A DNA stretch of 64,000 bases from a bacterium (GTDB taxonomy: Bacteria; Zhuqueibacterota; Zhuqueibacteria; Residuimicrobiales; Krinioviventaceae), in NCBI GenBank assembly GCA_963693055.1, contig OY843751.1, forward strand, positions 2,496,001 to 2,560,000. The letters run 5' to 3'. Numbering within the stretch: the first letter of the stretch is position 1; the number at the start of each line of letters is the position of its first letter. The position numbers and the translations under genes are program-made. A model generated the notes under the pieces. The model saw only the letters and a program-made list of their open reading frames with translations. It made no database searches and was not told where the DNA came from. This document shows, one piece after another, positions 1 to 64,000 of the stretch.

Positions 1-2
1 AC

Positions 3-473
3 CATTGTTTAAAAACCGCCTTTTCCAATTCCGTTGTCTGGTTTTATCAGGAATTGAGTAGACGTATTGGTCGTAAACGCATGCAGCAATATGTAAAATT
101 GTCAGATTATGGTAACCATGAAATAAACGGAGCATTAGATAGTTTTTGGCTTGATGGACAATTGCGAATAACTCCGCTTGAGCAAATTGAATTTCTAAAA
201 CGGCTCTATTTTGAGCAATTACCTTTTTCCAAAAGAAATTTAGAAATTGTTAAAAGAATCAGTATTGTTGAACAAACCAATTCTTATACATTGCATGCCA
301 AGGCGGGGTGGGCAACCAGTGTGTTTCCAAATGTTGGCTGGTGGGTGGGATATCTGGAGCAAGATAATAATGTATATTTTTTTGCTACAGAAATAGATAT
401 ACTCGATCCACCGGATAGGGATAAAAGAGAAAAAATAACCCGGGAAATTTTAAAATCTATGAATCTTTTTTAA
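3..473 (+). CDS. class D (OXA-like) beta-lactamase / transpeptidase-domain protein, 5' truncated by the window edge
   Basis: Frame open from position 3: SVVWFYQE (SxV motif), YGN, SFWLDGQLRITPLEQ, K-A-G-W (KTG-like), GWWVGY. Confidence 0.8.
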   Translation, partial: HCLKTAFSNSVVWFYQELSRRIGRKRMQQYVKLSDYGNHEINGALDSFWLDGQLRITPLEQIEFLKRLYFEQLPFSKRNLEIVKRISIVEQTNSYTLHAKAGWATSVFPNVGWWVGYLEQDNNVYFFATEIDILDPPDRDKREKITREILKSMNLF

Positions 474-520
474 TAGATTTATGTTTAATAATATATACTT
501 TATACATAGGGGAGTTTATC

Positions 521-967
521 ATGTGCCGTTTTTTAATCTGCAGTATTGTCATTTCTTTGTTTTTCATTTCCTGTTCAGACAATGTTACCGATAAAGAAGA
601 GGTGGGTGTTGATTTTGAATATCTGGGTATGCAAAATTCCGGGTGTCTCAAGCATGGATTGGAAAAGACAAACTCTGATCAAGTCTTTTTAAAAGATTGG
701 TTTTATTCTCAAGGAGTTCTTGATCTATCAATTTACCATCTAGCCAATTGTTGTACGGATTTTCGTGATAGTGTTAATGTTAAGTCGAATACAATCGAAT
801 TGTATTTACAAGATGTTCACCCAAATTGTCGCTGTATATGTGATTATACTACAGATTACTCGTTCCGGTTACCTGCGCCATCTGTATATAAAATTGAATT
901 TTATTACAAAGGTTATCTGGCAGAAACCTATACCTGCACATTAGATACTATAATTCATGTTCAGTAA
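521..967 (+). CDS. Cys-rich putative lipoprotein (paralog 1 of 3)
   Basis: Lipobox-like FISC; YLGMQNSGCL, ANCC and CRCIC shared with next two ORFs; GGAG upstream. Confidence 0.7.
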   Translation: MCRFLICSIVISLFFISCSDNVTDKEEVGVDFEYLGMQNSGCLKHGLEKTNSDQVFLKDWFYSQGVLDLSIYHLANCCTDFRDSVNVKSNTIELYLQDVHPNCRCICDYTTDYSFRLPAPSVYKIEFYYKGYLAETYTCTLDTIIHVQ

Positions 968-1006
968 GGTAAACCATTTTTAACTACTAGTTAATTGGGA
1001 TATAAT

Positions 1007-1453
1007 ATGTTAAGATCATATTTCTTCATGGCAGGCTTGACACTGCTCTTGTTTACAGAGTGTTCCAATATTGTGGATGATAATGAAACCCAAAAGTCTG
1101 TTGAATATTTGGGGATGCAGAATTCCGGATGCCTGCCAAATAGGCTTAATAAAACTGCTTTTAATGAGCCCTGTGTCTACGAATGGGATTATTTAAATGG
1201 TATTTTAAATCTCGGTATTTATCATTCTTCCAATTGCTGTCCAGATTTCCATGACAGTGTTGCTGTGAATGGCCGGCAGATTGAAATGTATTTAAGAGAT
1301 GATCTTGGGAATTGTTTGTGTATCTGCGAATATCATACGGATTATTCTTTTCAACTGACAGATTTGGGAGAGTATCGCATTTTGTTTTATTTTAAAAATA
1401 AAGCACAGCCTCATTATACTGCTTTAATTGATACTTTATTACACGTTAATTAG
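1007..1453 (+). CDS. Cys-rich putative lipoprotein (paralog 2 of 3)
   Basis: FTEC, YLGMQNSGCL, SNCC, CLCIC, IDTL; start may be 995 or 1007. Confidence 0.7.
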   Translation: MLRSYFFMAGLTLLLFTECSNIVDDNETQKSVEYLGMQNSGCLPNRLNKTAFNEPCVYEWDYLNGILNLGIYHSSNCCPDFHDSVAVNGRQIEMYLRDDLGNCLCICEYHTDYSFQLTDLGEYRILFYFKNKAQPHYTALIDTLLHVN

Positions 1454-1481
1454 TTTTATTTTCAATTCAAAGGGTGTTGCC

Positions 1482-1931
1482 ATGTATAAAAAATTATTAT
1501 TTTTAGGCATAATGGGATTACTTTACTGGAGTTGTTCCGATATACTGGACAATGATAATGAAAAAAAGACAGTAACACAGTATCTGGGAATGCAGCATTC
1601 CGGATGTCTGAATGATGTTTTGAAAAAAACGACAAACCAGAAATTTTATCTTGGTGATTGGGATTATAATAAAGGTTTGCTTGTATTGGATATCAATTAC
1701 TATGCAAATTGTTGCTTAACATCATTTATTGATAGTGTGGATATGGATGAAAATGTCATTAATTTGTTTTTACGAGTGGAAGGCCAGGGTTGTTATTGTA
1801 CCTGCCCCTATACTATAGAGTATGCGTTTCAAAATACCAAATCTTTACCTTATAAAGTTTTGTTCCATTTGCAGGATCTTGGTAAAAAAGAATACACAAC
1901 CTTTATTGATACTTTGATATATGTGAAATAA
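1482..1931 (+). CDS. Cys-rich putative lipoprotein (paralog 3 of 3)
   Basis: MYKK...YWSC signal, YLGMQHSGCL, ANCC, CYCTC, IDTL; ATG at 1482 preferred to 1428. Confidence 0.7.
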   Translation: MYKKLLFLGIMGLLYWSCSDILDNDNEKKTVTQYLGMQHSGCLNDVLKKTTNQKFYLGDWDYNKGLLVLDINYYANCCLTSFIDSVDMDENVINLFLRVEGQGCYCTCPYTIEYAFQNTKSLPYKVLFHLQDLGKKEYTTFIDTLIYVK

Positions 1932-2569
1932 TGAAAACAAGTAAATTATATTTTATTTTTGCTTTACTCTTGCTGATTTGCATTCCTTCGTTTGCACTTG
2001 AACCTGTTTCGGGGAAGGATTTTTCAAACAAGGTACTTTTTGAATTAAATCATGTTAGACAGAATCCTCAGGATTATATTCAATATCTTGAAGCTGTGAA
2101 AAAAAAATACAAGGGCATGTTTGTGCAAAAAGATGGAATTCTTTTCAAAACGCAGGAAGGCATTCAAGCTGTTACTGAAGCTATCAAATTTTTGCAAGCT
2201 GCAAAGCCTTTGCCGCCGCTTTTACTTTCAAATGGATTGTCAAGAGCAGCATTAGATCATGTTATACAACAGGGGATGGTAGGGCAAACGGGTCATACGG
2301 GTAATGATGGACTTACACCTGATAAACGAATACAAAAGTATGGATCCTGGCTTTATACTATGGGTGAGAATATTTCTTATGGCAGCAAAACACCCCGTAA
2401 AGTTGTACTTGATTTAATTATTGATGATGGGGTACCAAACCGTGGCCATCGGGCAAATATTTTTAATCAGGATTTCAAATTAACTGGTATTGCCTATGGA
2501 CCGCATACCCGTTATGATACTATTTGTGTTATAACATTTGCCGGAGGATTTGTAGAAACCTCTAAATAA
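1931..2569 (+). CDS. CAP (SCP-like) domain secreted protein
   Basis: Signal peptide; ELNHVRQNP, AALDH, GHTG, GENISYG, DDGVPNRGHRANI. Confidence 0.85.
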   Translation: MKTSKLYFIFALLLLICIPSFALEPVSGKDFSNKVLFELNHVRQNPQDYIQYLEAVKKKYKGMFVQKDGILFKTQEGIQAVTEAIKFLQAAKPLPPLLLSNGLSRAALDHVIQQGMVGQTGHTGNDGLTPDKRIQKYGSWLYTMGENISYGSKTPRKVVLDLIIDDGVPNRGHRANIFNQDFKLTGIAYGPHTRYDTICVITFAGGFVETSK

Positions 2570-2598
2570 AAAAAGGCCGGTACGAAATGTCCGGCCTT
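2568..2598. terminator. intrinsic terminator hairpin, U-tract on minus strand
   Basis: aaaaaaggccgg-tacgaaatgt-ccggcctt. Confidence 0.65.
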
Positions 2599-2941
2599 AT
2601 CTATATAAAAATCATTGTCGGTGATATTGTTTGAATTCATCTCGCTAGCAACTTTGCGAATTCATTCAGGAAAAGGAGAAGGGAGTGCAGTATTTTTTAT
2701 TTTATCACCTAACTAACCAGCTTTCACATGTTATGTATGTCCACCGAACAATGATCAGGATTTTTTTATAACCTTTTTTTTATTTTCCTCCTGCTTTTAT
2801 TTTTATAACGCATTAAATGCAGTCTTGTTTCATAATTTTGTGTAAACTATTGTATAATTGGGAAATCGTGTTTTTAAATTCCGAATAATTAATTAATTGC
2901 GGTTTTATTCAAAAGCATTGCACAGGAATTGTTTTACATTT

Positions 2942-2985
2942 AAAAAAAGATCCATACAATGCAAGATCACAGTGTATGGATCTTT
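2942..2985 (-). terminator. intrinsic terminator after pseudogene
   Basis: aaaaaaagatccatac...gtatggatcttt inverted repeat; A-run on + gives U-run on -. Confidence 0.6.
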
Positions 2986-2987
2986 AT

Positions 2988-3382
2988 TTATTGTTCACTT
3001 GATAGCACAAGAGAGCTGTAAAGATTATTAAAGAATTCCCTGTGGTCAGGAGCAGTTATGGATACTGTGCTCTCTTTTGGATTTTCTTTCATATTTGTTT
3101 TTACGAGATTGGCATTGATGCGAATAATTGAGGAATTGTTGTTTTTTCAAGTTTGGCATTTTCTTTTTCAACTTTAGCCATGTTCTAATCGGGATATTGG
3201 AATTTAAATTTTGTAAGTTGAAACATTGCGCTGTTTTTTAAACCGATATTGTCTGACTCTAATGCTTAAAGTAATTTACTTACTGCCATCTCTACCCGAG
3301 GGTTGGGGGCCGGTTTGGGTTAAGCGTATAAAATGCCGGTAAACAGAATACACACCATTGAAAAAATTACAATTTTCTTCAT
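2988..3382 (-). pseudogene. degraded paralog of the secreted protein at 4408-4803
   Basis: Manual translation MKKIVIFSMVCILFTGILYA*...ALESDNIGLKNSAMFQLTKFKFQYPD*NMAKVEKE, then shifted frame IIRINANLV...EFFNNLY; matches SLKSDNAGVRNSALYQIAKIRAQYPDYDLSKVEKE...IVRVNANLV...EFFTDLY. Confidence 0.8.
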
Positions 3383-3537
3383 GATGCTTTCCTTTATATT
3401 GATAAAACAAATGATGCTGATGATGTTCTCATTATATTAGACGGATTAATTTAAAAAATGTTACATTCAATAAATATTGCAATGTTGCCTTTTTTTCTAA
3501 ATTAGTGTATATTAGAAAAATTTATGTGTGAGGTGTT

Positions 3538-4368
3538 TTGATGCGTTATTATAGCGGCCCTTTAATTGTACTAATTTTGTTTCTTTTTCTCAATATCTCT
3601 TGTCAAAAGTTGGATGTTTCTGCTACATTTGGTAAGGATGAGAATCCTAGTAATTTTATTGAAAGTTCTGTGTTATGGATACAACGCTCTGCTGAAGCAC
3701 GTGCATTGTATTATCAGACATTTGCTTTGGCAAAAATGCAGCTTGTTAACAGCCTTTCAACTTTTCACGGCAGCAAACCACCCGCTGTAATTGTTGATGT
3801 GGATGAAACTGTTCTTGACAATTCACCTTATGAAGCCATGTTGATAATTGATGATAAAGAGTATCCTAAATATTGGGATGATTGGATCGATTTAGCCGTA
3901 GCTAAACCTGTTCCCGGTGCTTTAGAATTTTTGTTATTTGCTGATTCAATGGGAGTAGATGTATTCTATATTACCAATAGAAATGAATCTCAAAAAAAAG
4001 GTACACTTTTAAATCTTATTCGTGTTGGCTTTCCTGATGCTGTGAGTGAACATCTTTTGGTAAAAACTGAAAGCAGCGATAAAACATCCCGTCGTCAAGT
4101 AGTTAGCCAGTCACATGAAATACTGTTGTTATGTGGAGATAATTTAGGTGATTTTGATCAGATTTTTCAGGAGAAATCTGTAACTGAACGTTCTGCAACA
4201 GTCGACAGTCTGAAACGCATGTTTGGAACTCGATTCATTATTTTACCGAATCCCATGTATGGAGATTGGATCGGTGCGGCTTATAACTATGATTATAGAA
4301 TTGAAAACAGCAAGAAAATTCAAATGAGGCAAAAGTTGCTGGATGTATATTCAAGGCCTATAAAATAA
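3538..4368 (+). CDS. 5'-nucleotidase / acid phosphatase lipoprotein, e(P4) family (HAD)
   Basis: Lipobox ISC; DVDETVLDNSPY, YITNR, GDNLGDF, LPNPMYGDW. Confidence 0.9.
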   Translation: MMRYYSGPLIVLILFLFLNISCQKLDVSATFGKDENPSNFIESSVLWIQRSAEARALYYQTFALAKMQLVNSLSTFHGSKPPAVIVDVDETVLDNSPYEAMLIIDDKEYPKYWDDWIDLAVAKPVPGALEFLLFADSMGVDVFYITNRNESQKKGTLLNLIRVGFPDAVSEHLLVKTESSDKTSRRQVVSQSHEILLLCGDNLGDFDQIFQEKSVTERSATVDSLKRMFGTRFIILPNPMYGDWIGAAYNYDYRIENSKKIQMRQKLLDVYSRPIK

Positions 4369-4399
4369 AAAAAGCCTGGTTTTTAAACCGGGCTTTTTT
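4367..4399. terminator. bidirectional intrinsic terminator
   Basis: aaaaaaagcctggtt-tttaaaccgggctttttt between convergent genes. Confidence 0.75.
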
Positions 4400-4407
4400 A
4401 TGATATT

Positions 4408-4803
4408 TTAAAAATCTTTATCGGGATAATAAATCGAATTATACAGATCAGTGAAAAATTCCTGAGGCTCAGCCGCTGCAAGATTTACCTGACTTTCTGC
4501 TACTTTGTCATTTAGAACAGTATCTACAAGATTAGCATTAACGCGTACAATAGCAGATTTGTCTTTTTGGGCTACTTTTTCAACTTCTTTTTCAACTTTG
4601 CTTAAATCATAATCCGGATATTGTGCCCTGATTTTAGCGATCTGATAGAGTGCACTGTTTCTTACGCCGGCATTGTCAGATTTTAGAGACATTAATAGAT
4701 TCTTTGCTGCAATATCTAATTGTGAACTCTTTGGGGCATCTTTTGCAAAAGATAAACCTGTTGCTAGCAATGTTACGATTAATACAATAAAAAGCTTTTT
4801 CAT
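4408..4803 (-). CDS. secreted hypothetical protein (helical, HEAT-like)
   Basis: MKK signal peptide, AGGAG RBS, SDNAGVRNSAL; decayed paralog nearby. Confidence 0.7.
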   Translation of the reverse strand: MKKLFIVLIVTLLATGLSFAKDAPKSSQLDIAAKNLLMSLKSDNAGVRNSALYQIAKIRAQYPDYDLSKVEKEVEKVAQKDKSAIVRVNANLVDTVLNDKVAESQVNLAAAEPQEFFTDLYNSIYYPDKDF

Positions 4804-5087
4804 GATGTTCTCCTATATGTTAGTTTTATTAATACATTTTGATGTTCTCTAACCGAATTAACGTACAACCATTGAAAAAGTTGCTATAATTTATGTAAAA
4901 CAATGTATCTGTAATTGAAAACAAGTATGTGTTTATTTTTGATTTGTACAATGTATTGATAAATATGGAATTACGATTGAATGAGTGGGGGGGAGATTTG
5001 ATTTTATTTTACAATTTACTTACATTTAATTTACCAAGGCAAGATAACAGAATGCTATTTGGGGTAAATGGATCGTGAACAATTTGT

Positions 5088-5119
5088 AAAGAATACCGGA
5101 TATTAATCCGGTATTCTTT
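5088..5119. terminator. intrinsic terminator hairpin
   Basis: aaagaataccggat-atta-atccggtattcttt. Confidence 0.65.
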
Positions 5120-5316
5120 TAGGCAGCACCAGTATTTTTACGAATTGTAGAAAGTTTGAAAATCTTATATAGTGGGCAAACGTGGACAAGGCCGGTCAAG
5201 AGAGGTACAAGGCCTAAAAGGCCCCACCAGTTTTGGTAAAAAATACCTAGAGTTAGAATGATTGTACCTAAAACCAATCTAAATATCCTGTCTGTTGTAC
5301 CAATATTTTTATTCAT
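5119..5316 (-). CDS. DUF2892 (YgaP-like) small membrane protein
   Basis: MNKNIGTTDRIFRLVLG...GLVPLLTG...CPLY. Confidence 0.85.
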   Translation of the reverse strand: MNKNIGTTDRIFRLVLGTIILTLGIFYQNWWGLLGLVPLLTGLVHVCPLYKIFKLSTIRKNTGAA

Positions 5317-5447
5317 GTCAACTCCTTTCCGAATTTATTAAAATAACACATGAAAAACTTAAATATTCCCTCAAAATATCACAGAGAAATCATACAGTAG
5401 CATATTACTTGTTTATGAAAGAATTGTGAAATTTTAATGAAAATAAC

Positions 5448-5476
5448 TTGACATTTTATCAAAGATTTGTTAATAT
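5448..5476 (+). promoter_or_regulatory. sigma70 promoter of the LacI/starch operon
   Basis: TTGACA (5448-5453), 17 bp, TGn-TAATAT (5471-5476). Confidence 0.75.
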
Positions 5477-5490
5477 TCACTAACGGAGGT

Positions 5491-5504
5491 TGGAAGCGCT
5501 TCCA
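5491..5504. promoter_or_regulatory. LacI-family operator
   Basis: Perfect palindrome TGGAAGCGCTTCCA with central CG, between promoter and LacI gene. Confidence 0.8.
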
Positions 5505-5530
5505 CTGTTATCATAAAACAGGAAGCTATA

Positions 5531-6595
5531 TTGTCTATAACAATTTATGATGTTGCCCGCAAGGCAGGTGTAGGCATTGCGACTGTTTCGCGTGCCTTTA
5601 ATGACAGTTCGTTAATTCGAGAGGAAACGAAAAAGCGGATTCTTGAAATAGCGGATGAATTAAATTATCAACCACATGGTTTGGCCCGTGGTTTAGCTCG
5701 CAAACAAACCCATACTATTGCTACAGTTGTTCCCTTCTTTTTTAATTATTTCTTTTTGAATTTGCTTAAAAACGTTCAATATTCACTGTCTAAAAAGAAT
5801 TATGACATGTTTTTATACAGTGTTGATAATCTTGAGCATAAAGAAAACATGTTTGACAAGGTTTTGTATGAAAGAAAATGTGATGGGGTAATGCTTTTTT
5901 CACTTACACTTGATGAAGAATATGCTGAGAAATTTATCAAATCTAATGTACCTGTTATTATTGTAGATAATTATCATTCAAGCCTTGACTCCATTACAAT
6001 CTCTAACAAGAGGGGTGCCAAAGATGCTGTTAATCATTTGATTAGCTTGGGGCACAAAAAAATTGCAATGATTAATGGAAACCTTTCCAGTTTTCCTGCC
6101 AAAGTTAGATTGGAAGGTTTTAAAGAAGCTTTAATGGAAAATAATATTATCAAGAATCCCCGTTACATTATAAATGCTGATCTGGATTTGGGTGAAGATG
6201 GATTTAATGAGATGGCCGGATATCGTGCTATGAAACAATTGGCATCTCTTGGAAAAAACCGACCTACAGCTATATTTATTTCGTCTGATATTCAGGCAAT
6301 TGGGGCCCTTCGTGCTGCTAAAGAAGAGGGAATTAGTGTACCTGATGACTGTGCTATTGTAGGATTTGATGATATTGATTTTGCAAAATATGTTGGCCTT
6401 TCTACTATGCGTCAACCTGTTCATACCATGGCTGAACTTGCCGTGAATCGACTTTTAAGAAGAATTGACAATAAAACCCGTGATAAATTTCAGGTAGAAC
6501 TTTCAGCTGAACTCATTATTCGCGAAAGTTGTGGTGCCCGAAATGTAACGACACACCTTGGTGATATTAGTAGCAACGATGCAATTTTCCTGTAA
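5531..6595 (+). CDS. LacI-family transcriptional regulator
   Basis: TIYDVARKAGVGIATVSRAFN HTH, hinge LARGL, VPDDCAIVGFDD, LIIRES. Confidence 0.95.
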   Translation: MSITIYDVARKAGVGIATVSRAFNDSSLIREETKKRILEIADELNYQPHGLARGLARKQTHTIATVVPFFFNYFFLNLLKNVQYSLSKKNYDMFLYSVDNLEHKENMFDKVLYERKCDGVMLFSLTLDEEYAEKFIKSNVPVIIVDNYHSSLDSITISNKRGAKDAVNHLISLGHKKIAMINGNLSSFPAKVRLEGFKEALMENNIIKNPRYIINADLDLGEDGFNEMAGYRAMKQLASLGKNRPTAIFISSDIQAIGALRAAKEEGISVPDDCAIVGFDDIDFAKYVGLSTMRQPVHTMAELAVNRLLRRIDNKTRDKFQVELSAELIIRESCGARNVTTHLGDISSNDAIFL

Positions 6596-6609
6596 ACTTG
6601 GATTGTTTT

Positions 6610-8418
6610 ATGAAAAAAAATCTAATTTTCATTGTATTATTTATGTCTGTATCACTTTTTGCTCAAACTCCTTCCATCAATTATAGTGTACCAGAATGGA
6701 GTAAAAACGTCATTTGGTATCAGATTTTCCCTGAACGTTTTTGCAATAGTGATCAAAGTAATGGTCCCTTTTTCCATGATATTTTTGGTTCCTGGCCGCA
6801 TGATACTACAAGTGCCTGGGGACTTTCAAACTGGACTGGTGATTGGTATGCTCTGGAAAGGTGGGAAACTGATGGACAGGGATTTTATCATCATGTTCAA
6901 AGACGCAGGTATGGCGGCGATTTGCAGGGGATTATCGATAAACTCGATTATTTACAGGAACTGGGTATAAATGCCATCTATCTAAATCCTGTGTTTGAAG
7001 CTCCATCTATGCACAAATATGATGCTTCTTCATATCATCACATTGATGATAATTTTGGCCCTGACCCCGAATACGATAGAAAACTCATTGCTACTGAAAT
7101 TCCCCATGATCCTGCAACCTGGAAAATGACATCTGCGGATTCACTGTTTTTTGAACTTGTTAAGCAAGTTCATAACCGGGATATGCGCATTATCATCGAT
7201 GGTGTTTGGAACCACGTTGGTATGACATTCTGGGCATTTAGAGATGTTGTTAAAAATCAGGAATCCTCTTTATATAAAGATTGGTTTATCATTAAAGCTT
7301 TTGATAATCCCGCAACACCCGAAAATGAATTCGATTACAAGGGCTGGTGGGACGTAAGAGAGCTTCCTGAGTTGATGGAAGATGAAAACGGATTTAATCC
7401 TGATTTTTGGCAATATGTTAAAAATTCAGTTTCAAAATGGATGGATCCCAATGGTGATGGAGATCCATCAGATGGCATTGATGGCTGGCGTTTGGATGTT
7501 GCTGCAGAGGTGGGTTTTCCTGTATGGCGCAGATTCAGAGACCATGTTCGTACCATTAATCCTGAAGCGTATTTGTCTGGAGAAATTTGGTTCGATGAGG
7601 GAATTGACAAGTGGCTGCAGGGTGATATTTATGACGCGGTTATGAATTATCGCTTTGCTCAAAGTTGTGTTCGTTTCTTTATGGATACGGAAAAGCCTTT
7701 TGCTTTTTCTCCATCTGAATTTGATGATGCATTGCTCGAAATGAGAAATACTTATCCTCACGATGCTCAATATGTATTACAGAACTTGATGGACAGTCAC
7801 GATACAGACCGTATGCCGTCTATGATTATCAATAACAACCGAAATTATGGTTCTGATCATCGTTTGGTAGATAATCCTGATTATGATGTACGTAAACCCA
7901 ACTCACTTGAACGAGATATCCAAAAGCTGATTGTACTTGTGCAAATGACATACATCGGCGCACCTATGGTTTATTATGGAGATGAAGCGGGAATGTGGGG
8001 TGCTTCTGATCCTGATGAGAGAAAACCCATGTTGTGGAAAGAGTTGAAATATGATGATGAAGCTACGCATCCTTTGGGTAAACCCCGCACTATTGATAAG
8101 AATGTTTTTGATCCCGAATTGTTTGCATACTATCAGAATCTGATCAAAACCCGTTTAAAATATGACGCATTGCGAACAGGTGAATATAAAACGCTGATCA
8201 AAGATGATGATAAAAATCTGTTTATATTTAGTCGTAAAGATTCTAAAGATGAATTTATTATTGTAATGAATAATTCTTTTGATGAGCAAACTGTAAAAAT
8301 TAAAGTCGCTGGTAATTCAGCAAAGGATATAATTACTGGTAAAACTGAGACAATCTTGAATAACGAGTTGTCACTGTTATTAGGTCCAAAACAAGGTATG
8401 CTTTTACATATTCATTAA
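6610..8418 (+). CDS. GH13 alpha-amylase family (neopullulanase/cyclomaltodextrinase-like), secreted
   Basis: WYQIFPERF, GGDLQGI, DGVWNH, DGWRLDVA, GEIW, DSHDTDR, YYGDEAG. Confidence 0.92.
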   Translation: MKKNLIFIVLFMSVSLFAQTPSINYSVPEWSKNVIWYQIFPERFCNSDQSNGPFFHDIFGSWPHDTTSAWGLSNWTGDWYALERWETDGQGFYHHVQRRRYGGDLQGIIDKLDYLQELGINAIYLNPVFEAPSMHKYDASSYHHIDDNFGPDPEYDRKLIATEIPHDPATWKMTSADSLFFELVKQVHNRDMRIIIDGVWNHVGMTFWAFRDVVKNQESSLYKDWFIIKAFDNPATPENEFDYKGWWDVRELPELMEDENGFNPDFWQYVKNSVSKWMDPNGDGDPSDGIDGWRLDVAAEVGFPVWRRFRDHVRTINPEAYLSGEIWFDEGIDKWLQGDIYDAVMNYRFAQSCVRFFMDTEKPFAFSPSEFDDALLEMRNTYPHDAQYVLQNLMDSHDTDRMPSMIINNNRNYGSDHRLVDNPDYDVRKPNSLERDIQKLIVLVQMTYIGAPMVYYGDEAGMWGASDPDERKPMLWKELKYDDEATHPLGKPRTIDKNVFDPELFAYYQNLIKTRLKYDALRTGEYKTLIKDDDKNLFIFSRKDSKDEFIIVMNNSFDEQTVKIKVAGNSAKDIITGKTETILNNELSLLLGPKQGMLLHIH

Positions 8419-8435
8419 GCCTTTGGAGTTTATTA

Positions 8436-11400
8436 ATGAAAAAGCTTGAAATTTTATTGGTTTTAATTTTATTCGCACAATTTTCCGGGCTGTATGCTGG
8501 AACTACCGGCAAGATAGCCGGTGTTATTGTTGATGCGAATACCGGTGATGCATTGCCCGGCACCAATGTTATAATTGATGGCTCTCGAATGGGTGCTGCT
8601 ACTGATCTTCAGGGACATTATTCCATTTTAAATGTTCCACCCGGCACATATGTACTTAGAGCTAGTATGATTGGTTACAATGAAACAAAGGTGACTAATG
8701 TTGTCGTTTCCATTGATCTTACCACAGAGATCAATTTTCAGTTATCAGAAACGGTTCTTGATGCCGGTGAAACGGTTACAATCGTTGCAGAACGTCCTCA
8801 GGTTGTTAAAGATTTAACAGCTACAACCGCAATTGTTGGTTCTGAAGAAATGGAAACGCTTCCGGTAACCGAAGTGAGTGAAGCTATCGAGTTGCAAGCT
8901 GGTCTGATCAGAGATGCGGGTGGCGGTTTACATGCCCGTGGCGGACGTTCAGGTGAGGTAAGTTACTGGGTAGATGGTATACCGGTTACCGACGTTTATG
9001 ATGGTGGAACCGTTGTAGATATCAACAAAAATATGGTTCAAGAGCTCCAGGTAGTTACCGGTGCTTTTAATGCTGAATACGGTCAGGCGATGTCTGGTAT
9101 TGTAAATATTGCTACCAAAGATGGTGATAATAATTTCGGAGGAAGTTTTTCAACTTATTTTGGCGATTATCTCAGTAATCACACTGAACAGTTTTCAAAT
9201 ATTGATGAGATCAATCCCGCAGCTATTCGTAATGGAGAATTTAGTCTGCATGGTGCTATTATTAAAGACAAGTTGTATTATTATGTTAATGGACGTGCAA
9301 TTCATTTCGATGGATGGCAGGCAGGACAGCGACGCTTTACTCCACAATCTGTTACCGGCACATTATTTCTAGAAGAAGATTATCTCAGAAATAATGCGCC
9401 TGAATACCTCGAATTTGCCAGAGAATTAGAAGACAATGAATATGGTATTGAATATGTAGTTGGTTCAAATGCTTCCATTGATTCCATGATTATGCCTTAT
9501 ATTTATGGAATGGACATTATCAGTGATCCTGATTCTTTTGCTTATTATTATCAAAATCTTCGTAGTGTTCATGCCGGTGCTAAAGGTGATGGTGAATACG
9601 TTTCCATGAATTGGAATGAAAAACTTTACGGGCAGGTAAAATTGATTTATAATTTGACCCCGTCATTTAAAATCGCATACAATGCTATCTATGATGATGT
9701 TGATTACCAGGATTATGATCAAAATTACTATTTGAATCCTGATGGTAATTTAAAACGATTTAGAACAGGTTTAACCAATATTCTCAAGATTACTCATGTA
9801 CTTAATCAGTCAACTTTTTATGACCTTGGAATTTCCCAGTTCAATAAAGAATATAAACATTATGTTTATGAAGATATGTACGATTCCCGTTATGTGCATC
9901 CCGATATGGGTGAACAACAGCCGTATAGTTTTAAAACCGCAGGTAATGATTTGGCAAATTACAAACGCCAAACCACAACTCAACTTGCCAAATTGGATAT
10001 CACCAGTCAAGTTACCAGCCGTCAGCAGTTAAAAGCTGGTGTTGAATACCGACAGCATAAAGTCTTTATGCGTGATATCTCTCTACGGCCTGTTGATGAA
10101 GATTTTAGTATTGATGTAGTTGACGATGGACCTTATATCCGTACCCGTGTAACTCCTGTTAGTGATATTTACCACAGTACCTATGAACACAAACCCGTAG
10201 AATTTTCTGCATACTTGCAAGACAAGCTTGAATTCAAAAGCATGATTGTTAATGTTGGTGTTCGTATGGATTATTTTGATCCTGATGGTATTGTTTTAAC
10301 AGATGAAACAGATCCCACTATTTACAATCCAATCCGTCCTGAAAATCGCTATCACGACTGGGGTACCGATGGTATTGAAGGTACATATGATGCTGATGGT
10401 TCCGAAGGTAATGGCATTCAGGATGCTGGCGAGCCGGATGTTACTCTTGAAGAACGTCAAAGTTACTGGTATAAAGACACTACCACAAAAATGAATGTCA
10501 GTCCCCGTTTGGGTGTTTCTTTTCCGGTTACTGAACGTGGTGTATTCCATTTTTCTTATGGTCACTTTTTTCAGGTTCCTCGTTTTGAACGTTTATATCA
10601 AAATCCCGACTTTGAACTTGAACAAGGTACAGGTAATATTGGTGTAATTGGAAATTCTGATCTTGAACCTGAGCAAACCGTAAGTGGCGAAGTTGGTTTA
10701 CAACAGCAAATAACGGATGATGTTACCATTGAAATCAATGCTTATTTCAGAGATGTTAGAAATCTGGCTGGTACCCGTGCTGAAGAAATTGAACTTTATG
10801 GTGGTTCTTCCACTTATTCAAAATTTGTCAACAGTGACTTTGGTTTAACAAAGGGATTGACCCTTGCAGTTTCCAAACGTTTTAGTGGCGGTTTGTCTGC
10901 TTCTTTTGACTATACTTTGCAGCAGGCCAAAGGTACCAGCTCTGATCCCGAGCAGGCTAGAAATGCTATTGATGGTGGTGCGCAGCCTGAAGTACAAATG
11001 ACAGCTCTGGATTGGGACCAGTTTCAAACCGTAAATTTTTCATTAAATTATCGCGGTTCAAACTGGGGTGGAAGTGCAATTGGTCAATGGGGTAGTGGAC
11101 TACCTTACACGCCACGAAGTTCTGTAGATATTTCAGAACTTTTGACCAACAGTCAACGCAAACCTTCTTATTCAAATCTTGATGTTCGTGGATATTATGA
11201 TTTTCGTTTTGGAACAACGACTTTGACCTTGTTTGCACGGGTGTTAAACCTGTTTGATACTTTGAACGAGGTGAATGTTTATGATACTACCGGCCGTGCC
11301 GGATTTACACTTGATCAGCGAATTGCTGAAGCAACAAATCCCGATGAAATTATCAACTCTCTGGACCAATGGTTTACAAACCCAACCCATTATTCAGAGC

Positions 11401-11438
11401 CACGTCGTATAGAGTTGGGTGTAACATATACATTTTGA
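8436..11438 (+). CDS. TonB-dependent receptor
   Basis: GTTGKIAG N-terminal domain, RGGRSGEV, GAFNAEYGQAMSGIVN plug, SPRLGVSFP, C-terminal Phe. Confidence 0.9.
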   Translation: MKKLEILLVLILFAQFSGLYAGTTGKIAGVIVDANTGDALPGTNVIIDGSRMGAATDLQGHYSILNVPPGTYVLRASMIGYNETKVTNVVVSIDLTTEINFQLSETVLDAGETVTIVAERPQVVKDLTATTAIVGSEEMETLPVTEVSEAIELQAGLIRDAGGGLHARGGRSGEVSYWVDGIPVTDVYDGGTVVDINKNMVQELQVVTGAFNAEYGQAMSGIVNIATKDGDNNFGGSFSTYFGDYLSNHTEQFSNIDEINPAAIRNGEFSLHGAIIKDKLYYYVNGRAIHFDGWQAGQRRFTPQSVTGTLFLEEDYLRNNAPEYLEFARELEDNEYGIEYVVGSNASIDSMIMPYIYGMDIISDPDSFAYYYQNLRSVHAGAKGDGEYVSMNWNEKLYGQVKLIYNLTPSFKIAYNAIYDDVDYQDYDQNYYLNPDGNLKRFRTGLTNILKITHVLNQSTFYDLGISQFNKEYKHYVYEDMYDSRYVHPDMGEQQPYSFKTAGNDLANYKRQTTTQLAKLDITSQVTSRQQLKAGVEYRQHKVFMRDISLRPVDEDFSIDVVDDGPYIRTRVTPVSDIYHSTYEHKPVEFSAYLQDKLEFKSMIVNVGVRMDYFDPDGIVLTDETDPTIYNPIRPENRYHDWGTDGIEGTYDADGSEGNGIQDAGEPDVTLEERQSYWYKDTTTKMNVSPRLGVSFPVTERGVFHFSYGHFFQVPRFERLYQNPDFELEQGTGNIGVIGNSDLEPEQTVSGEVGLQQQITDDVTIEINAYFRDVRNLAGTRAEEIELYGGSSTYSKFVNSDFGLTKGLTLAVSKRFSGGLSASFDYTLQQAKGTSSDPEQARNAIDGGAQPEVQMTALDWDQFQTVNFSLNYRGSNWGGSAIGQWGSGLPYTPRSSVDISELLTNSQRKPSYSNLDVRGYYDFRFGTTTLTLFARVLNLFDTLNEVNVYDTTGRAGFTLDQRIAEATNPDEIINSLDQWFTNPTHYSEPRRIELGVTYTF

Positions 11439-11470
11439 TAGTTCTTTAGCCTTGAATTCAGGAGCTTAAA

Positions 11471-14400
11471 ATGAAAAAACTAATTTACTATACTTTTATT
11501 CTGGTTTCAATTGTCCCCTTTTTGATCTATGCCCAAAGCGGACGAGAGTACCGTCGTTCTTCTATTATGCGCGGTAATCTGGTTAAAACTGTTTTCGGCA
11601 ACTGGGGTGTTATTGGGCAGCCTGCGCAAAAAGGTGCGCGTGGTGCATGGATTTATGAAAACAATGGATACATTGGTGATGTGAGTTTGATGGTTGGAGC
11701 TGAAGTAAAATCGGATGATAAAACCTTTCATTCGGTTGTTATCAGCCCGGTTGATCGTCCTACAACTCGTCAGGAATTATCACCAACCGGTAGTTGGTGG
11801 TCATGGGAGCCTGTTGGTGGTTATTTTAATGAGAATCAGGAAGGTATTGCCTTGTATAGCGATCCTGATTCATGGCCATCGCTCTGGCCAGATAAAATGT
11901 CTGATCTCAATGATCCGGGTTGGTCAGGTTCCTGGGATGGATTTTTTGGCAAGGAAACTACCGCATCAGAAGAATCATTTTTTGTTATGGATGATAACAA
12001 TGATACCGAGTTTAATGAAGCATCAAACAATATCTGGAATGTGGATTTTAAACCGGATTCAACCAACCCTTCCAGAAACGGTTTGGGCCTTGAAGTTAAA
12101 GTAAGAGGTATGCAGTGGTCAGATTTTCTTGCTCAGGATTGTATATTTTGGTTATACGAAATTACCAACAATAGCACAACCGATTATGATAAAGTTGTAT
12201 TCGGCATGCTTGTAGGAACTTATGTGGGAGTAACCTCTACAGAAAATTACAGCGAGTATGATGATGACTATTCATTTTTCGATGTTGAAAAAGATTTAAC
12301 CTATACCGGTGATTTTGATGATAATGCACGTCGTAATCCTCGCTGGACGGGTGATGTTGGTGCGGTTGGTTATGCGTTTTTGGAAAGTCCTGGTAATCCT
12401 TTTGATGGAATTGACAATGATGGTGATGCTCAGGAATACCCGAATGTACCTACATCAGCAGCGCTTTTTACTCCAGAAGATTTTCAGGAGAAAATTGTCA
12501 GAGCTGGTGATGAAATTGTTTTAATTGATAACAACTATAATCGTACGGTTGTAACTGTTCCTGCAGAGGAAACCGTTTTTAAAACCCGTGGTGCAGAAAT
12601 AACAATTGTTCCGGGGGTTACAAGACTTTCAGAAGGTAACCTGGTTCTCAAAGATGGTCGTAATGAAGTTAACACCAATGCTTATGATGGTATAGATAAT
12701 GACCTTGATGGATTGATCGATGAAAACTATTATCTGCATTATCGCCAGATTCGTAAAGATCAGAATGATAATATTATTTTTGACAAATTGAATCCTGTTG
12801 CTTATGTAAATTATTTTACCGGGGCTGGTATTGATGATGCTTTGATTGATGAACGTCGTGATGATGGTATTGACAATGACGGTGACTGGAATCCATTGTT
12901 CGATGATGTGGGTGCCGATGGTGTTACAGGAACCAATGATTATGGTGAAGGAGATGGCGTACCCACTTCTGGTGAGCCCAATTTCGATAAAACAGATGTT
13001 GATGAATCTGATCAAATTGGTTTGACAAGTTTTGAATACTTTACACCTGCACGAGAATTTTCAATGGCAGATGATGAAGACTTGTGGGACCGTTTGTCAC
13101 CCGGATTTTTCAAAGTTCCCGAATCTATTGAAAATAATAAACCCACAAAAGGTGAAGATGGTGACTTTATTTATGGTTCAGGATATTTCCCGTTACCTGC
13201 TGGTGCAACCCGTCGTATTTCACTTGCATTGGTTTATGGTGAAGGCGGTGGCCCTGAGGTTGAAATTACCGATTTGTTAAAAAATCGTGAAACCGTGCAG
13301 GAAATTTATGATAATGATTATCGTTTCCCACCTGCACCCAATAAACCCAAGCTGACTGCAATTCCCGGTGATGGTAAAGTTACTTTGCATTGGGACAGAC
13401 TTGCTGAAAAATCCTTTGATCCTGTATTGCAGACTTATGATTTTGAAGGCTATAAAATTTATCGTGCAACCGATTACGAATTTAACGAAGTGTTTAGTAT
13501 TACTGATGCTGACGGAACACCTATCGCTTATGAACCGATTGCACAGTTTGATCTGGATAATGAATATGAAGGTTATTTTAGAGCTGGGCCGGATCTGTTT
13601 CAACAGGGTAGAGGCGCTTCATTTTTCCTTGGTGACAACACAGGATTACAGCATACCTTTGTTGATTCCAGTGTTGAAAATGGTCGGCGTTATTTTTACG
13701 CTTTGGTTGCCTATGACCGGGGAGATGAAGATGTTGATATCTATCCCAAAGAAAATGATAAACGTATTGATATTTTACCCAATGGAGAGATTCGAACATT
13801 TCAAAATACTGCTGTTGTAACGCCCAACGCTGCTGTTTCAGGATATGTTCCTCCTGAAAACAGTGTGCAATTGCAGGCAACACAATCTCCGGTCGGATCA
13901 GGACAAATATATTACAAGGTTATTGATGAACAAAAAGTAACCGGACATGATTATAGATTGGAATTTCTTGATTATTCCAATGACGGTATTGATAATAATA
14001 ATAACTGGACATCTCCTCAGGATGACGTAGGTTCTGATGGTATTGCTGAAACCAATGATCCGGATGGTACTGAATTAAATGGAATCCCTGATCCGGGAGA
14101 ACCCAATCTCGACGAGAATGATGTCGAAGAATTTATCCGTCCTATTACAACCAGTTATTCGGTACGTGATTTAACTGGTATTACAGAGACTTTTTTCTCC
14201 AAAGATACGCTATATGTTTCATTATCAAAAACACACCAGATACCGGAAACCATAAAAATTACAGATGAAGATGGTAATGTTATTCCTGCTGATAAATATT
14301 TAATAAATACCGAGTTTGGTAAAATCAGAGGTGCTAATTCCGGTGATCTGGCTTATGGTACCGGTTACAATATTAGTTACGAATATTATCCGGTTTATAA

Positions 14401-15313
14401 CAGTCCCTACATTCAGGGCAATCCTGTTGAAGATGAAACCAAAGATACAGACAACTTTGACGGTATTCAAATTTATTTCAATAATAAGTGGAAAGTCACG
14501 TTAGACTCTACACTTTCAGGATGGTCAAATCCTCAAAAAGATATAGGCTTTAATATCTTTAAAACTATAAGTTATAATCCTGATGGATCAATTTTTGTTT
14601 TGGGTTATGAAAATATTAGTGATTATCAAATTATTTTCGATGATGATATTGTCGATAGTACGGCAAATTTACCAGAGTACTATTCAACACCACAACCAGT
14701 TAATTTTAGAATAAAAAATGTAACGAATAATCAATTTATTGATTTCATATATCTTGATAATGATAGAAGTAAAGGTATATCATCTCTTGATGAATTATTT
14801 TTTGTCGAAAAAGATTTTAATGGTGAAATTGTTTTTACATGGGATATTACATTTGTTTCAACTCAAGATACCGTATTTAATTATGGTACAGGGGATGTGC
14901 TTGATATCATTCTTAAAAAACCATTTCGTAAAGGCGATACATTTGAATTCTCTGCAGAACAACCTGATATAAGTACTAGTGCCGGCAAAGATCTGCTCAA
15001 GGATATTAAGGTATATCCCAATCCCTATGTTGCAGCATCTACACATGAACGTCCATTACCGCCCGCAATAACAACTGGTCGTGGTGTGCGGGAAGTAACG
15101 TTTACCCATTTACCACTTGATGCCAAGATCCACATTTTTACTTCACGTGGTGAGCACGTTATAACAAAAGAACATGAAGGTTCAATGTTCGATGGAACCA
15201 TTAACTGGGACCTGAAGACAAAAGAAAATCTGGATGTTGCTGCAGGTGTATATTTTTACATTGTTGAATCATCTGTAGGTAAAAAAGAAGGTAAACTGGC
15301 TATTATCAAATAA
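11471..15313 (+). CDS. large secreted TBDR-partner protein with DGIDND repeats, Fn3-like region and C-terminal sorting-like domain
   Basis: Signal peptide; several DGIDND motifs; FEGYKIYR...RRYFYALVAYD; VYPNPY...AGVYFY...GKLAIIK. Confidence 0.75.
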   Translation: MKKLIYYTFILVSIVPFLIYAQSGREYRRSSIMRGNLVKTVFGNWGVIGQPAQKGARGAWIYENNGYIGDVSLMVGAEVKSDDKTFHSVVISPVDRPTTRQELSPTGSWWSWEPVGGYFNENQEGIALYSDPDSWPSLWPDKMSDLNDPGWSGSWDGFFGKETTASEESFFVMDDNNDTEFNEASNNIWNVDFKPDSTNPSRNGLGLEVKVRGMQWSDFLAQDCIFWLYEITNNSTTDYDKVVFGMLVGTYVGVTSTENYSEYDDDYSFFDVEKDLTYTGDFDDNARRNPRWTGDVGAVGYAFLESPGNPFDGIDNDGDAQEYPNVPTSAALFTPEDFQEKIVRAGDEIVLIDNNYNRTVVTVPAEETVFKTRGAEITIVPGVTRLSEGNLVLKDGRNEVNTNAYDGIDNDLDGLIDENYYLHYRQIRKDQNDNIIFDKLNPVAYVNYFTGAGIDDALIDERRDDGIDNDGDWNPLFDDVGADGVTGTNDYGEGDGVPTSGEPNFDKTDVDESDQIGLTSFEYFTPAREFSMADDEDLWDRLSPGFFKVPESIENNKPTKGEDGDFIYGSGYFPLPAGATRRISLALVYGEGGGPEVEITDLLKNRETVQEIYDNDYRFPPAPNKPKLTAIPGDGKVTLHWDRLAEKSFDPVLQTYDFEGYKIYRATDYEFNEVFSITDADGTPIAYEPIAQFDLDNEYEGYFRAGPDLFQQGRGASFFLGDNTGLQHTFVDSSVENGRRYFYALVAYDRGDEDVDIYPKENDKRIDILPNGEIRTFQNTAVVTPNAAVSGYVPPENSVQLQATQSPVGSGQIYYKVIDEQKVTGHDYRLEFLDYSNDGIDNNNNWTSPQDDVGSDGIAETNDPDGTELNGIPDPGEPNLDENDVEEFIRPITTSYSVRDLTGITETFFSKDTLYVSLSKTHQIPETIKITDEDGNVIPADKYLINTEFGKIRGANSGDLAYGTGYNISYEYYPVYNSPYIQGNPVEDETKDTDNFDGIQIYFNNKWKVTLDSTLSGWSNPQKDIGFNIFKTISYNPDGSIFVLGYENISDYQIIFDDDIVDSTANLPEYYSTPQPVNFRIKNVTNNQFIDFIYLDNDRSKGISSLDELFFVEKDFNGEIVFTWDITFVSTQDTVFNYGTGDVLDIILKKPFRKGDTFEFSAEQPDISTSAGKDLLKDIKVYPNPYVAASTHERPLPPAITTGRGVREVTFTHLPLDAKIHIFTSRGEHVITKEHEGSMFDGTINWDLKTKENLDVAAGVYFYIVESSVGKKEGKLAIIK

Positions 15314-15339
15314 TTTGATTATAACTATCGGAGTCATCG

Positions 15340-16365
15340 ATGCTTAATAAAGAGTATTTTAAAATAATATGGGTTGCGATTTTATTACTCGCTTTGGCAG
15401 GTGCCGGCAGCGCACAGGACAAGGTGGGTACAACCTCGGCACCGTTTTTAGGTATCAGTATTGCTCCCCGGGCAACAGCAATGGGTGGAGCTTTTACTGC
15501 AGTTGCAGATGACGCAACGGCACTTTATTATAATCCTGGTGCAATCTCTCAAATGTCTTCATCGCAGGCACTTGTTTCTCATACCGAATGGCTGGTGGGC
15601 ACAGGTTTAAACTGGGTTGGATTTGTTTTAAACCTTGATGGTTCGAATGCAATTGGTGTGAGTTTTACAAACCTGGACTATGGTGAAGAAGAAGTGACAA
15701 CAGAGTCACAACAGGAAGGAACCGGTGAAATGTGGTCCGCTTCTGATATCTCTATAGGTTTATCGTATGCGCGAAGCTTTACAGACCGTTTTTCAATTGG
15801 TGGTAGTGTTAAATATATTGAACAAAAGATTTGGCATGAAAAATCAACTGCTTTTGCCGCAGATGTGGGTTTGATTTTTACCACTGCTTTTAATGATATG
15901 AAATTGGGTATGAGTATTTCCAATTTTGGTAATGAAATGCGTATGGAAGGTGAAGATCTGTTACGCAAGATTGATATTGATGATGAAACAATTGGACACA
16001 ATGAAACTATTGTAGGAAATCTCAAAACAGATAAATGGCCTTTACCATTATTCTTTCGTGTTGGATTATCTATGTATGTTTTGGAAACAACATTCACCAA
16101 AATGCTGGTTGCGGTTGATGCTGTTCGCCCCACAGATAATAGTGAAATTATTAATGTCGGTGGAGAGTTTTCAGTATATGATATTTTGTTTTTGCGTGCA
16201 GGTTACAAATCTCTATTCAGAGATGAAAGTGAAGAAGGCCTTACATTTGGTATGGGTTTAAATATTTCCCAGGTAGGAGGAGTTGCCTGGAAATTTGATT
16301 ATACTTATGCTGATTTTGGGATTTTAGACTATATCCAAATGTATTCACTGAGTGTCAGCTTTTAG
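15340..16365 (+). CDS. PorV/PorQ-family (UPF0164-like) outer-membrane beta-barrel
   Basis: FLGISIAPRATAMGGA, ALYYNP, LFLRAGY, DYTY, terminal Phe. Confidence 0.85.
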   Translation: MLNKEYFKIIWVAILLLALAGAGSAQDKVGTTSAPFLGISIAPRATAMGGAFTAVADDATALYYNPGAISQMSSSQALVSHTEWLVGTGLNWVGFVLNLDGSNAIGVSFTNLDYGEEEVTTESQQEGTGEMWSASDISIGLSYARSFTDRFSIGGSVKYIEQKIWHEKSTAFAADVGLIFTTAFNDMKLGMSISNFGNEMRMEGEDLLRKIDIDDETIGHNETIVGNLKTDKWPLPLFFRVGLSMYVLETTFTKMLVAVDAVRPTDNSEIINVGGEFSVYDILFLRAGYKSLFRDESEEGLTFGMGLNISQVGGVAWKFDYTYADFGILDYIQMYSLSVSF

Positions 16366-16476
16366 GAAGGTATTTATTAATTTAAATAATTAAAATTTAA
16401 TTTAAAAAAAGGAGGTGGTTTAAAAATAATTTGTTTATTAAGGGTAAATTAAAAATAATTTTAACGGAGGAATGAA

Positions 16477-18534
16477 ATGAAATTAAAGTCATTTTTAGTA
16501 TTTGCACTAGCTTTTATGCTTTTTACCAGTGCAGCTCAGGCTGTTCAGGTAACTTTTCTTGCCAATACCGCTGCAGTTCCAGATACTATGCAGGAAACAT
16601 CAACAGTTCAAATGCGTGGTGATACCGCACCCTTGACCTGGGATGGTGCATCCGATGCAATTTTTGAAAACATTGGTGGTGATTACTGGCAAGTTACTCT
16701 CGACTTTGTAGCGGGAGACACAGTAAATTATAAATTCTACACCCATGCAAATGATACCGTTTATGCTGGTGTTGAATGGGAACATGCTGGTTGGGAAGCT
16801 GATGTTGCAACCGGTAATCGTCAATTGATCGTTGGTGATGCTGATACGACTTTGCCTCTTCAGTTTGTAAATGGATGGCAAGGTGGCGTTGAACAATATG
16901 AAGCTCCTTATACAACAAACGACTCTTCTTTTGTATTTTACGTACGCGTAAACATGCAGGGATGGGATGATTTTAATCCTGCTACTCATGTTGTTGGTCT
17001 TCGTGGTTCTAATACTGATGACTGGGGACAAACCGGTGAATTGTCCTGGGGACCCACTTATCCGTTGACTCAGGAAGGCAATCATCCTAATGGTGGCAGC
17101 CAACAGTACAATGGTACCAATTTTTACAGTGGTGCAGTTCATGTACCTAACAAATATGCCGGCAAAGGTGTACAATTCAAAGTTGTAGTTCATAATGCTG
17201 GTGCTGACCTGGGTGAAGACTGGGGTAACATGGTTTATAATCCCAGCCTCGAAATGAACATTCCGGTTACTGGTGCAGATACCACTATTCATTGGTTCTG
17301 GTATGATAATTTACGTCCGGTTTCAGTAGATCATCAGGATACTGTGATTGTTACTTTTAATGCAGACATGTCAGATGCTATCCTGAATAAAGGTTTCTCA
17401 CATGGTGATACCGTTCAGGTTCGTTCCGGTTACTATGGAACATCTGCTGAAACCCGTACAAAACAAATGTTCCGTCAGGGTTTTAGCAATGTTTATAGTG
17501 CAACAGATACAATTGTTACCACACTGGGTGAACGCTTGACTTATCAATACTATACAATTATTGATGGTGTTGAATATCGTGAAGTTTATTACAATTTCTA
17601 TTACGATGGCGATAATCTGGGTGAAGCTGAACGACGTGTTTATGAATCTCTTGAAGCAAATGAAGTAACTATTGCCGATGATCTTGCAAGTGCAAGTGAA
17701 GTACATCGTATGCCATTGTTCCGCAATGTTAGTGTTGTTCAGCAAGAAGTATTGCTGACATTAACTTGTGATATTCGTCCAGCCATTTACCAGGTATTGG
17801 CCGGTGATACACTTTTTGATATCCAGTCTACCCGTGAAGTAAACGTTGCAGACAGCATTCTTGCCTGGGGTGTTGCTGTTAACGGTCCATTAAGTGGTGG
17901 CTGGGGTACCTGGGGCATTAACCTCCAGGACGAAGAAGGTAGAAATGAAGCTGTAAGAAGAATGTTTGATGATGGTACCAATGGTGATGCTGTTGCCGGT
18001 GACAGCATCTTTACAATTCAATATACATTCTATCCTGACAGTGGTGATGTTGTTGGTCAGGAATTTAAATTCGGTATTGGCGGTGGAGACAATGAAGGTG
18101 GTTTTGGAAATAACCATATCGAAAATATTGATGATTCTAATCCTAATGCTACAATCAATGCTCAATTTGGTAGCATTGACCCCTTGTTCTACTCTGCATG
18201 GGATTTTGATAATCAAGGTCCGGCAACCGCAATTGAAGATTTGAATGTAACTCCATTGACTTTTGAATTGGCTCAAAACTATCCGAACCCTTTTAACCCC
18301 ACTACTCATATTCAGTATCAATTGCCAAAAGCAAGTGATGTAAAACTGACTGTATTTAATGTTTTGGGTAAAGAGATCGTAACTCTTGTTAACCAAAAAC
18401 AAAATGCAGGCACTTATCAGTTGACATGGGATGGAACAAATAATGCCGGTTTGCAGGTAAGCTCTGGTGTTTATTTCTACAAAATTGAAGCTGGTGATTT
18501 TACGAAAATTAATAAAATGATGTTCATTAAATAA
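16477..18534 (+). CDS. secreted protein with repeated CBM20-like (starch-binding) modules and T9SS type A C-terminal domain
   Basis: VTFLAN...VQMRGD..PLTW...YKF; FYVRVNM; MFDDGTNGDAVAGD; LAQNYPNPFNPTT...SSGVYFYKI. CBM call is inference. Confidence 0.65.
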   Translation: MKLKSFLVFALAFMLFTSAAQAVQVTFLANTAAVPDTMQETSTVQMRGDTAPLTWDGASDAIFENIGGDYWQVTLDFVAGDTVNYKFYTHANDTVYAGVEWEHAGWEADVATGNRQLIVGDADTTLPLQFVNGWQGGVEQYEAPYTTNDSSFVFYVRVNMQGWDDFNPATHVVGLRGSNTDDWGQTGELSWGPTYPLTQEGNHPNGGSQQYNGTNFYSGAVHVPNKYAGKGVQFKVVVHNAGADLGEDWGNMVYNPSLEMNIPVTGADTTIHWFWYDNLRPVSVDHQDTVIVTFNADMSDAILNKGFSHGDTVQVRSGYYGTSAETRTKQMFRQGFSNVYSATDTIVTTLGERLTYQYYTIIDGVEYREVYYNFYYDGDNLGEAERRVYESLEANEVTIADDLASASEVHRMPLFRNVSVVQQEVLLTLTCDIRPAIYQVLAGDTLFDIQSTREVNVADSILAWGVAVNGPLSGGWGTWGINLQDEEGRNEAVRRMFDDGTNGDAVAGDSIFTIQYTFYPDSGDVVGQEFKFGIGGGDNEGGFGNNHIENIDDSNPNATINAQFGSIDPLFYSAWDFDNQGPATAIEDLNVTPLTFELAQNYPNPFNPTTHIQYQLPKASDVKLTVFNVLGKEIVTLVNQKQNAGTYQLTWDGTNNAGLQVSSGVYFYKIEAGDFTKINKMMFIK

Positions 18535-18540
18535 TTTTTT

Positions 18541-18573
18541 AAGGGACCGGTGTAATAACCGGCCCCTTTTTTT
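18541..18573 (+). terminator. intrinsic terminator
   Basis: aagggaccggt-gtaata-accggcccctttttt. Confidence 0.7.
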
Positions 18574-18578
18574 ATCTT

Positions 18579-21362
18579 ATGGGTTATTTTAATATGCGAA
18601 TCTTTTACTTTATTTTATTTTCTGTTACTTTATCATTTGGTCAGGCCCTTACTTGGGATCCTCTTTTTCCAACCGATAACGATACAATAACAATTACCTA
18701 TAACGCAAATGAAGGTAATAAAGCCCTTGAAGGCGTATCACCTATATGGGCACATACTGGTGTTATAACTGATAAAAGTCCTAATCCCAATTATTGGCTA
18801 TATACAATTGCCGAGTGGGAGACTAATTTGCCAAAAGCCCAAATGACCAATATTGGTACTGACTCTTGGCAAATTCGTTTTCATGTGCGTTCTTTTTATG
18901 GTGTACCCGCAGGTGAAACCATACAACAATTGGCTTTTGTATTTCGAAATGCCAGTGGCACCAAAGTTGGAAAAACAGCAGACAATCAGGACTTTTTTAT
19001 CCCCATATATCAGCAAGGTGTTAATATATCCCTTGTAAACCCCACTACAAATACATTTATCGCTGAAATGGGTGATGAAATACCCATCATCACAAAGACC
19101 ACATCTGCAATTAAGCAGGAATTGTTTTTAAATAATCAGTTATTAACCGAAACAACTGATGATAGCCTTTACTATCTTTTTACTCCTCAGGATTATGGAT
19201 TTTATCAATTCACTGCAATTGCTACAGACGCCCAAAACAATACCGAGCAAACTGAATTTACAATTGTTGTAAATACCCCGGTAAATATTGCAGACTTGCC
19301 AAGCGGAGTTCGTGATGGTATTAATCGTACCGGAAGTAATTCAGCTACATTGGTTTTGACCGCTCCTCTTAAAGAATTTGTTTATGTCATTGGTTCATTT
19401 AATAATTGGGAAATGAGTCAGGATTATTATATGAATAAAACCCCGGATGGTAATCGTTATTGGTTAGAGATTGACGGTCTGGATCCGGAGACAGAATACA
19501 CCTTTCAATACCTGGTTGATGGCAGCATTCGAATTGCAGATCCGTATTCCGATAAAATTTTGGATCCTACTCATGATAAAAACATCACGGATGATACCTA
19601 TCCTGACCTGACACCATATCCCATTGGTGAAACCACTGAAGCGATAACTGCTTTTAAAATCAATCAGGATGAATTTACTTTTACTGCATCAGATTATGAA
19701 AAACCACAGATAAAAAATCTTGTTATATACGAGTTATTAATCAGGGATTTTATTCAAGAACATGATTATAAAACGTTAACTGATTCTTTAGCATATTTCA
19801 AACGCCTGGGTATTAATGCAATTGAATTGATGCCTATAAATGAATTTGAAGGGAATGAGAGCTGGGGTTACAATCCGTCTTTTTATTTTGCTCCCGATAA
19901 ATATTATGGTCCTGCTAATGATTTGAAAACATTGATTGATGAAGCACATAAACTTGGAATTGCAATAATTCAGGATATTGTATTAAATCATGCATATGGT
20001 CAGTGTCCATGGGTAAGACTTTACGGTGATCAAATGGACCAAAATCCATGGTTTAATGAAAAATCCCCCAACACATCTTATGCGTGGGGATATGATTTTA
20101 ATCATGAGAGTGAATACACTAGAGCATTTGTAGATAGTGTTTTAAGCTACTGGATGACAGAGTTTAAAGTAGATGGCTTTCGTTTTGATTTTACCAAAGG
20201 TCTTACAAATACCCCTGGAGACGGTTGGGAGTATGATCCTGCCCGTATAACCATTTTAAAACGCATTGCTGATCATGTCTGGTCTGTTGATTCTACAGCA
20301 TATGTAATACTTGAACACTTTGCCGCAAATAGTGAAGAAAAGGAATTGTCAGCTTATGGTATGATGTTGTGGGGAAATATAAATACGCCTTTTACCCAAT
20401 CTGCAATGGGGTATACCAACGATTCAAATATTTCCGGAATTTCTGCATCATACAGAGGATGGACCGAACATCATTTGGTTGGTTATATGGAAAGTCATGA
20501 TGAAGAACGAATGATGTACAAGAACCTGCAATGGGGTAATTCTGCAGGAACCTATCACATTTACGATCTTCAAACTGCGCTTGAACGTGTTCAATTATCA
20601 GCTGCTTTCTTTTTAACTGTTCCCGGTCCCAAAATGATTTGGCAATTTGGAGAATTGGGTTATGATTATTCTATTGATTATAATAATCGTGTAGGCAACA
20701 AGCCCATTCGGTGGGATTACTACCAGGATGCTGACAGACGTCAACTCTATGATGTTTTTGCCGCTCTTGCACACTTTAGAAAATTAAAAGCATTTCAGGA
20801 AGGTTCGTTTAATTTTAATCTGAGTACTTTTTTAAGAACTGTTCGTATATCACATGATAGTATGAATACGGTCATTATTGGTAATTTTAATGTAACTGAA
20901 AGCTATATAATACCCAATTTTCAACATACAGGCTTGTGGTATGATTACCTTGATGGTAATCATATCGATATAAGTCAAACACAGCAGGCAATACTGCTGC
21001 GGCCCGGTGAATTTCATGTTTTTACCGATGTACAATTGGAAAAACCGTTTATAACTAAAATTGATGAAAATGAACTTGCACCCGTTACTTTCAAATTGTA
21101 CGACAACCATCCGAATCCATTTAACGCATCAACGCGAATCGATTTTGAATTGGAAAAATCAGATCATATCTGCCTTGATGTATTCAATATTACAGGACAA
21201 CATATTGTAACCCTTGTTGACAACCAACTTGAACAGGGAAGGCATTCATTTGTCTGGAATGGTAAAGACTCTAATGATAATATTATGAGTACAGGTGTAT
21301 ATCTTTATGTAATCGCTTCAAGTACCACTCGATACAGTAAAAAGATGCTGTTGTTAAAGTAA
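18579..21362 (+). CDS. GH13 alpha-amylase/pullulanase-like enzyme with CBM48-like module and T9SS C-terminal domain
   Basis: VIGSFNNW, IYELLIRDF, SWGYNP, DIVLNH, DGFRFD, ILEH, ESHDEER, NHPNPFN...STGVYLY. Confidence 0.9.
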   Translation: MGYFNMRIFYFILFSVTLSFGQALTWDPLFPTDNDTITITYNANEGNKALEGVSPIWAHTGVITDKSPNPNYWLYTIAEWETNLPKAQMTNIGTDSWQIRFHVRSFYGVPAGETIQQLAFVFRNASGTKVGKTADNQDFFIPIYQQGVNISLVNPTTNTFIAEMGDEIPIITKTTSAIKQELFLNNQLLTETTDDSLYYLFTPQDYGFYQFTAIATDAQNNTEQTEFTIVVNTPVNIADLPSGVRDGINRTGSNSATLVLTAPLKEFVYVIGSFNNWEMSQDYYMNKTPDGNRYWLEIDGLDPETEYTFQYLVDGSIRIADPYSDKILDPTHDKNITDDTYPDLTPYPIGETTEAITAFKINQDEFTFTASDYEKPQIKNLVIYELLIRDFIQEHDYKTLTDSLAYFKRLGINAIELMPINEFEGNESWGYNPSFYFAPDKYYGPANDLKTLIDEAHKLGIAIIQDIVLNHAYGQCPWVRLYGDQMDQNPWFNEKSPNTSYAWGYDFNHESEYTRAFVDSVLSYWMTEFKVDGFRFDFTKGLTNTPGDGWEYDPARITILKRIADHVWSVDSTAYVILEHFAANSEEKELSAYGMMLWGNINTPFTQSAMGYTNDSNISGISASYRGWTEHHLVGYMESHDEERMMYKNLQWGNSAGTYHIYDLQTALERVQLSAAFFLTVPGPKMIWQFGELGYDYSIDYNNRVGNKPIRWDYYQDADRRQLYDVFAALAHFRKLKAFQEGSFNFNLSTFLRTVRISHDSMNTVIIGNFNVTESYIIPNFQHTGLWYDYLDGNHIDISQTQQAILLRPGEFHVFTDVQLEKPFITKIDENELAPVTFKLYDNHPNPFNASTRIDFELEKSDHICLDVFNITGQHIVTLVDNQLEQGRHSFVWNGKDSNDNIMSTGVYLYVIASSTTRYSKKMLLLK

Positions 21363-21391
21363 AGTTTAACTTAACAAAACAGGAGATAAAC

Positions 21392-23203
21392 GTGACAGTA
21401 TTTGATTATTCCATTATTTTTGTATATCTCTCTTCAATTATCCTGGTTGGGCTTTTGGCCCAAAAACGTGCAAAGCAGGGTATAGATTCTTATTTCCTGG
21501 GTGACAGATCATTACCCTGGTGGGCTTTGGGTGCTTCGGGAATGGCATCAAATATGGATGTTAGTGGTACAATGCTGAATACAGCTTTTATTTTTGCACT
21601 GGGAGCTACCGGTTTTTTTATCGAGATTCGCGGTGGTGTTACTTTGTTAATGGCTTTTCTTATGATTTTTATGGGAAAATGGAACCGCCGTGCTCATGTT
21701 ATGACCCTTGCCGAGTGGATGCACCTACGTTTTGGTAAAGGTAAAGAGGGAGATATTGCACGTTTAATTGCTGCTATTTCTTCAATTATTATGACTATAG
21801 CAATGATTACCTATTTTGCAATAGGTGCGGGAAAATTTATTGGCGAATTTTTAGGTATACCTTCATTTCTCGGTCTTTCTCCTGAATTTTGGGCTGCAAC
21901 ACTCATGATCACTTTGGCTATGATTTATACGGTTCTAAGTGGATTATATGGTGTTGTTGCCACGGATGTTTTTCAGGGATTTATAATTTTTGGCACTATA
22001 ATTTATATTTGCTTTCTGGCAATTACCAAATATGCGCTTCCTGAGAGTTTTATCATCTCTGTACCTATGAAAGATGGCACCTTTATGGCTATGGAAACAA
22101 CGCGAAATGCATGGACCAGTATCATCCCCTCGTGGAGTCTTGACCTCCCGGAGGCCAGTGCCTATTCAATTTATAACCTCCTGGGAATAGCTATAATCTT
22201 TTATTTATTTAAAGTAACAATTGAAGGTAGCGGTGGTACTGGTAACTATATGCTACAGCGTTATATGGCAGCTAAAAGCGATCGTGATACCGGTTTGCTC
22301 TCACTTTTTTGGACTTTTTTACTTTCTTTCCGTTGGCCATTTATTGCAGCCATTGCAATGATGGGCGTTGCATTTAGCACCCAGGGTGGAACTGCACTAG
22401 ATCCTGAAAAGATTTTACCAACAGTTATTAATGAACTGGTTCCTGTTGGAATCAAAGGTTTGTTGATTGCCGGCCTTATGGCTGCAGCCATGTCTACTTT
22501 TGACTCTACTGTGAATGCCGGTGCGGCATATTGGGTCAAGGATATTTATCAGGCTTATCTCAATCCCAAAGCCAGTAAACAACAACTCATGCTGCACAGT
22601 CGCTGGTCATCTATTATTATTGTATTGTTTGGACTGATTTTTACAATCTTCATCAAGAATATTAATGAAATCTGGGGTTGGATTACTATGGGAATTGGTG
22701 CCGGTCTATTAATTCCCATGCTCATGCGCTGGTACTGGTGGCGGCTTAATGGTTATGGCTTTGCCTGGGGTACAATTGGTGGTATGGTTGCGGCATTTAT
22801 TCAAAAAGGATTTTTCCCTGATATACCTGAATATATTGCATTTACTGTTGCATCAGGGGCATCTTTGCTTGCACTCATAATTGGTACCTATTTAACACCT
22901 GCAACAGACAAAAAAGTTTTGATGGAATTCTACAAACGTACCCGTCCTTTTGGATTCTGGAAGCCTGTTACACAGGATATTCCTGAAAAGACAATGACGG
23001 CTATCAATTCAGAGAATACAAGAGATCGAATTGCTACATTTTTTGCCGTTCCCTGGCAGCTTGTATTGTTCCTGTTTATGATGATGATTGTTATGGGGCG
23101 TTTTGATAATTTGTTATGGTTATCCATTTTATTGGTTTTTCTATCAATCGGCTTATATCATTTCTGGTTTAAGCACTTGTCCACAGAAGTCAAGATGGAT
23201 TAA
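21392..23203 (+). CDS. sodium:solute symporter (sugar)
   Basis: YFLGDRSLPWW, SGLYGVVATDVFQ, AAAMSTFDS; many TM helices. Confidence 0.9.
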   Translation: MTVFDYSIIFVYLSSIILVGLLAQKRAKQGIDSYFLGDRSLPWWALGASGMASNMDVSGTMLNTAFIFALGATGFFIEIRGGVTLLMAFLMIFMGKWNRRAHVMTLAEWMHLRFGKGKEGDIARLIAAISSIIMTIAMITYFAIGAGKFIGEFLGIPSFLGLSPEFWAATLMITLAMIYTVLSGLYGVVATDVFQGFIIFGTIIYICFLAITKYALPESFIISVPMKDGTFMAMETTRNAWTSIIPSWSLDLPEASAYSIYNLLGIAIIFYLFKVTIEGSGGTGNYMLQRYMAAKSDRDTGLLSLFWTFLLSFRWPFIAAIAMMGVAFSTQGGTALDPEKILPTVINELVPVGIKGLLIAGLMAAAMSTFDSTVNAGAAYWVKDIYQAYLNPKASKQQLMLHSRWSSIIIVLFGLIFTIFIKNINEIWGWITMGIGAGLLIPMLMRWYWWRLNGYGFAWGTIGGMVAAFIQKGFFPDIPEYIAFTVASGASLLALIIGTYLTPATDKKVLMEFYKRTRPFGFWKPVTQDIPEKTMTAINSENTRDRIATFFAVPWQLVLFLFMMMIVMGRFDNLLWLSILLVFLSIGLYHFWFKHLSTEVKMD

Positions 23204-23221
23204 TAAAAAATATGAAAATTC

Positions 23222-23256
23222 AAGGTCCGGTTTTAATTTATACCGGACCTTTTTTT
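23222..23256 (+). terminator. intrinsic terminator ending the starch locus
   Basis: aaggtccggt...accggacctttttt. Confidence 0.75.
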
Positions 23257-23420
23257 GTTTTAAAATAAAAAAAAAGACTGGAAATCCTGTTTCTCTTTGT
23301 TTATATTAAAAAATCAGGAATTAAAATTCCTTGTTTTAACTGCTTTTAACAGTAAAATTCAGTTTACTGCATCCACAATATTTTACGTTAATGCAATTTT
23401 TATTTTTTTGGAGGAAAGGA

Positions 23421-25175
23421 ATGACCACATTACATCCATTAGACTGGGTTGTTATTGCCCTTTATTTTTCCATTATCCTTGGGCTTGCCTGGTGGGTTAT
23501 TAGACAAAAAAACGAAAACACAACAGATTATTTCCTTGCAGGACGTCATCTGGGTTGGTTTATTGTTGGTGCGTCAATTTTTGCATCTAATATTGGTTCT
23601 GAACACCTTGTTGGGCTGGCAGGCTCAGGTGCAACTGATGGTGTTGCTATGGCTCACTATGAATTACACGCCTGGTGTTTACTCGTTTTAGGCTGGATAA
23701 TGGTGCCTTTTTATATGCGTTCTCAGGTTTTTACCATGCCTGAATTTCTAGAGCGTCGTTTTTCACCTGCTGCACGAACTGTATTGTCCGTTATTTCTCT
23801 TGTAGCTTATGTTTTAACCAAAATTGCTGTTGGTATTTTTGCCGGTGGTATTGTGTTTAGCGTTTTAATGCCAGACATTAACTTTTTAGGTTTAAACAGC
23901 TTTTGGATTGGTTCTATCCTTGTAATCTTGTTTACCGGTGTTTATACTGTTTTGGGTGGTATGCGTGCTGTTGCTTATACCGAAGCTCTGCAAACTGTTG
24001 TTTTAATTTTTGGTTCTATTCTGGTAACTATCTTTGGTTTAAAAGCCCTCGGTGGTTGGGGAGAGCTAAGAGCAATTGCTGGTTCTGAAATGTTTAATCT
24101 CTGGAAACCTATGGTCCCTGCAGGTATTGAAAGTACCTGGGCACCGGTTAAAGAAGCCGGCCGTATGGCTTGGTACTTTAATGATAACTATCCCTGGTTG
24201 GGTATGTTGCTATGTGCTCCAATCATTGGTTTGTGGTACTGGACCACGGATCAGTATATAGTTCAACGTGCACTGGGCGCACCCAATGAAAAAGAAGCCC
24301 GTCGCGGTACCATTGCTGCATCTTTTCTGAAATTATTGCCCGTTTTTATATTTATCATTCCAGGTATGATTGCTTTTGCTTTGGCAAAATCAGGACAGGT
24401 TGCACCAATTGCCACTGAATTGTTTGATGCAAATGGAGAATTGATTCGAGATAATGCTCAAAAAGCTTTTCCATTATTGGTAGCTCATGTACTGCCTATA
24501 GGTGTTAGAGGTATTGTAGTTGCAGGATTACTGGCAGCATTGATGAGTTCCTTGGCCGGTGTGTTTAATGCTTCATCAACTTTGTTTACTATTGATTTTT
24601 ATTCCAGACTTCGTCCACAGGCAACTGAGAAGCAACTGGTTTGGACCGGTAGAATGGCTACTGTTGTTATGGTTGTAATAGGTTTATTGTGGATTCCCGT
24701 TATCCAGGGTGGAAGAGGATTGTATGATTATTTACAGGGAGTTCAAGCTTATCTGGCACCACCAATTTTTGTTGTTTTCTTTTTGGGTGTATTCTGGAAA
24801 CGTTTAAATGCAAAGGGATGCCTGGCTGCATTGATTACTGGTTTTTCATTGGGAATTATTCGTTTGGCTATTGATACACCTGTAAAATTAGGTGAAAATT
24901 TTGCGTATTCTCAGGGCTCATTTTTATGGGTTATAAATAATATTTTCTTTCAGTATTATAGTTTGTTGATTTTTATTGTTAGTATTGTTGTAATGATTGC
25001 GGTTAGTTATATGACAAAAGAACCGGATTATGCACAAATTAGTGGTTTAACTTTTGGTACAACAACAGATGAACATCGTAAAGAATCTCGTTCAAGCTGG
25101 ACATCACTGGATGTTGTATTCTCTGGATTACTTGTTGTGTTAATCCTGGTAGCATATATGTATTTTAAAGGTTAA
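23421..25175 (+). CDS. sodium:sugar symporter (SGLT-like SSS family)
   Basis: YFLAGR, SIFASNIGSEH, TMPEFLERRF, WYWTTDQYIVQR, LAALMSSL; RBS before ATG 23421. Confidence 0.92.
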   Translation: MTTLHPLDWVVIALYFSIILGLAWWVIRQKNENTTDYFLAGRHLGWFIVGASIFASNIGSEHLVGLAGSGATDGVAMAHYELHAWCLLVLGWIMVPFYMRSQVFTMPEFLERRFSPAARTVLSVISLVAYVLTKIAVGIFAGGIVFSVLMPDINFLGLNSFWIGSILVILFTGVYTVLGGMRAVAYTEALQTVVLIFGSILVTIFGLKALGGWGELRAIAGSEMFNLWKPMVPAGIESTWAPVKEAGRMAWYFNDNYPWLGMLLCAPIIGLWYWTTDQYIVQRALGAPNEKEARRGTIAASFLKLLPVFIFIIPGMIAFALAKSGQVAPIATELFDANGELIRDNAQKAFPLLVAHVLPIGVRGIVVAGLLAALMSSLAGVFNASSTLFTIDFYSRLRPQATEKQLVWTGRMATVVMVVIGLLWIPVIQGGRGLYDYLQGVQAYLAPPIFVVFFLGVFWKRLNAKGCLAALITGFSLGIIRLAIDTPVKLGENFAYSQGSFLWVINNIFFQYYSLLIFIVSIVVMIAVSYMTKEPDYAQISGLTFGTTTDEHRKESRSSWTSLDVVFSGLLVVLILVAYMYFKG

Positions 25176-25196
25176 TAAAGGATATTGAGGATAACT

Positions 25197-26882
25197 ATGA
25201 ATAAATATGCAATAGGGTTGGATTACGGTACAAATTCTTGTCGTTCTTTGATTGTTGATATCTCTAATGGTAAAGAACTGGCGAGCCATGTTTTTAACTA
25301 TCCCACCGGTGAAGCGGGAATTATTGTTGATCCCGCTGATCCTAACCTGGCACGTCAAAATCCTGCGGATTATATTGAAGGCATTGAGGTTTGTATTAAA
25401 AATGCTATCGATAAAGCTGCAAAAGTCGATTCTGATTTTTCTGCTGAAAAGATTGTCGGTATTGGTGTTGATACAACAGGAAGCAGCCCAATGCCTGTTG
25501 ACAGTGATGGACAACCGTTATGTTTCAAACCTGAATTTAAAGATAATCCCGCTGCTATGGTCTGGTTATGGAAAGATCATACCAGCTATAAAGAAGCACA
25601 AGCGATTACTGAACAAGCTGCTAAATCAAGACCGCAATACCTTGCAAAAATTGGTGGTGTTTACTCTTCAGAATGGTTCTGGAGCAAAGCCTGGAATTGT
25701 CTCAAAACATCTCCTGATGTTTTTAAAGCGGCTTTTGGTTTTGTTGAAGTGTGTGATTGGATTCCTGCTGTTTTAGTTGGGGATGTAACCCCCCAACATT
25801 TAAAACCAAGTGTTTGTGCAGCCGGTCACAAGGCAATGTATAGTCAGGAATGGGGAGGATTGCCAGATAAAGAATTTCTCAGTTCTCTTGCACCTGAATT
25901 AGGTGACATGCGTGAAAATCTTTATGATGTTGCGTATCCCTCAGAACAGCTTGCAGGAACTCTTTCTGCTGAATGGGCTGAAAAACTGGGTTTGCCGACA
26001 AACGTAGCCGTTGCCGTAGGTGCTTTTGATGCGCATATGGGTGCCGTAGGTGCTGGCGTAAGTGAAGGCACTCTGGTTAAAATTCTGGGTACAAGTACCT
26101 GTGATATAATGGTTTGGCCTAATGATGAAAAAATGGCTGATATTCCAGGTGTTTGTGGAATTGTTGACGGATCTGTTAAAGGCGGCTATTTTGGTATTGA
26201 AGCCGGCCAATCAGCTGTTGGTGATATTTTTCTTTGGTTTGTCAATAACCTTGTTCCTGAAAAATATGGCAAAACCATGGATGAAAAGTTTGAGAATCTT
26301 GAAAAAGCTGCCACAGCTATGAAACCTGGTGAATCCGGTTTAATGGCACTCGACTGGAACAATGGTAATCGTACCGTTCTGGTTGATGTACGGTTAACAG
26401 GGTTATTGTTGGGCCAAACATTGCATACTGAAGCGCATGAAGTTTATCGTGCATTGATTGAAGCTACCGCTTTTGGTGCATTGGCTATTATTGACCGTAT
26501 TGCTGAGAATGGTGTTGCCATTGAACAGGTTGTGAATTGTGGTGGTTTGGCCATCAAGAATTCGCTTTTAATGCAAATCTATGCCGATATTACCGGTCGT
26601 CCTATGAAGGTTTCACGCAGCGAACAAACTCCTGCACTGGGTGCTGCTATATTTGGTGCTGTTGCTGCTGGTATTTATGATAGTGTGGAATCAGCTCAAA
26701 AGGCAATGACTGGTGTTGATAAAGTATATGAACCCATCCCCGAAAATCAGGAAATCTATAAAAAGCTATATGCTTTATACAAACAACTTCATGATGAATT
26801 TGGAATACGAAATAATAATGGTAATCTTTACAATGTCATGAAAGATTTGTTGACTATAAGGGATGAGATAAGAAATAGCTAA
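25197..26882 (+). CDS. araB: L-ribulokinase
   Basis: IGLDYGTNS, GVDTTGSSP, WKDHT, GGVYSSEWFW, LGTSTCDI, EAGQSAVGD, LDWNNGNRT. Confidence 0.9.
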   Translation: MNKYAIGLDYGTNSCRSLIVDISNGKELASHVFNYPTGEAGIIVDPADPNLARQNPADYIEGIEVCIKNAIDKAAKVDSDFSAEKIVGIGVDTTGSSPMPVDSDGQPLCFKPEFKDNPAAMVWLWKDHTSYKEAQAITEQAAKSRPQYLAKIGGVYSSEWFWSKAWNCLKTSPDVFKAAFGFVEVCDWIPAVLVGDVTPQHLKPSVCAAGHKAMYSQEWGGLPDKEFLSSLAPELGDMRENLYDVAYPSEQLAGTLSAEWAEKLGLPTNVAVAVGAFDAHMGAVGAGVSEGTLVKILGTSTCDIMVWPNDEKMADIPGVCGIVDGSVKGGYFGIEAGQSAVGDIFLWFVNNLVPEKYGKTMDEKFENLEKAATAMKPGESGLMALDWNNGNRTVLVDVRLTGLLLGQTLHTEAHEVYRALIEATAFGALAIIDRIAENGVAIEQVVNCGGLAIKNSLLMQIYADITGRPMKVSRSEQTPALGAAIFGAVAAGIYDSVESAQKAMTGVDKVYEPIPENQEIYKKLYALYKQLHDEFGIRNNNGNLYNVMKDLLTIRDEIRNS

Positions 26883-26887
26883 AATTC

Positions 26888-26919
26888 AAGCCCTGTCGAT
26901 TTTTCGACGGGGCTTTTTT
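26888..26919 (+). terminator. intrinsic terminator
   Basis: aagccctgtcga-tttt-tcgacggggctttttt. Confidence 0.75.
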
Positions 26920-26955
26920 GTATGATCCAAATATTTTGAATGATGGGAGATATAT

Positions 26956-28827
26956 ATGTGTAGCAAATATGTTAACTCTATTATTTTATTAATCGCTGCA
27001 TTGGCTCTCCAAATCGATGCGCAAGGTGATTCAAATTTTTTAGTTTACCCATATTTGCAATTTGCTACAGATAGCAGCATCACCGTAATGTGGGAAACCC
27101 AATCAAAAACCTCAACCAAAGTATACTATTCTCAAGATACTCCTCTTGCTCATGAAATTTCTATCCCGGGAATGTTAACCATGCATGAGGTTGTCATTTC
27201 CAATCTTGACCCGGCTGCAAAATACTTTTACCAGGTTGAATCGGTTAATGACGAAGGGGATACACTGAAAAGTGAATTACTAACCTTTTCTACCGCAGTT
27301 GATGAAAACACACCCGTTAGCTTTGCAATAGTGAGTGACACACAAACCAATCCACCTGTTTGGGGCAAAATATCAGATCTTGTATGGCGTGAACGTCCGC
27401 AATTTGTACTCCATGGTGGGGATATTGTAGGTACCGGTCGAAATAAAGATCAATGGGTTAATCATTTTTTTGCACCGGCTAAAGACCTGATGTCAAGAAT
27501 ACCCATATATACTGTTTTGGGAAATCATGACGGTGATGATGTGAATTATTACCGGTATATGCACAACCCTGATCCGGAATATTATTACACATTTCATTAT
27601 GGAAATGTTCAGTTTTTCATGATTGATACAAATCATGATTATTTTGAATCAAGTGATCAATATGTTAGGTTAGAGTGGGATTTGGCTAATTCTAAATCTT
27701 TATGGAAAGTTGTTGTTCATCATCATTCACCTTTCTCTTCTGATGAAAATGATTTTGGAGATTCATTTAACGAAAAAGCAGATATGGGTGAAGTGGAATT
27801 ACTGCCACTTGTCAAGCTTTATGAAAAGTATGGTGTAGATATGGTTTTCTGTGGTCACATTCATGATTATGAACGCAGCTGGCCAATATATGAAAATACA
27901 ATTGATCAGAAAAAGGGAGTGATCTATGTTCAAACCGGAGGTGCAGGAGGGGGATTGGAAAATTATGCACCTACCCGGTCATGGTTTACTGCCAAAGTCC
28001 ACCGTGATCATCATTTTTGTCTTGTCAATATATTTGACGGTACTTTAAATTTTCAGGCAATTGATCAGGATTGGCATTTGTTTGATCACTTTTCAATAAC
28101 CCAAAAACAACCCAAAATCAAATCAGCTGAACTTGATCCTCCTGCGCCCTTGCTTGCACCTAAAAAACAGGTTTTTCTCAATAACACAACGGTTGAAATT
28201 AAAAGTGCGTATAAAGATGCTATAATATATTACACACTAGATGGTTCTGAACCCAATGAAAATTCACACATTTATACTCAACCAATCAAAATATCAAATA
28301 CTATTACTTTAAAAGCTTGTGTGGTTTATAATGATAAAAAAAGTCAAATAGTATCTGGATATTATGAAAAAGCTGAATTTACTAAATCGGTAAAAAAGAA
28401 ATCTTTGAGTAAAGGTCTGGAATACAAATATTATGAAGGTCAATGGCAGTACCTTCCGGATTTTAAATCCCTTAATGTAGTAAATAGTGGAATTTCTGAT
28501 GATCTGGATCTTGATAAAATAAAGCAGCGTGATGACTATTGGGGCGTTGTATTCAATGGTTTTATTCATATTCCCGCAAAAGGTATTTATACTTTTGCTA
28601 CCAATTCCGATGATGGTACGCGTTTATATATTGCTGATAAATTGGTAGTAGATAATGATGGCCCGCACTCGCCAAGAAGTATATCCGGACAAATTGCTCT
28701 GGAAAAGGGAGTTCATCCATTCAAGCTTGAATATTTTGATGATTACGGCGGCGAAGTACTATTGGTATGGATAATTGGCCCTGATTTTGAAAAACAATTA
28801 TTACCTCTGGATTTATTAGTTCATTAG
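26956..28827 (+). CDS. purple-acid-phosphatase-like metallophosphoesterase with Fn3-like and PA14 domains
   Basis: SDTQ, GGDIV, GNHD, HHSP, GHIHDYER; IYYTLDGSEP; SDDG..LYI...VDNDG. Confidence 0.85.
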   Translation: MCSKYVNSIILLIAALALQIDAQGDSNFLVYPYLQFATDSSITVMWETQSKTSTKVYYSQDTPLAHEISIPGMLTMHEVVISNLDPAAKYFYQVESVNDEGDTLKSELLTFSTAVDENTPVSFAIVSDTQTNPPVWGKISDLVWRERPQFVLHGGDIVGTGRNKDQWVNHFFAPAKDLMSRIPIYTVLGNHDGDDVNYYRYMHNPDPEYYYTFHYGNVQFFMIDTNHDYFESSDQYVRLEWDLANSKSLWKVVVHHHSPFSSDENDFGDSFNEKADMGEVELLPLVKLYEKYGVDMVFCGHIHDYERSWPIYENTIDQKKGVIYVQTGGAGGGLENYAPTRSWFTAKVHRDHHFCLVNIFDGTLNFQAIDQDWHLFDHFSITQKQPKIKSAELDPPAPLLAPKKQVFLNNTTVEIKSAYKDAIIYYTLDGSEPNENSHIYTQPIKISNTITLKACVVYNDKKSQIVSGYYEKAEFTKSVKKKSLSKGLEYKYYEGQWQYLPDFKSLNVVNSGISDDLDLDKIKQRDDYWGVVFNGFIHIPAKGIYTFATNSDDGTRLYIADKLVVDNDGPHSPRSISGQIALEKGVHPFKLEYFDDYGGEVLLVWIIGPDFEKQLLPLDLLVH

Positions 28828-28958
28828 TCAGTAAGATTTAAGAGATGAAACCATGTTTTCATTATACAATTTATATATCAATTGTCATTTCAGTTGAGTC
28901 TGACTTTTGTATGTAACTTTAATAAATTAAAATATTTTACAATACCTGCAATGGATTC

Positions 28959-30701
28959 TTGATTATAGTGAAAAAGTTTGCCCTGGGATTACATCATTTA
29001 AACATTGCCTATGTTGCCGGTGATTATAACTCTTATCATCGCCAGGTAACAGAATCAGTTATTCCCTTGTTGGATTTGCTAGGGCGCCATTCTTCCTGGT
29101 GTTTCAATATAGAGTTGAGTGGGTATTCTATCGAGTTTATTGCAAAACATTACCCCATTGTATTAAACCGATTAAAAATTCTCATCGAGTCTAAACAGAT
29201 CCATCTCATTTCTGCTGAATATGCTCCAAGAATTTGGTTTTCTTTTCCCCGTAAAGATATGCTTAAATCAATAGAAATGAATGTTCAAATTTTGAATAAA
29301 TATGATTTAAAAGCCAGTCGCATATATTTTGCTCAGGAAAATTTTTTTGGTCCAGGGATTAGCTCTTTGGAAGATTGGTTTGATACTGCAATTATCAAAG
29401 ATGATTACTTTTACCATCTTTATCCCAATTTAATCAAGGATGATATGCAACCCCCATATTATAAATTAAATAAACAAAAACTTGTAATAGGATGGGGGCA
29501 TATACTTGAAGAAATGGCAGGAAAAGTTTTCAAATCAAACGAACATATAAATTCTGAATATGCTCATTGGCCTGAAAATAGATTAAATCTGCTTGGAAAA
29601 GCATTAACAGGCAGACTGTTTGCAAGTAAAGTGCCATTTCAATCTCAAACTTGGAATGAAATAGAATGGACCTGGTATCATTTTGGCTCCAGTGAGAGGT
29701 TTTCAAAATTTTGGACGGATCCTTCTGATCCTGATCGATATAAGTTTGAACCGCAATGGATCTCTGTTGCTGAAAAGTGTCTGGAGACATATGAAGAGCA
29801 AGGCTTTGAAATATCAGCTATTGATGATTTTGTAAATGCAATTGAGACAAACGGATTTAATGCTCCTATAGCTCCTGCTTTAGTTGAAGGCTCCTGGAAT
29901 ATGAAGAAAAGCAGAGGGGGATTTGTTTGGATGGGGCAGAATAGCAATGATTTTCATAATGCTCTTGAAATACGTAATCAGAATTCAATTACCCGTAAAC
30001 AAATTATGGAACTGGAACAAAGTTTGGTGATTGAAAAGAAGCCAAAACTCTTGAATTATCTTTGGAAATTGCAGCTCCTTTCTGAAACCAGTGATTCTAC
30101 CGGCTGGCTGCCAAAACCTTGTGAAGTCGAATTCAGCCTCTCAAAGTCCAAGAGAATTCATCATATTTATGATCTTTTGATGAACCAGACAAATGTTAAG
30201 CCTCAAACCTTTTCATGGTCAAAATTTTTCAATGGAAAAGAGATTTCTTTTGATGAATTGTATGTTAAATGCTTTAAAGTTTATGGAGTTGTTGCAAAAT
30301 CAGAGTTCTTTCAGATCAATTCCAAAACTCAATTTATTAGAATAGAATTTTCTACAAGTAAGAATTTTGCCGGTGTTGGATTTAATTTAACAGAGAATAA
30401 TGTGCGATATTCACCGGCGTTACTTGAACAAGCAATTAATAAGATAAATCTTGATGCTTTAGCTCCTAAACAATTATGCCTGCCATTAACCAATGGCTTA
30501 ATATCAATTGATAATAATTTGCATGTAATTAAAAATAATGATTTATTTAATCTTTGTTGTATTGTTGATAAAGAGATGAAAAGTCTAAAGTTTGTTGTGG
30601 AGAAAGAAAAGACAAAACCTTTTGTCTGTGAATTTCTCTTGTTTCAAGGGGAAATAAATGATGCTTTAAAATTAGCAAACCAATTAAACCGGGCTGTTTA
30701 A
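28959..30701 (+). CDS. GH57/deacetylase-fold-like hypothetical protein
   Basis: HHLNIAY, FNIELSGYSIEF, AQENF, EGSW, SETSDSTGW resemble GH57-type N-terminal barrel motifs. Confidence 0.45.
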   Translation: MIIVKKFALGLHHLNIAYVAGDYNSYHRQVTESVIPLLDLLGRHSSWCFNIELSGYSIEFIAKHYPIVLNRLKILIESKQIHLISAEYAPRIWFSFPRKDMLKSIEMNVQILNKYDLKASRIYFAQENFFGPGISSLEDWFDTAIIKDDYFYHLYPNLIKDDMQPPYYKLNKQKLVIGWGHILEEMAGKVFKSNEHINSEYAHWPENRLNLLGKALTGRLFASKVPFQSQTWNEIEWTWYHFGSSERFSKFWTDPSDPDRYKFEPQWISVAEKCLETYEEQGFEISAIDDFVNAIETNGFNAPIAPALVEGSWNMKKSRGGFVWMGQNSNDFHNALEIRNQNSITRKQIMELEQSLVIEKKPKLLNYLWKLQLLSETSDSTGWLPKPCEVEFSLSKSKRIHHIYDLLMNQTNVKPQTFSWSKFFNGKEISFDELYVKCFKVYGVVAKSEFFQINSKTQFIRIEFSTSKNFAGVGFNLTENNVRYSPALLEQAINKINLDALAPKQLCLPLTNGLISIDNNLHVIKNNDLFNLCCIVDKEMKSLKFVVEKEKTKPFVCEFLLFQGEINDALKLANQLNRAV

Positions 30702-30716
30702 AACAACCCGGTTTAA
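30685..30716. terminator. bidirectional terminator hairpin
   Basis: ttaaaccggg...cccggtttaa between convergent genes. Confidence 0.55.
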
Positions 30717-30721
30717 AAAAA

Positions 30722-31303
30722 TTATTTTAAATCCGTTAATTTGTTAATCACTTTTCCGGCGAGTCCGTACTCTATGGCTTCTTCTGCATTCATCCAATAG
30801 TTGCGGTCTGTATCTTCGGCAATACGTTCATAAGGTTGACCGGTTCTGTCTGCAAAAATCCGGTTCAATCGTTCACGCATTTTTATAATCTCCCGGGCTT
30901 CAATACTAATATCAGAAGCCATACCGCCAACACCACCACTGGGCTGATGTAGCATAAAACGAGTGTTTGGCAAGCAGAAACGTTGTTCTTTAGGAGGCGC
31001 AGAATAAATTAATGCACCTGCACTTGCAACCCAACCGGTACCAATAATGTCAACCATGGGTTCAACAAAACGGATCATATCGTGAATGGTATCTCCAGCT
31101 TCAACGTGTCCACCCTGTGAATTGATAAAGATTTTAATTTTTTCATCAGAATCATTTGCCAATACCAGGATCTTTTCAGAAACTTCTTGTGCAACTTTTT
31201 GGTTAATTTCGCCAAAAATCATAATTGTACGTGTATCCAGGAGCTTTCCGGAAATTACATTGTTGAACATGTTTTCCGGTTTATTGTCTTTTTCTTTAGC
31301 CAT
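30722..31303 (-). CDS. clpP: ATP-dependent Clp protease proteolytic subunit
   Basis: INSQGG, GWVASAG (Ser), FMLHQP (His), DTDRNYWMNAEEAIEYG (Asp). Confidence 0.93.
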   Translation of the reverse strand: MAKEKDNKPENMFNNVISGKLLDTRTIMIFGEINQKVAQEVSEKILVLANDSDEKIKIFINSQGGHVEAGDTIHDMIRFVEPMVDIIGTGWVASAGALIYSAPPKEQRFCLPNTRFMLHQPSGGVGGMASDISIEAREIIKMRERLNRIFADRTGQPYERIAEDTDRNYWMNAEEAIEYGLAGKVINKLTDLK

Positions 31304-32515
31304 TCTTAACCTTTCGTGATGTATACGTCATTTCTTGTACATACAAACTACAAAATTATTCAAATAATTTCAATAATTTATTCAATTCTTATTATTGTTG
31401 CTTTTCCACAAACAGATCAAAAAACATTGGAATACAATTATCAGCAAGAGGGGATGCCGCATTCATCAAAACTACTATACCAATATTTCTGTAAAGGTCC
31501 AGGGCAATTTCTGCTCTAAATCCTTGTACATAACCGCCGTGGTAAACTAAAATATGATCATCAAATTCAAAAATGCGCCAACCTAATCCATACCAGGTTT
31601 GTCCCAGATTGTCCCATTTTCCAAAATAGCGTGACGCCTTTGCTGTTGGTATATGGGCTTTCATTATTTCTTTTCTTGTATTATTCGGAATAATGTCCGG
31701 GTACCCACCCAACATGGCTTTTACCCAGATGATCATATCATTTATGCTGGCGTTTATCCCGGCAGCGGGAGGGATATTATAGTACGAAGGTTTAACTGTT
31801 GTGGGAATCCACATACTATCTGCTTTAATATGGGGAAATGCATGATTGTGTTCCTGGAGATAAGCATCCATACCTATTGATGCATGCCTTAAATTTAAGG
31901 GATTGAAGATATATTCTTTCAAGAGTTTTTCAAAGGATTGATTGGTAATTCCAGCAAGTATGTCACCAGTTAAACTGAAAACCACATTTTGATAGTTGTA
32001 ATGTTCACCAGGCATATATAAAATAGGAATGACTGCAAGGTCCTGTATCAATTGTTCATAAGAAATATTGTTTTCCAATTTTTCAGTACCCGCATATGAT
32101 GGTAATCCGGATGTTTGGCTAAGAAGATGAGCGATTGTCAATTTCTCAGTTGCCGCGGGATCAGATAGCTGCAAGTCTGGCAAATAATCTTTAACTTTAC
32201 TGTCCCAATATATGAGCTCCTCATTCACAAGCAGTCCGGTTAATGTTGAAGTAAATCCTTTAGATAATGATGCGAGTCTAAATATTGTAGAATCGTTGAC
32301 AGCTATTTGTGAATAACTATTTCTTACTCCAAAAGTCTCTTTATATAAGATTTTTTGATCTTGTATTATGGCGGCGGCAGCACCAGGGATCTTGTATTTT
32401 AAAAGGTTTGATGTTAATAAAGAATCATATTGAATGACCTTGTTATAGATATTAAAAGGATTATCAAGGCATTGTCCATAACCATAAAATATTAAAAGAA
32501 CAAGACTGATTCTGA

Positions 32516-33955
32516 GAGTTATATTCTAATGTTGTGGATGACTTGAAAAAATAAATAAAAAAGCGTATCCTATAGTTTTTAAGTATTTTTTTTCGACCAA
32601 GAAAAAAGATAAAACCAAAAAGGACACGCTATGAAAAAAGGTAATACAACAAAGTCAGAACTGCAAGCAGAAACCACAACATTCAATAAAAGTTTGGATG
32701 AAATTATTCGAAATGGAGCGCAACAAATATTGGCAGCAGCCATAGAAAACGAAGTTCAGGAATACCTTGATCGCTATAAAAATCACAGAGATGAACAAGG
32801 TCACCGCCTGGCCGTACGCAATGGTTCCATGCCGGAGCGCACAATATTGTCCAGTTCAGGTCCAATAACGATCCGGCAGCCGCGAGTGGATGACAGGAAA
32901 TTACGGCAGGAACATGGCGTAGAAGGCTTTACAAGTGAGATACTACCCAAATACCTGAGACGGACACCCAGCCTGAATAACCTGATACCTGCCCTTTATT
33001 TGAAGGGCATTTCGACACAGGACTTCCCGGCTGCATTGTCGGCTATACTTGGAGATAAAGTCAAAGGACTTTCAGCCAACACGGTTGTGCGCTTGAAAGA
33101 AGAATGGGAGTCAGAGTACAAGCAATGGGCCAGGCGTGATCTGTCCGGCAAACACTATGTATACATCTGGGCCGATGGTGTCTATTTCAATGTTCGATTG
33201 AAAGGCGTAAATCCTTGTATTTTAGTGATTATTGGAGCGGACGAATATGGGCGAAAAGAGCTTTTGGCGGTCAAAGAAGGCTTTCGAGAAAGCGAATTGA
33301 GCTGGAAAGAACTGCTGTTGGAGTTAAAGGACCAGGGACTTGAGATGGGACCGAAACTGGCAATCGCAGACGGTGCCCTCGGTTTTTGGAAAGCTTTGCC
33401 ACAAGTTTATCCCGAGTCTCGTGAACAGCGCTGCTGGGTCCACAAGACAGCCAACATATTGGATAAGCTACCGAAAAGTGCGCAGACAAATGCCAAATCG
33501 CTTATTCATGAAATGTATATGGCTGAGACCAAAGAAAATGCGTTAATCGCTTATCATAGATTTATCAAAATTTATGAAGACAAGTATCCCAAAGTTGTTA
33601 ATTGTCTGGTAAAAGATTATGATCAACTTTTTACTTTTTATGATTTCCCGGATTCACATTGGCAGCATATCCGGACCACGAATCCCATTGAATCTACCTT
33701 TGCTACAGTGAGACTCAGGACGCGGAGAACAAAGGGCTGCGGTTCAAGTCAGGCGACTTTGACTATGGTTTTTAAACTGGCTAAAGAAGCGGAAAAACGG
33801 TGGCGGCGTTTGAGAGGGTACAAGTGGATACCATTTGTGATTAAAGGAGAAAAATTTGTGAATGGTGAACCGGAAAATCAGGAATTGTTTAAGTTGGCAG
33901 CTTAACTTTTATGAAATGGATACGCTTTTTGATCCACAACTATTGACAATAACTC
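32516..33955 (+). mobile_element. IS256-family insertion sequence (1440 bp)
   Basis: Imperfect terminal IRs gagttatattctaatgttgtggat / atccacaactattgacaataactc; 9-bp TSD TGATTCTGA (32507-32515, 33956-33964). Confidence 0.92.
32631..33905 (+). CDS. IS256-family transposase
   Basis: RNG, YLKGIST, YIWADGVY, IADGALGFW, QRCWVHK, IRTTNPIES. Confidence 0.95.
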   Translation: MKKGNTTKSELQAETTTFNKSLDEIIRNGAQQILAAAIENEVQEYLDRYKNHRDEQGHRLAVRNGSMPERTILSSSGPITIRQPRVDDRKLRQEHGVEGFTSEILPKYLRRTPSLNNLIPALYLKGISTQDFPAALSAILGDKVKGLSANTVVRLKEEWESEYKQWARRDLSGKHYVYIWADGVYFNVRLKGVNPCILVIIGADEYGRKELLAVKEGFRESELSWKELLLELKDQGLEMGPKLAIADGALGFWKALPQVYPESREQRCWVHKTANILDKLPKSAQTNAKSLIHEMYMAETKENALIAYHRFIKIYEDKYPKVVNCLVKDYDQLFTFYDFPDSHWQHIRTTNPIESTFATVRLRTRRTKGCGSSQATLTMVFKLAKEAEKRWRRLRGYKWIPFVIKGEKFVNGEPENQELFKLAA

Positions 33956-34151
33956 TGATTCTGAGCATGAGTGATTGAATTTGTTTTTTCATAATCTTTC
34001 CATTGTTTAAATAGAATTTATAAAATTAATTTATAAAATTCATCATGAATTTACTTTTTATTCAAAGTGGCAATTTCCGAAAAGTCCTTGTTTTTTTGTC
34101 TTTTTTTTATTAAATATAATTTTGTTACGAATATGTTTTGGAGTGTTTTGG

Positions 34152-35636
34152 GTGATTGATCATAATCCCGGGATTACGATCTCTTTTATTATCTATTTAA
34201 TTTTCATGTTATCTATTGGTTGGTTTTTCTACAAACGTACCAGAAATTTATCTGATTATATTCTGGGAGGTAGAAACCTCAATTCATGGGTAACTTCTTT
34301 GAGTGCTCAGGCATCAGATATGAGTGGCTGGCTTTTACTTGGATTACCAGGATATGCTTATTTGTCCGGTATGGATTCTATTTGGATGACTGCGGGCCTT
34401 GCTTTGGGTACATATCTAAACTGGAAATTTGTTGCAGCCCGTTTAAGAAATTATACTCATATTTCTTCTGATTCTTTAACCTTACCGGTTTATTTTGAAA
34501 ATCGCTTTAAACCAAATTCACCTGTCATTAGAATTGTTTCAGCCATATTTATTTTGATATTTTTTCTTATTTATACTGCATCCGGATTTGTAGCAGGTGC
34601 AAAATTGTTCAATACTGTATTTGGTTTTAATTATGTTTCAGCATTGTCAATTGGTGTATTTGTGATTATTGCATATACCTTTTTAGGAGGTTTCTGGGCA
34701 GTAAGTTGGACTGATTTTTTTCAAGGTATGATCATGTTTTTTGCTATACTCATTGTACCTGTTTTGGCTTTTAAAAGCTCTGGTGGTTCAAGTCCTATAC
34801 AACAAGCATTACGCTCTATTCCAGGTTTTCTTGATCCATTTACGTCAGGAGAGAGTAAAAGAATTTCCTTTATTGCAATAATTTCATTAGCAGCATGGGG
34901 TTTGGGTTATTTTGGACAGCCTCATATCCTGGCAAGATTTATGGCAATAAGATCAGTAAAACAAATACCTCGGGCCCGAAGAATTGCAATGGGTTGGGTT
35001 TTGCTTTGTTTAACGGGTGCTATGTTTGTAGGCATAACCGGACGTGCATTAATTACTCCAATGCTGGATACCACTGCCTCAGAAACAGTTTTTATGGTAA
35101 TGGTACATGAATTGGTTCATTCCTGGTTTTCCGGTTTTTTACTGGCAGCTATACTTGCTGCAATTATGAGTACCGCAGACTCGCAATTACTGGTAGCTTC
35201 TTCAGCAGTTACCGAAGATTTGTATAAATTATTACTACATAGAAATGCAAGCGAAAAAGAACTTGTATGGACCAGCAGAGTAGCGGTTGTGCTAATTGCT
35301 GTTATTGCATATTTTATTGCTATGAATCCTGAATCAAATGTTTTAGAGCTTGTTTCTTATGCATGGGCCGGATTTGGAGCTACTTTTGGACCCATTATAT
35401 TATTTTCATTATTTTGGAAACGAATGACAAGTAACGGCGCTCTTGCCGGAATGATTGTTGGTGGTATAACTGTTTTAGTATGGAAACAGTTGTCTGGTGG
35501 TTTATTTGATTTATATGAACTAGTCCCCGGATTTATTTTTTCTGCAATAGCTATTGTTCTTGCCAGTTTAATAGATGACATGCCAGCATTGGACATTCAA
35601 AAAGAATTTGAATTAGCAAAATTACAAAACGATTAA
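34152..35636 (+). CDS. putP: sodium/proline symporter
   Basis: DYILGGR, SAQASDMSGWLLLGLPG, WGLGYFGQPHILARFMA, AAIMSTADSQLLV; start may be 34122. Confidence 0.92.
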   Translation: MIDHNPGITISFIIYLIFMLSIGWFFYKRTRNLSDYILGGRNLNSWVTSLSAQASDMSGWLLLGLPGYAYLSGMDSIWMTAGLALGTYLNWKFVAARLRNYTHISSDSLTLPVYFENRFKPNSPVIRIVSAIFILIFFLIYTASGFVAGAKLFNTVFGFNYVSALSIGVFVIIAYTFLGGFWAVSWTDFFQGMIMFFAILIVPVLAFKSSGGSSPIQQALRSIPGFLDPFTSGESKRISFIAIISLAAWGLGYFGQPHILARFMAIRSVKQIPRARRIAMGWVLLCLTGAMFVGITGRALITPMLDTTASETVFMVMVHELVHSWFSGFLLAAILAAIMSTADSQLLVASSAVTEDLYKLLLHRNASEKELVWTSRVAVVLIAVIAYFIAMNPESNVLELVSYAWAGFGATFGPIILFSLFWKRMTSNGALAGMIVGGITVLVWKQLSGGLFDLYELVPGFIFSAIAIVLASLIDDMPALDIQKEFELAKLQND

Positions 35637-35660
35637 CGATAAATAGGGTTGGAGGTTTGT

Positions 35661-36146
35661 GTGGAAGAGATTATCCGAAATTTGGCTCGGATACGTGACA
35701 ACAATATTTATTTTTCTCTTGAAGGTGAAATCATATCCGGTAGTAAACATGATTTTGCTTTATTTGATAAATATTCAAAGCTGGAAAATTTTCTCAAAGA
35801 AAACGAAAAAATATTGTCAAGTAATAATCTTGATTTTTCTGATAAATGTTATGCTACAATCAATGTTAATATTTTACCAAAGTATGTCAAGCTAACAGAG
35901 CCATCAGTAACTATTTTGATTTCTAATGTTAATTCAAGTTCTCAAAAACCTGTTACGTTTTCAAAATGTCGTTTGAATTTTGATGGTTTTAATTTTTATG
36001 GAATTTTGTTTTTTCCCCACATGGACGAAAACAAATCTTCAACAGTTGAAATAATTGCACCCTTTATACCTGGTTTAAAAACAGGGGATAGGATTCAAAT
36101 TGATGTGAATTCTAAAGAATTTCAGATTCTGGAAAATGGGAATTAG
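35661..36146 (+). CDS. hypothetical protein, possible CTP-dependent riboflavin-kinase-like fold
   Basis: LEGEIISG, ATINV, FFPH, VEIIAP..PGLKTGDRI; GGAGG before GTG 35661. Confidence 0.4.
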   Translation: MEEIIRNLARIRDNNIYFSLEGEIISGSKHDFALFDKYSKLENFLKENEKILSSNNLDFSDKCYATINVNILPKYVKLTEPSVTILISNVNSSSQKPVTFSKCRLNFDGFNFYGILFFPHMDENKSSTVEIIAPFIPGLKTGDRIQIDVNSKEFQILENGN

Positions 36147-36191
36147 ATTCATGGGGTACATTTGAAACAGGACTGTTTGGAGAATTTATTT

Positions 36192-36220
36192 AAAGCCGGA
36201 GTGAATTCACTCCGGCTTTT
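36192..36220. terminator. bidirectional intrinsic terminator
   Basis: aaagccggagtg-aatt-cactccggctttt. Confidence 0.75.
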
Positions 36221-36224
36221 ACGT

Positions 36225-36782
36225 TTAATTTACTTTATTAATAGAACACCCAAATGCTTTGGTTGTTGCTGTTGGTACCTGTTTACCGGTAATAATTGCC
36301 AATAAAACATCCTCGAGATCATGTGAGGTAATGTTGTCAGGATTTTTAGAATCATCAATTCTGCCATGATAAAGCAGTTCTCGTTTTGAATTTAATACAA
36401 AAACTTCGGGCGTAACTGTCGCTCCCAATCTGTCAGCAATTAAATTGTTTCTATCAATGAGTACAGGAAACATGAAATCTTTTTCGACAGCGTGTTGCTT
36501 GATTTGTTTGGTTGTTTCTGTTCTATTGGAATTTATACCAATAAAAGCCACTCCCTTGCTATGAAAAGATGTATAAAGCTTGTTCATTCTATCATTGTAA
36601 GCATTAGAAACCGGGCATTGACTCGAGATAAACAACAGCACAATCGCTTCATTATCATTATAATTACTCAGCTTGTAAGATGTTCCATTAAAATCTTCCA
36701 GCGTAAAATCCTCTATTGTTTCACCAGCAAATAAAAATCCATATAATATTGATATAAAAAATAGAAATAAAATTCTCTTCAT
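36225..36782 (-). CDS. secreted thioredoxin-fold redoxin (AhpC/TSA-like)
   Basis: FISSQCPVS, GINSN, GATVTPEVF, YHGRIDD, AFGCSI. Confidence 0.88.
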   Translation of the reverse strand: MKRILFLFFISILYGFLFAGETIEDFTLEDFNGTSYKLSNYNDNEAIVLLFISSQCPVSNAYNDRMNKLYTSFHSKGVAFIGINSNRTETTKQIKQHAVEKDFMFPVLIDRNNLIADRLGATVTPEVFVLNSKRELLYHGRIDDSKNPDNITSHDLEDVLLAIITGKQVPTATTKAFGCSINKVN

Positions 36783-36946
36783 TTACTGCCTCCGTATATT
36801 TTTATTAATATACAATAGAACAACTACGATTTTGCTTTTATTTCTCTCCACAATTCATTTATTTACACTATGTTTTAGATAGTAATTAGACATAATTGCT
36901 TAAAATTTAGACAATATTACCAGTATGATAAATTTTTATTTTGTAT

Positions 36947-38278
36947 CACTACTGTCCCAATATTAGTTGAATAAATTCAATTGGTTATCATTTTGTAAGC
37001 CATGAGTAAGATTATCATTGTTGCTAAGTAACTGTAAAATAGGAGTTCTTTGAAACATATTAACGCTTAATATTTGCAAAAAAGTGTAGAGCGGAATCGC
37101 AATATTCAAACGTTTCTTTATTATCGCTATAAGCACGTATATACATATTGCAATCCATATTTGCGATTTAACGGCATTGACTGAAGTGCCATAAAAGGAC
37201 TTAATTTTTAGGTTTTGTTTTATCCATTTAAAAAACAATTCAATTTGCCAGCGGCATCTATATAGTTCAGGAATAGTTAATGCCGGCAAGTTAAAAATAT
37301 TTGTCAACAAAACGAGCGTTCGTTTTTGATCAGTTATGTATATTTTAACGCGTCTGAGTCTTTCAGGATAATCTCGTGATGCATAGTAATTCACTAAAGA
37401 AACTGTTTGATCACATCGAAGACCTGTACTTTTATTAACCGGATGTGAATAGACCCTTTTAGCTTTAAGGTTCGACTTTGCCGGAATGACAAAAAAGGCT
37501 CCAGCTTGATGGAATCTATACAGACGCTCAAAATCTATGTAACCCTTGTCTAGCAAATATATGGCGCCAGGCTCAGGAATCAACATATCAAGAATGTTAA
37601 CATCGTGGATTTTCCCTTCAGTTATCTCTATAAAAGTTGGTATGTTACCACGAAGGTCCATTTGAGTATGCACTTTTATAGCACCTTTTGATTTTCTAAA
37701 TCTGGCCCATGGAAATAAAGAAAGGCACAAGTCAATTGTTGTTGAATCTAATGCGTAAACCATTTCTTTTAATTCAAGGCCGAATTTTTCATCACGATAT
37801 AACTTGCGGGCCTGATTAATAAGTATTTGAGCAAATTCAGCATAGATGCGCCAGTCTCGATGTTCATTTGCATTAGCCAAAGTATTTCGAGCAACTATGC
37901 TGCGAAAACCCATGTGGTAAAGTAGTTTTCGTTGTGATCTTAAACAAGCTTCTATATCTCTCAAACTATCTCGGAAAGTGAGTTGGGCAAAAGCCATGCA
38001 ATAAAATTGATCAAGACACGAGAAGGATTTAACTTTATACTCTCCTCTGTATTTGTGGACGCAACGATGGAATGCCTTTAAAGGCAGGAATTCCATTATT
38101 TGAGAAAAAACAGTTTTCCCTTCGTGCATTTCGCCATTCCTCCGCCATTGTTTTGTTGTGATAGAATGGTGAAATGTAATAATTTAATTCAAATCGTTCC
38201 CGTTAAAAATGATAGCGTAAAGATATAATTAACAATTAAATACAATCACTACTTTCCCCTAACGTTGGGACAGTAGTG
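36947..38278 (-). mobile_element. IS4-family insertion sequence (1332 bp), intergenic
   Basis: Perfect 14-bp IRs CACTACTGTCCCAA / TTGGGACAGTAGTG; 9-bp TSD ATTTTGTAT (36938-36946, 38279-38287). Confidence 0.93.
36963..38129 (-). CDS. IS4-family DDE transposase (DUF4372-type N-terminus)
   Basis: FAQLTFRDSLRDIE, ALDSTTIDL, DKGY, YRCRWQIELFFKWIKQ. Confidence 0.95.
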   Translation of the reverse strand: MHEGKTVFSQIMEFLPLKAFHRCVHKYRGEYKVKSFSCLDQFYCMAFAQLTFRDSLRDIEACLRSQRKLLYHMGFRSIVARNTLANANEHRDWRIYAEFAQILINQARKLYRDEKFGLELKEMVYALDSTTIDLCLSLFPWARFRKSKGAIKVHTQMDLRGNIPTFIEITEGKIHDVNILDMLIPEPGAIYLLDKGYIDFERLYRFHQAGAFFVIPAKSNLKAKRVYSHPVNKSTGLRCDQTVSLVNYYASRDYPERLRRVKIYITDQKRTLVLLTNIFNLPALTIPELYRCRWQIELFFKWIKQNLKIKSFYGTSVNAVKSQIWIAICIYVLIAIIKKRLNIAIPLYTFLQILSVNMFQRTPILQLLSNNDNLTHGLQNDNQLNLFN

Positions 38279-38360
38279 ATTTTGTATAATTTATCTACTG
38301 CTTTGTGTCAGAATTAACTTTTAATCCCCAATTGCTGTTAATTCCAAAAGGAGGAAAATC

Positions 38361-39614
38361 ATGTCATCACAAGAATATCCCATTTTTATCCAAACCGCAT
38401 TTCCTGAACAACCAGATTTAGATAATTGGCAGCAAATTACCAAAGACGAAGCAGATTTAGTTTATAAAATGACAATTGAAAATGAATTGTCTGGTGGAAC
38501 ACCTGTCGTTCGCCAGTTTGAAAAAGACTGGCGAGAATGGTGCAATCTTGAATATTCTATTACGACTTTAAATGGCAGCTCTGCCTTATATAGTGCTTTC
38601 TTTGGACTCGGTGTTGGTCCTGGGGATGAAGTGATTTGTCCAACATATACCTGGATTTGTACGATTGCACCTGCATTGTTTCTGGGAGCAAGACCCGTAT
38701 TTGTTGAAAGTGATCCGGAAACTTTGCAGATAGATCCTAAAGACATTAGAAAAAAAATTACTCCCAAGACCAAAGCTATCGTTGTTGTGCATTTGTGGGG
38801 CAATGTTTGCGATATGGATGCTATTATGCAAATCAGTAAAGACACCGGAGTCAAAGTTCTTGAAGATTGTTCTCATGCTCATGGAGCTAAATATAATGGT
38901 TCGATTGTAGGTTCAATTGGACATGTAGGTGCCTGGAGTTTACAGGGTAGTAAACCGGTAAGTGCGGGTGAAGGAGGCATAATGGCCACAAATGATCCCG
39001 AGATTTTTGAGCGTGCCTGCCTTGCCGGCCAGGTAAACCGTATTGGTGGTATTGATCTTGTATCCCAAAAATATTCTGATCTGCAGCCTTTAGGACTGGG
39101 AATGAAGTTCAGAGCACATCCATTGGGAATTGGTATTGCAAGTGTACAATTTAAAAAATTATCTACATTGAACGCTAACCGAAAAATATATGTAGAAACT
39201 GTTGAAGAACAATTAAAAGGCATTCCCGGTTTCAAACCACTCAGAGTGTACCCCAAAGCAGAACGTGGTGGGTATTATGCTTTTCCAATTATTCATGAAC
39301 CTGAATTTCACAATAATATTGATACATTGAAAATGATAGAATTGATTCAAAATGAAGGACTGTCGGCATCTAAGAGCCCTTATAGTCTGTTACACCGGCT
39401 GCTTGTTTTTGGCAAAGGTTTTGATATTTTTACTGAAAATAGAGGCCCGCTTTGTGGTGACTATCCAGGTTATAACGAAGGAGATTTTCCTGTATCTGAA
39501 AAAATGTACAAAAATTTAATATTTTTACCAATTCTTTCAAATCCTGTAAAAGGCGCAGCAGACAGGGTTGTTGATATGTTACAAAAAGCTGCGAACAAGG
39601 CAATAAACTCGTAA
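38361..39614 (+). CDS. DegT/DnrJ/EryC1/StrS-family PLP aminotransferase
   Basis: GVGPGDEVICP, VHLWG, EDCSHAHGA, SLQGSK..SAGEGG. Confidence 0.9.
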   Translation: MSSQEYPIFIQTAFPEQPDLDNWQQITKDEADLVYKMTIENELSGGTPVVRQFEKDWREWCNLEYSITTLNGSSALYSAFFGLGVGPGDEVICPTYTWICTIAPALFLGARPVFVESDPETLQIDPKDIRKKITPKTKAIVVVHLWGNVCDMDAIMQISKDTGVKVLEDCSHAHGAKYNGSIVGSIGHVGAWSLQGSKPVSAGEGGIMATNDPEIFERACLAGQVNRIGGIDLVSQKYSDLQPLGLGMKFRAHPLGIGIASVQFKKLSTLNANRKIYVETVEEQLKGIPGFKPLRVYPKAERGGYYAFPIIHEPEFHNNIDTLKMIELIQNEGLSASKSPYSLLHRLLVFGKGFDIFTENRGPLCGDYPGYNEGDFPVSEKMYKNLIFLPILSNPVKGAADRVVDMLQKAANKAINS

Positions 39615-39670
39615 TTTTTTCTAACCTGAATTGACGTTGTCTAACATTTAAAGGAATGTGAGAGCGACAC

Positions 39671-42600
39671 ATGAAAAGAATGAATGGTTATATTATTATT
39701 TTGCTTATTTTTTTTAATGTTGGCTATTGTATTGTACCAGAAAATTTGGAATCTATAAATATTCAATCTTTAAATGGAATATGGAAGTTTAAATTATTTG
39801 CACATAAAGATAGTATTGATTCAGGCTACCAAAACGTTGACTTTGATGATAGGTATTGGGATGATATAGCCGTCCCCGGAAATTGGGATGTTCAGGGTTT
39901 TGAAGAACCTCAATATGGAACACCGGAAGTAAATGCAAATGGAGTTTATCGCAAGTTTTTTCATCTTCCTCAGGCCTGGGCTGAAAAACATATTATACTT
40001 TATACGGAAGCGGTTTCTTTTGGATACGAGTTGTGGATTAATGGCCATCGTGTTGGCAGCTTTATTAGTTCATTTCAAAGGGCAGAGTTTGACCTGACAG
40101 AGCATATTCGTTTTGAGAGTGAGAATTGTATTGTTATTCGTGTTTATCGAGATCATTACCAAATGCGCTTTGATACAACTGACGACTGGGCCTTTAATGG
40201 AATTTTTAGACATGTTTATTTATATGCTGCTCCATATGCTCACATTGAAGATTTGACAATAAAAACAGAAATTGTCAAAGATTATTCATCAGCAAAGATA
40301 CTCGGGCAAGTTGATGTAAATCATTTTGGTTATGATTCTATTAATGTTAAAGATTTAAATATTGAATTGATTTTATCAAAAGAAAACAGTGTTATTTTTA
40401 AAGAATTATTACCTGTGAATTGGGTAAATGCTAAATATCTACCCTCTAGTCTTTATTTTTCAATACCTGTCGAGTCTCCTGCTTTATGGACAGCCGAAAC
40501 GCCAAATCTCTATGATCTTGAAATTATTCTCAAAAATATTAGTTCTCAACTGCAGACCTTGAAACATAAAGTAGGTATCAGAGAAATTTCAATTGATGGA
40601 TGTGTTTTTAAAATCAATGATGAACCTGTCAAATTACGTGGAGTGTGCTGGCTGGAGGGGCACCCTTTAACAGGACGGGCAATGACCAAGGAATTATGGC
40701 TTCAGGATCTGCAGTTGATGAAAAATGCAAATATTAATGCGATTCGTATGACCCATTGGCCGCCTCCACCTGAATTATTGGACTTTTGTGATCAAATGGG
40801 ATTTTATGTGCTTGATGAAGTACCATTTGATTTTGGTGATGAAAAGTTGAACGATCCCCATTGTTTAGGTGCTTTGCTTGAAAGAGCACAGCGCACAATT
40901 GATCGGGATAAAAATCATCCATCTATAATCATATGGTGTGTTGGAAATGAACACCCATCTACCCGTTATACAACCAAAGTTTCTCAATTTGTAAAAATGC
41001 TTGATGATACACGTCCTATCTTGTTTCCGCATAACAATTGGACAGATGATCCGATGATTTCGGGTATACCTGATTTTATCGATTTTTATGCTCCGCATTA
41101 TAAAGATCCTGATGTCATGATGGGGTATATTAATGAACAATCCTTGCAAAAACCTGTACTTTTTACAGAGTATAACCATTCTCTTGATGTTTCTTTTGGG
41201 GGGCTAGCAGAAAAATGGGAATTGATGGAAAAGTATGAAAAATTTGCTGGTGGAATGATTTGGGTATGGGCTGATCAGGGAATTTATAGAAAAGTCAATG
41301 GAAGAAATGTCATTGACTCGTATAAAGATGTGAATACGATGGCTTTCCATTCAAATGATATTTCCGGAGATATTTGGATTGATGATAACACATTATTGGA
41401 CAGTCATGGGCAATATGGCACTGATGGAATTGTTTATGCTGACCGTAAACTGCAAACGGATTACTGGCAAACACGAAAAGTCTATTCACCTGTCAAAATT
41501 TTGGAATCTGAAAAGATAATAGAAAATGGAATTCAAAATATATCCTTAACTTGTATAAATCGGTATGATTTTATTAACCTTAAAGAGATTTCCTTTGATT
41601 GGAAATTGTTGATTAATAATAAAGTAAAATCATCAGGTTCTGCTCTGATGAATATTGCGCCTCATGATACCGGTATTGTTAATATTCCATTATTATTTGA
41701 AAGTATTGATAATAATGATGAAATGTTATTAGAATGTACTGTAACGGATTATAATGATCGCCAAATATATGAACACTCTGTCCGATTATTACCAGAGCCC
41801 ATAAATCCCAATTATATTCAAAGATTAAATATTGCCAAACAAATTCAACAATCAAATGATATTACAAAGCAAATAGAGTTTCCTGAAAAGATCAATATTA
41901 ATGATCATTTTTTTGTTTCATTCAAAGAAGATCTTTTAATCCTTAAAAAAGATGATGAAATTATTTTTTCCGGTCCTTTTTTAAGAGTTGGGAGGAATAT
42001 TACTCTTGCAGAAAGACGCAAGTTTGAAAATACATTATGGGAACCGGAAATATTGGAGAAATCTAGATTAATCAATAAAAAATGTCTATATGATAATGAT
42101 ATTTATAAGCTTTACTTAAATTATGAGTTTACCCGCCCTAACACGAATGAAAAATTGAATCTTGAACTTTTAGTTAATGTCTTACCTGAAGGATTAATTC
42201 GATTTAATTATTCAATTACCCCTCATCAATGTACTGGTTTTGCTCTTGAACTTGGTTTGGCATTACAAATACCCACAAAATATTCAAATGTTTCATGGCT
42301 GGGAGATGGCCCGTACCCATCATATCCTGAAAAATCTGAATTGTCTGAACGAGGGTTCTTTACTAAAACACCAAAAAGCTTATATTTTAATGGAAACCAT
42401 ATGAATGTTGATTTGACCTTGTTTCATGATTCAAAAGATGTTGGCTTTGCTATGTTTTTTAATCAGGCAAATGCAAGGTGGGACCTAAAAGACTATCTGT
42501 ACTTTACCCATAATCTATTGGTTGCTGGTTATGGTACTAAATTTTACAAATCAAAAGTTACTATAGACATGTCTAAATTGTCTGCTGCCTCCGGAGATTT

Positions 42601-42673
42601 TTTATTATCTGTTTTTGACAAAGATAATTATCCCCAAATTTTACAAAAATATTTTTCAGATACTGAATTTTAA
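39671..42673 (+). CDS. GH2 beta-galactosidase-like glycoside hydrolase
   Basis: LNGIWKF, VPGNW, LWTAETPNLY, NAIRMTH, RDKNHPSIIIWCVGNE, TEYNH, WVWADQ. Confidence 0.9.
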   Translation: MKRMNGYIIILLIFFNVGYCIVPENLESINIQSLNGIWKFKLFAHKDSIDSGYQNVDFDDRYWDDIAVPGNWDVQGFEEPQYGTPEVNANGVYRKFFHLPQAWAEKHIILYTEAVSFGYELWINGHRVGSFISSFQRAEFDLTEHIRFESENCIVIRVYRDHYQMRFDTTDDWAFNGIFRHVYLYAAPYAHIEDLTIKTEIVKDYSSAKILGQVDVNHFGYDSINVKDLNIELILSKENSVIFKELLPVNWVNAKYLPSSLYFSIPVESPALWTAETPNLYDLEIILKNISSQLQTLKHKVGIREISIDGCVFKINDEPVKLRGVCWLEGHPLTGRAMTKELWLQDLQLMKNANINAIRMTHWPPPPELLDFCDQMGFYVLDEVPFDFGDEKLNDPHCLGALLERAQRTIDRDKNHPSIIIWCVGNEHPSTRYTTKVSQFVKMLDDTRPILFPHNNWTDDPMISGIPDFIDFYAPHYKDPDVMMGYINEQSLQKPVLFTEYNHSLDVSFGGLAEKWELMEKYEKFAGGMIWVWADQGIYRKVNGRNVIDSYKDVNTMAFHSNDISGDIWIDDNTLLDSHGQYGTDGIVYADRKLQTDYWQTRKVYSPVKILESEKIIENGIQNISLTCINRYDFINLKEISFDWKLLINNKVKSSGSALMNIAPHDTGIVNIPLLFESIDNNDEMLLECTVTDYNDRQIYEHSVRLLPEPINPNYIQRLNIAKQIQQSNDITKQIEFPEKININDHFFVSFKEDLLILKKDDEIIFSGPFLRVGRNITLAERRKFENTLWEPEILEKSRLINKKCLYDNDIYKLYLNYEFTRPNTNEKLNLELLVNVLPEGLIRFNYSITPHQCTGFALELGLALQIPTKYSNVSWLGDGPYPSYPEKSELSERGFFTKTPKSLYFNGNHMNVDLTLFHDSKDVGFAMFFNQANARWDLKDYLYFTHNLLVAGYGTKFYKSKVTIDMSKLSAASGDFLLSVFDKDNYPQILQKYFSDTEF

Positions 42674-42726
42674 TTTTCTAGAAATGTAGTAAAACTCCTC
42701 CCAAATTAATACCCTTAATTCACAAA

Positions 42727-42761
42727 GAATATCCGGGTTTCAGGAATGAGCCCGGATATTC
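42727..42761. terminator. terminator-like hairpin
   Basis: gaatatccggg...cccggatattc. Confidence 0.5.
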
Positions 42762-42838
42762 AATTGTCTAATCTTAAACTAAATTTAATCTTTCTAAATA
42801 TCATTGAAAAAGTGTTGTATTTTTAGGAGGATTATTTT

Positions 42839-44693
42839 ATGCATAATCTTTTAAATTTTTTTCTGTTGATTTTAATTGCATCTTTTTCATTTACTGGTTG
42901 TGAAGAAAGCTGGGATAATATGCTTGCAGAGCAGGAACAAACAGAAAATGTTGATGATTCCGGAACCGGAAATAATGATGATTTTACAAAATCTTTAGAT
43001 ACGGTTCTAGATGCCAATTGTGCTAATCATGAAGAGTTGACAGATTATATTGCAAGTAATACTGAAGCAATTAATTTTGTTTAATCTCAAGATAATACCA
43101 TTGTAAATATTAGTGATGTAACTATTAATGCAAATTCTGTAACAATAAATAGTGCCGGTGTATACAATTTATCCGGTACGCTTTCAGATGGTCAGGTAGT
43201 AGTTAATACCCAAGATCATGAAACAGTTTGGCTGTTATTAAATGGCGTAGATATTTCCAATTCATCTAGTGCTCCTTTATATATTGAAAACGCAGAGAAA
43301 ACTGTAATTATAATAGTTGATGATACTGAAAACAAATTTTCAGATCCATCAACATATGTTTTCCCCGATACTGAAACTGATAAACCCAATGCTACAATTT
43401 TCAGCAAGGATGATCTTACAATATTTGGCAATGGTTCTTTAATTGTTATGCAAATTATAATGATGCAATAACAAGCAAAGATGGTTTGATTTAAAAAAGA
43501 TGGAAATATAACTATTACTTCAGTTGATGATGGAATTCGCGGTAAAGATTATTTGATTGTCAATGACGGCAATTATAATATAGATGAAGGAGGCGATGGC
43601 CTGAAATCAGATGATGATTCTGATTCAACAAAAGGTTATATATATTGAAAGTGGTGATTTTGATATTTCTGCTGATGGTGATGCAATAAGTGCAGAAACG
43701 GATGTACTTGTTACAGATAGTGATTTTAATATTATCTCAGGTGGAGGAAGCAGCCATAATGTATCAAGCAGTGTTTCTGCCAAAGGAATTAAAGGCATAG
43801 TAAATGTTATTATTAATGGTGAAAATTTTGTAATCAATTCGGCTGATGATGCAATTCATTCTAATGGAAATATTGCAGTAAATGGTGGTCAATTCAGTAT
43901 ATCATCCGATGATGATGGTATACACGCAGGTCAAGCTTTGACCATCAATGATGGAGAAAATGATATTCAAAATCTTATGACGGAATAGAAAGTACAGTTA
44001 TTACAATCAACGGGGAAACATTTATCTTGTTTCAAGTGATAATGGATTAAATGTCGCAGGTGGATCAGATGGATCCGGAAATGGTGGATACCCAGGAGGT
44101 GGGGGACCTGGTGGTGGCTCAGGATCTAATTCGAATTATTATCTTTCTATGAATGTGGATTTATTGGTATTGTTGTAACTGAAGATGGGATGGATATGAA
44201 TGGAAATATCACTATGACAGGTGGAAAAATTATTGTACATGGTCCAACATCCAGTGCTAATGGTGCTTTGGATTATGATCTTTCATACAAGATGAATGGC
44301 GGATTATTAGCTGTAGCCGGCAGCTCCGCAATGGCCCAGGCACCTGGTACCAATTCATCACAATATTCTTTATTAATAAATTTTCGATCAATAAATAATG
44401 CGGCTACAGTTTTTCATATTCAAAACAGTTCAGGAGCAAATGTGTTAACCTTTGAACCACAGAAAAGATACAATTCAGTTGCATTCTCTTCGTCTTTATT
44501 AACAAAAGGAGAGACATTTACAGTTTATACAGGTGGTAGTTCTACCGGTTCACCAAACTTGGGATATTATGAGGATGGCAGCTATATCGCAGGTACTCAA
44601 GTAACAACTTTTACAGTTTCAAGTACAGTAACAAAAATTACAATTTATGCCACAATCTTTATTTTATATTTATTAGAAAGGTCTTATGTCTAG
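42839..44693 (+). pseudogene. fragmented beta-helix carbohydrate-binding lipoprotein (DUF4353/Cthe_2159-like)
   Basis: Lipoprotein start FTGC; fragments TINSAGVYNLSGTL, AIHSNG, DDGIH, MDMNG.I...GG, GALDYD spread over several frames with stops. Confidence 0.75.
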
Positions 44694-45406
44694 TTTTTGT
44701 AATGATATTTGATAATACACCAAATTGCCCATATTCCATCTCTCCAGGATATTTTTTTCCCGGAATTATATGTGCGAGGTTGATAAGATATATCTACTTC
44801 TTTGATTCTAATCCCAGCAATTTTTGATAGTTTTGCAGTAATTTCAGGCTCAAAGCCAAAGCGATTTTCCCGGATGGTTATGTTTTCCATGTATTTAGTT
44901 TTAACAAGTTTGTAACAAGTTTCCATATCTGATAAATGATTACCTGAAAACACATTTGAAAAAATTGTTAAAAAACGATTTGCAATATAATGCAATGTGC
45001 ATTTGTTTTGTTTTCTATTTTTAGAGAACCTTGAACCATATACAACATCTGCCTTGTTTTCAAGTATTGGTTCAAGTAAATTGTTAAATTCATTCGGATT
45101 ATATTCAAGATCGGCATCTTGTAAAATAAAATATTCCCCGGAGACTGCTTTAATTCCTGTTTGAATCGCAGCACCTTTGCCCCGATTAATTTCGTGTGAG
45201 AAAATTATCAGATCATGATTTTTATATTGGTACAAAAGCTTTTTTGTATTATCAGTAGAGCCGTCATCAACAACAATAATTTCAAGTTCTATATCATCAA
45301 AAAGCTTGATGGATGCTACTTTGTCAATGATTTGAATTAATGTATTGCCTTCGTTATATGTTGGAATAATTACTGATAATTTTTTTATCATTATTATTTG
45401 TTCCAT
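44690..45406 (-). CDS. GT2 glycosyltransferase (DPM1-like)
   Basis: IIPTYNE, VDDGSTD, NRGKG, QDADLEY, VYGSRF, DMETCYK. Confidence 0.92.
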   Translation of the reverse strand: MEQIIMIKKLSVIIPTYNEGNTLIQIIDKVASIKLFDDIELEIIVVDDGSTDNTKKLLYQYKNHDLIIFSHEINRGKGAAIQTGIKAVSGEYFILQDADLEYNPNEFNNLLEPILENKADVVYGSRFSKNRKQNKCTLHYIANRFLTIFSNVFSGNHLSDMETCYKLVKTKYMENITIRENRFGFEPEITAKLSKIAGIRIKEVDISYQPRTYNSGKKISWRDGIWAIWCIIKYHYKN

Positions 45407-45485
45407 TTAACAAGAAGCACATATTGGTATTACTACAATTCAAAGCGATTTTTTTAAATGAAACAATGTGCCAGCTTGAACAGAA

Positions 45486-47342
45486 TTAATGGTCTCGTGA
45501 ATATTCTGCTGCCTGAATATTTCTTTGGGCTTGTTCATTACCCGGTTCTAGCCTTAAAAAGTCATTCCAAATTTTTATAGCATTATCATATTCCTTTAAA
45601 TGGTAATATGACAAGCCCAAATTCATTAATGCCTGTTTATTACCCGGTTCAAGTTCTATAGACTTGGCGAGGTAACGGTTTGCCCGTTGGTATTGCTTAC
45701 GCAATAACAAGAGGCTGCCCAAATTACGCAGAGCATCTGGTCGGTCCGGCTCTAATTGAATTACTTTGTTAAAAGCTTCATATGCATCGTCATAGTTTTT
45801 CATTTTGAGATTTGCAATACCCAAATTATAAAAAGCATTAGCGTTGCCCGGATTTTGATAAACAGCCTGTTTACCCCAAAATACTGAACGTTCAGGATTC
45901 CCTTCGATGAGATATGATAACGCCAGATTATAATACTCGTTAGAATCAGTAAATGCACGTAATTGATAATTAGTAAATTTAGTTTGTCCTGCGAATAGTA
46001 ATAACAAAACAACAAAGAGAATAATATGTTTTTTAGTGAGTTTATTATAAACGTCAAGTAAACTCCATATACCAACAGAAGTCAATATTATCAGAAAAGG
46101 CATTGCAGCCATTCGGTACCGTGAAGCCATAAAGAAAATTATTATACTCAGAGAAATTGCAAGAATAGTAGCAAACATTAACCAATATTTTCTCCATTGT
46201 GGTGCAAGAACAATTATACCTATAATTGCAAATGGCATATAGAATATCAGGTTGAAAATAGGTATTTTTAACATAGGTGTTTGCTTTTGATGAAAATAAT
46301 AGTTGTAATTCAAAGGAGTTTCATAAGAAGACCAGAAAAGGGCGGTCTTTTTGAGCATCAATGCTGACCATTTTATTGGATGATGCAATATAAAAGAAAA
46401 TGATTTTTTGTACCAAAAAAAAGATACCTGATTTAATGTTAATTCTTTTCCTGTCTCTGCTTCTGCAAATTGTTTAGATTGCTCAAGATTAATTGCGCTA
46501 ACACTTGCATCAAGTCCTTCCGGAGCCTCCCAGGCACCACTTGCATTTTCATGATTACCAATAAAAAAGTTGATACCACCATGTGTAGTAAGAATTGAAA
46601 AGGAATCTCCCGCAATTTTATTATGTATTCCGGTAAGTAAAAGCGGTATTGCCAAACCTATAAATAAAAGTAAAGAGGGGAGAGCCGCTTTTTTTAAATT
46701 TTCTCTTTGAGTGAGATAATAATAAATAAATGGAATGGGGACTAACAACAACAGGTTGGGTCTGCTGGTTATGGCAAGTGCAAGTGATAAACCTGATAAA
46801 AATGAAATGAAAAGTGAAAAGCGATTTTTTGTTGTTGTTAATAAAAGGTAAATACTGCTAACCGTAAAAAAAGTTGCCATAGAGGTACCAACTAGATTAC
46901 TCTCATAAAACATAAATGGCATATAAACCGCAGCAAGAATACCTGCAAGAACACTTTTTCTTTTATCAAAATACTTGTTTGCTATACCATATGTCATCAA
47001 TGCCGTGAGTGCACCAGCTGCAAATTGTATAACACGTATTGTATTGATATAATAGCCAAAGATAGTGTAAATTAAAGCAAGAAAATAAATATAAAATGGA
47101 GAAATATAAAAGGGCTGATCCAGAATTATACTTTTGTCAATAACACTGTTCGCCAATTTGTTAAACAATGCAGAGTCATGGATCAATCTACCATAAACCG
47201 GGTTTGTATCCTGAAATTGAAAAAAATAAATAACTCTAAATAGTATTGCAACAGCAAGTATAACCAAACTCCAGGGTATATTGTGTTTGGTTTTGTTGAT
47301 TTCAACGCCTTTAGATTTTTGTTGTAGATTCTTTTTGCTCAT
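45486..47342 (-). CDS. membrane GT-C/PMT-like glycosyltransferase with C-terminal TPR repeats
   Basis: Multiple TM helices, PFYIYFL, RPN, GGINFFIGN, SRYR; TPR motifs YNLG, NLG. Confidence 0.75.
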   Translation of the reverse strand: MSKKNLQQKSKGVEINKTKHNIPWSLVILAVAILFRVIYFFQFQDTNPVYGRLIHDSALFNKLANSVIDKSIILDQPFYISPFYIYFLALIYTIFGYYINTIRVIQFAAGALTALMTYGIANKYFDKRKSVLAGILAAVYMPFMFYESNLVGTSMATFFTVSSIYLLLTTTKNRFSLFISFLSGLSLALAITSRPNLLLLVPIPFIYYYLTQRENLKKAALPSLLLFIGLAIPLLLTGIHNKIAGDSFSILTTHGGINFFIGNHENASGAWEAPEGLDASVSAINLEQSKQFAEAETGKELTLNQVSFFWYKKSFSFILHHPIKWSALMLKKTALFWSSYETPLNYNYYFHQKQTPMLKIPIFNLIFYMPFAIIGIIVLAPQWRKYWLMFATILAISLSIIIFFMASRYRMAAMPFLIILTSVGIWSLLDVYNKLTKKHIILFVVLLLLFAGQTKFTNYQLRAFTDSNEYYNLALSYLIEGNPERSVFWGKQAVYQNPGNANAFYNLGIANLKMKNYDDAYEAFNKVIQLEPDRPDALRNLGSLLLLRKQYQRANRYLAKSIELEPGNKQALMNLGLSYYHLKEYDNAIKIWNDFLRLEPGNEQAQRNIQAAEYSRDH

Positions 47343-47431
47343 TACCGTTGTAACTCCGTTGTATATTCATTTTATCAGCTAAAAATACAAAGGCTAAAAT
47401 GTTAATTCAAGAACAATTTGCATTTTTGATA

Positions 47432-47467
47432 AAAAAAAACGGGTTGGTCTACACCAACCCGTTTTTT
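47432..47467. terminator. intrinsic terminator after second TBDR cassette
   Basis: aaaaaaacgggttgg-tctaca-ccaacccgtttttt. Confidence 0.75.
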
Positions 47468-47479
47468 AGGGTAATTGGG

Positions 47480-48553
47480 TTAAAAATCCATGCTAAGAGA
47501 ATAAACATGGACAGCATCAAACAAGGTATCACCAGTATCCTTGAATGCATAATCCAGACGGAAATCGCCTTGTGGCAGATTTAAATTAAAACCTGCACCC
47601 AGGGTCAAACCTTCTGAAGAGTAATTGAATTTATAGCCCGCGCGAACATACAACATTTTGTTCAAAGAATATTCCAAACCGGTATTAAGCTGTTCACTCC
47701 AATCATGAGGATGTAAATAATCAATATTTACTCTCAGATCCATACCTTCTTTTTCTTTGTTCAACAGTTCAAAAACGCTGGCTGTTGTAGCGATGCGAAA
47801 AGTCAATGGAATGTCATATGATTCTGCTTCATATTTAACTTCCTGACCAAAGTTACGAATACTCATCGCAATTGTAAGATTACGGAATCCAGTATTATAC
47901 ATGGTACCGATATCAAAGGCAATTACACCCTTGTTAGCTTTGTGATTTTCCTGAACCCAACCATTATCAGTTTCATAAGCGATACGTGATGAAACGCCTG
48001 TACCACCCAAAAGATCCTGGTACGCATATTTAAACTGACCACCAATTGCAAATTGAGAAGAAATTTGGCGGGCATATCCAACACCCAGAACATATTCAGA
48101 GGGTTCGAGAGTACCGATATCATTATAACCGGCTTCATTTGTTGCAATTTCAGTAGCTTGAATTGGATCACCATAATCAAAAAACATAGCACTAATACCA
48201 AATGTACCAATGTTTTCAAAAGTCATGGCTGCAGCACCATAATTCAATTTGGTATCCATAATCCAGTTATTGCTACCAATCATAACAGAGTATTTATCTA
48301 CAAACGCCAAGCCAGCCGGATTGTAAAAGAGTGCAGAGGCGTCATGAACTTCTGCTGCGCCTGCATCTCCCATTGCCATCATTCTGCCACCAGCACCGGC
48401 AGCTAAAAACGGCATGGCTGCTTGACCTGCTCGTTGCCATCCTTCTAAGTCATCAATTCTACCTGCTCCATAAGGTTCAACTTGTGCGAAACTCGGAACA
48501 GATAGGGTCAGAAGCAATGTAAGAACAAGCGAAAACCGAATAAAAGTCTTCAT
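47480..48553 (-). CDS. PorV/PorQ-family outer-membrane beta-barrel
   Basis: FLAAGAGGRMMAMGDA, LFYNPAGL, YVRAGY, DYA, terminal Phe; paralog of 15340-16365. Confidence 0.85.
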   Translation of the reverse strand: MKTFIRFSLVLTLLLTLSVPSFAQVEPYGAGRIDDLEGWQRAGQAAMPFLAAGAGGRMMAMGDAGAAEVHDASALFYNPAGLAFVDKYSVMIGSNNWIMDTKLNYGAAAMTFENIGTFGISAMFFDYGDPIQATEIATNEAGYNDIGTLEPSEYVLGVGYARQISSQFAIGGQFKYAYQDLLGGTGVSSRIAYETDNGWVQENHKANKGVIAFDIGTMYNTGFRNLTIAMSIRNFGQEVKYEAESYDIPLTFRIATTASVFELLNKEKEGMDLRVNIDYLHPHDWSEQLNTGLEYSLNKMLYVRAGYKFNYSSEGLTLGAGFNLNLPQGDFRLDYAFKDTGDTLFDAVHVYSLSMDF

Positions 48554-48606
48554 TGTTCGTCTCCTATTAAATTCTATTGATATCTTATTCATTCGTTAAT
48601 CCTGTA

Positions 48607-50727
48607 TTATCGAATGATTACCAATTTACCTTTCGCAACCTCGCCTTCCAGCGGACCTGCAGTAACTTCGATGGTGTAAAAATACACACCTGAAGCAGGG
48701 TATACATTATAATCCGTTATAATGGGTGACCAACGTTCATCACCTGAACCGCTGGTATGGTTCAAAGTTTTGATTTTGGCGCCCATTGAATTATAAATGT
48801 TGATTTCGCATTTTTCAGGCAGGTTTACGAATAATACTGTATTCTGTTCACGACGTCCGCCATCATAATTAAAGCCGGTAGAATTATGAGGTTGACTTTC
48901 TGAATAATTATTACCTTTAACATTAATGGGGTTTGGCACAACACGAACCTTGTCAGCCCAATCACCCGTTGATACAGGGGTACGGTAAGGGATTACCTCT
49001 TTGTTAATACGTGTAAAGAAAGGATTGCTTTCCAAACCATTAGCATCAACTGAGACGATATTATAAAAGTAACTGTTACCACGAACCAAACCTGGATCTT
49101 CAAATGTAGTTTCGGTAGTTTCTTCGTGCATGTTATAAACTCGTGCGTTATCTATACCACCAATTGCACGATAAATACGATATTTTTCTGCACCTGGAAC
49201 AGCATCCCAAGTGATTGTTGCCATTTCCGGTCCAGAAGTCATTTTAATATTGGTTGGCGGATCAGGAAGACGTGGTGCGGTTAGTCCATCCTGTGTGTAC
49301 AGTTTTTTTGCCAGTTCAAATTTAGCAAAAAGATCGTCACGTCCTGTTTCATAGATCTCTTTTTTAGCGTCAGCAAGAGCTATTGTACCCTTTTTTACGC
49401 CATCACCCAATTCAATAGCTCTGGCTTCTGAAACTGATCCAACAGCATAAGCTACAACGACCTTGATTTCGTCATTAGCTGCCATATTTAAGGGACCAAT
49501 TCCAAACATAGGATCATAATTGGGTTGACCTTCAGCAAGTTCCTGATAAGGATCATCCGAAAAACCATCCATATACATGGGGTTTCCGTCTGCACCAGTC
49601 ATCAGATTCCAGGCCTGGCCCATGTCATCACCATTTACAGGGGATTTAACATTTTTGTACAACTGATAACGAAAAGTTGCAGGTTGTGACGGATCGTCAC
49701 CACCACCTGGAGTGGATTCGACTTCAATAAAGCACATACCACATATTTCCGGAGCCATAAATTCACCGGTTGGTAAATCAGCGGTATAATTTGGACCACC
49801 TCGTGGATCAAATTGATCATCACCGCTAATATCTGCAGCATCGCCGTCCCATGTCCAGAAATACCGTGTTTGTGGATCATATTCCAACAACCAATCAACT
49901 TCACCATTGTATTCGAGATCATCACCACCAAATTCAGACCAGTCATAGGGGGGGGCAATCAAATTTCTTGCTCCCAACCATAAATCTGAAAAAGTTTGGC
50001 CAGGCTTCTCAATGTCTGGTAATTGAAAATTACATTCACCGCTATTTTTGATTGTTGTTTCATAAATCAAAATACGGTTGTAATCGGGATGTGACCAACC
50101 GTAAACAGTACATTTGAATTCGAGACCAATAGGGTCACTCCATTCGGCTGTTACTTGTCCGTCGGCAGTAAGGTCACCATCAACTGTCCAATCATTACCA
50201 AAAGGATTGAAAGCAATAGGTGTTTGGACCGTTCCATCAACAGAGATCTCTGGCATATCAACACGATTGTATAATATCGGTGTTGCATATTTGGGGGTAT
50301 TGACCAAAGAGCTCAAAGTCACAGGGCCATTGTCATTAACAAAAACGTCGTACAATTTTCCTGGTTCATAAACAGCTTCGGCACCAATCGGACCCCATTT
50401 AGTGGCCTCTGGTGCTTGCCAGTTTGTTGCACCAGCCCACCAGCCAAAATGACCCGTAATAGGTTTACCATTGCCTGAAGTATGGCCTACACTGTTGATA
50501 TCGGCACCATGGTAGCCAATATCATTAGCATAATCTGGCCATGGCTGCCAGTTTTGCCAGAGGTTGGGGTGAATTTGTCCGTTTGAAGTAATACCGGACA
50601 CCCATGAAGCACCCTGGGCATCAATAGCCCAAGTTAACTCACCTACCAGTACATATCTTTGAACCTGTGCGTTAGCTATCGTGGCTAAAAACATCACAGA
50701 TAGTAGTATAATTAAAAGCTTTTTCAC
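48607..50727 (-). CDS. secreted TBDR-partner protein with Fn3-like and C-terminal sorting-like domain
   Basis: Signal peptide (GTG start, GGAGG); KYRIYR...YFYNIVSVD; VVPNP...FVNLP...SGVYFY...GKLVIIR. Confidence 0.75.
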   Translation of the reverse strand: MKKLLIILLSVMFLATIANAQVQRYVLVGELTWAIDAQGASWVSGITSNGQIHPNLWQNWQPWPDYANDIGYHGADINSVGHTSGNGKPITGHFGWWAGATNWQAPEATKWGPIGAEAVYEPGKLYDVFVNDNGPVTLSSLVNTPKYATPILYNRVDMPEISVDGTVQTPIAFNPFGNDWTVDGDLTADGQVTAEWSDPIGLEFKCTVYGWSHPDYNRILIYETTIKNSGECNFQLPDIEKPGQTFSDLWLGARNLIAPPYDWSEFGGDDLEYNGEVDWLLEYDPQTRYFWTWDGDAADISGDDQFDPRGGPNYTADLPTGEFMAPEICGMCFIEVESTPGGGDDPSQPATFRYQLYKNVKSPVNGDDMGQAWNLMTGADGNPMYMDGFSDDPYQELAEGQPNYDPMFGIGPLNMAANDEIKVVVAYAVGSVSEARAIELGDGVKKGTIALADAKKEIYETGRDDLFAKFELAKKLYTQDGLTAPRLPDPPTNIKMTSGPEMATITWDAVPGAEKYRIYRAIGGIDNARVYNMHEETTETTFEDPGLVRGNSYFYNIVSVDANGLESNPFFTRINKEVIPYRTPVSTGDWADKVRVVPNPINVKGNNYSESQPHNSTGFNYDGGRREQNTVLFVNLPEKCEINIYNSMGAKIKTLNHTSGSGDERWSPIITDYNVYPASGVYFYTIEVTAGPLEGEVAKGKLVIIR

Positions 50728-50788
50728 AGCTTTGTCCTCCAATTTATTGATTTAGTTATTTAAGCAATACATGAATCTTGTACGACTA

Positions 50789-53700
50789 TTAGAAATATAG
50801 TCTTAAACCAAACCAATAATCACGTGGAACATCCCAGAAATAATATAGACGCTGCACTAAACTATCCATGCCTTCAACCTCATCGCCAAAACTTTTACCT
50901 TCAGCTTCAAGGGCATCATAATATTTCTTTTCCATTTCTTTCCAATCACCATTTTCCTGGCGTGCAACAAGGCGTTCAAAACGTACACGCTGATCGTCCC
51001 AGTCCATATACTGGTTCAGGTTTTTGATGTTGAACAAGTTGGTGATATCCATAAATGCTCCGGCTGATATACCGGCAAATTGAAACCGTTTTTCCAAATG
51101 TAAATCGGTCCGGTTGTAATTCTTAACTCGTCCGTTATATACGCCTTGCATTCTCTGCAGGCTGTTCGGGTTCCAAATATAAGAACGACCCTGGCGGAAA
51201 TAATGAGAAACTGAAAAGTCCCACCATCCAAGTAATTTAGAATCACCAACTACTGGACCCGGGCCCCAGTCAGCAGGAGAATGCAATGCAACATTTAATT
51301 TCCATTTCCATGAACCAGGCTGTTGAGTGTCACTTACATATGTATCTCCGAGAACACGAAGTTGATCCGTCATAGTTGGATCAGATGCAAATTCAGGAGA
51401 TTCAGGATGATAAATACTGGACCACCCATAACGATAACCCTTTTCAATTGAATAGTCTGCATTAAAGAAACCAGTAATAAAAGTTCCGTAACGTTTTTCA
51501 ACATTAAATTCGAAACCTTTTATATCTCTCGCCCGACTGTTCCATTCATAAGAAGGACCACCATCTCTGCCTCGCATACTACCATCATCTATATCTTGAG
51601 TAACGTCCTTATAGTATGCTGAAACATTGGCTACATAATTGCCAAACAGGCGCTGTTCCCATCCCGTTTCAAACTGAACTGTTTTGGGAAGCAGTAACCA
51701 TGGATTACCCATTTCTTCTACAGGTTCATCATAACCAACCTGCCAACGGTACAGCCAGTCATTGGTGACTGTATCATAGAAATGACCATAGTTGAAATAG
51801 ATTTTACTCTCTGGTCCTATGGGGTGAGATACACCCAGGCGAGGACTCAGGTACCATTGCATATCAGGATGTACATCCGGTTCTAAGCCATAATAGTTTT
51901 CATAACCAGATGTGAACGCATTGTCACCATAGCGCATCCAGTGTTCGTTCCATAATGAAGGAGTGCGAGGGAAGAAAAGATCGTTACGATCAAACCAGCT
52001 ATCGTTTGGTTGTACAACATCCAAACGAAGACCCAGGTTCAAGATCATACCGCCATATTCCATCTTGTCCTGAACATATGCAGCACCCTGCCAAGACAAT
52101 GTGTGAACATCGTGCCAGTTTGCTTGGTCGCCAGGAGCACCGTCATCTTCGGTTCCCCAAATGCCATCGTCACCATTGCGAAAGTCTTCATTGATAATAA
52201 ACAAATAGTTCTGTGTGTAACCGGTACGTTCCAGAACGTCTTTGTACAGATATTCAACACCAGCTTTGAATTGGTGATTTGCATTAACCTGGCTAGTAAT
52301 ATCATAGTTAAATTGGAATGTTTGGGTTTGGCTCATGTCCATTGAACGTTCACCACGTAGTCCATACAATCCAAGAATATCAGACGAAGCACCTTGTTGA
52401 TATGCCCAACCTTTTGGAGATTCGTCCAGCCAAATGTTATCATTGACCTGATAAACATCACCAAGCGTACGCAAACGAACGTTACCTAATTGTTGGTAAT
52501 CAGCATTTGCATAGGTCATTTTTACATCATAATAAGTGCTGGGATTCAAAGTATGGGTAAATGTAGCATTAGCGATTGTTGTATAGATGCCTTTTGGAAC
52601 CAAGCCTGAATCACGATTGTAAACAGAGTTGTTTCCATTTATGGTATTCTGAACACCTTCTGAAAGTAAACCCTGGGTACCTTCACGAGGTTCGGGGTCA
52701 CCATTTTCAAAGGTTTTCATGTCAGTGTATAAACCATTGGCAACGATTTTCATATCAGGACTGATCTGATAGATCAATTTACCTTGTGTTGTATTCCATC
52801 CGTATACACCACCGGTTGAAGTGGGGTAAGCATACATGGAATTTTCACGAATGTGTGACAAGACAAATGAAAGTTTGTTATTGGTAAAAGGTACAGGACC
52901 GCCGAATGAAAAATCACCAACCCAATCACTCTGGTAACCATACCAGTTAAAAGCTTCATCGTGAACGGATGGTATATTGTAAAGTTGATCTACGGTACCA
53001 ATCTCTTTACCGTCATACAAAACATTACCGTCAGTATCTTCTGAACGATGACGCCATTGCCAGATTTTAAATGCGTCTTCAGCAGAAATGCTTTCATCTC
53101 CATATGTATTGTTGGCTGCCCAAGACGTCCAGCCTTCAAAATCGGGCTCGCCATCGCCATTTTTATCAGCAGATGGAGCGCCGCCATTCCAGTCATAACG
53201 ACCATATTCCCACCAGTTGTTATTGGAGAAAATATAAGGACCAAAATGTTTCAAGCCGGGATAATCAGGATCATCGCCGCCCATTAATGGACTGACACGG
53301 GTTTCCATATTGAAAAAGTATTTTTGTTGCGGGGTTTTGCTTACTATATTTACAATACCTGCGCGGGCATTACCAAATTCAGCATTAAAACCACCGGTAA
53401 GTAACTGAACTTCCTGGATCGCAGTGGTAGAAACCATGCTCATACCTTGATCCATACGTTCATTACGTAAACTTACACCGTCCAAATAGTAACCGATTTC
53501 TTTATAGTTACTACCACGGATTTCAATACCTTTTTCACCCTGCTCAACACCAGCCTGGCTAACCAGGGCATTGTCAAGGTGCATTGAAGCAGGAACAGCT
53601 TGCATTTTGTCAGCACTCATATTGTTTTGACTAAATGAAACGTCCTGACGTATAATTTCACGATCTGCAGTAACCGTTACTTCTTCACCAGTTATTGATT

Positions 53701-54028
53701 CCTGATCAATAGCAAAATCAACTCTTGCTGTACGATCGATTTGTACTAGAACATTTTCAACAACTTTTGAAGTATACCCAATAAAAGTAACACGCAGTTG
53801 ATACGTTCCCGGTGGTACGTTAATAATAAAGTAATTACCATCGATGTCGGTTGCGCCACCCATCGATGTTCCTTCAATAACAACGTTTGCACCAGGAAGT
53901 GGTTCACCAGTGCTATTATCTTTTACAACACCTGCGACTTTACCGGTTGTGGCAGAAAAGCCGATTTGTGTCAATAATAGGAGAGCAATGAGAATCCACA
54001 CTGGTTTAAAATCAACATACTTGAACAT
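50789..54028 (-). CDS. TonB-dependent receptor
   Basis: ATTGKVAG, GGFNAEFGNARAGIVN, QDKMEY, SPRLGVSHP, terminal Phe; AAGGAGG before ATG 54028. Confidence 0.9.
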   Translation of the reverse strand: MFKYVDFKPVWILIALLLLTQIGFSATTGKVAGVVKDNSTGEPLPGANVVIEGTSMGGATDIDGNYFIINVPPGTYQLRVTFIGYTSKVVENVLVQIDRTARVDFAIDQESITGEEVTVTADREIIRQDVSFSQNNMSADKMQAVPASMHLDNALVSQAGVEQGEKGIEIRGSNYKEIGYYLDGVSLRNERMDQGMSMVSTTAIQEVQLLTGGFNAEFGNARAGIVNIVSKTPQQKYFFNMETRVSPLMGGDDPDYPGLKHFGPYIFSNNNWWEYGRYDWNGGAPSADKNGDGEPDFEGWTSWAANNTYGDESISAEDAFKIWQWRHRSEDTDGNVLYDGKEIGTVDQLYNIPSVHDEAFNWYGYQSDWVGDFSFGGPVPFTNNKLSFVLSHIRENSMYAYPTSTGGVYGWNTTQGKLIYQISPDMKIVANGLYTDMKTFENGDPEPREGTQGLLSEGVQNTINGNNSVYNRDSGLVPKGIYTTIANATFTHTLNPSTYYDVKMTYANADYQQLGNVRLRTLGDVYQVNDNIWLDESPKGWAYQQGASSDILGLYGLRGERSMDMSQTQTFQFNYDITSQVNANHQFKAGVEYLYKDVLERTGYTQNYLFIINEDFRNGDDGIWGTEDDGAPGDQANWHDVHTLSWQGAAYVQDKMEYGGMILNLGLRLDVVQPNDSWFDRNDLFFPRTPSLWNEHWMRYGDNAFTSGYENYYGLEPDVHPDMQWYLSPRLGVSHPIGPESKIYFNYGHFYDTVTNDWLYRWQVGYDEPVEEMGNPWLLLPKTVQFETGWEQRLFGNYVANVSAYYKDVTQDIDDGSMRGRDGGPSYEWNSRARDIKGFEFNVEKRYGTFITGFFNADYSIEKGYRYGWSSIYHPESPEFASDPTMTDQLRVLGDTYVSDTQQPGSWKWKLNVALHSPADWGPGPVVGDSKLLGWWDFSVSHYFRQGRSYIWNPNSLQRMQGVYNGRVKNYNRTDLHLEKRFQFAGISAGAFMDITNLFNIKNLNQYMDWDDQRVRFERLVARQENGDWKEMEKKYYDALEAEGKSFGDEVEGMDSLVQRLYYFWDVPRDYWFGLRLYF

Positions 54029-54706
54029 TGATTTTCCTCCTTCATCCAATTAAAAGTTTATCCAATTTTTGTGGTAAAATTGGCTTAAAAACTCTTTACA
54101 ACAAAAAAAATGTTCTGGCATCACTCCTTTCGTTAGATTTAATAATTATTGATTTAGTGGTTTCGTTTAGATTTTTTTCAATAAACATACATAACAAATT
54201 AATATGAAGCATTCTACCCATTGATATACAATATTATAACAATGAAAATCTCGAGAGATTTCAGCTTTTCATTAATTTAAACCACTTTTTTGTTGTATGA
54301 TTAAGTTATAAAAGAGGGGAGATAGGCGGGTAAAAAAATCAAAATTTGATTTTCCTCCTTCAACCAGCTCAATCGCCCTAAAAATTATAACATATCATCG
54401 TTCAATCTCTGTTCTTTATCACTCCTTTCTTTCTGATTATAAATTAAACGTTTAAGTTTATTATATATTAGAAATTCTTCTATAAAAATAAAGGTAACGA
54501 AAGATGGCAGATTTTGAATTTAAGAATTAAACTCTTGATACGAATACCATGGGAATAAGAGTCTTGTGATAAAACTGCAAGAGTTTTAAAGGGATTTTTC
54601 CGAAGGGAGAAATTCAGGTAATGTGTGGTAACAGGGTTGTGAAACATAAAAATCATATTTTCCTTTTCCCAAAAGTTTCACGATTTTGTTTTCTTTACCT
54701 CGCTAT

Positions 54707-54735
54707 ATTGTACCTCAAAAAACTTATAAAGTCAA
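54707..54735 (-). promoter_or_regulatory. candidate sigma70 promoter upstream of the second TBDR cassette
   Basis: Minus strand TTGACT, 17 bp, TACAAT. Confidence 0.55.
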
Positions 54736-55530
54736 GAGATATTTTTTGATTTTTGATACATTAGTTAACTTGATTTTAAATTGCAATGATATTTATTAAA
54801 AGTATTATTAACAAGCATTTCATTTTTTTACCATTTTATTGTTTATTAATTGCTATACAAAATGATATCTATTGTATTGATAATATTAACTTTATTGTTG
54901 TATTGAATTTTAACTTTTCTTGATATTAAATAGCTGTTCTTCTATTAACAATTTCTTGAAATACAGGAATTTATGTATTGTAAATTAATGTAACAGAGGC
55001 AATAGTGGTTTATATTTCCTATACAATTTTTAAAAATATTTTTTTTTAAAGATAGATTGTTTAAATATTATATACCCTTGAACTGTTAGCATTAAAATTT
55101 TAATATGCTAAACCGTAACTGACGTTTCTAATTGATGGAGGATGAAAAAAATACAAATTTTAGTTTCTTGTATTGAGAATTCTAATTGTAAGCAAATATC
55201 ATATCTTTGGATGGTTCTAGTTATTTTTCCCGAATCGCATCTATTATAGCATTTCAAATTTATTTCATGTTAAAGTACGTAATGAAGAAATTGTATGTTG
55301 GCACTTTTCAAGTTGATTGTCCAATAAATTGTATCTGGGATTGGATATAAATAATAAACAATTTTTACCATCCTTTGGATCTTGAACATATATGGTATGG
55401 ATATAACCCCATAAAGCAAAAGAATGAGAAATTAATTAATCCAGTTTAACTATTTGGTTGCTATTAACTCTTAATTGTGTTTCTTGAATTGAGAATTTTA
55501 TGTGCATAAAAGTTTTCATTTTTGTGTATT

Positions 55531-55719
55531 TTAATTGTTATCTCTGAATATTTCCTGTTTCAATATGATTTTTTTGTCAAGTACTTGAAGACCATATTTG
55601 ACCGTCCAACCTTTGGTTGCTAGCATGTTGTGGGAAAGTAATCTGCTTTCAAGATCTGATGTAAATCCAATATAAATTTTATCATATTTTTCAGAATATA
55701 AAACATATGTAATGAACAT
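55531..55719 (-). pseudogene. truncated copy of the GIY-YIG nuclease
   Basis: First 41 codons identical to 55821-56078, then unrelated sequence. Confidence 0.8.
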
Positions 55720-55770
55720 GGAAACCCCTTGAAATAAAAAAGGACCATCAAATGATGATCCTTATTTTAG

Positions 55771-55826
55771 TAGCGGGGGGCGGATTTGAACCGCCGTTCG
55801 CCAACTGGCGAATATGAGCCTCACGA
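55771..55826 (-). other. altered tRNA-fMet-like fragment with hairpin substitution
   Basis: Minus: tcgtgaggctcata-TTCGCCAGTTGGCGAA-cggcggttcaaatccgccccccgcta. Confidence 0.75.
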
Positions 55827-56078
55827 ATTTTTGTTTTGAGATATATAATTGCGAATAAATTCTCTACCTTTAGCAGATTTTAACTGTTTTTCCCGAATGA
55901 TAGCTTTTTTCTTGGATTCAAATTTTTCATTGTAGACAAGTATCCATGGACGAAATTTGACCGTCCAACCTTTGGTTGCTAGCATGTTGTGGGAAAGTAA
56001 TCTGCTTTCAAGATCTGATGTAAATCCAATATAAATTTTATCATATTTTTCAGAATATAAAACATATGTAATGAACAT
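55821..56078 (-). CDS. small GIY-YIG nuclease family protein
   Basis: YVLYS...IYIG.TSDL..RL..HN, RPW, A..RE..LKS..GR. Confidence 0.9.
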   Translation of the reverse strand: MFITYVLYSEKYDKIYIGFTSDLESRLLSHNMLATKGWTVKFRPWILVYNEKFESKKKAIIREKQLKSAKGREFIRNYISQNKNS

Positions 56079-56129
56079 GGAAACCCCTTGAAATAAAAAA
56101 GGACCATCAAATGATGATCCTTATTTTAG

Positions 56130-56171
56130 TAGCGGGGGGCGGATTTGAACCGCCGACCTTTGGGTTATGAG
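56130..56171 (-). tRNA. 3' half of initiator tRNA-Met(CAT), probable att site; not an intact tRNA
   Basis: Minus: CTCATAACCCAAAGGTCGGCGGTTCAAATCCGCCCCCCGCTA; begins at the anticodon loop and no 5' half is adjacent. Confidence 0.85.
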
Positions 56172-56253
56172 TTCAAAGGTTTGACGGGTGTAAGTTGTTG
56201 ATAAAAAATAAGTTGTGGTTTTGCTTTTGGGCTTTTTATGGGTTTGATTTTAG

Positions 56254-57321
56254 TTAAATTTTTAATTTATCAAACCTTTTTTTAAGATTTTCACGGGCTA
56301 TTTGGGTATAGTGTTTTGTCATTGAACCGGTTTTGTGACGAAGCATTTCCTGGGCAAGTCTTTCGTTTTTATCCGAAATTTCGTTCTCCATGATTCGCAG
56401 ACCAAATGTATGCCGCAGCATGTGTGCCGGTGATTTGATATGTTCAAGTCCGATTTTGTCAAGTGTGCGCCGGAATGTTCTTGAAACGGCATCTTTATTA
56501 TTGTTGAACAATTTTTTGTCCGGGTTGCCTGTCAGTAATTTTGCCCGGATGATCATGCGTTGTATGATCTGGTGCATGGGGATCAGTTCAATTTCACGGT
56601 TCTTGTTTTTTTCCAGTTTGATATATCCTTCTTTCAACAATATGTTTCTTTCCCTTAACTCGAGACATTCTGATCTGCGTAATCCCGCATACCGTAAAAA
56701 AAGGAATATAATTCTTATATTACTTTTAGGCAAGTTTTTATAAAACTCTTTTTCTTTTTCCCGGGGGAGTATATTCGGTACCGGTTTCGTTGCTGAAAAA
56801 AACTCAAAATCATCAAAAGGATTTATCGGAATATATTTTTTCCGTTTTGCCCAGGAGAAAATATCCCTCAGACATGACAGCTCTTTGTTTGCCCCGCGTC
56901 TTGCGCGTTGTACCTTTAAAAAATCATCCTGGTCAATCTTGGCCAGTCTCTGTTCCAGCAGGGAATTACGAAAGCTTTCCAGGCGTTCATCGGTGACTTT
57001 ATCAATAGTGAGATGAGGGCCCAGGTAATTTATTAACAATTTATATGAATGCAGGTTACGTTTTACGCTGATTTCAATAGACCGCTTTTCTTTATAGATG
57101 GAACCGAAATCCTGTAATGTAGGATAAATTTTCTGGGTAGAGGGAACAGCGCCGTTAATGCGCTGCTGTTCGATTTCCAGTTCTTTCTGCTTAACCCAGA
57201 GTTCAACGGATCTTTTGGGAGTGTTGGGTGGAAAGTACTTTCGATATCTTTTCCCTTGAACGTTAAACTGGACCCGATAGGCTGTACCGCTCTGCAATTC
57301 AATCTCTTCAATATAAGCCAT
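56254..57321 (-). CDS. tyrosine recombinase / phage-type integrase
   Basis: YAGLRRSE (R), KN (K), HMLRHTF (HxxR), QEMLRH, TKHYT (Y); next to tRNA fragment. Confidence 0.92.
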   Translation of the reverse strand: MAYIEEIELQSGTAYRVQFNVQGKRYRKYFPPNTPKRSVELWVKQKELEIEQQRINGAVPSTQKIYPTLQDFGSIYKEKRSIEISVKRNLHSYKLLINYLGPHLTIDKVTDERLESFRNSLLEQRLAKIDQDDFLKVQRARRGANKELSCLRDIFSWAKRKKYIPINPFDDFEFFSATKPVPNILPREKEKEFYKNLPKSNIRIIFLFLRYAGLRRSECLELRERNILLKEGYIKLEKNKNREIELIPMHQIIQRMIIRAKLLTGNPDKKLFNNNKDAVSRTFRRTLDKIGLEHIKSPAHMLRHTFGLRIMENEISDKNERLAQEMLRHKTGSMTKHYTQIARENLKKRFDKLKI

Positions 57322-57448
57322 AATAATCTATCCACAAAAAATTTTTCTCCCGAATAAAACTGAGGAGTGGTAAAATTCCTGTCAATAGATTTTATGATAT
57401 TTACTGCCAAAAAACAACCGGTTTCGTTTGTATTTTATACAAACGAAA

Positions 57449-58955
57449 GTTCAATCCCATCTTAGTTAATAGGTCTTTTCCAATTCTTTAAATCCTCGTG
57501 ACGGGTACTTCTCCTTTCTTACGTTGTCTCAATCCCATCATAGTTAATAGGTCTTTTCCAATCGTTGTTTTACCGGTACTGGAATCTTCACAAAAAACTT
57601 TAGTCTCAATCCCATCATAGTTAATAGGTCTTTTCCAATATTTCCGGCAGTGTTCGCTACACAATTGGAGACAATAAACAGTCTCAATCCCATCATAGTT
57701 AATAGGTCTTTTCCAATAAACAGCCGCGCTAAAGGCAAAGTGGAAAACTCGTTCAGTCTCAATCCCATCTTAGTTAATAGGTCTTTTCCAATAATCTGTG
57801 ACAAGTCAGGATATTGGTGTTGGTATCATCAGTCTCAATCCCATCATAGTTAATAGGTCTTTTCCAATATGAAATATGTTGCTAAGATTGTTGATGAAGG
57901 TAACAGTAATAGTCTCAATCCCATCATAGTCAATAGGTCTTTTCCAATTCAAAGATACGCTTGATGTGTTTATGGATGAAGTACGTCTCAATCCCATCAT
58001 AGTCAATAGGTCTTTTCCAATGGTGGAAATGTAACTCATATTACAATCGACTATATTGCTATCCAAGAGTCTCAATCCCATCATAGTCAATAGGTCTTTT
58101 CCAATTGAAAAAGCGATTTGTGGCGCAGAAACCAACCGCAAAATTGTGTCTCAATCCCATCATAGTCAATAGGTCTTTTCCAATAATTTAACGCTAATAA
58201 TTTGTCTAGCGGGGTTTATTTTGTCTCAATCCCATCATAGTTAATAGGTCTTTTCCAATTTTTTATAGACAGCCTACAAGTGGCTGTGAAGACTAAGTCT
58301 CAATCCCATCATAGTTAATAGGTCTTTTCCAATTGGCAGTAAGCCGGCTTGGGTTACACACTGGAACAAAAGTCTCAATCCCATCATAGTTAATAGGTCT
58401 TTTCCAATCATTACAAATGCAAAGCTTGATGACAAGTTCCAAAAGTATGATGAGTCTCAATCCCATCATAGTTAATAGGTCTTTTCCAATTACAATTTTT
58501 GCAGCCGGTGAAAAACAATATGTGTTCGAGTCTCAATCCCATCATAGTTAATAGGTCTTTTCCAATCTGTTGCAAAAACAACAGCACCCTTTGCACTAAC
58601 GTCACTGTCTCAATCCCATCATAGTTAATAGGTCTTTTCCAATTGGCTTGAGCAACTAGCTCTTATAACAAGGTGAAAGATTTCTAGTCTCAATCCCATC
58701 ATAGTTAATAGGTCTTTTCCAATTGCGCTATGGTGACTTGAAAGGTGTAGACAGTTTTCCTGTAGGTCTCAATCCCATCATAGTTAATAGGTCTTTTCCA
58801 ATCAAAACTGGCAGTGCTGACAAAATCGGAAAAATTGCGTCTCAATCCCATCTTTTCTTATAGGTCTTTTCTGATCAAAGAAAGTGATTAATGTGAAAGG
58901 TAAATTAGTGAGAGTGGTGTCTCAATCCCATCTATTCTAATAGGTCCAAATACAT
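57449..58955 (-). CRISPR. CRISPR array, 20 repeats / 19 spacers (36-47 bp)
   Basis: 37-bp repeat GTCTCAATCCCATCATAGTTAATAGGTCTTTTCCAAT on +; minus strand ends ATTGAGAC (8-nt handle type); degenerate copies at 57449, 58839, 58919. Confidence 0.97.
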
Positions 58956-58983
58956 AAAAAGGCGGATTGTATACCCACCTTTA
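58955..58983 (-). terminator. terminator-like hairpin between cas operon and array
   Basis: Minus: aaaggtggg-tatacaa-tccgccttttt (G-U pairs, U-tract). Confidence 0.5.
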
Positions 58984-59042
58984 GTTTAAAATTGAATACA
59001 ATGTTTTTAGATAAAAATTGTCAATGAACAAGAATCTTAAAG

Positions 59043-60047
59043 CTATTCTTTCATCAGAAAATTAATTTCCTGGGTTAATTTTTCAATGAATTGATCTTTA
59101 TGAGTCACATCATACTTTACACATCGTTTATGTCGTAGATCGAAAGGTATATCATTTGTATCCTGAGTTAACATGATCACTTTTTTCTTTTGAGCATTGG
59201 CAAGACCTAATTCGTAAAAAACATTGGGATTTTTATTTGTCAAATCCGCAATGATGATCGCTGATTTCAATATATTTTCTTCAACTTTATCCATAATACC
59301 ACCTTGAAATATCTCTTCATCAACTCTTACACATTTTAAATTCATACTTTCAGTAATGTTTCTAATCCACGTATAAATTGTATCAAAGTTGGGGTCAAAT
59401 GGCATTATAACAAAGACAAAGTTTCTGTCAAAATTTATTCCATACGGACTGTATTTTATCAATTGTTCAGTGCCCGGTATTGGACGAGCATTGTTGGGAT
59501 CATATTCAGAAAAAAGGTAAAACGCATCCATAGACTGAATTTTTATGGCTGAACTTACAGCACCTAATGACATTATTTTGGTACCGCCTGTCAAATCAAT
59601 AGCTAAATTTTCAATTTCATATTTGTATTGATTTAGCATTTCATCTTTCCATTTAAAAATTTTACTCTCTACATTATTTTGTTCATCACTACTTATGTTG
59701 ATTATTTCGTACTTTAACAATGGATTCACTTTTTTTATCTCGTTTATGAATAAATCAAAGTGATTATTAAAATGATATATTTTTGATATATTCGAAAATC
59801 CGAAAGTAACAAGTTCTGGCTTCATTATGGCAATAAACAATGCTATGTTTTCTATAGTAAAGCCAAAAGGTACAAAAATGGATTTATATTGTGAATTAGT
59901 AATTCTATTTTTAACCAGTTCATTAGTGTTTTCTTTTAATTGTTCAACACTTAATTTGAAAATTCTTTCAAAATAGAATTCAATATTAAAATTTGATTGT
60001 TCCCAAATTTTGAACAAGTTTTGTAATAATTTTCGTCTATTTACCAT
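59043..60047 (-). CDS. CARF domain fused to nucleoside-2-deoxyribosyltransferase-like (NDT/DRHyd) domain; putative type III effector
   Basis: CARF: IFVPFGFTIEN, IDLTGGTKIMS, RPIPGTEQL. C-term: FVIMPF, RVDE, IIADLT.KNPNVFYELGLA, IPFDL. Confidence 0.8.
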   Translation of the reverse strand: MVNRRKLLQNLFKIWEQSNFNIEFYFERIFKLSVEQLKENTNELVKNRITNSQYKSIFVPFGFTIENIALFIAIMKPELVTFGFSNISKIYHFNNHFDLFINEIKKVNPLLKYEIINISSDEQNNVESKIFKWKDEMLNQYKYEIENLAIDLTGGTKIMSLGAVSSAIKIQSMDAFYLFSEYDPNNARPIPGTEQLIKYSPYGINFDRNFVFVIMPFDPNFDTIYTWIRNITESMNLKCVRVDEEIFQGGIMDKVEENILKSAIIIADLTNKNPNVFYELGLANAQKKKVIMLTQDTNDIPFDLRHKRCVKYDVTHKDQFIEKLTQEINFLMKE

Positions 60048-60048
60048 T

Positions 60049-60963
60049 TTAATTCCTTATATTTCTTGAAAAGTTGTTCAATATTCTATCTTTAATAATT
60101 ACTGATGGATCTTCTCTGTTTATTTTTTTGATTTTCATTTGTTCCAAATCATTGATATCTAGCAATACTATCAATCGAACCTCATTTCTTATTGAATTGG
60201 AAAAGGCTTTCTGCATTAATCCCCAAATAGAGCTTTGATCTGTTGGTTTAAAGCGACATATTAATAAAGTTAATGGTACTTTTGTGAAAATGGTATCCTG
60301 AAAAAAAAGGGTGTATTTGAAGCATTGCATAAAATCATTTGGTTTCGGTTTTTTATTTTTTACTTCAACAATAATATTGTCAAAATAAAATCCTGTTTTT
60401 TCAATTGCATTGAAATGGTCAAATTTTTCATAAAAGCCATCGAAAACAATACCATTAACATTCTCTTGTTTTCTTTTCAAGTCATGTAAGTACAACATAT
60501 CTATAAATGTCAAAACTAACTTTTCGAATGGTTTTCCAAATTTTTTATCACCAAAATCGGAATTCAATATTTGATTAAATAAATATTCAAGTTGTTCATC
60601 GATTCTCACAAGATATTGTTCATATAAATTTATTAAATCATCAGCACTAGTCCGGATCGGTCCCATTATAGTCTTTGTTGATTTACTATTTGTTGTAAAT
60701 AATTGAATTTTTTCTTCAACATCGAGTAATTGTTTGTTGTGATTATCTATACGTATATTGGGATTATTAAAATAATTGAGATTTTCAAATAAAGGTTTAA
60801 GGATTACTGGTGTCCTTAAATCGTACAACGATGAAAGTTTTTTTAGAGATTTCGAGAGCTTTTCATCGAGTTTATCTTTCAAATCTAAAATCTCTCTTTG
60901 AAAATCTTTTTCTAAATCATAAAGTGGGGCTAAATCGTTCTCTCTGTCGTCAATCATATTCAT
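60049..60963 (-). CDS. PD-(D/E)xK restriction-endonuclease-like (Mrr-like) protein with helical N-terminus
   Basis: GKPFEKLV, FDG, IIVEVKN, QCFKY (QxxxY), LDINDL; tightly packed between csm4 and the CARF gene. Confidence 0.6.
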   Translation of the reverse strand: MNMIDDRENDLAPLYDLEKDFQREILDLKDKLDEKLSKSLKKLSSLYDLRTPVILKPLFENLNYFNNPNIRIDNHNKQLLDVEEKIQLFTTNSKSTKTIMGPIRTSADDLINLYEQYLVRIDEQLEYLFNQILNSDFGDKKFGKPFEKLVLTFIDMLYLHDLKRKQENVNGIVFDGFYEKFDHFNAIEKTGFYFDNIIVEVKNKKPKPNDFMQCFKYTLFFQDTIFTKVPLTLLICRFKPTDQSSIWGLMQKAFSNSIRNEVRLIVLLDINDLEQMKIKKINREDPSVIIKDRILNNFSRNIRN

Positions 60964-60972
60964 ATTTACTTG

Positions 60973-61908
60973 TTATACTATAAATGATAGACCATATCTA
61001 TGAATAGTGTGTACATCTAAAAATAGATCAGGGGTTACGTTTACAACCTGGCCATTTATGGGTTTAGTAAATATTGATCCCTCTGCCACCATTTTGCATT
61101 CTTTTCTTTTTAATTGAACAGAAGTTGAATATGAATGGAACCAGCCTCTTCTATTCAAGATTTTGAATGAATTCAAATGAACAGCCTCATTATTCTTGGG
61201 TGAACAGAGTGATAAGTTGATGTATGTTCCTTTTGGTTTTTGTTCCAATAATTCTTTCCATCTGGCTTGATTGTCAATTTGAGTCATTTTATAAATAAAG
61301 TGCCCATTACCTACACTTCTATCACCACCCAATCCTTCTTCTGCCAAGAGATTTAAACCAACAGTAAATAATTTAATAAATTCACTATCATTGATCTCGA
61401 CAATGAAAAATAATCCTGCACCGTATTTAAAGGAAAAACCGAATGATTCATATAATTGTGTAACTGTCGATATTCGATCAATTGTAACACGTGGACGAAA
61501 AGTTGGAAACATTATCTCGTTTAGGGGGTCGTTAAATTCTCTGGACAATAACGAATTTTCATCATTAATAATTGTTTTGAAATCGTTCAAATCCAAAAAA
61601 TGAACATCTTTTAATTTGGATTGATAAAAGTTTGATGTTCCCCTTGGTGTGGGCAAATAAAATGTATTGCCCATGTATGGAAAAGCAGAGGTCAAGCGGA
61701 AGGGAGGTGTCTCCGAATTTAATTTTTTTATCAATACTTTAATCCAATTGTTATATCTATTACATTCGGGTAGCCTCATCCATTGGCTCACCAATGCGCT
61801 AAACAGGGTGTCGGAGTGAATGATGCCCTTAAACTCATCATCATCTGATAACAAGCTTGATGACAGGGTTAAAGAACGCTTGAAAGAAAGTTTAATAAGC
61901 CAAAACAC
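60973..61908 (-). CDS. csm4: type III-A CRISPR RAMP Csm4 (Cas5 group)
   Basis: IIHSDTLFSAL, LTSAFPY, RVTIDR, GLGGDRSVGNGHF, EGSIF, HRYG; AAGGAGG then GTG at 61908. Confidence 0.93.
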   Translation of the reverse strand: MFWLIKLSFKRSLTLSSSLLSDDDEFKGIIHSDTLFSALVSQWMRLPECNRYNNWIKVLIKKLNSETPPFRLTSAFPYMGNTFYLPTPRGTSNFYQSKLKDVHFLDLNDFKTIINDENSLLSREFNDPLNEIMFPTFRPRVTIDRISTVTQLYESFGFSFKYGAGLFFIVEINDSEFIKLFTVGLNLLAEEGLGGDRSVGNGHFIYKMTQIDNQARWKELLEQKPKGTYINLSLCSPKNNEAVHLNSFKILNRRGWFHSYSTSVQLKRKECKMVAEGSIFTKPINGQVVNVTPDLFLDVHTIHRYGLSFIV

Positions 61909-62785
61909 TGCTGCTTGCCTCCTTGAGAAAATTGATGATTTCATCAATATAGCTGCGCGCTTGTTTGATATCAAAGGATTCACTTTGTAATTCTGTTGAA
62001 TTTTTTTCATCATCCCCGGTGTAATAATAATCGAGTGAACGGGCAAAAAAACTGGAAAAATTAAATTTAATTTTTCCGTATCCACGGGATGAATACCCAC
62101 CTAAAGCTTCATCTTCAATAATACTCATAGCGGCGAGTATATTTTGAAGATCTTTTTTGACTGTTTCAGCGTTAAATCTAATGTCCTTGTTTTCTTTTGA
62201 AATAATTTCTACAGCATAGATCATTTCAAAATTGAAAATACTGTCAGGCAAGACCCTTTCTACGCGACGTGGATTTGCAGACATATCCTTACGATCAATA
62301 CCGGTTTCGGTTTTTACTTCTGTAAATTCTGTTTGTTGTGTAATAATACTTGAATCCAACAAACAATCTCGAACTAATAGAGCAGAAGGCATATTTTCAG
62401 CTTTGGGTTTTTTTACCAGTTTTGATCTATCATCTCCACTCGATCCAAAAATCCTGCATACATCGCAGGTAATAGCAAGGTCGAAATCTTCACAACAGTG
62501 TATGTTTACTTGGTTGCGAAATGTCCCAATGTTACGGTTGTTTTCCAATTTTTCAATTTTCCCATTAACACTACGTGTTCCAACTTTCTCTACAGTACTA
62601 CGCAATTTACCCTTTAGTGAACTACCCGGTATGTAAGGCAAATTACTTGCGCTATCCCTGATAATTGGTAAATCCACACCGCCAATTTGCATAGATTCAT
62701 TTGAACCACCGATATGTAAGCCTGTTTTTATGACGATATTTCCTTGAAAGTATATTTTACCCAATAACAATCTTTTTTGTGTCAT
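61892..62785 (-). CDS. csm3: type III-A CRISPR RAMP Csm3 (Cas7 group)
   Basis: TGLHIGG...IGGVD (catalytic Asp position), PYIPGSSLKGKLRS, CRIFG, EVKTE..IDR..ANPR..ERV, LGGYSSRGYG. Confidence 0.95.
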   Translation of the reverse strand: MTQKRLLLGKIYFQGNIVIKTGLHIGGSNESMQIGGVDLPIIRDSASNLPYIPGSSLKGKLRSTVEKVGTRSVNGKIEKLENNRNIGTFRNQVNIHCCEDFDLAITCDVCRIFGSSGDDRSKLVKKPKAENMPSALLVRDCLLDSSIITQQTEFTEVKTETGIDRKDMSANPRRVERVLPDSIFNFEMIYAVEIISKENKDIRFNAETVKKDLQNILAAMSIIEDEALGGYSSRGYGKIKFNFSSFFARSLDYYYTGDDEKNSTELQSESFDIKQARSYIDEIINFLKEASSSVLAY

Positions 62786-62806
62786 TTTAGATACTCCCTG
62801 TTATGA

Positions 62807-63295
62807 TTAATCCCTACCACCATGAAATTTGTGATATGCTACTACAGATTCGACGAATTTGCACAACATTTCATAATCCTCTATAGTATATATAAAATCA
62901 AAAAGTGGATTAATTACTTCAAAAAATGGTGTTACTTCTTTATTCTGTCTGGCCCTTGCGTTTGCAAGTTGTGGTTTAAGTAGAAAAATTTCTGGTTTGA
63001 TATTCCTTTCGAATAATTCTTGTGAATTTTCTTTTAATTTTACAGCTATAGTCCGTGCCTTGATATTTATCATGCTTTCATAAAAGCGCCTTAATTGAGC
63101 AGATTTTAGCCTAATGTCAGGGCTGGCGAGAATTTTTCCTAAAGCATAGCTACAAACCACTAACTTCTCGCCAGTTAAGATTTGTGCTAATGAAACTGCG
63201 CTTTCATTTTTTCCTATAATTTTATCAAGAATATTTCTTGCCTTGTGAAGGTTCCATTCCCTTGATAATCTCTCTTCAATAGGTTCATAATTCAT
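62807..63295 (-). CDS. csm2: type III-A small subunit Csm2 (Cas11)
   Basis: SAQLRRFY, LLKPQLA, FVESVVAYHKFHGG. Confidence 0.9.
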   Translation of the reverse strand: MNYEPIEERLSREWNLHKARNILDKIIGKNESAVSLAQILTGEKLVVCSYALGKILASPDIRLKSAQLRRFYESMINIKARTIAVKLKENSQELFERNIKPEIFLLKPQLANARARQNKEVTPFFEVINPLFDFIYTIEDYEMLCKFVESVVAYHKFHGGRD

Positions 63296-64000
63296 TATGA
63301 TTCCCTCCTGATTTCGTAACATAAATACACCATGTCAATGGAATATGCATGGATGCAAATTTTTCCAGATCATATATATGAAAATAATTTAAAGACCTTT
63401 CGTTCAAGTCTTTGTTTTGTCTCAACTTTTCTGACATTTTTGTCAATAGCCAAATTATCTGTGGGAGGTATAGCATCCCCTCATTATACCAGGTTTGTAA
63501 TAATTTTAATGCAACCTGAAAAAAGTGTCGGGGTATGCGTGCATTATTCAAATCTAATAAAAGCTGTAGAGGCTCAACGACAAAGTTTTGTATTTCATTG
63601 GTGAATGATTTGGATGTTGAATTGTATTTGTTACTTTTTAAGGCAAGTTCTAACCGTTGGTAATTTTGTACTTGCCTTATCTTAAGCTTTTCGGTTATTG
63701 ATTTTTTCCAATATTGATACTGATCAGTAAAAAAAGGGGTTAAAGATGATTTACGCAAGCAAGAGCCATCTTTGAACAAAGGGCATGTAAAGAATTCCTG
63801 GCGGCATGTCCAGCAAGGCTGCAAATTGTTTTTTGCTTCGAGTAAAGCATTCATAGAGATATGAGCCATTTTATTGATTGGATATTTTGAATGGTGTACA
63901 GTAAAACCTCCACTTATTCCGATATCGATATTATTGCATACGTACTGTTCAAAGGTTTGTGTTATCTCCAGGGAAAGCTGAGCAACATCATTCCAAGCTC
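63285..64000 (-). CDS. cas10: Cas10/Csm1 C-terminal part; 5' end outside window
   Basis: Frame open from window end: AWNDVAQL...F..YVCNN.DIGISGG...KYPI..MA....ALLEAK (Palm2 region after GGDD); directly upstream of csm2. Confidence 0.85.
   Translation of the reverse strand, partial: AWNDVAQLSLEITQTFEQYVCNNIDIGISGGFTVHHSKYPINKMAHISMNALLEAKNNLQPCWTCRQEFFTCPLFKDGSCLRKSSLTPFFTDQYQYWKKSITEKLKIRQVQNYQRLELALKSNKYNSTSKSFTNEIQNFVVEPLQLLLDLNNARIPRHFFQVALKLLQTWYNEGMLYLPQIIWLLTKMSEKLRQNKDLNERSLNYFHIYDLEKFASMHIPLTWCIYVTKSGGNHNEL

Follow-up and report, generated by a model that had tools for sequence, protein, structure and literature searches.

The gene described here closes a type III-A CRISPR operon in the window, the whole stretch of 64,000 nt that we analysed. 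In the closed, 100%-complete host genome (G000) the operon runs cas6, cas10 (783 aa), csm2, csm3, csm4, a gene that we call ORF X, the effector gene and a CRISPR array (Table 1). The effector frame contains every one of the motifs quoted in an earlier sequence-only reading of the window, and that reading also placed it correctly as the last gene of the operon; a weak terminator-like hairpin comes next, and the array lies beyond. It recognised the type III csm context as well; what it overlooked was ORF X, the absence of csm5 and the absence of an HD domain. The gene immediately upstream of the effector is this nuclease-fold ORF, not csm5, with 1 nt between its stop codon and the effector ATG.

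Table 1. Features at and around the effector gene, numbered on the scale of the window
Feature	Position	Strand	Remarks
CRISPR array	57448..58946	-	36-nt repeat, 19 copies within 9 mismatches and 1 more degenerate copy near 58919; spacers 37-48 nt
Terminator-like hairpin, 3' of effector gene	58958..58982	-	weak: 1 found vs 0.9 expected by chance
CARF-NDT effector gene	59043..60047	-	334 aa; N-terminal helices and CARF (1-203); MilB/DNPH1/TIR-like domain (207-334), Glu279
ORF X	60049..60963	-	304 aa; predicted helical bundle (1-124) and PD-(D/E)xK nuclease fold; D175, E200-x-K202, Q213; usual csm5 slot
csm4	60973..61908	-	GTG start at 61908, picked by homologue N-termini and GGAGG upstream
csm3	61892..62785	-	
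csm2	62807..63322	-	
cas10, 3' part	63285..64000	-	full gene 783 aa, to 65636; GGDD kept, HD domain absent
cas6-like ORF	65641-66627		outside the window

The effector gene and ORF X share a GC content of 27-28%, against 32-36% in cas10 and csm2-4. The cas6-like gene has 47% GC, a contrast with cas10 and csm2-4 that suggests a separate origin. A perfect sigma-70-like site at 59431-59404 was discounted as a promoter because its TATAAT comes from Val-Ile-Met codons. We infer the orientation of the array from its repeat, which ends in ATTGAGAC on the minus strand. Comparison of the array with a phage collection gave no match, and its true spacers gave no convincing self-match of at least 20 nt. 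A tyrosine integrase lies beside the array's far end, together with a GIY-YIG ORF flanked by two 226-nt direct repeats (window positions 55571-57321). Two more arrays of the same repeat type lie elsewhere in the genome (G000:C1:2565328-2565675 and 2798170-2799025); they are partly degenerate and one has a duplicated spacer, and a 150-nt stretch of the second is repeated nearby and near 2562873 and 2565714. A separate cas cluster about 1 Mb from the csm5-less operon (L118; G000:C1:1494879-1504999), which by its ORF starts looks like type I-B, comes with a separate array and carries the only cas1 in the genome.

A type III-A operon and its Cas10

A metagenome scan yielded 23 confirmed loci among 243 pattern matches, or 16 clusters at 90% identity. 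The order cas6-cas10-csm2-csm3-csm4-X-CARF-NDT is common to the host genome and the metagenome loci, four of which (L084, L089, L092 and L103) span the operon from cas6 past the effector. csm4 lies upstream of the effector in 18 of the 23; four others lack upstream DNA, and in one ORF X alone is seen. Among the long in-operon Cas10s, the host's included, 12/12 carry GGDD and RMDxDN and none carries the HD motif, with the proviso that two end at a contig edge and one has a doubtful start. These proteins form one clade with support of 98/97, albeit in a small tree of which they make up 12 of 15 rows, the other three being outgroups. In the full-length host Cas10 the cyclase motifs are intact as YAGGDDL and RMDVDN, as the assignment to a signalling type III system had supposed, and the linkage to type III is strict.

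Like type III-A, the host operon has cas6, cas10, csm2, csm3, csm4 and an array. It departs from type III-A in having no csm5 that we could find, no HD domain and, at the csm5 slot, a PD-(D/E)xK gene that is apparently not NucC. It also differs from III-A2, which according to the part of the 2025 classification available to us is without Cas11 and uses NucC (PMC12669027), whereas the host operon has csm2. For csm5 itself, the complete genome gave no TIGR01899 match over the cut-off. Two control Csm5s that match each other at 1e-12 matched 0/23 metagenome loci and nothing in the genome, a result that is compatible with a very divergent Csm5 beyond the short contigs. In the two nearest Cas10 loci of the phylum, csm5 comes directly after csm4.

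The missing csm5 raises the question of whether the operon is a decaying type III-A remnant whose signalling was lost together with that gene, which we regard as extremely unlikely. Decay would fit the failure to find Csm5 in the genome, the absence of cas1 and cas2 at the host operon (the only cas1 being that of the distant cas cluster), the degenerate repeats beside the effector and the Asn284 of the host genome's effector copy, where 48/51 family members have His. However, the csm5-less order recurs among loci that are only 37-46% identical, the Cas10s fall into the single clade described above, cas1 is adjacent at L092, L094 and L103, and the catalytic motifs are invariant.

Two metagenome loci carry further systems close by. 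At L085 (8002-9501) the CRISPR operon is followed within about 1.5 kb by genes for a CBASS cyclase and for NucC, and L084 and L089 have similar ORFs; this NucC and the type III system could have cyclic nucleotides in common. At L100 (3366-6523) another type III-A operon, whose Cas10 carries an HD domain, starts just downstream of the effector and an array and could supply Csm5 in trans at that locus.

ORF X in the csm5 slot

Judged by its predicted structure, ORF X is a nuclease fold of the PD-(D/E)xK (Mrr/FokI-like) kind. Its nuclease domain comes closest to the catalytic domains of R.BspD6I (R.BspD6I2: Z 11.9, rmsd 3.4, 152 aligned) and FokI (Z 11.2), with NucC at Z 8.1, and D175, E200, K202 and Q213 are found in 15/15 sequences. 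Atlas leads to Mrr_cat at 0.88-0.89 fall under 0.9 and count as leads only, and Foldseek returned nothing for ORF X at E<=0.001. PADLOC gave no NucC match for it, while a real NucC, that in L085, scored 1e-61. A degenerate Csm5 was considered and rejected, as hhalign gave a probability of 0.1% and no similarity. We recognised no nucleotide sensor in ORF X, found no longer fused form of it in a weak search, and saw no three-domain fusion among the best 150 representatives. It should be noted that the homologue search that took the ORF X alignment as its query was insensitive, returning 2 proteins though at least 16 loci carry the gene.

ORF X is intact in 16 of the 19 loci with upstream DNA (12/15 clusters at 90% identity). 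In the remaining three it is split by what by eye is an IS/transposase-like ORF (L086), cut to its 102-aa helical part (L081) or absent (L093). Because the effector is whole at all three, we read ORF X as a second, dispensable arm, with the caveat that the loci were found via the effector and are biased towards intact effectors.

The position of ORF X would fit a subunit role within the Csm complex, in which the helical bundle docks in the place of Csm5 and the nuclease replaces the HD DNase of Cas10, with the CARF-NDT protein acting in parallel. Such a role would be compatible with the explanation that we prefer for the effector (below), and we consider it improbable. The slot is that of csm5 in the two nearest Cas10 loci of the phylum, the in-operon Cas10s have no HD, L081 retains only the helical part, and type I variants offer a precedent, a fusion of Cas11 with a PD-(D/E)xK nuclease, as described in the part of the classification available to us (PMC12669027). 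On the other hand, hhalign found no similarity between ORF X and Csm5, and L093 has neither csm5 nor ORF X. Moreover, the nearest outgroup Cas10 locus (L126) is without the HD motif too, yet it keeps csm5 and has no ORF X match, so loss of HD does not require ORF X.

A relay in two steps, in which the cOA-bound CARF-NDT protein makes a second nucleotide signal (compare the Thoeris TIRs) or binds ORF X, and the Mrr-like nuclease then kills, also seems unlikely to us. It would account for ORF X sitting directly upstream and being intact at most loci, for the 1-nt spacing, for the low GC common to both genes, for the catalytic D175, E200 and K202 in 15/15 and for the lack of a recognisable sensor in ORF X itself. 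Against it, the effector stays intact in the 3/19 loci where ORF X is broken or absent, and neither the weak search for longer ORF X forms nor the best 150 representatives gave a longer or three-domain fused form.

A wider possibility, which we put forward tentatively and rate well below even odds, is that the operon is a distinct, minimal variant of type III-A whose Cas10-Csm2-3-4 works without Csm5 or HD and drives a two-protein response. The product or dimer of a cA4-activated DNPH1-type glycosidase would activate the Mrr/FokI-like DNase of the csm5 slot, or the DNase would be carried by the Csm complex where Csm5 otherwise sits. If true, a CRISPR system would here contain either a relay by second messenger or a nuclease recruited as a subunit.

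The two domains of the effector

The homologue search gave 1375 matches among 2732 candidates, with both domains in 55 of the best 120, mostly at 37-46% identity. The CARF-NDT fusion occurs in 67/270 proteins compared; 68 passed the two-domain filter, and one of these (P0155) was dropped as it is without the CARF motif. Members are 323-351 aa long, with one of 370 aa, and mean pairwise identity is similar for the C-terminal domain (55%) and the CARF (54%). The full-length fusion is sporadic, being found in 1/167 genomes of the host phylum, as is ORF X. A search of genome contigs returned mostly domain-only matches, the 80 analysed of 599 and nine phylum loci being without the CARF part, ORF X or cas10. 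Viral contigs yielded no relatives, the 22 records from a plasmid search each covered less than 80% of the query, and the ESM Atlas had no usable match for the effector. Outside CRISPR the C-terminal domain is very common on its own: at E<=0.001 it has 17,672 cluster representatives, and of the best 150 nearly all match this domain only.

The proposed N-terminal CARF is well supported. Pfam CARF_Card1 matches residues 113-179 above its cut-off (E 4.5e-6) and is matched by 49/51 family members, and motif I and motif II (DxTxGxK) are present together with a CARF fold. In the AlphaFold2 model (51 homologues, pLDDT 89.8), residues 7-203 match Thermus thermophilus Csm6 (TtCsm6) with Z 18.4, rmsd 3.1 and 177 aligned residues. 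The effector is the sole CARF_Card1 match in the complete genome, which has one Cas10. TtCsm6 is a cA4-activated, self-limiting CARF-HEPN protein, and its CARF fold, as far as the accessible part of the source describes it, is alike down to the N-terminal helices and a mobile loop (PMC10897365); it has HTH and HEPN domains, in place of which our effector has the glycosidase-type domain.

The ligand residues of TtCsm6 are retained. G62, K157, Y177 and E194 are each found in 51/51 sequences, the last three aligning with TtCsm6 K137, Y161 and E179, and Y182 (49/51) aligns with Y167. In TtCsm6, K137 is required to bind cA4 and Y161 to cleave it, while E179 reads an adenine, according to the accessible part of that study (PMC10897365). 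This conservation suggests that cA4 is the likely ligand of the CARF. Self-limiting ring-nuclease cleavage built into the CARF, serving as an off-switch, is possible and is uncertain because, of the TtCsm6 cleavage residues T59/S60, K137, Y161 and N164, the equivalents of T59 and N164 are not conserved (the Lys and Tyr are found in 51/51, S/T at position 64 in 39/51). We recognised no separate ring nuclease within the host operon.

The C-terminal domain had been assigned to the nucleoside deoxyribosyltransferase type, with a Glu at the usual catalytic position. The Glu is there: Glu279 is found in 51/51 and aligns with the catalytic YELG Glu of DNPH1, and F212, P216, F217, R241, D243 and N275 are likewise invariant (51/51). 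The type assignment is upheld in part. Residues 208-334 match MilB (Z 15.1, rmsd 2.3, 125 aligned), DNPH1 (Z 14.7) and the SPARTA TIR (Z 14.5) in what amounts to a tie, and scores of this kind, taken from a predicted model, cannot separate NDT from TIR. The domain has a flavodoxin-like fold with the Glu in ELG, as in the NDT/DNPH1/MilB superfamily. Sequence profiles favour DNPH1/NDT over TIR. At E<=0.01, the NDT family in Pfam matches 37/43 sequences against 3/43 for CAP12-TIR, and among PDB profiles DNPH1/Rcl scores E 2e-5 against 1.1 for STING-TIR, the former value being the best match of this subfamily to any solved structure, so that it has no close solved relative. For the effector itself the Pfam Nuc_deoxyrib_tr match (E 6.9e-5) scores 23.4, below the cut-off of 28.8, and that to CAP12 TIR is weaker (E 0.018), while PADLOC PDLC00733, labelled 'Effector, TIR', matches at E 2.2e-9. 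This NDT-like domain is also present as tandem copies and in neighbouring genes (L017:9923-12280; P0056, P0057, P0061 and P0066); it matches PDLC00733 there too, so that some 'TIR' labels may cover this NDT-like subfamily.

What does not hold is the deoxyribosyltransferase active site. With the first strand taken as gap-free from the starts of the structural ranges, the invariant F212 falls on Y24 of DNPH1 and Y7 of CtNDT, and the column of DNPH1 Asp80 is V/I (V/I255) in the family, so that the active-site Tyr and Asp of 2'-deoxy-specific NDT and DNPH1 proper are both replaced. MilB, too, has Phe at the first-strand site. A Tyr there confers 2'-deoxy specificity, and NADase TIRs mostly have Phe or Ala, as stated in the accessible part of the source (PMC11204291). 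Because Phe occupies the deoxy-selecting site and the NDT Asp is absent, the domain is likely a hydrolase of ribonucleotides or NAD+ rather than a deoxyribosyltransferase. We infer NAD+ as the first-ranked substrate and adenine nucleotides as the second.

The effector thus has the fold of the MilB/DNPH1 (Rcl)/NDT N-glycosidases (with the Z scores given above) and their YELG Glu, and it differs from them and from the group of the retron Ec86 effector in having Phe for Tyr, V/I for Asp, Asn273 for the phosphate-binding Ser/Asp, and a CARF fusion. The retron Eco1 (Ec86) effector cleaves NAD+. It is not among the fold matches listed for the CARF-NDT protein, and kinship between the two is still possible. 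A preprint describes it as NDT-like, with E106 and depletion of adenine derivatives, and the term 'NAD' is absent from the available part of its text; it nevertheless offers a precedent for such a fold serving as an antiphage toxin (bioRxiv 2023.08.16.553469).

One could also imagine that the C-terminal domain excises bases from nucleic acid and that ORF X or host enzymes cut the resulting abasic sites, a scenario that we find very improbable. NDT domains in conflict systems have been proposed to act on DNA as ricin-type enzymes do on RNA, according to the part of that work available to us (PMC3710099), and a nuclease gene does adjoin. However, every one of the top structural matches has free nucleotides or NAD+ as its substrate, the effector has no nucleic-acid-binding domain, and only a few residues link its CARF to the catalytic domain.

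A proposed mechanism and its precedents

Based on the folds, the conserved residues and the operon, our preferred explanation, to which we give a probability of roughly 0.6, is that the protein is a cA4-gated N-glycosidase that acts as a dormancy effector and works like Cat1. Target RNA would trigger cOA synthesis by a Cas10 that has kept its cyclase motifs; the CARF dimer would then bind what is likely cA4 and close. For the Glu279 domain we predict cleavage at the N-glycosidic bond of a ribonucleotide, with NAD+ or an adenine nucleotide as the most probable target, and this would likely be toxic, leading to dormancy or arrest of the infected cell. The high frequency of intact ORF X leaves room for a joint mechanism with that gene.

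Cat1, a TIR-CARF NADase, is the closest precedent. Both proteins are type III CARF effectors with a Glu-dependent N-glycosidase fold (the Cat1 TIR matches with Z 12.4, rmsd 2.0 and 112 aligned residues), and the available part of the Cat1 study places it mostly alongside HD-less Cas10, which the host Cas10 is too (PMC12162218). However, the domain order is opposite, Cat1 has 258 aa against 334 aa, there is no sequence match at E<=10, and the effector is DNPH1/NDT-like in sequence with a TtCsm6-like CARF. It is therefore not a Cat1 member, and its working would be Cat1-like only if NAD+ is the substrate. TSR1 was also considered as the same protein and set aside, being a TIR-SAVED-Crn4 according to the part of the preprint available to us (bioRxiv 2026.09.16.751991).

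The view that no CARF-NDT effector has been characterised agrees with our full-text literature searches, which found no paper on such an effector or on a csm5-less CARF locus; the architecture may be listed in the CARF classification of Makarova 2020. Supplementary Table 2 of the 2025 classification, in the part available, has no CARF-NDT entry, but Cat1 is missing from it too (PMC12669027). As a computational entry, on the other hand, the module has probably been seen before. Altae-Tran 2023 is credited with detecting CARF-TIR effectors, as stated in the accessible part of a later source (PMC11229360), and the available part of its Table S3 has a '(CARF_TIR_Mrr)' at 5702-6689 (PMC10910872). 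The label fits a CARF, a TIR-like domain and an Mrr nuclease, the 987 nt (~328 aa) fit the family lengths, and the range fits the position of the effector on contigs that start at cas10 (5940 in L082, 5739 in L088). By size, position and label alone, this is probably the CARF-NDT/ORF X module. As far as the accessible parts of that paper go, it is listed only, with no experiments, NDT/DNPH1 assignment or mention of csm5 loss ('csm5' occurs 0 times in the main text).

In summary, this is a real, conserved CARF effector with a predicted MilB/DNPH1-type domain, and it is apparently uncharacterised in the literature. Interest in it is tempered by Cat1, which already ties CARF to NAD+ cleavage, and by the probable computational listing of the module in 2023. 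If the proposal is true, the cOA effectors gain an N-glycosidase from the MilB/DNPH1 branch, and a very large, uncharacterised family of defence-type domains would become accessible through a ligand-gated member. Furthermore, the conserved csm5-less operon makes it possible to test crRNA maturation and signalling by a natural III-A complex without Csm5, as well as the role of the nuclease that occupies its slot.
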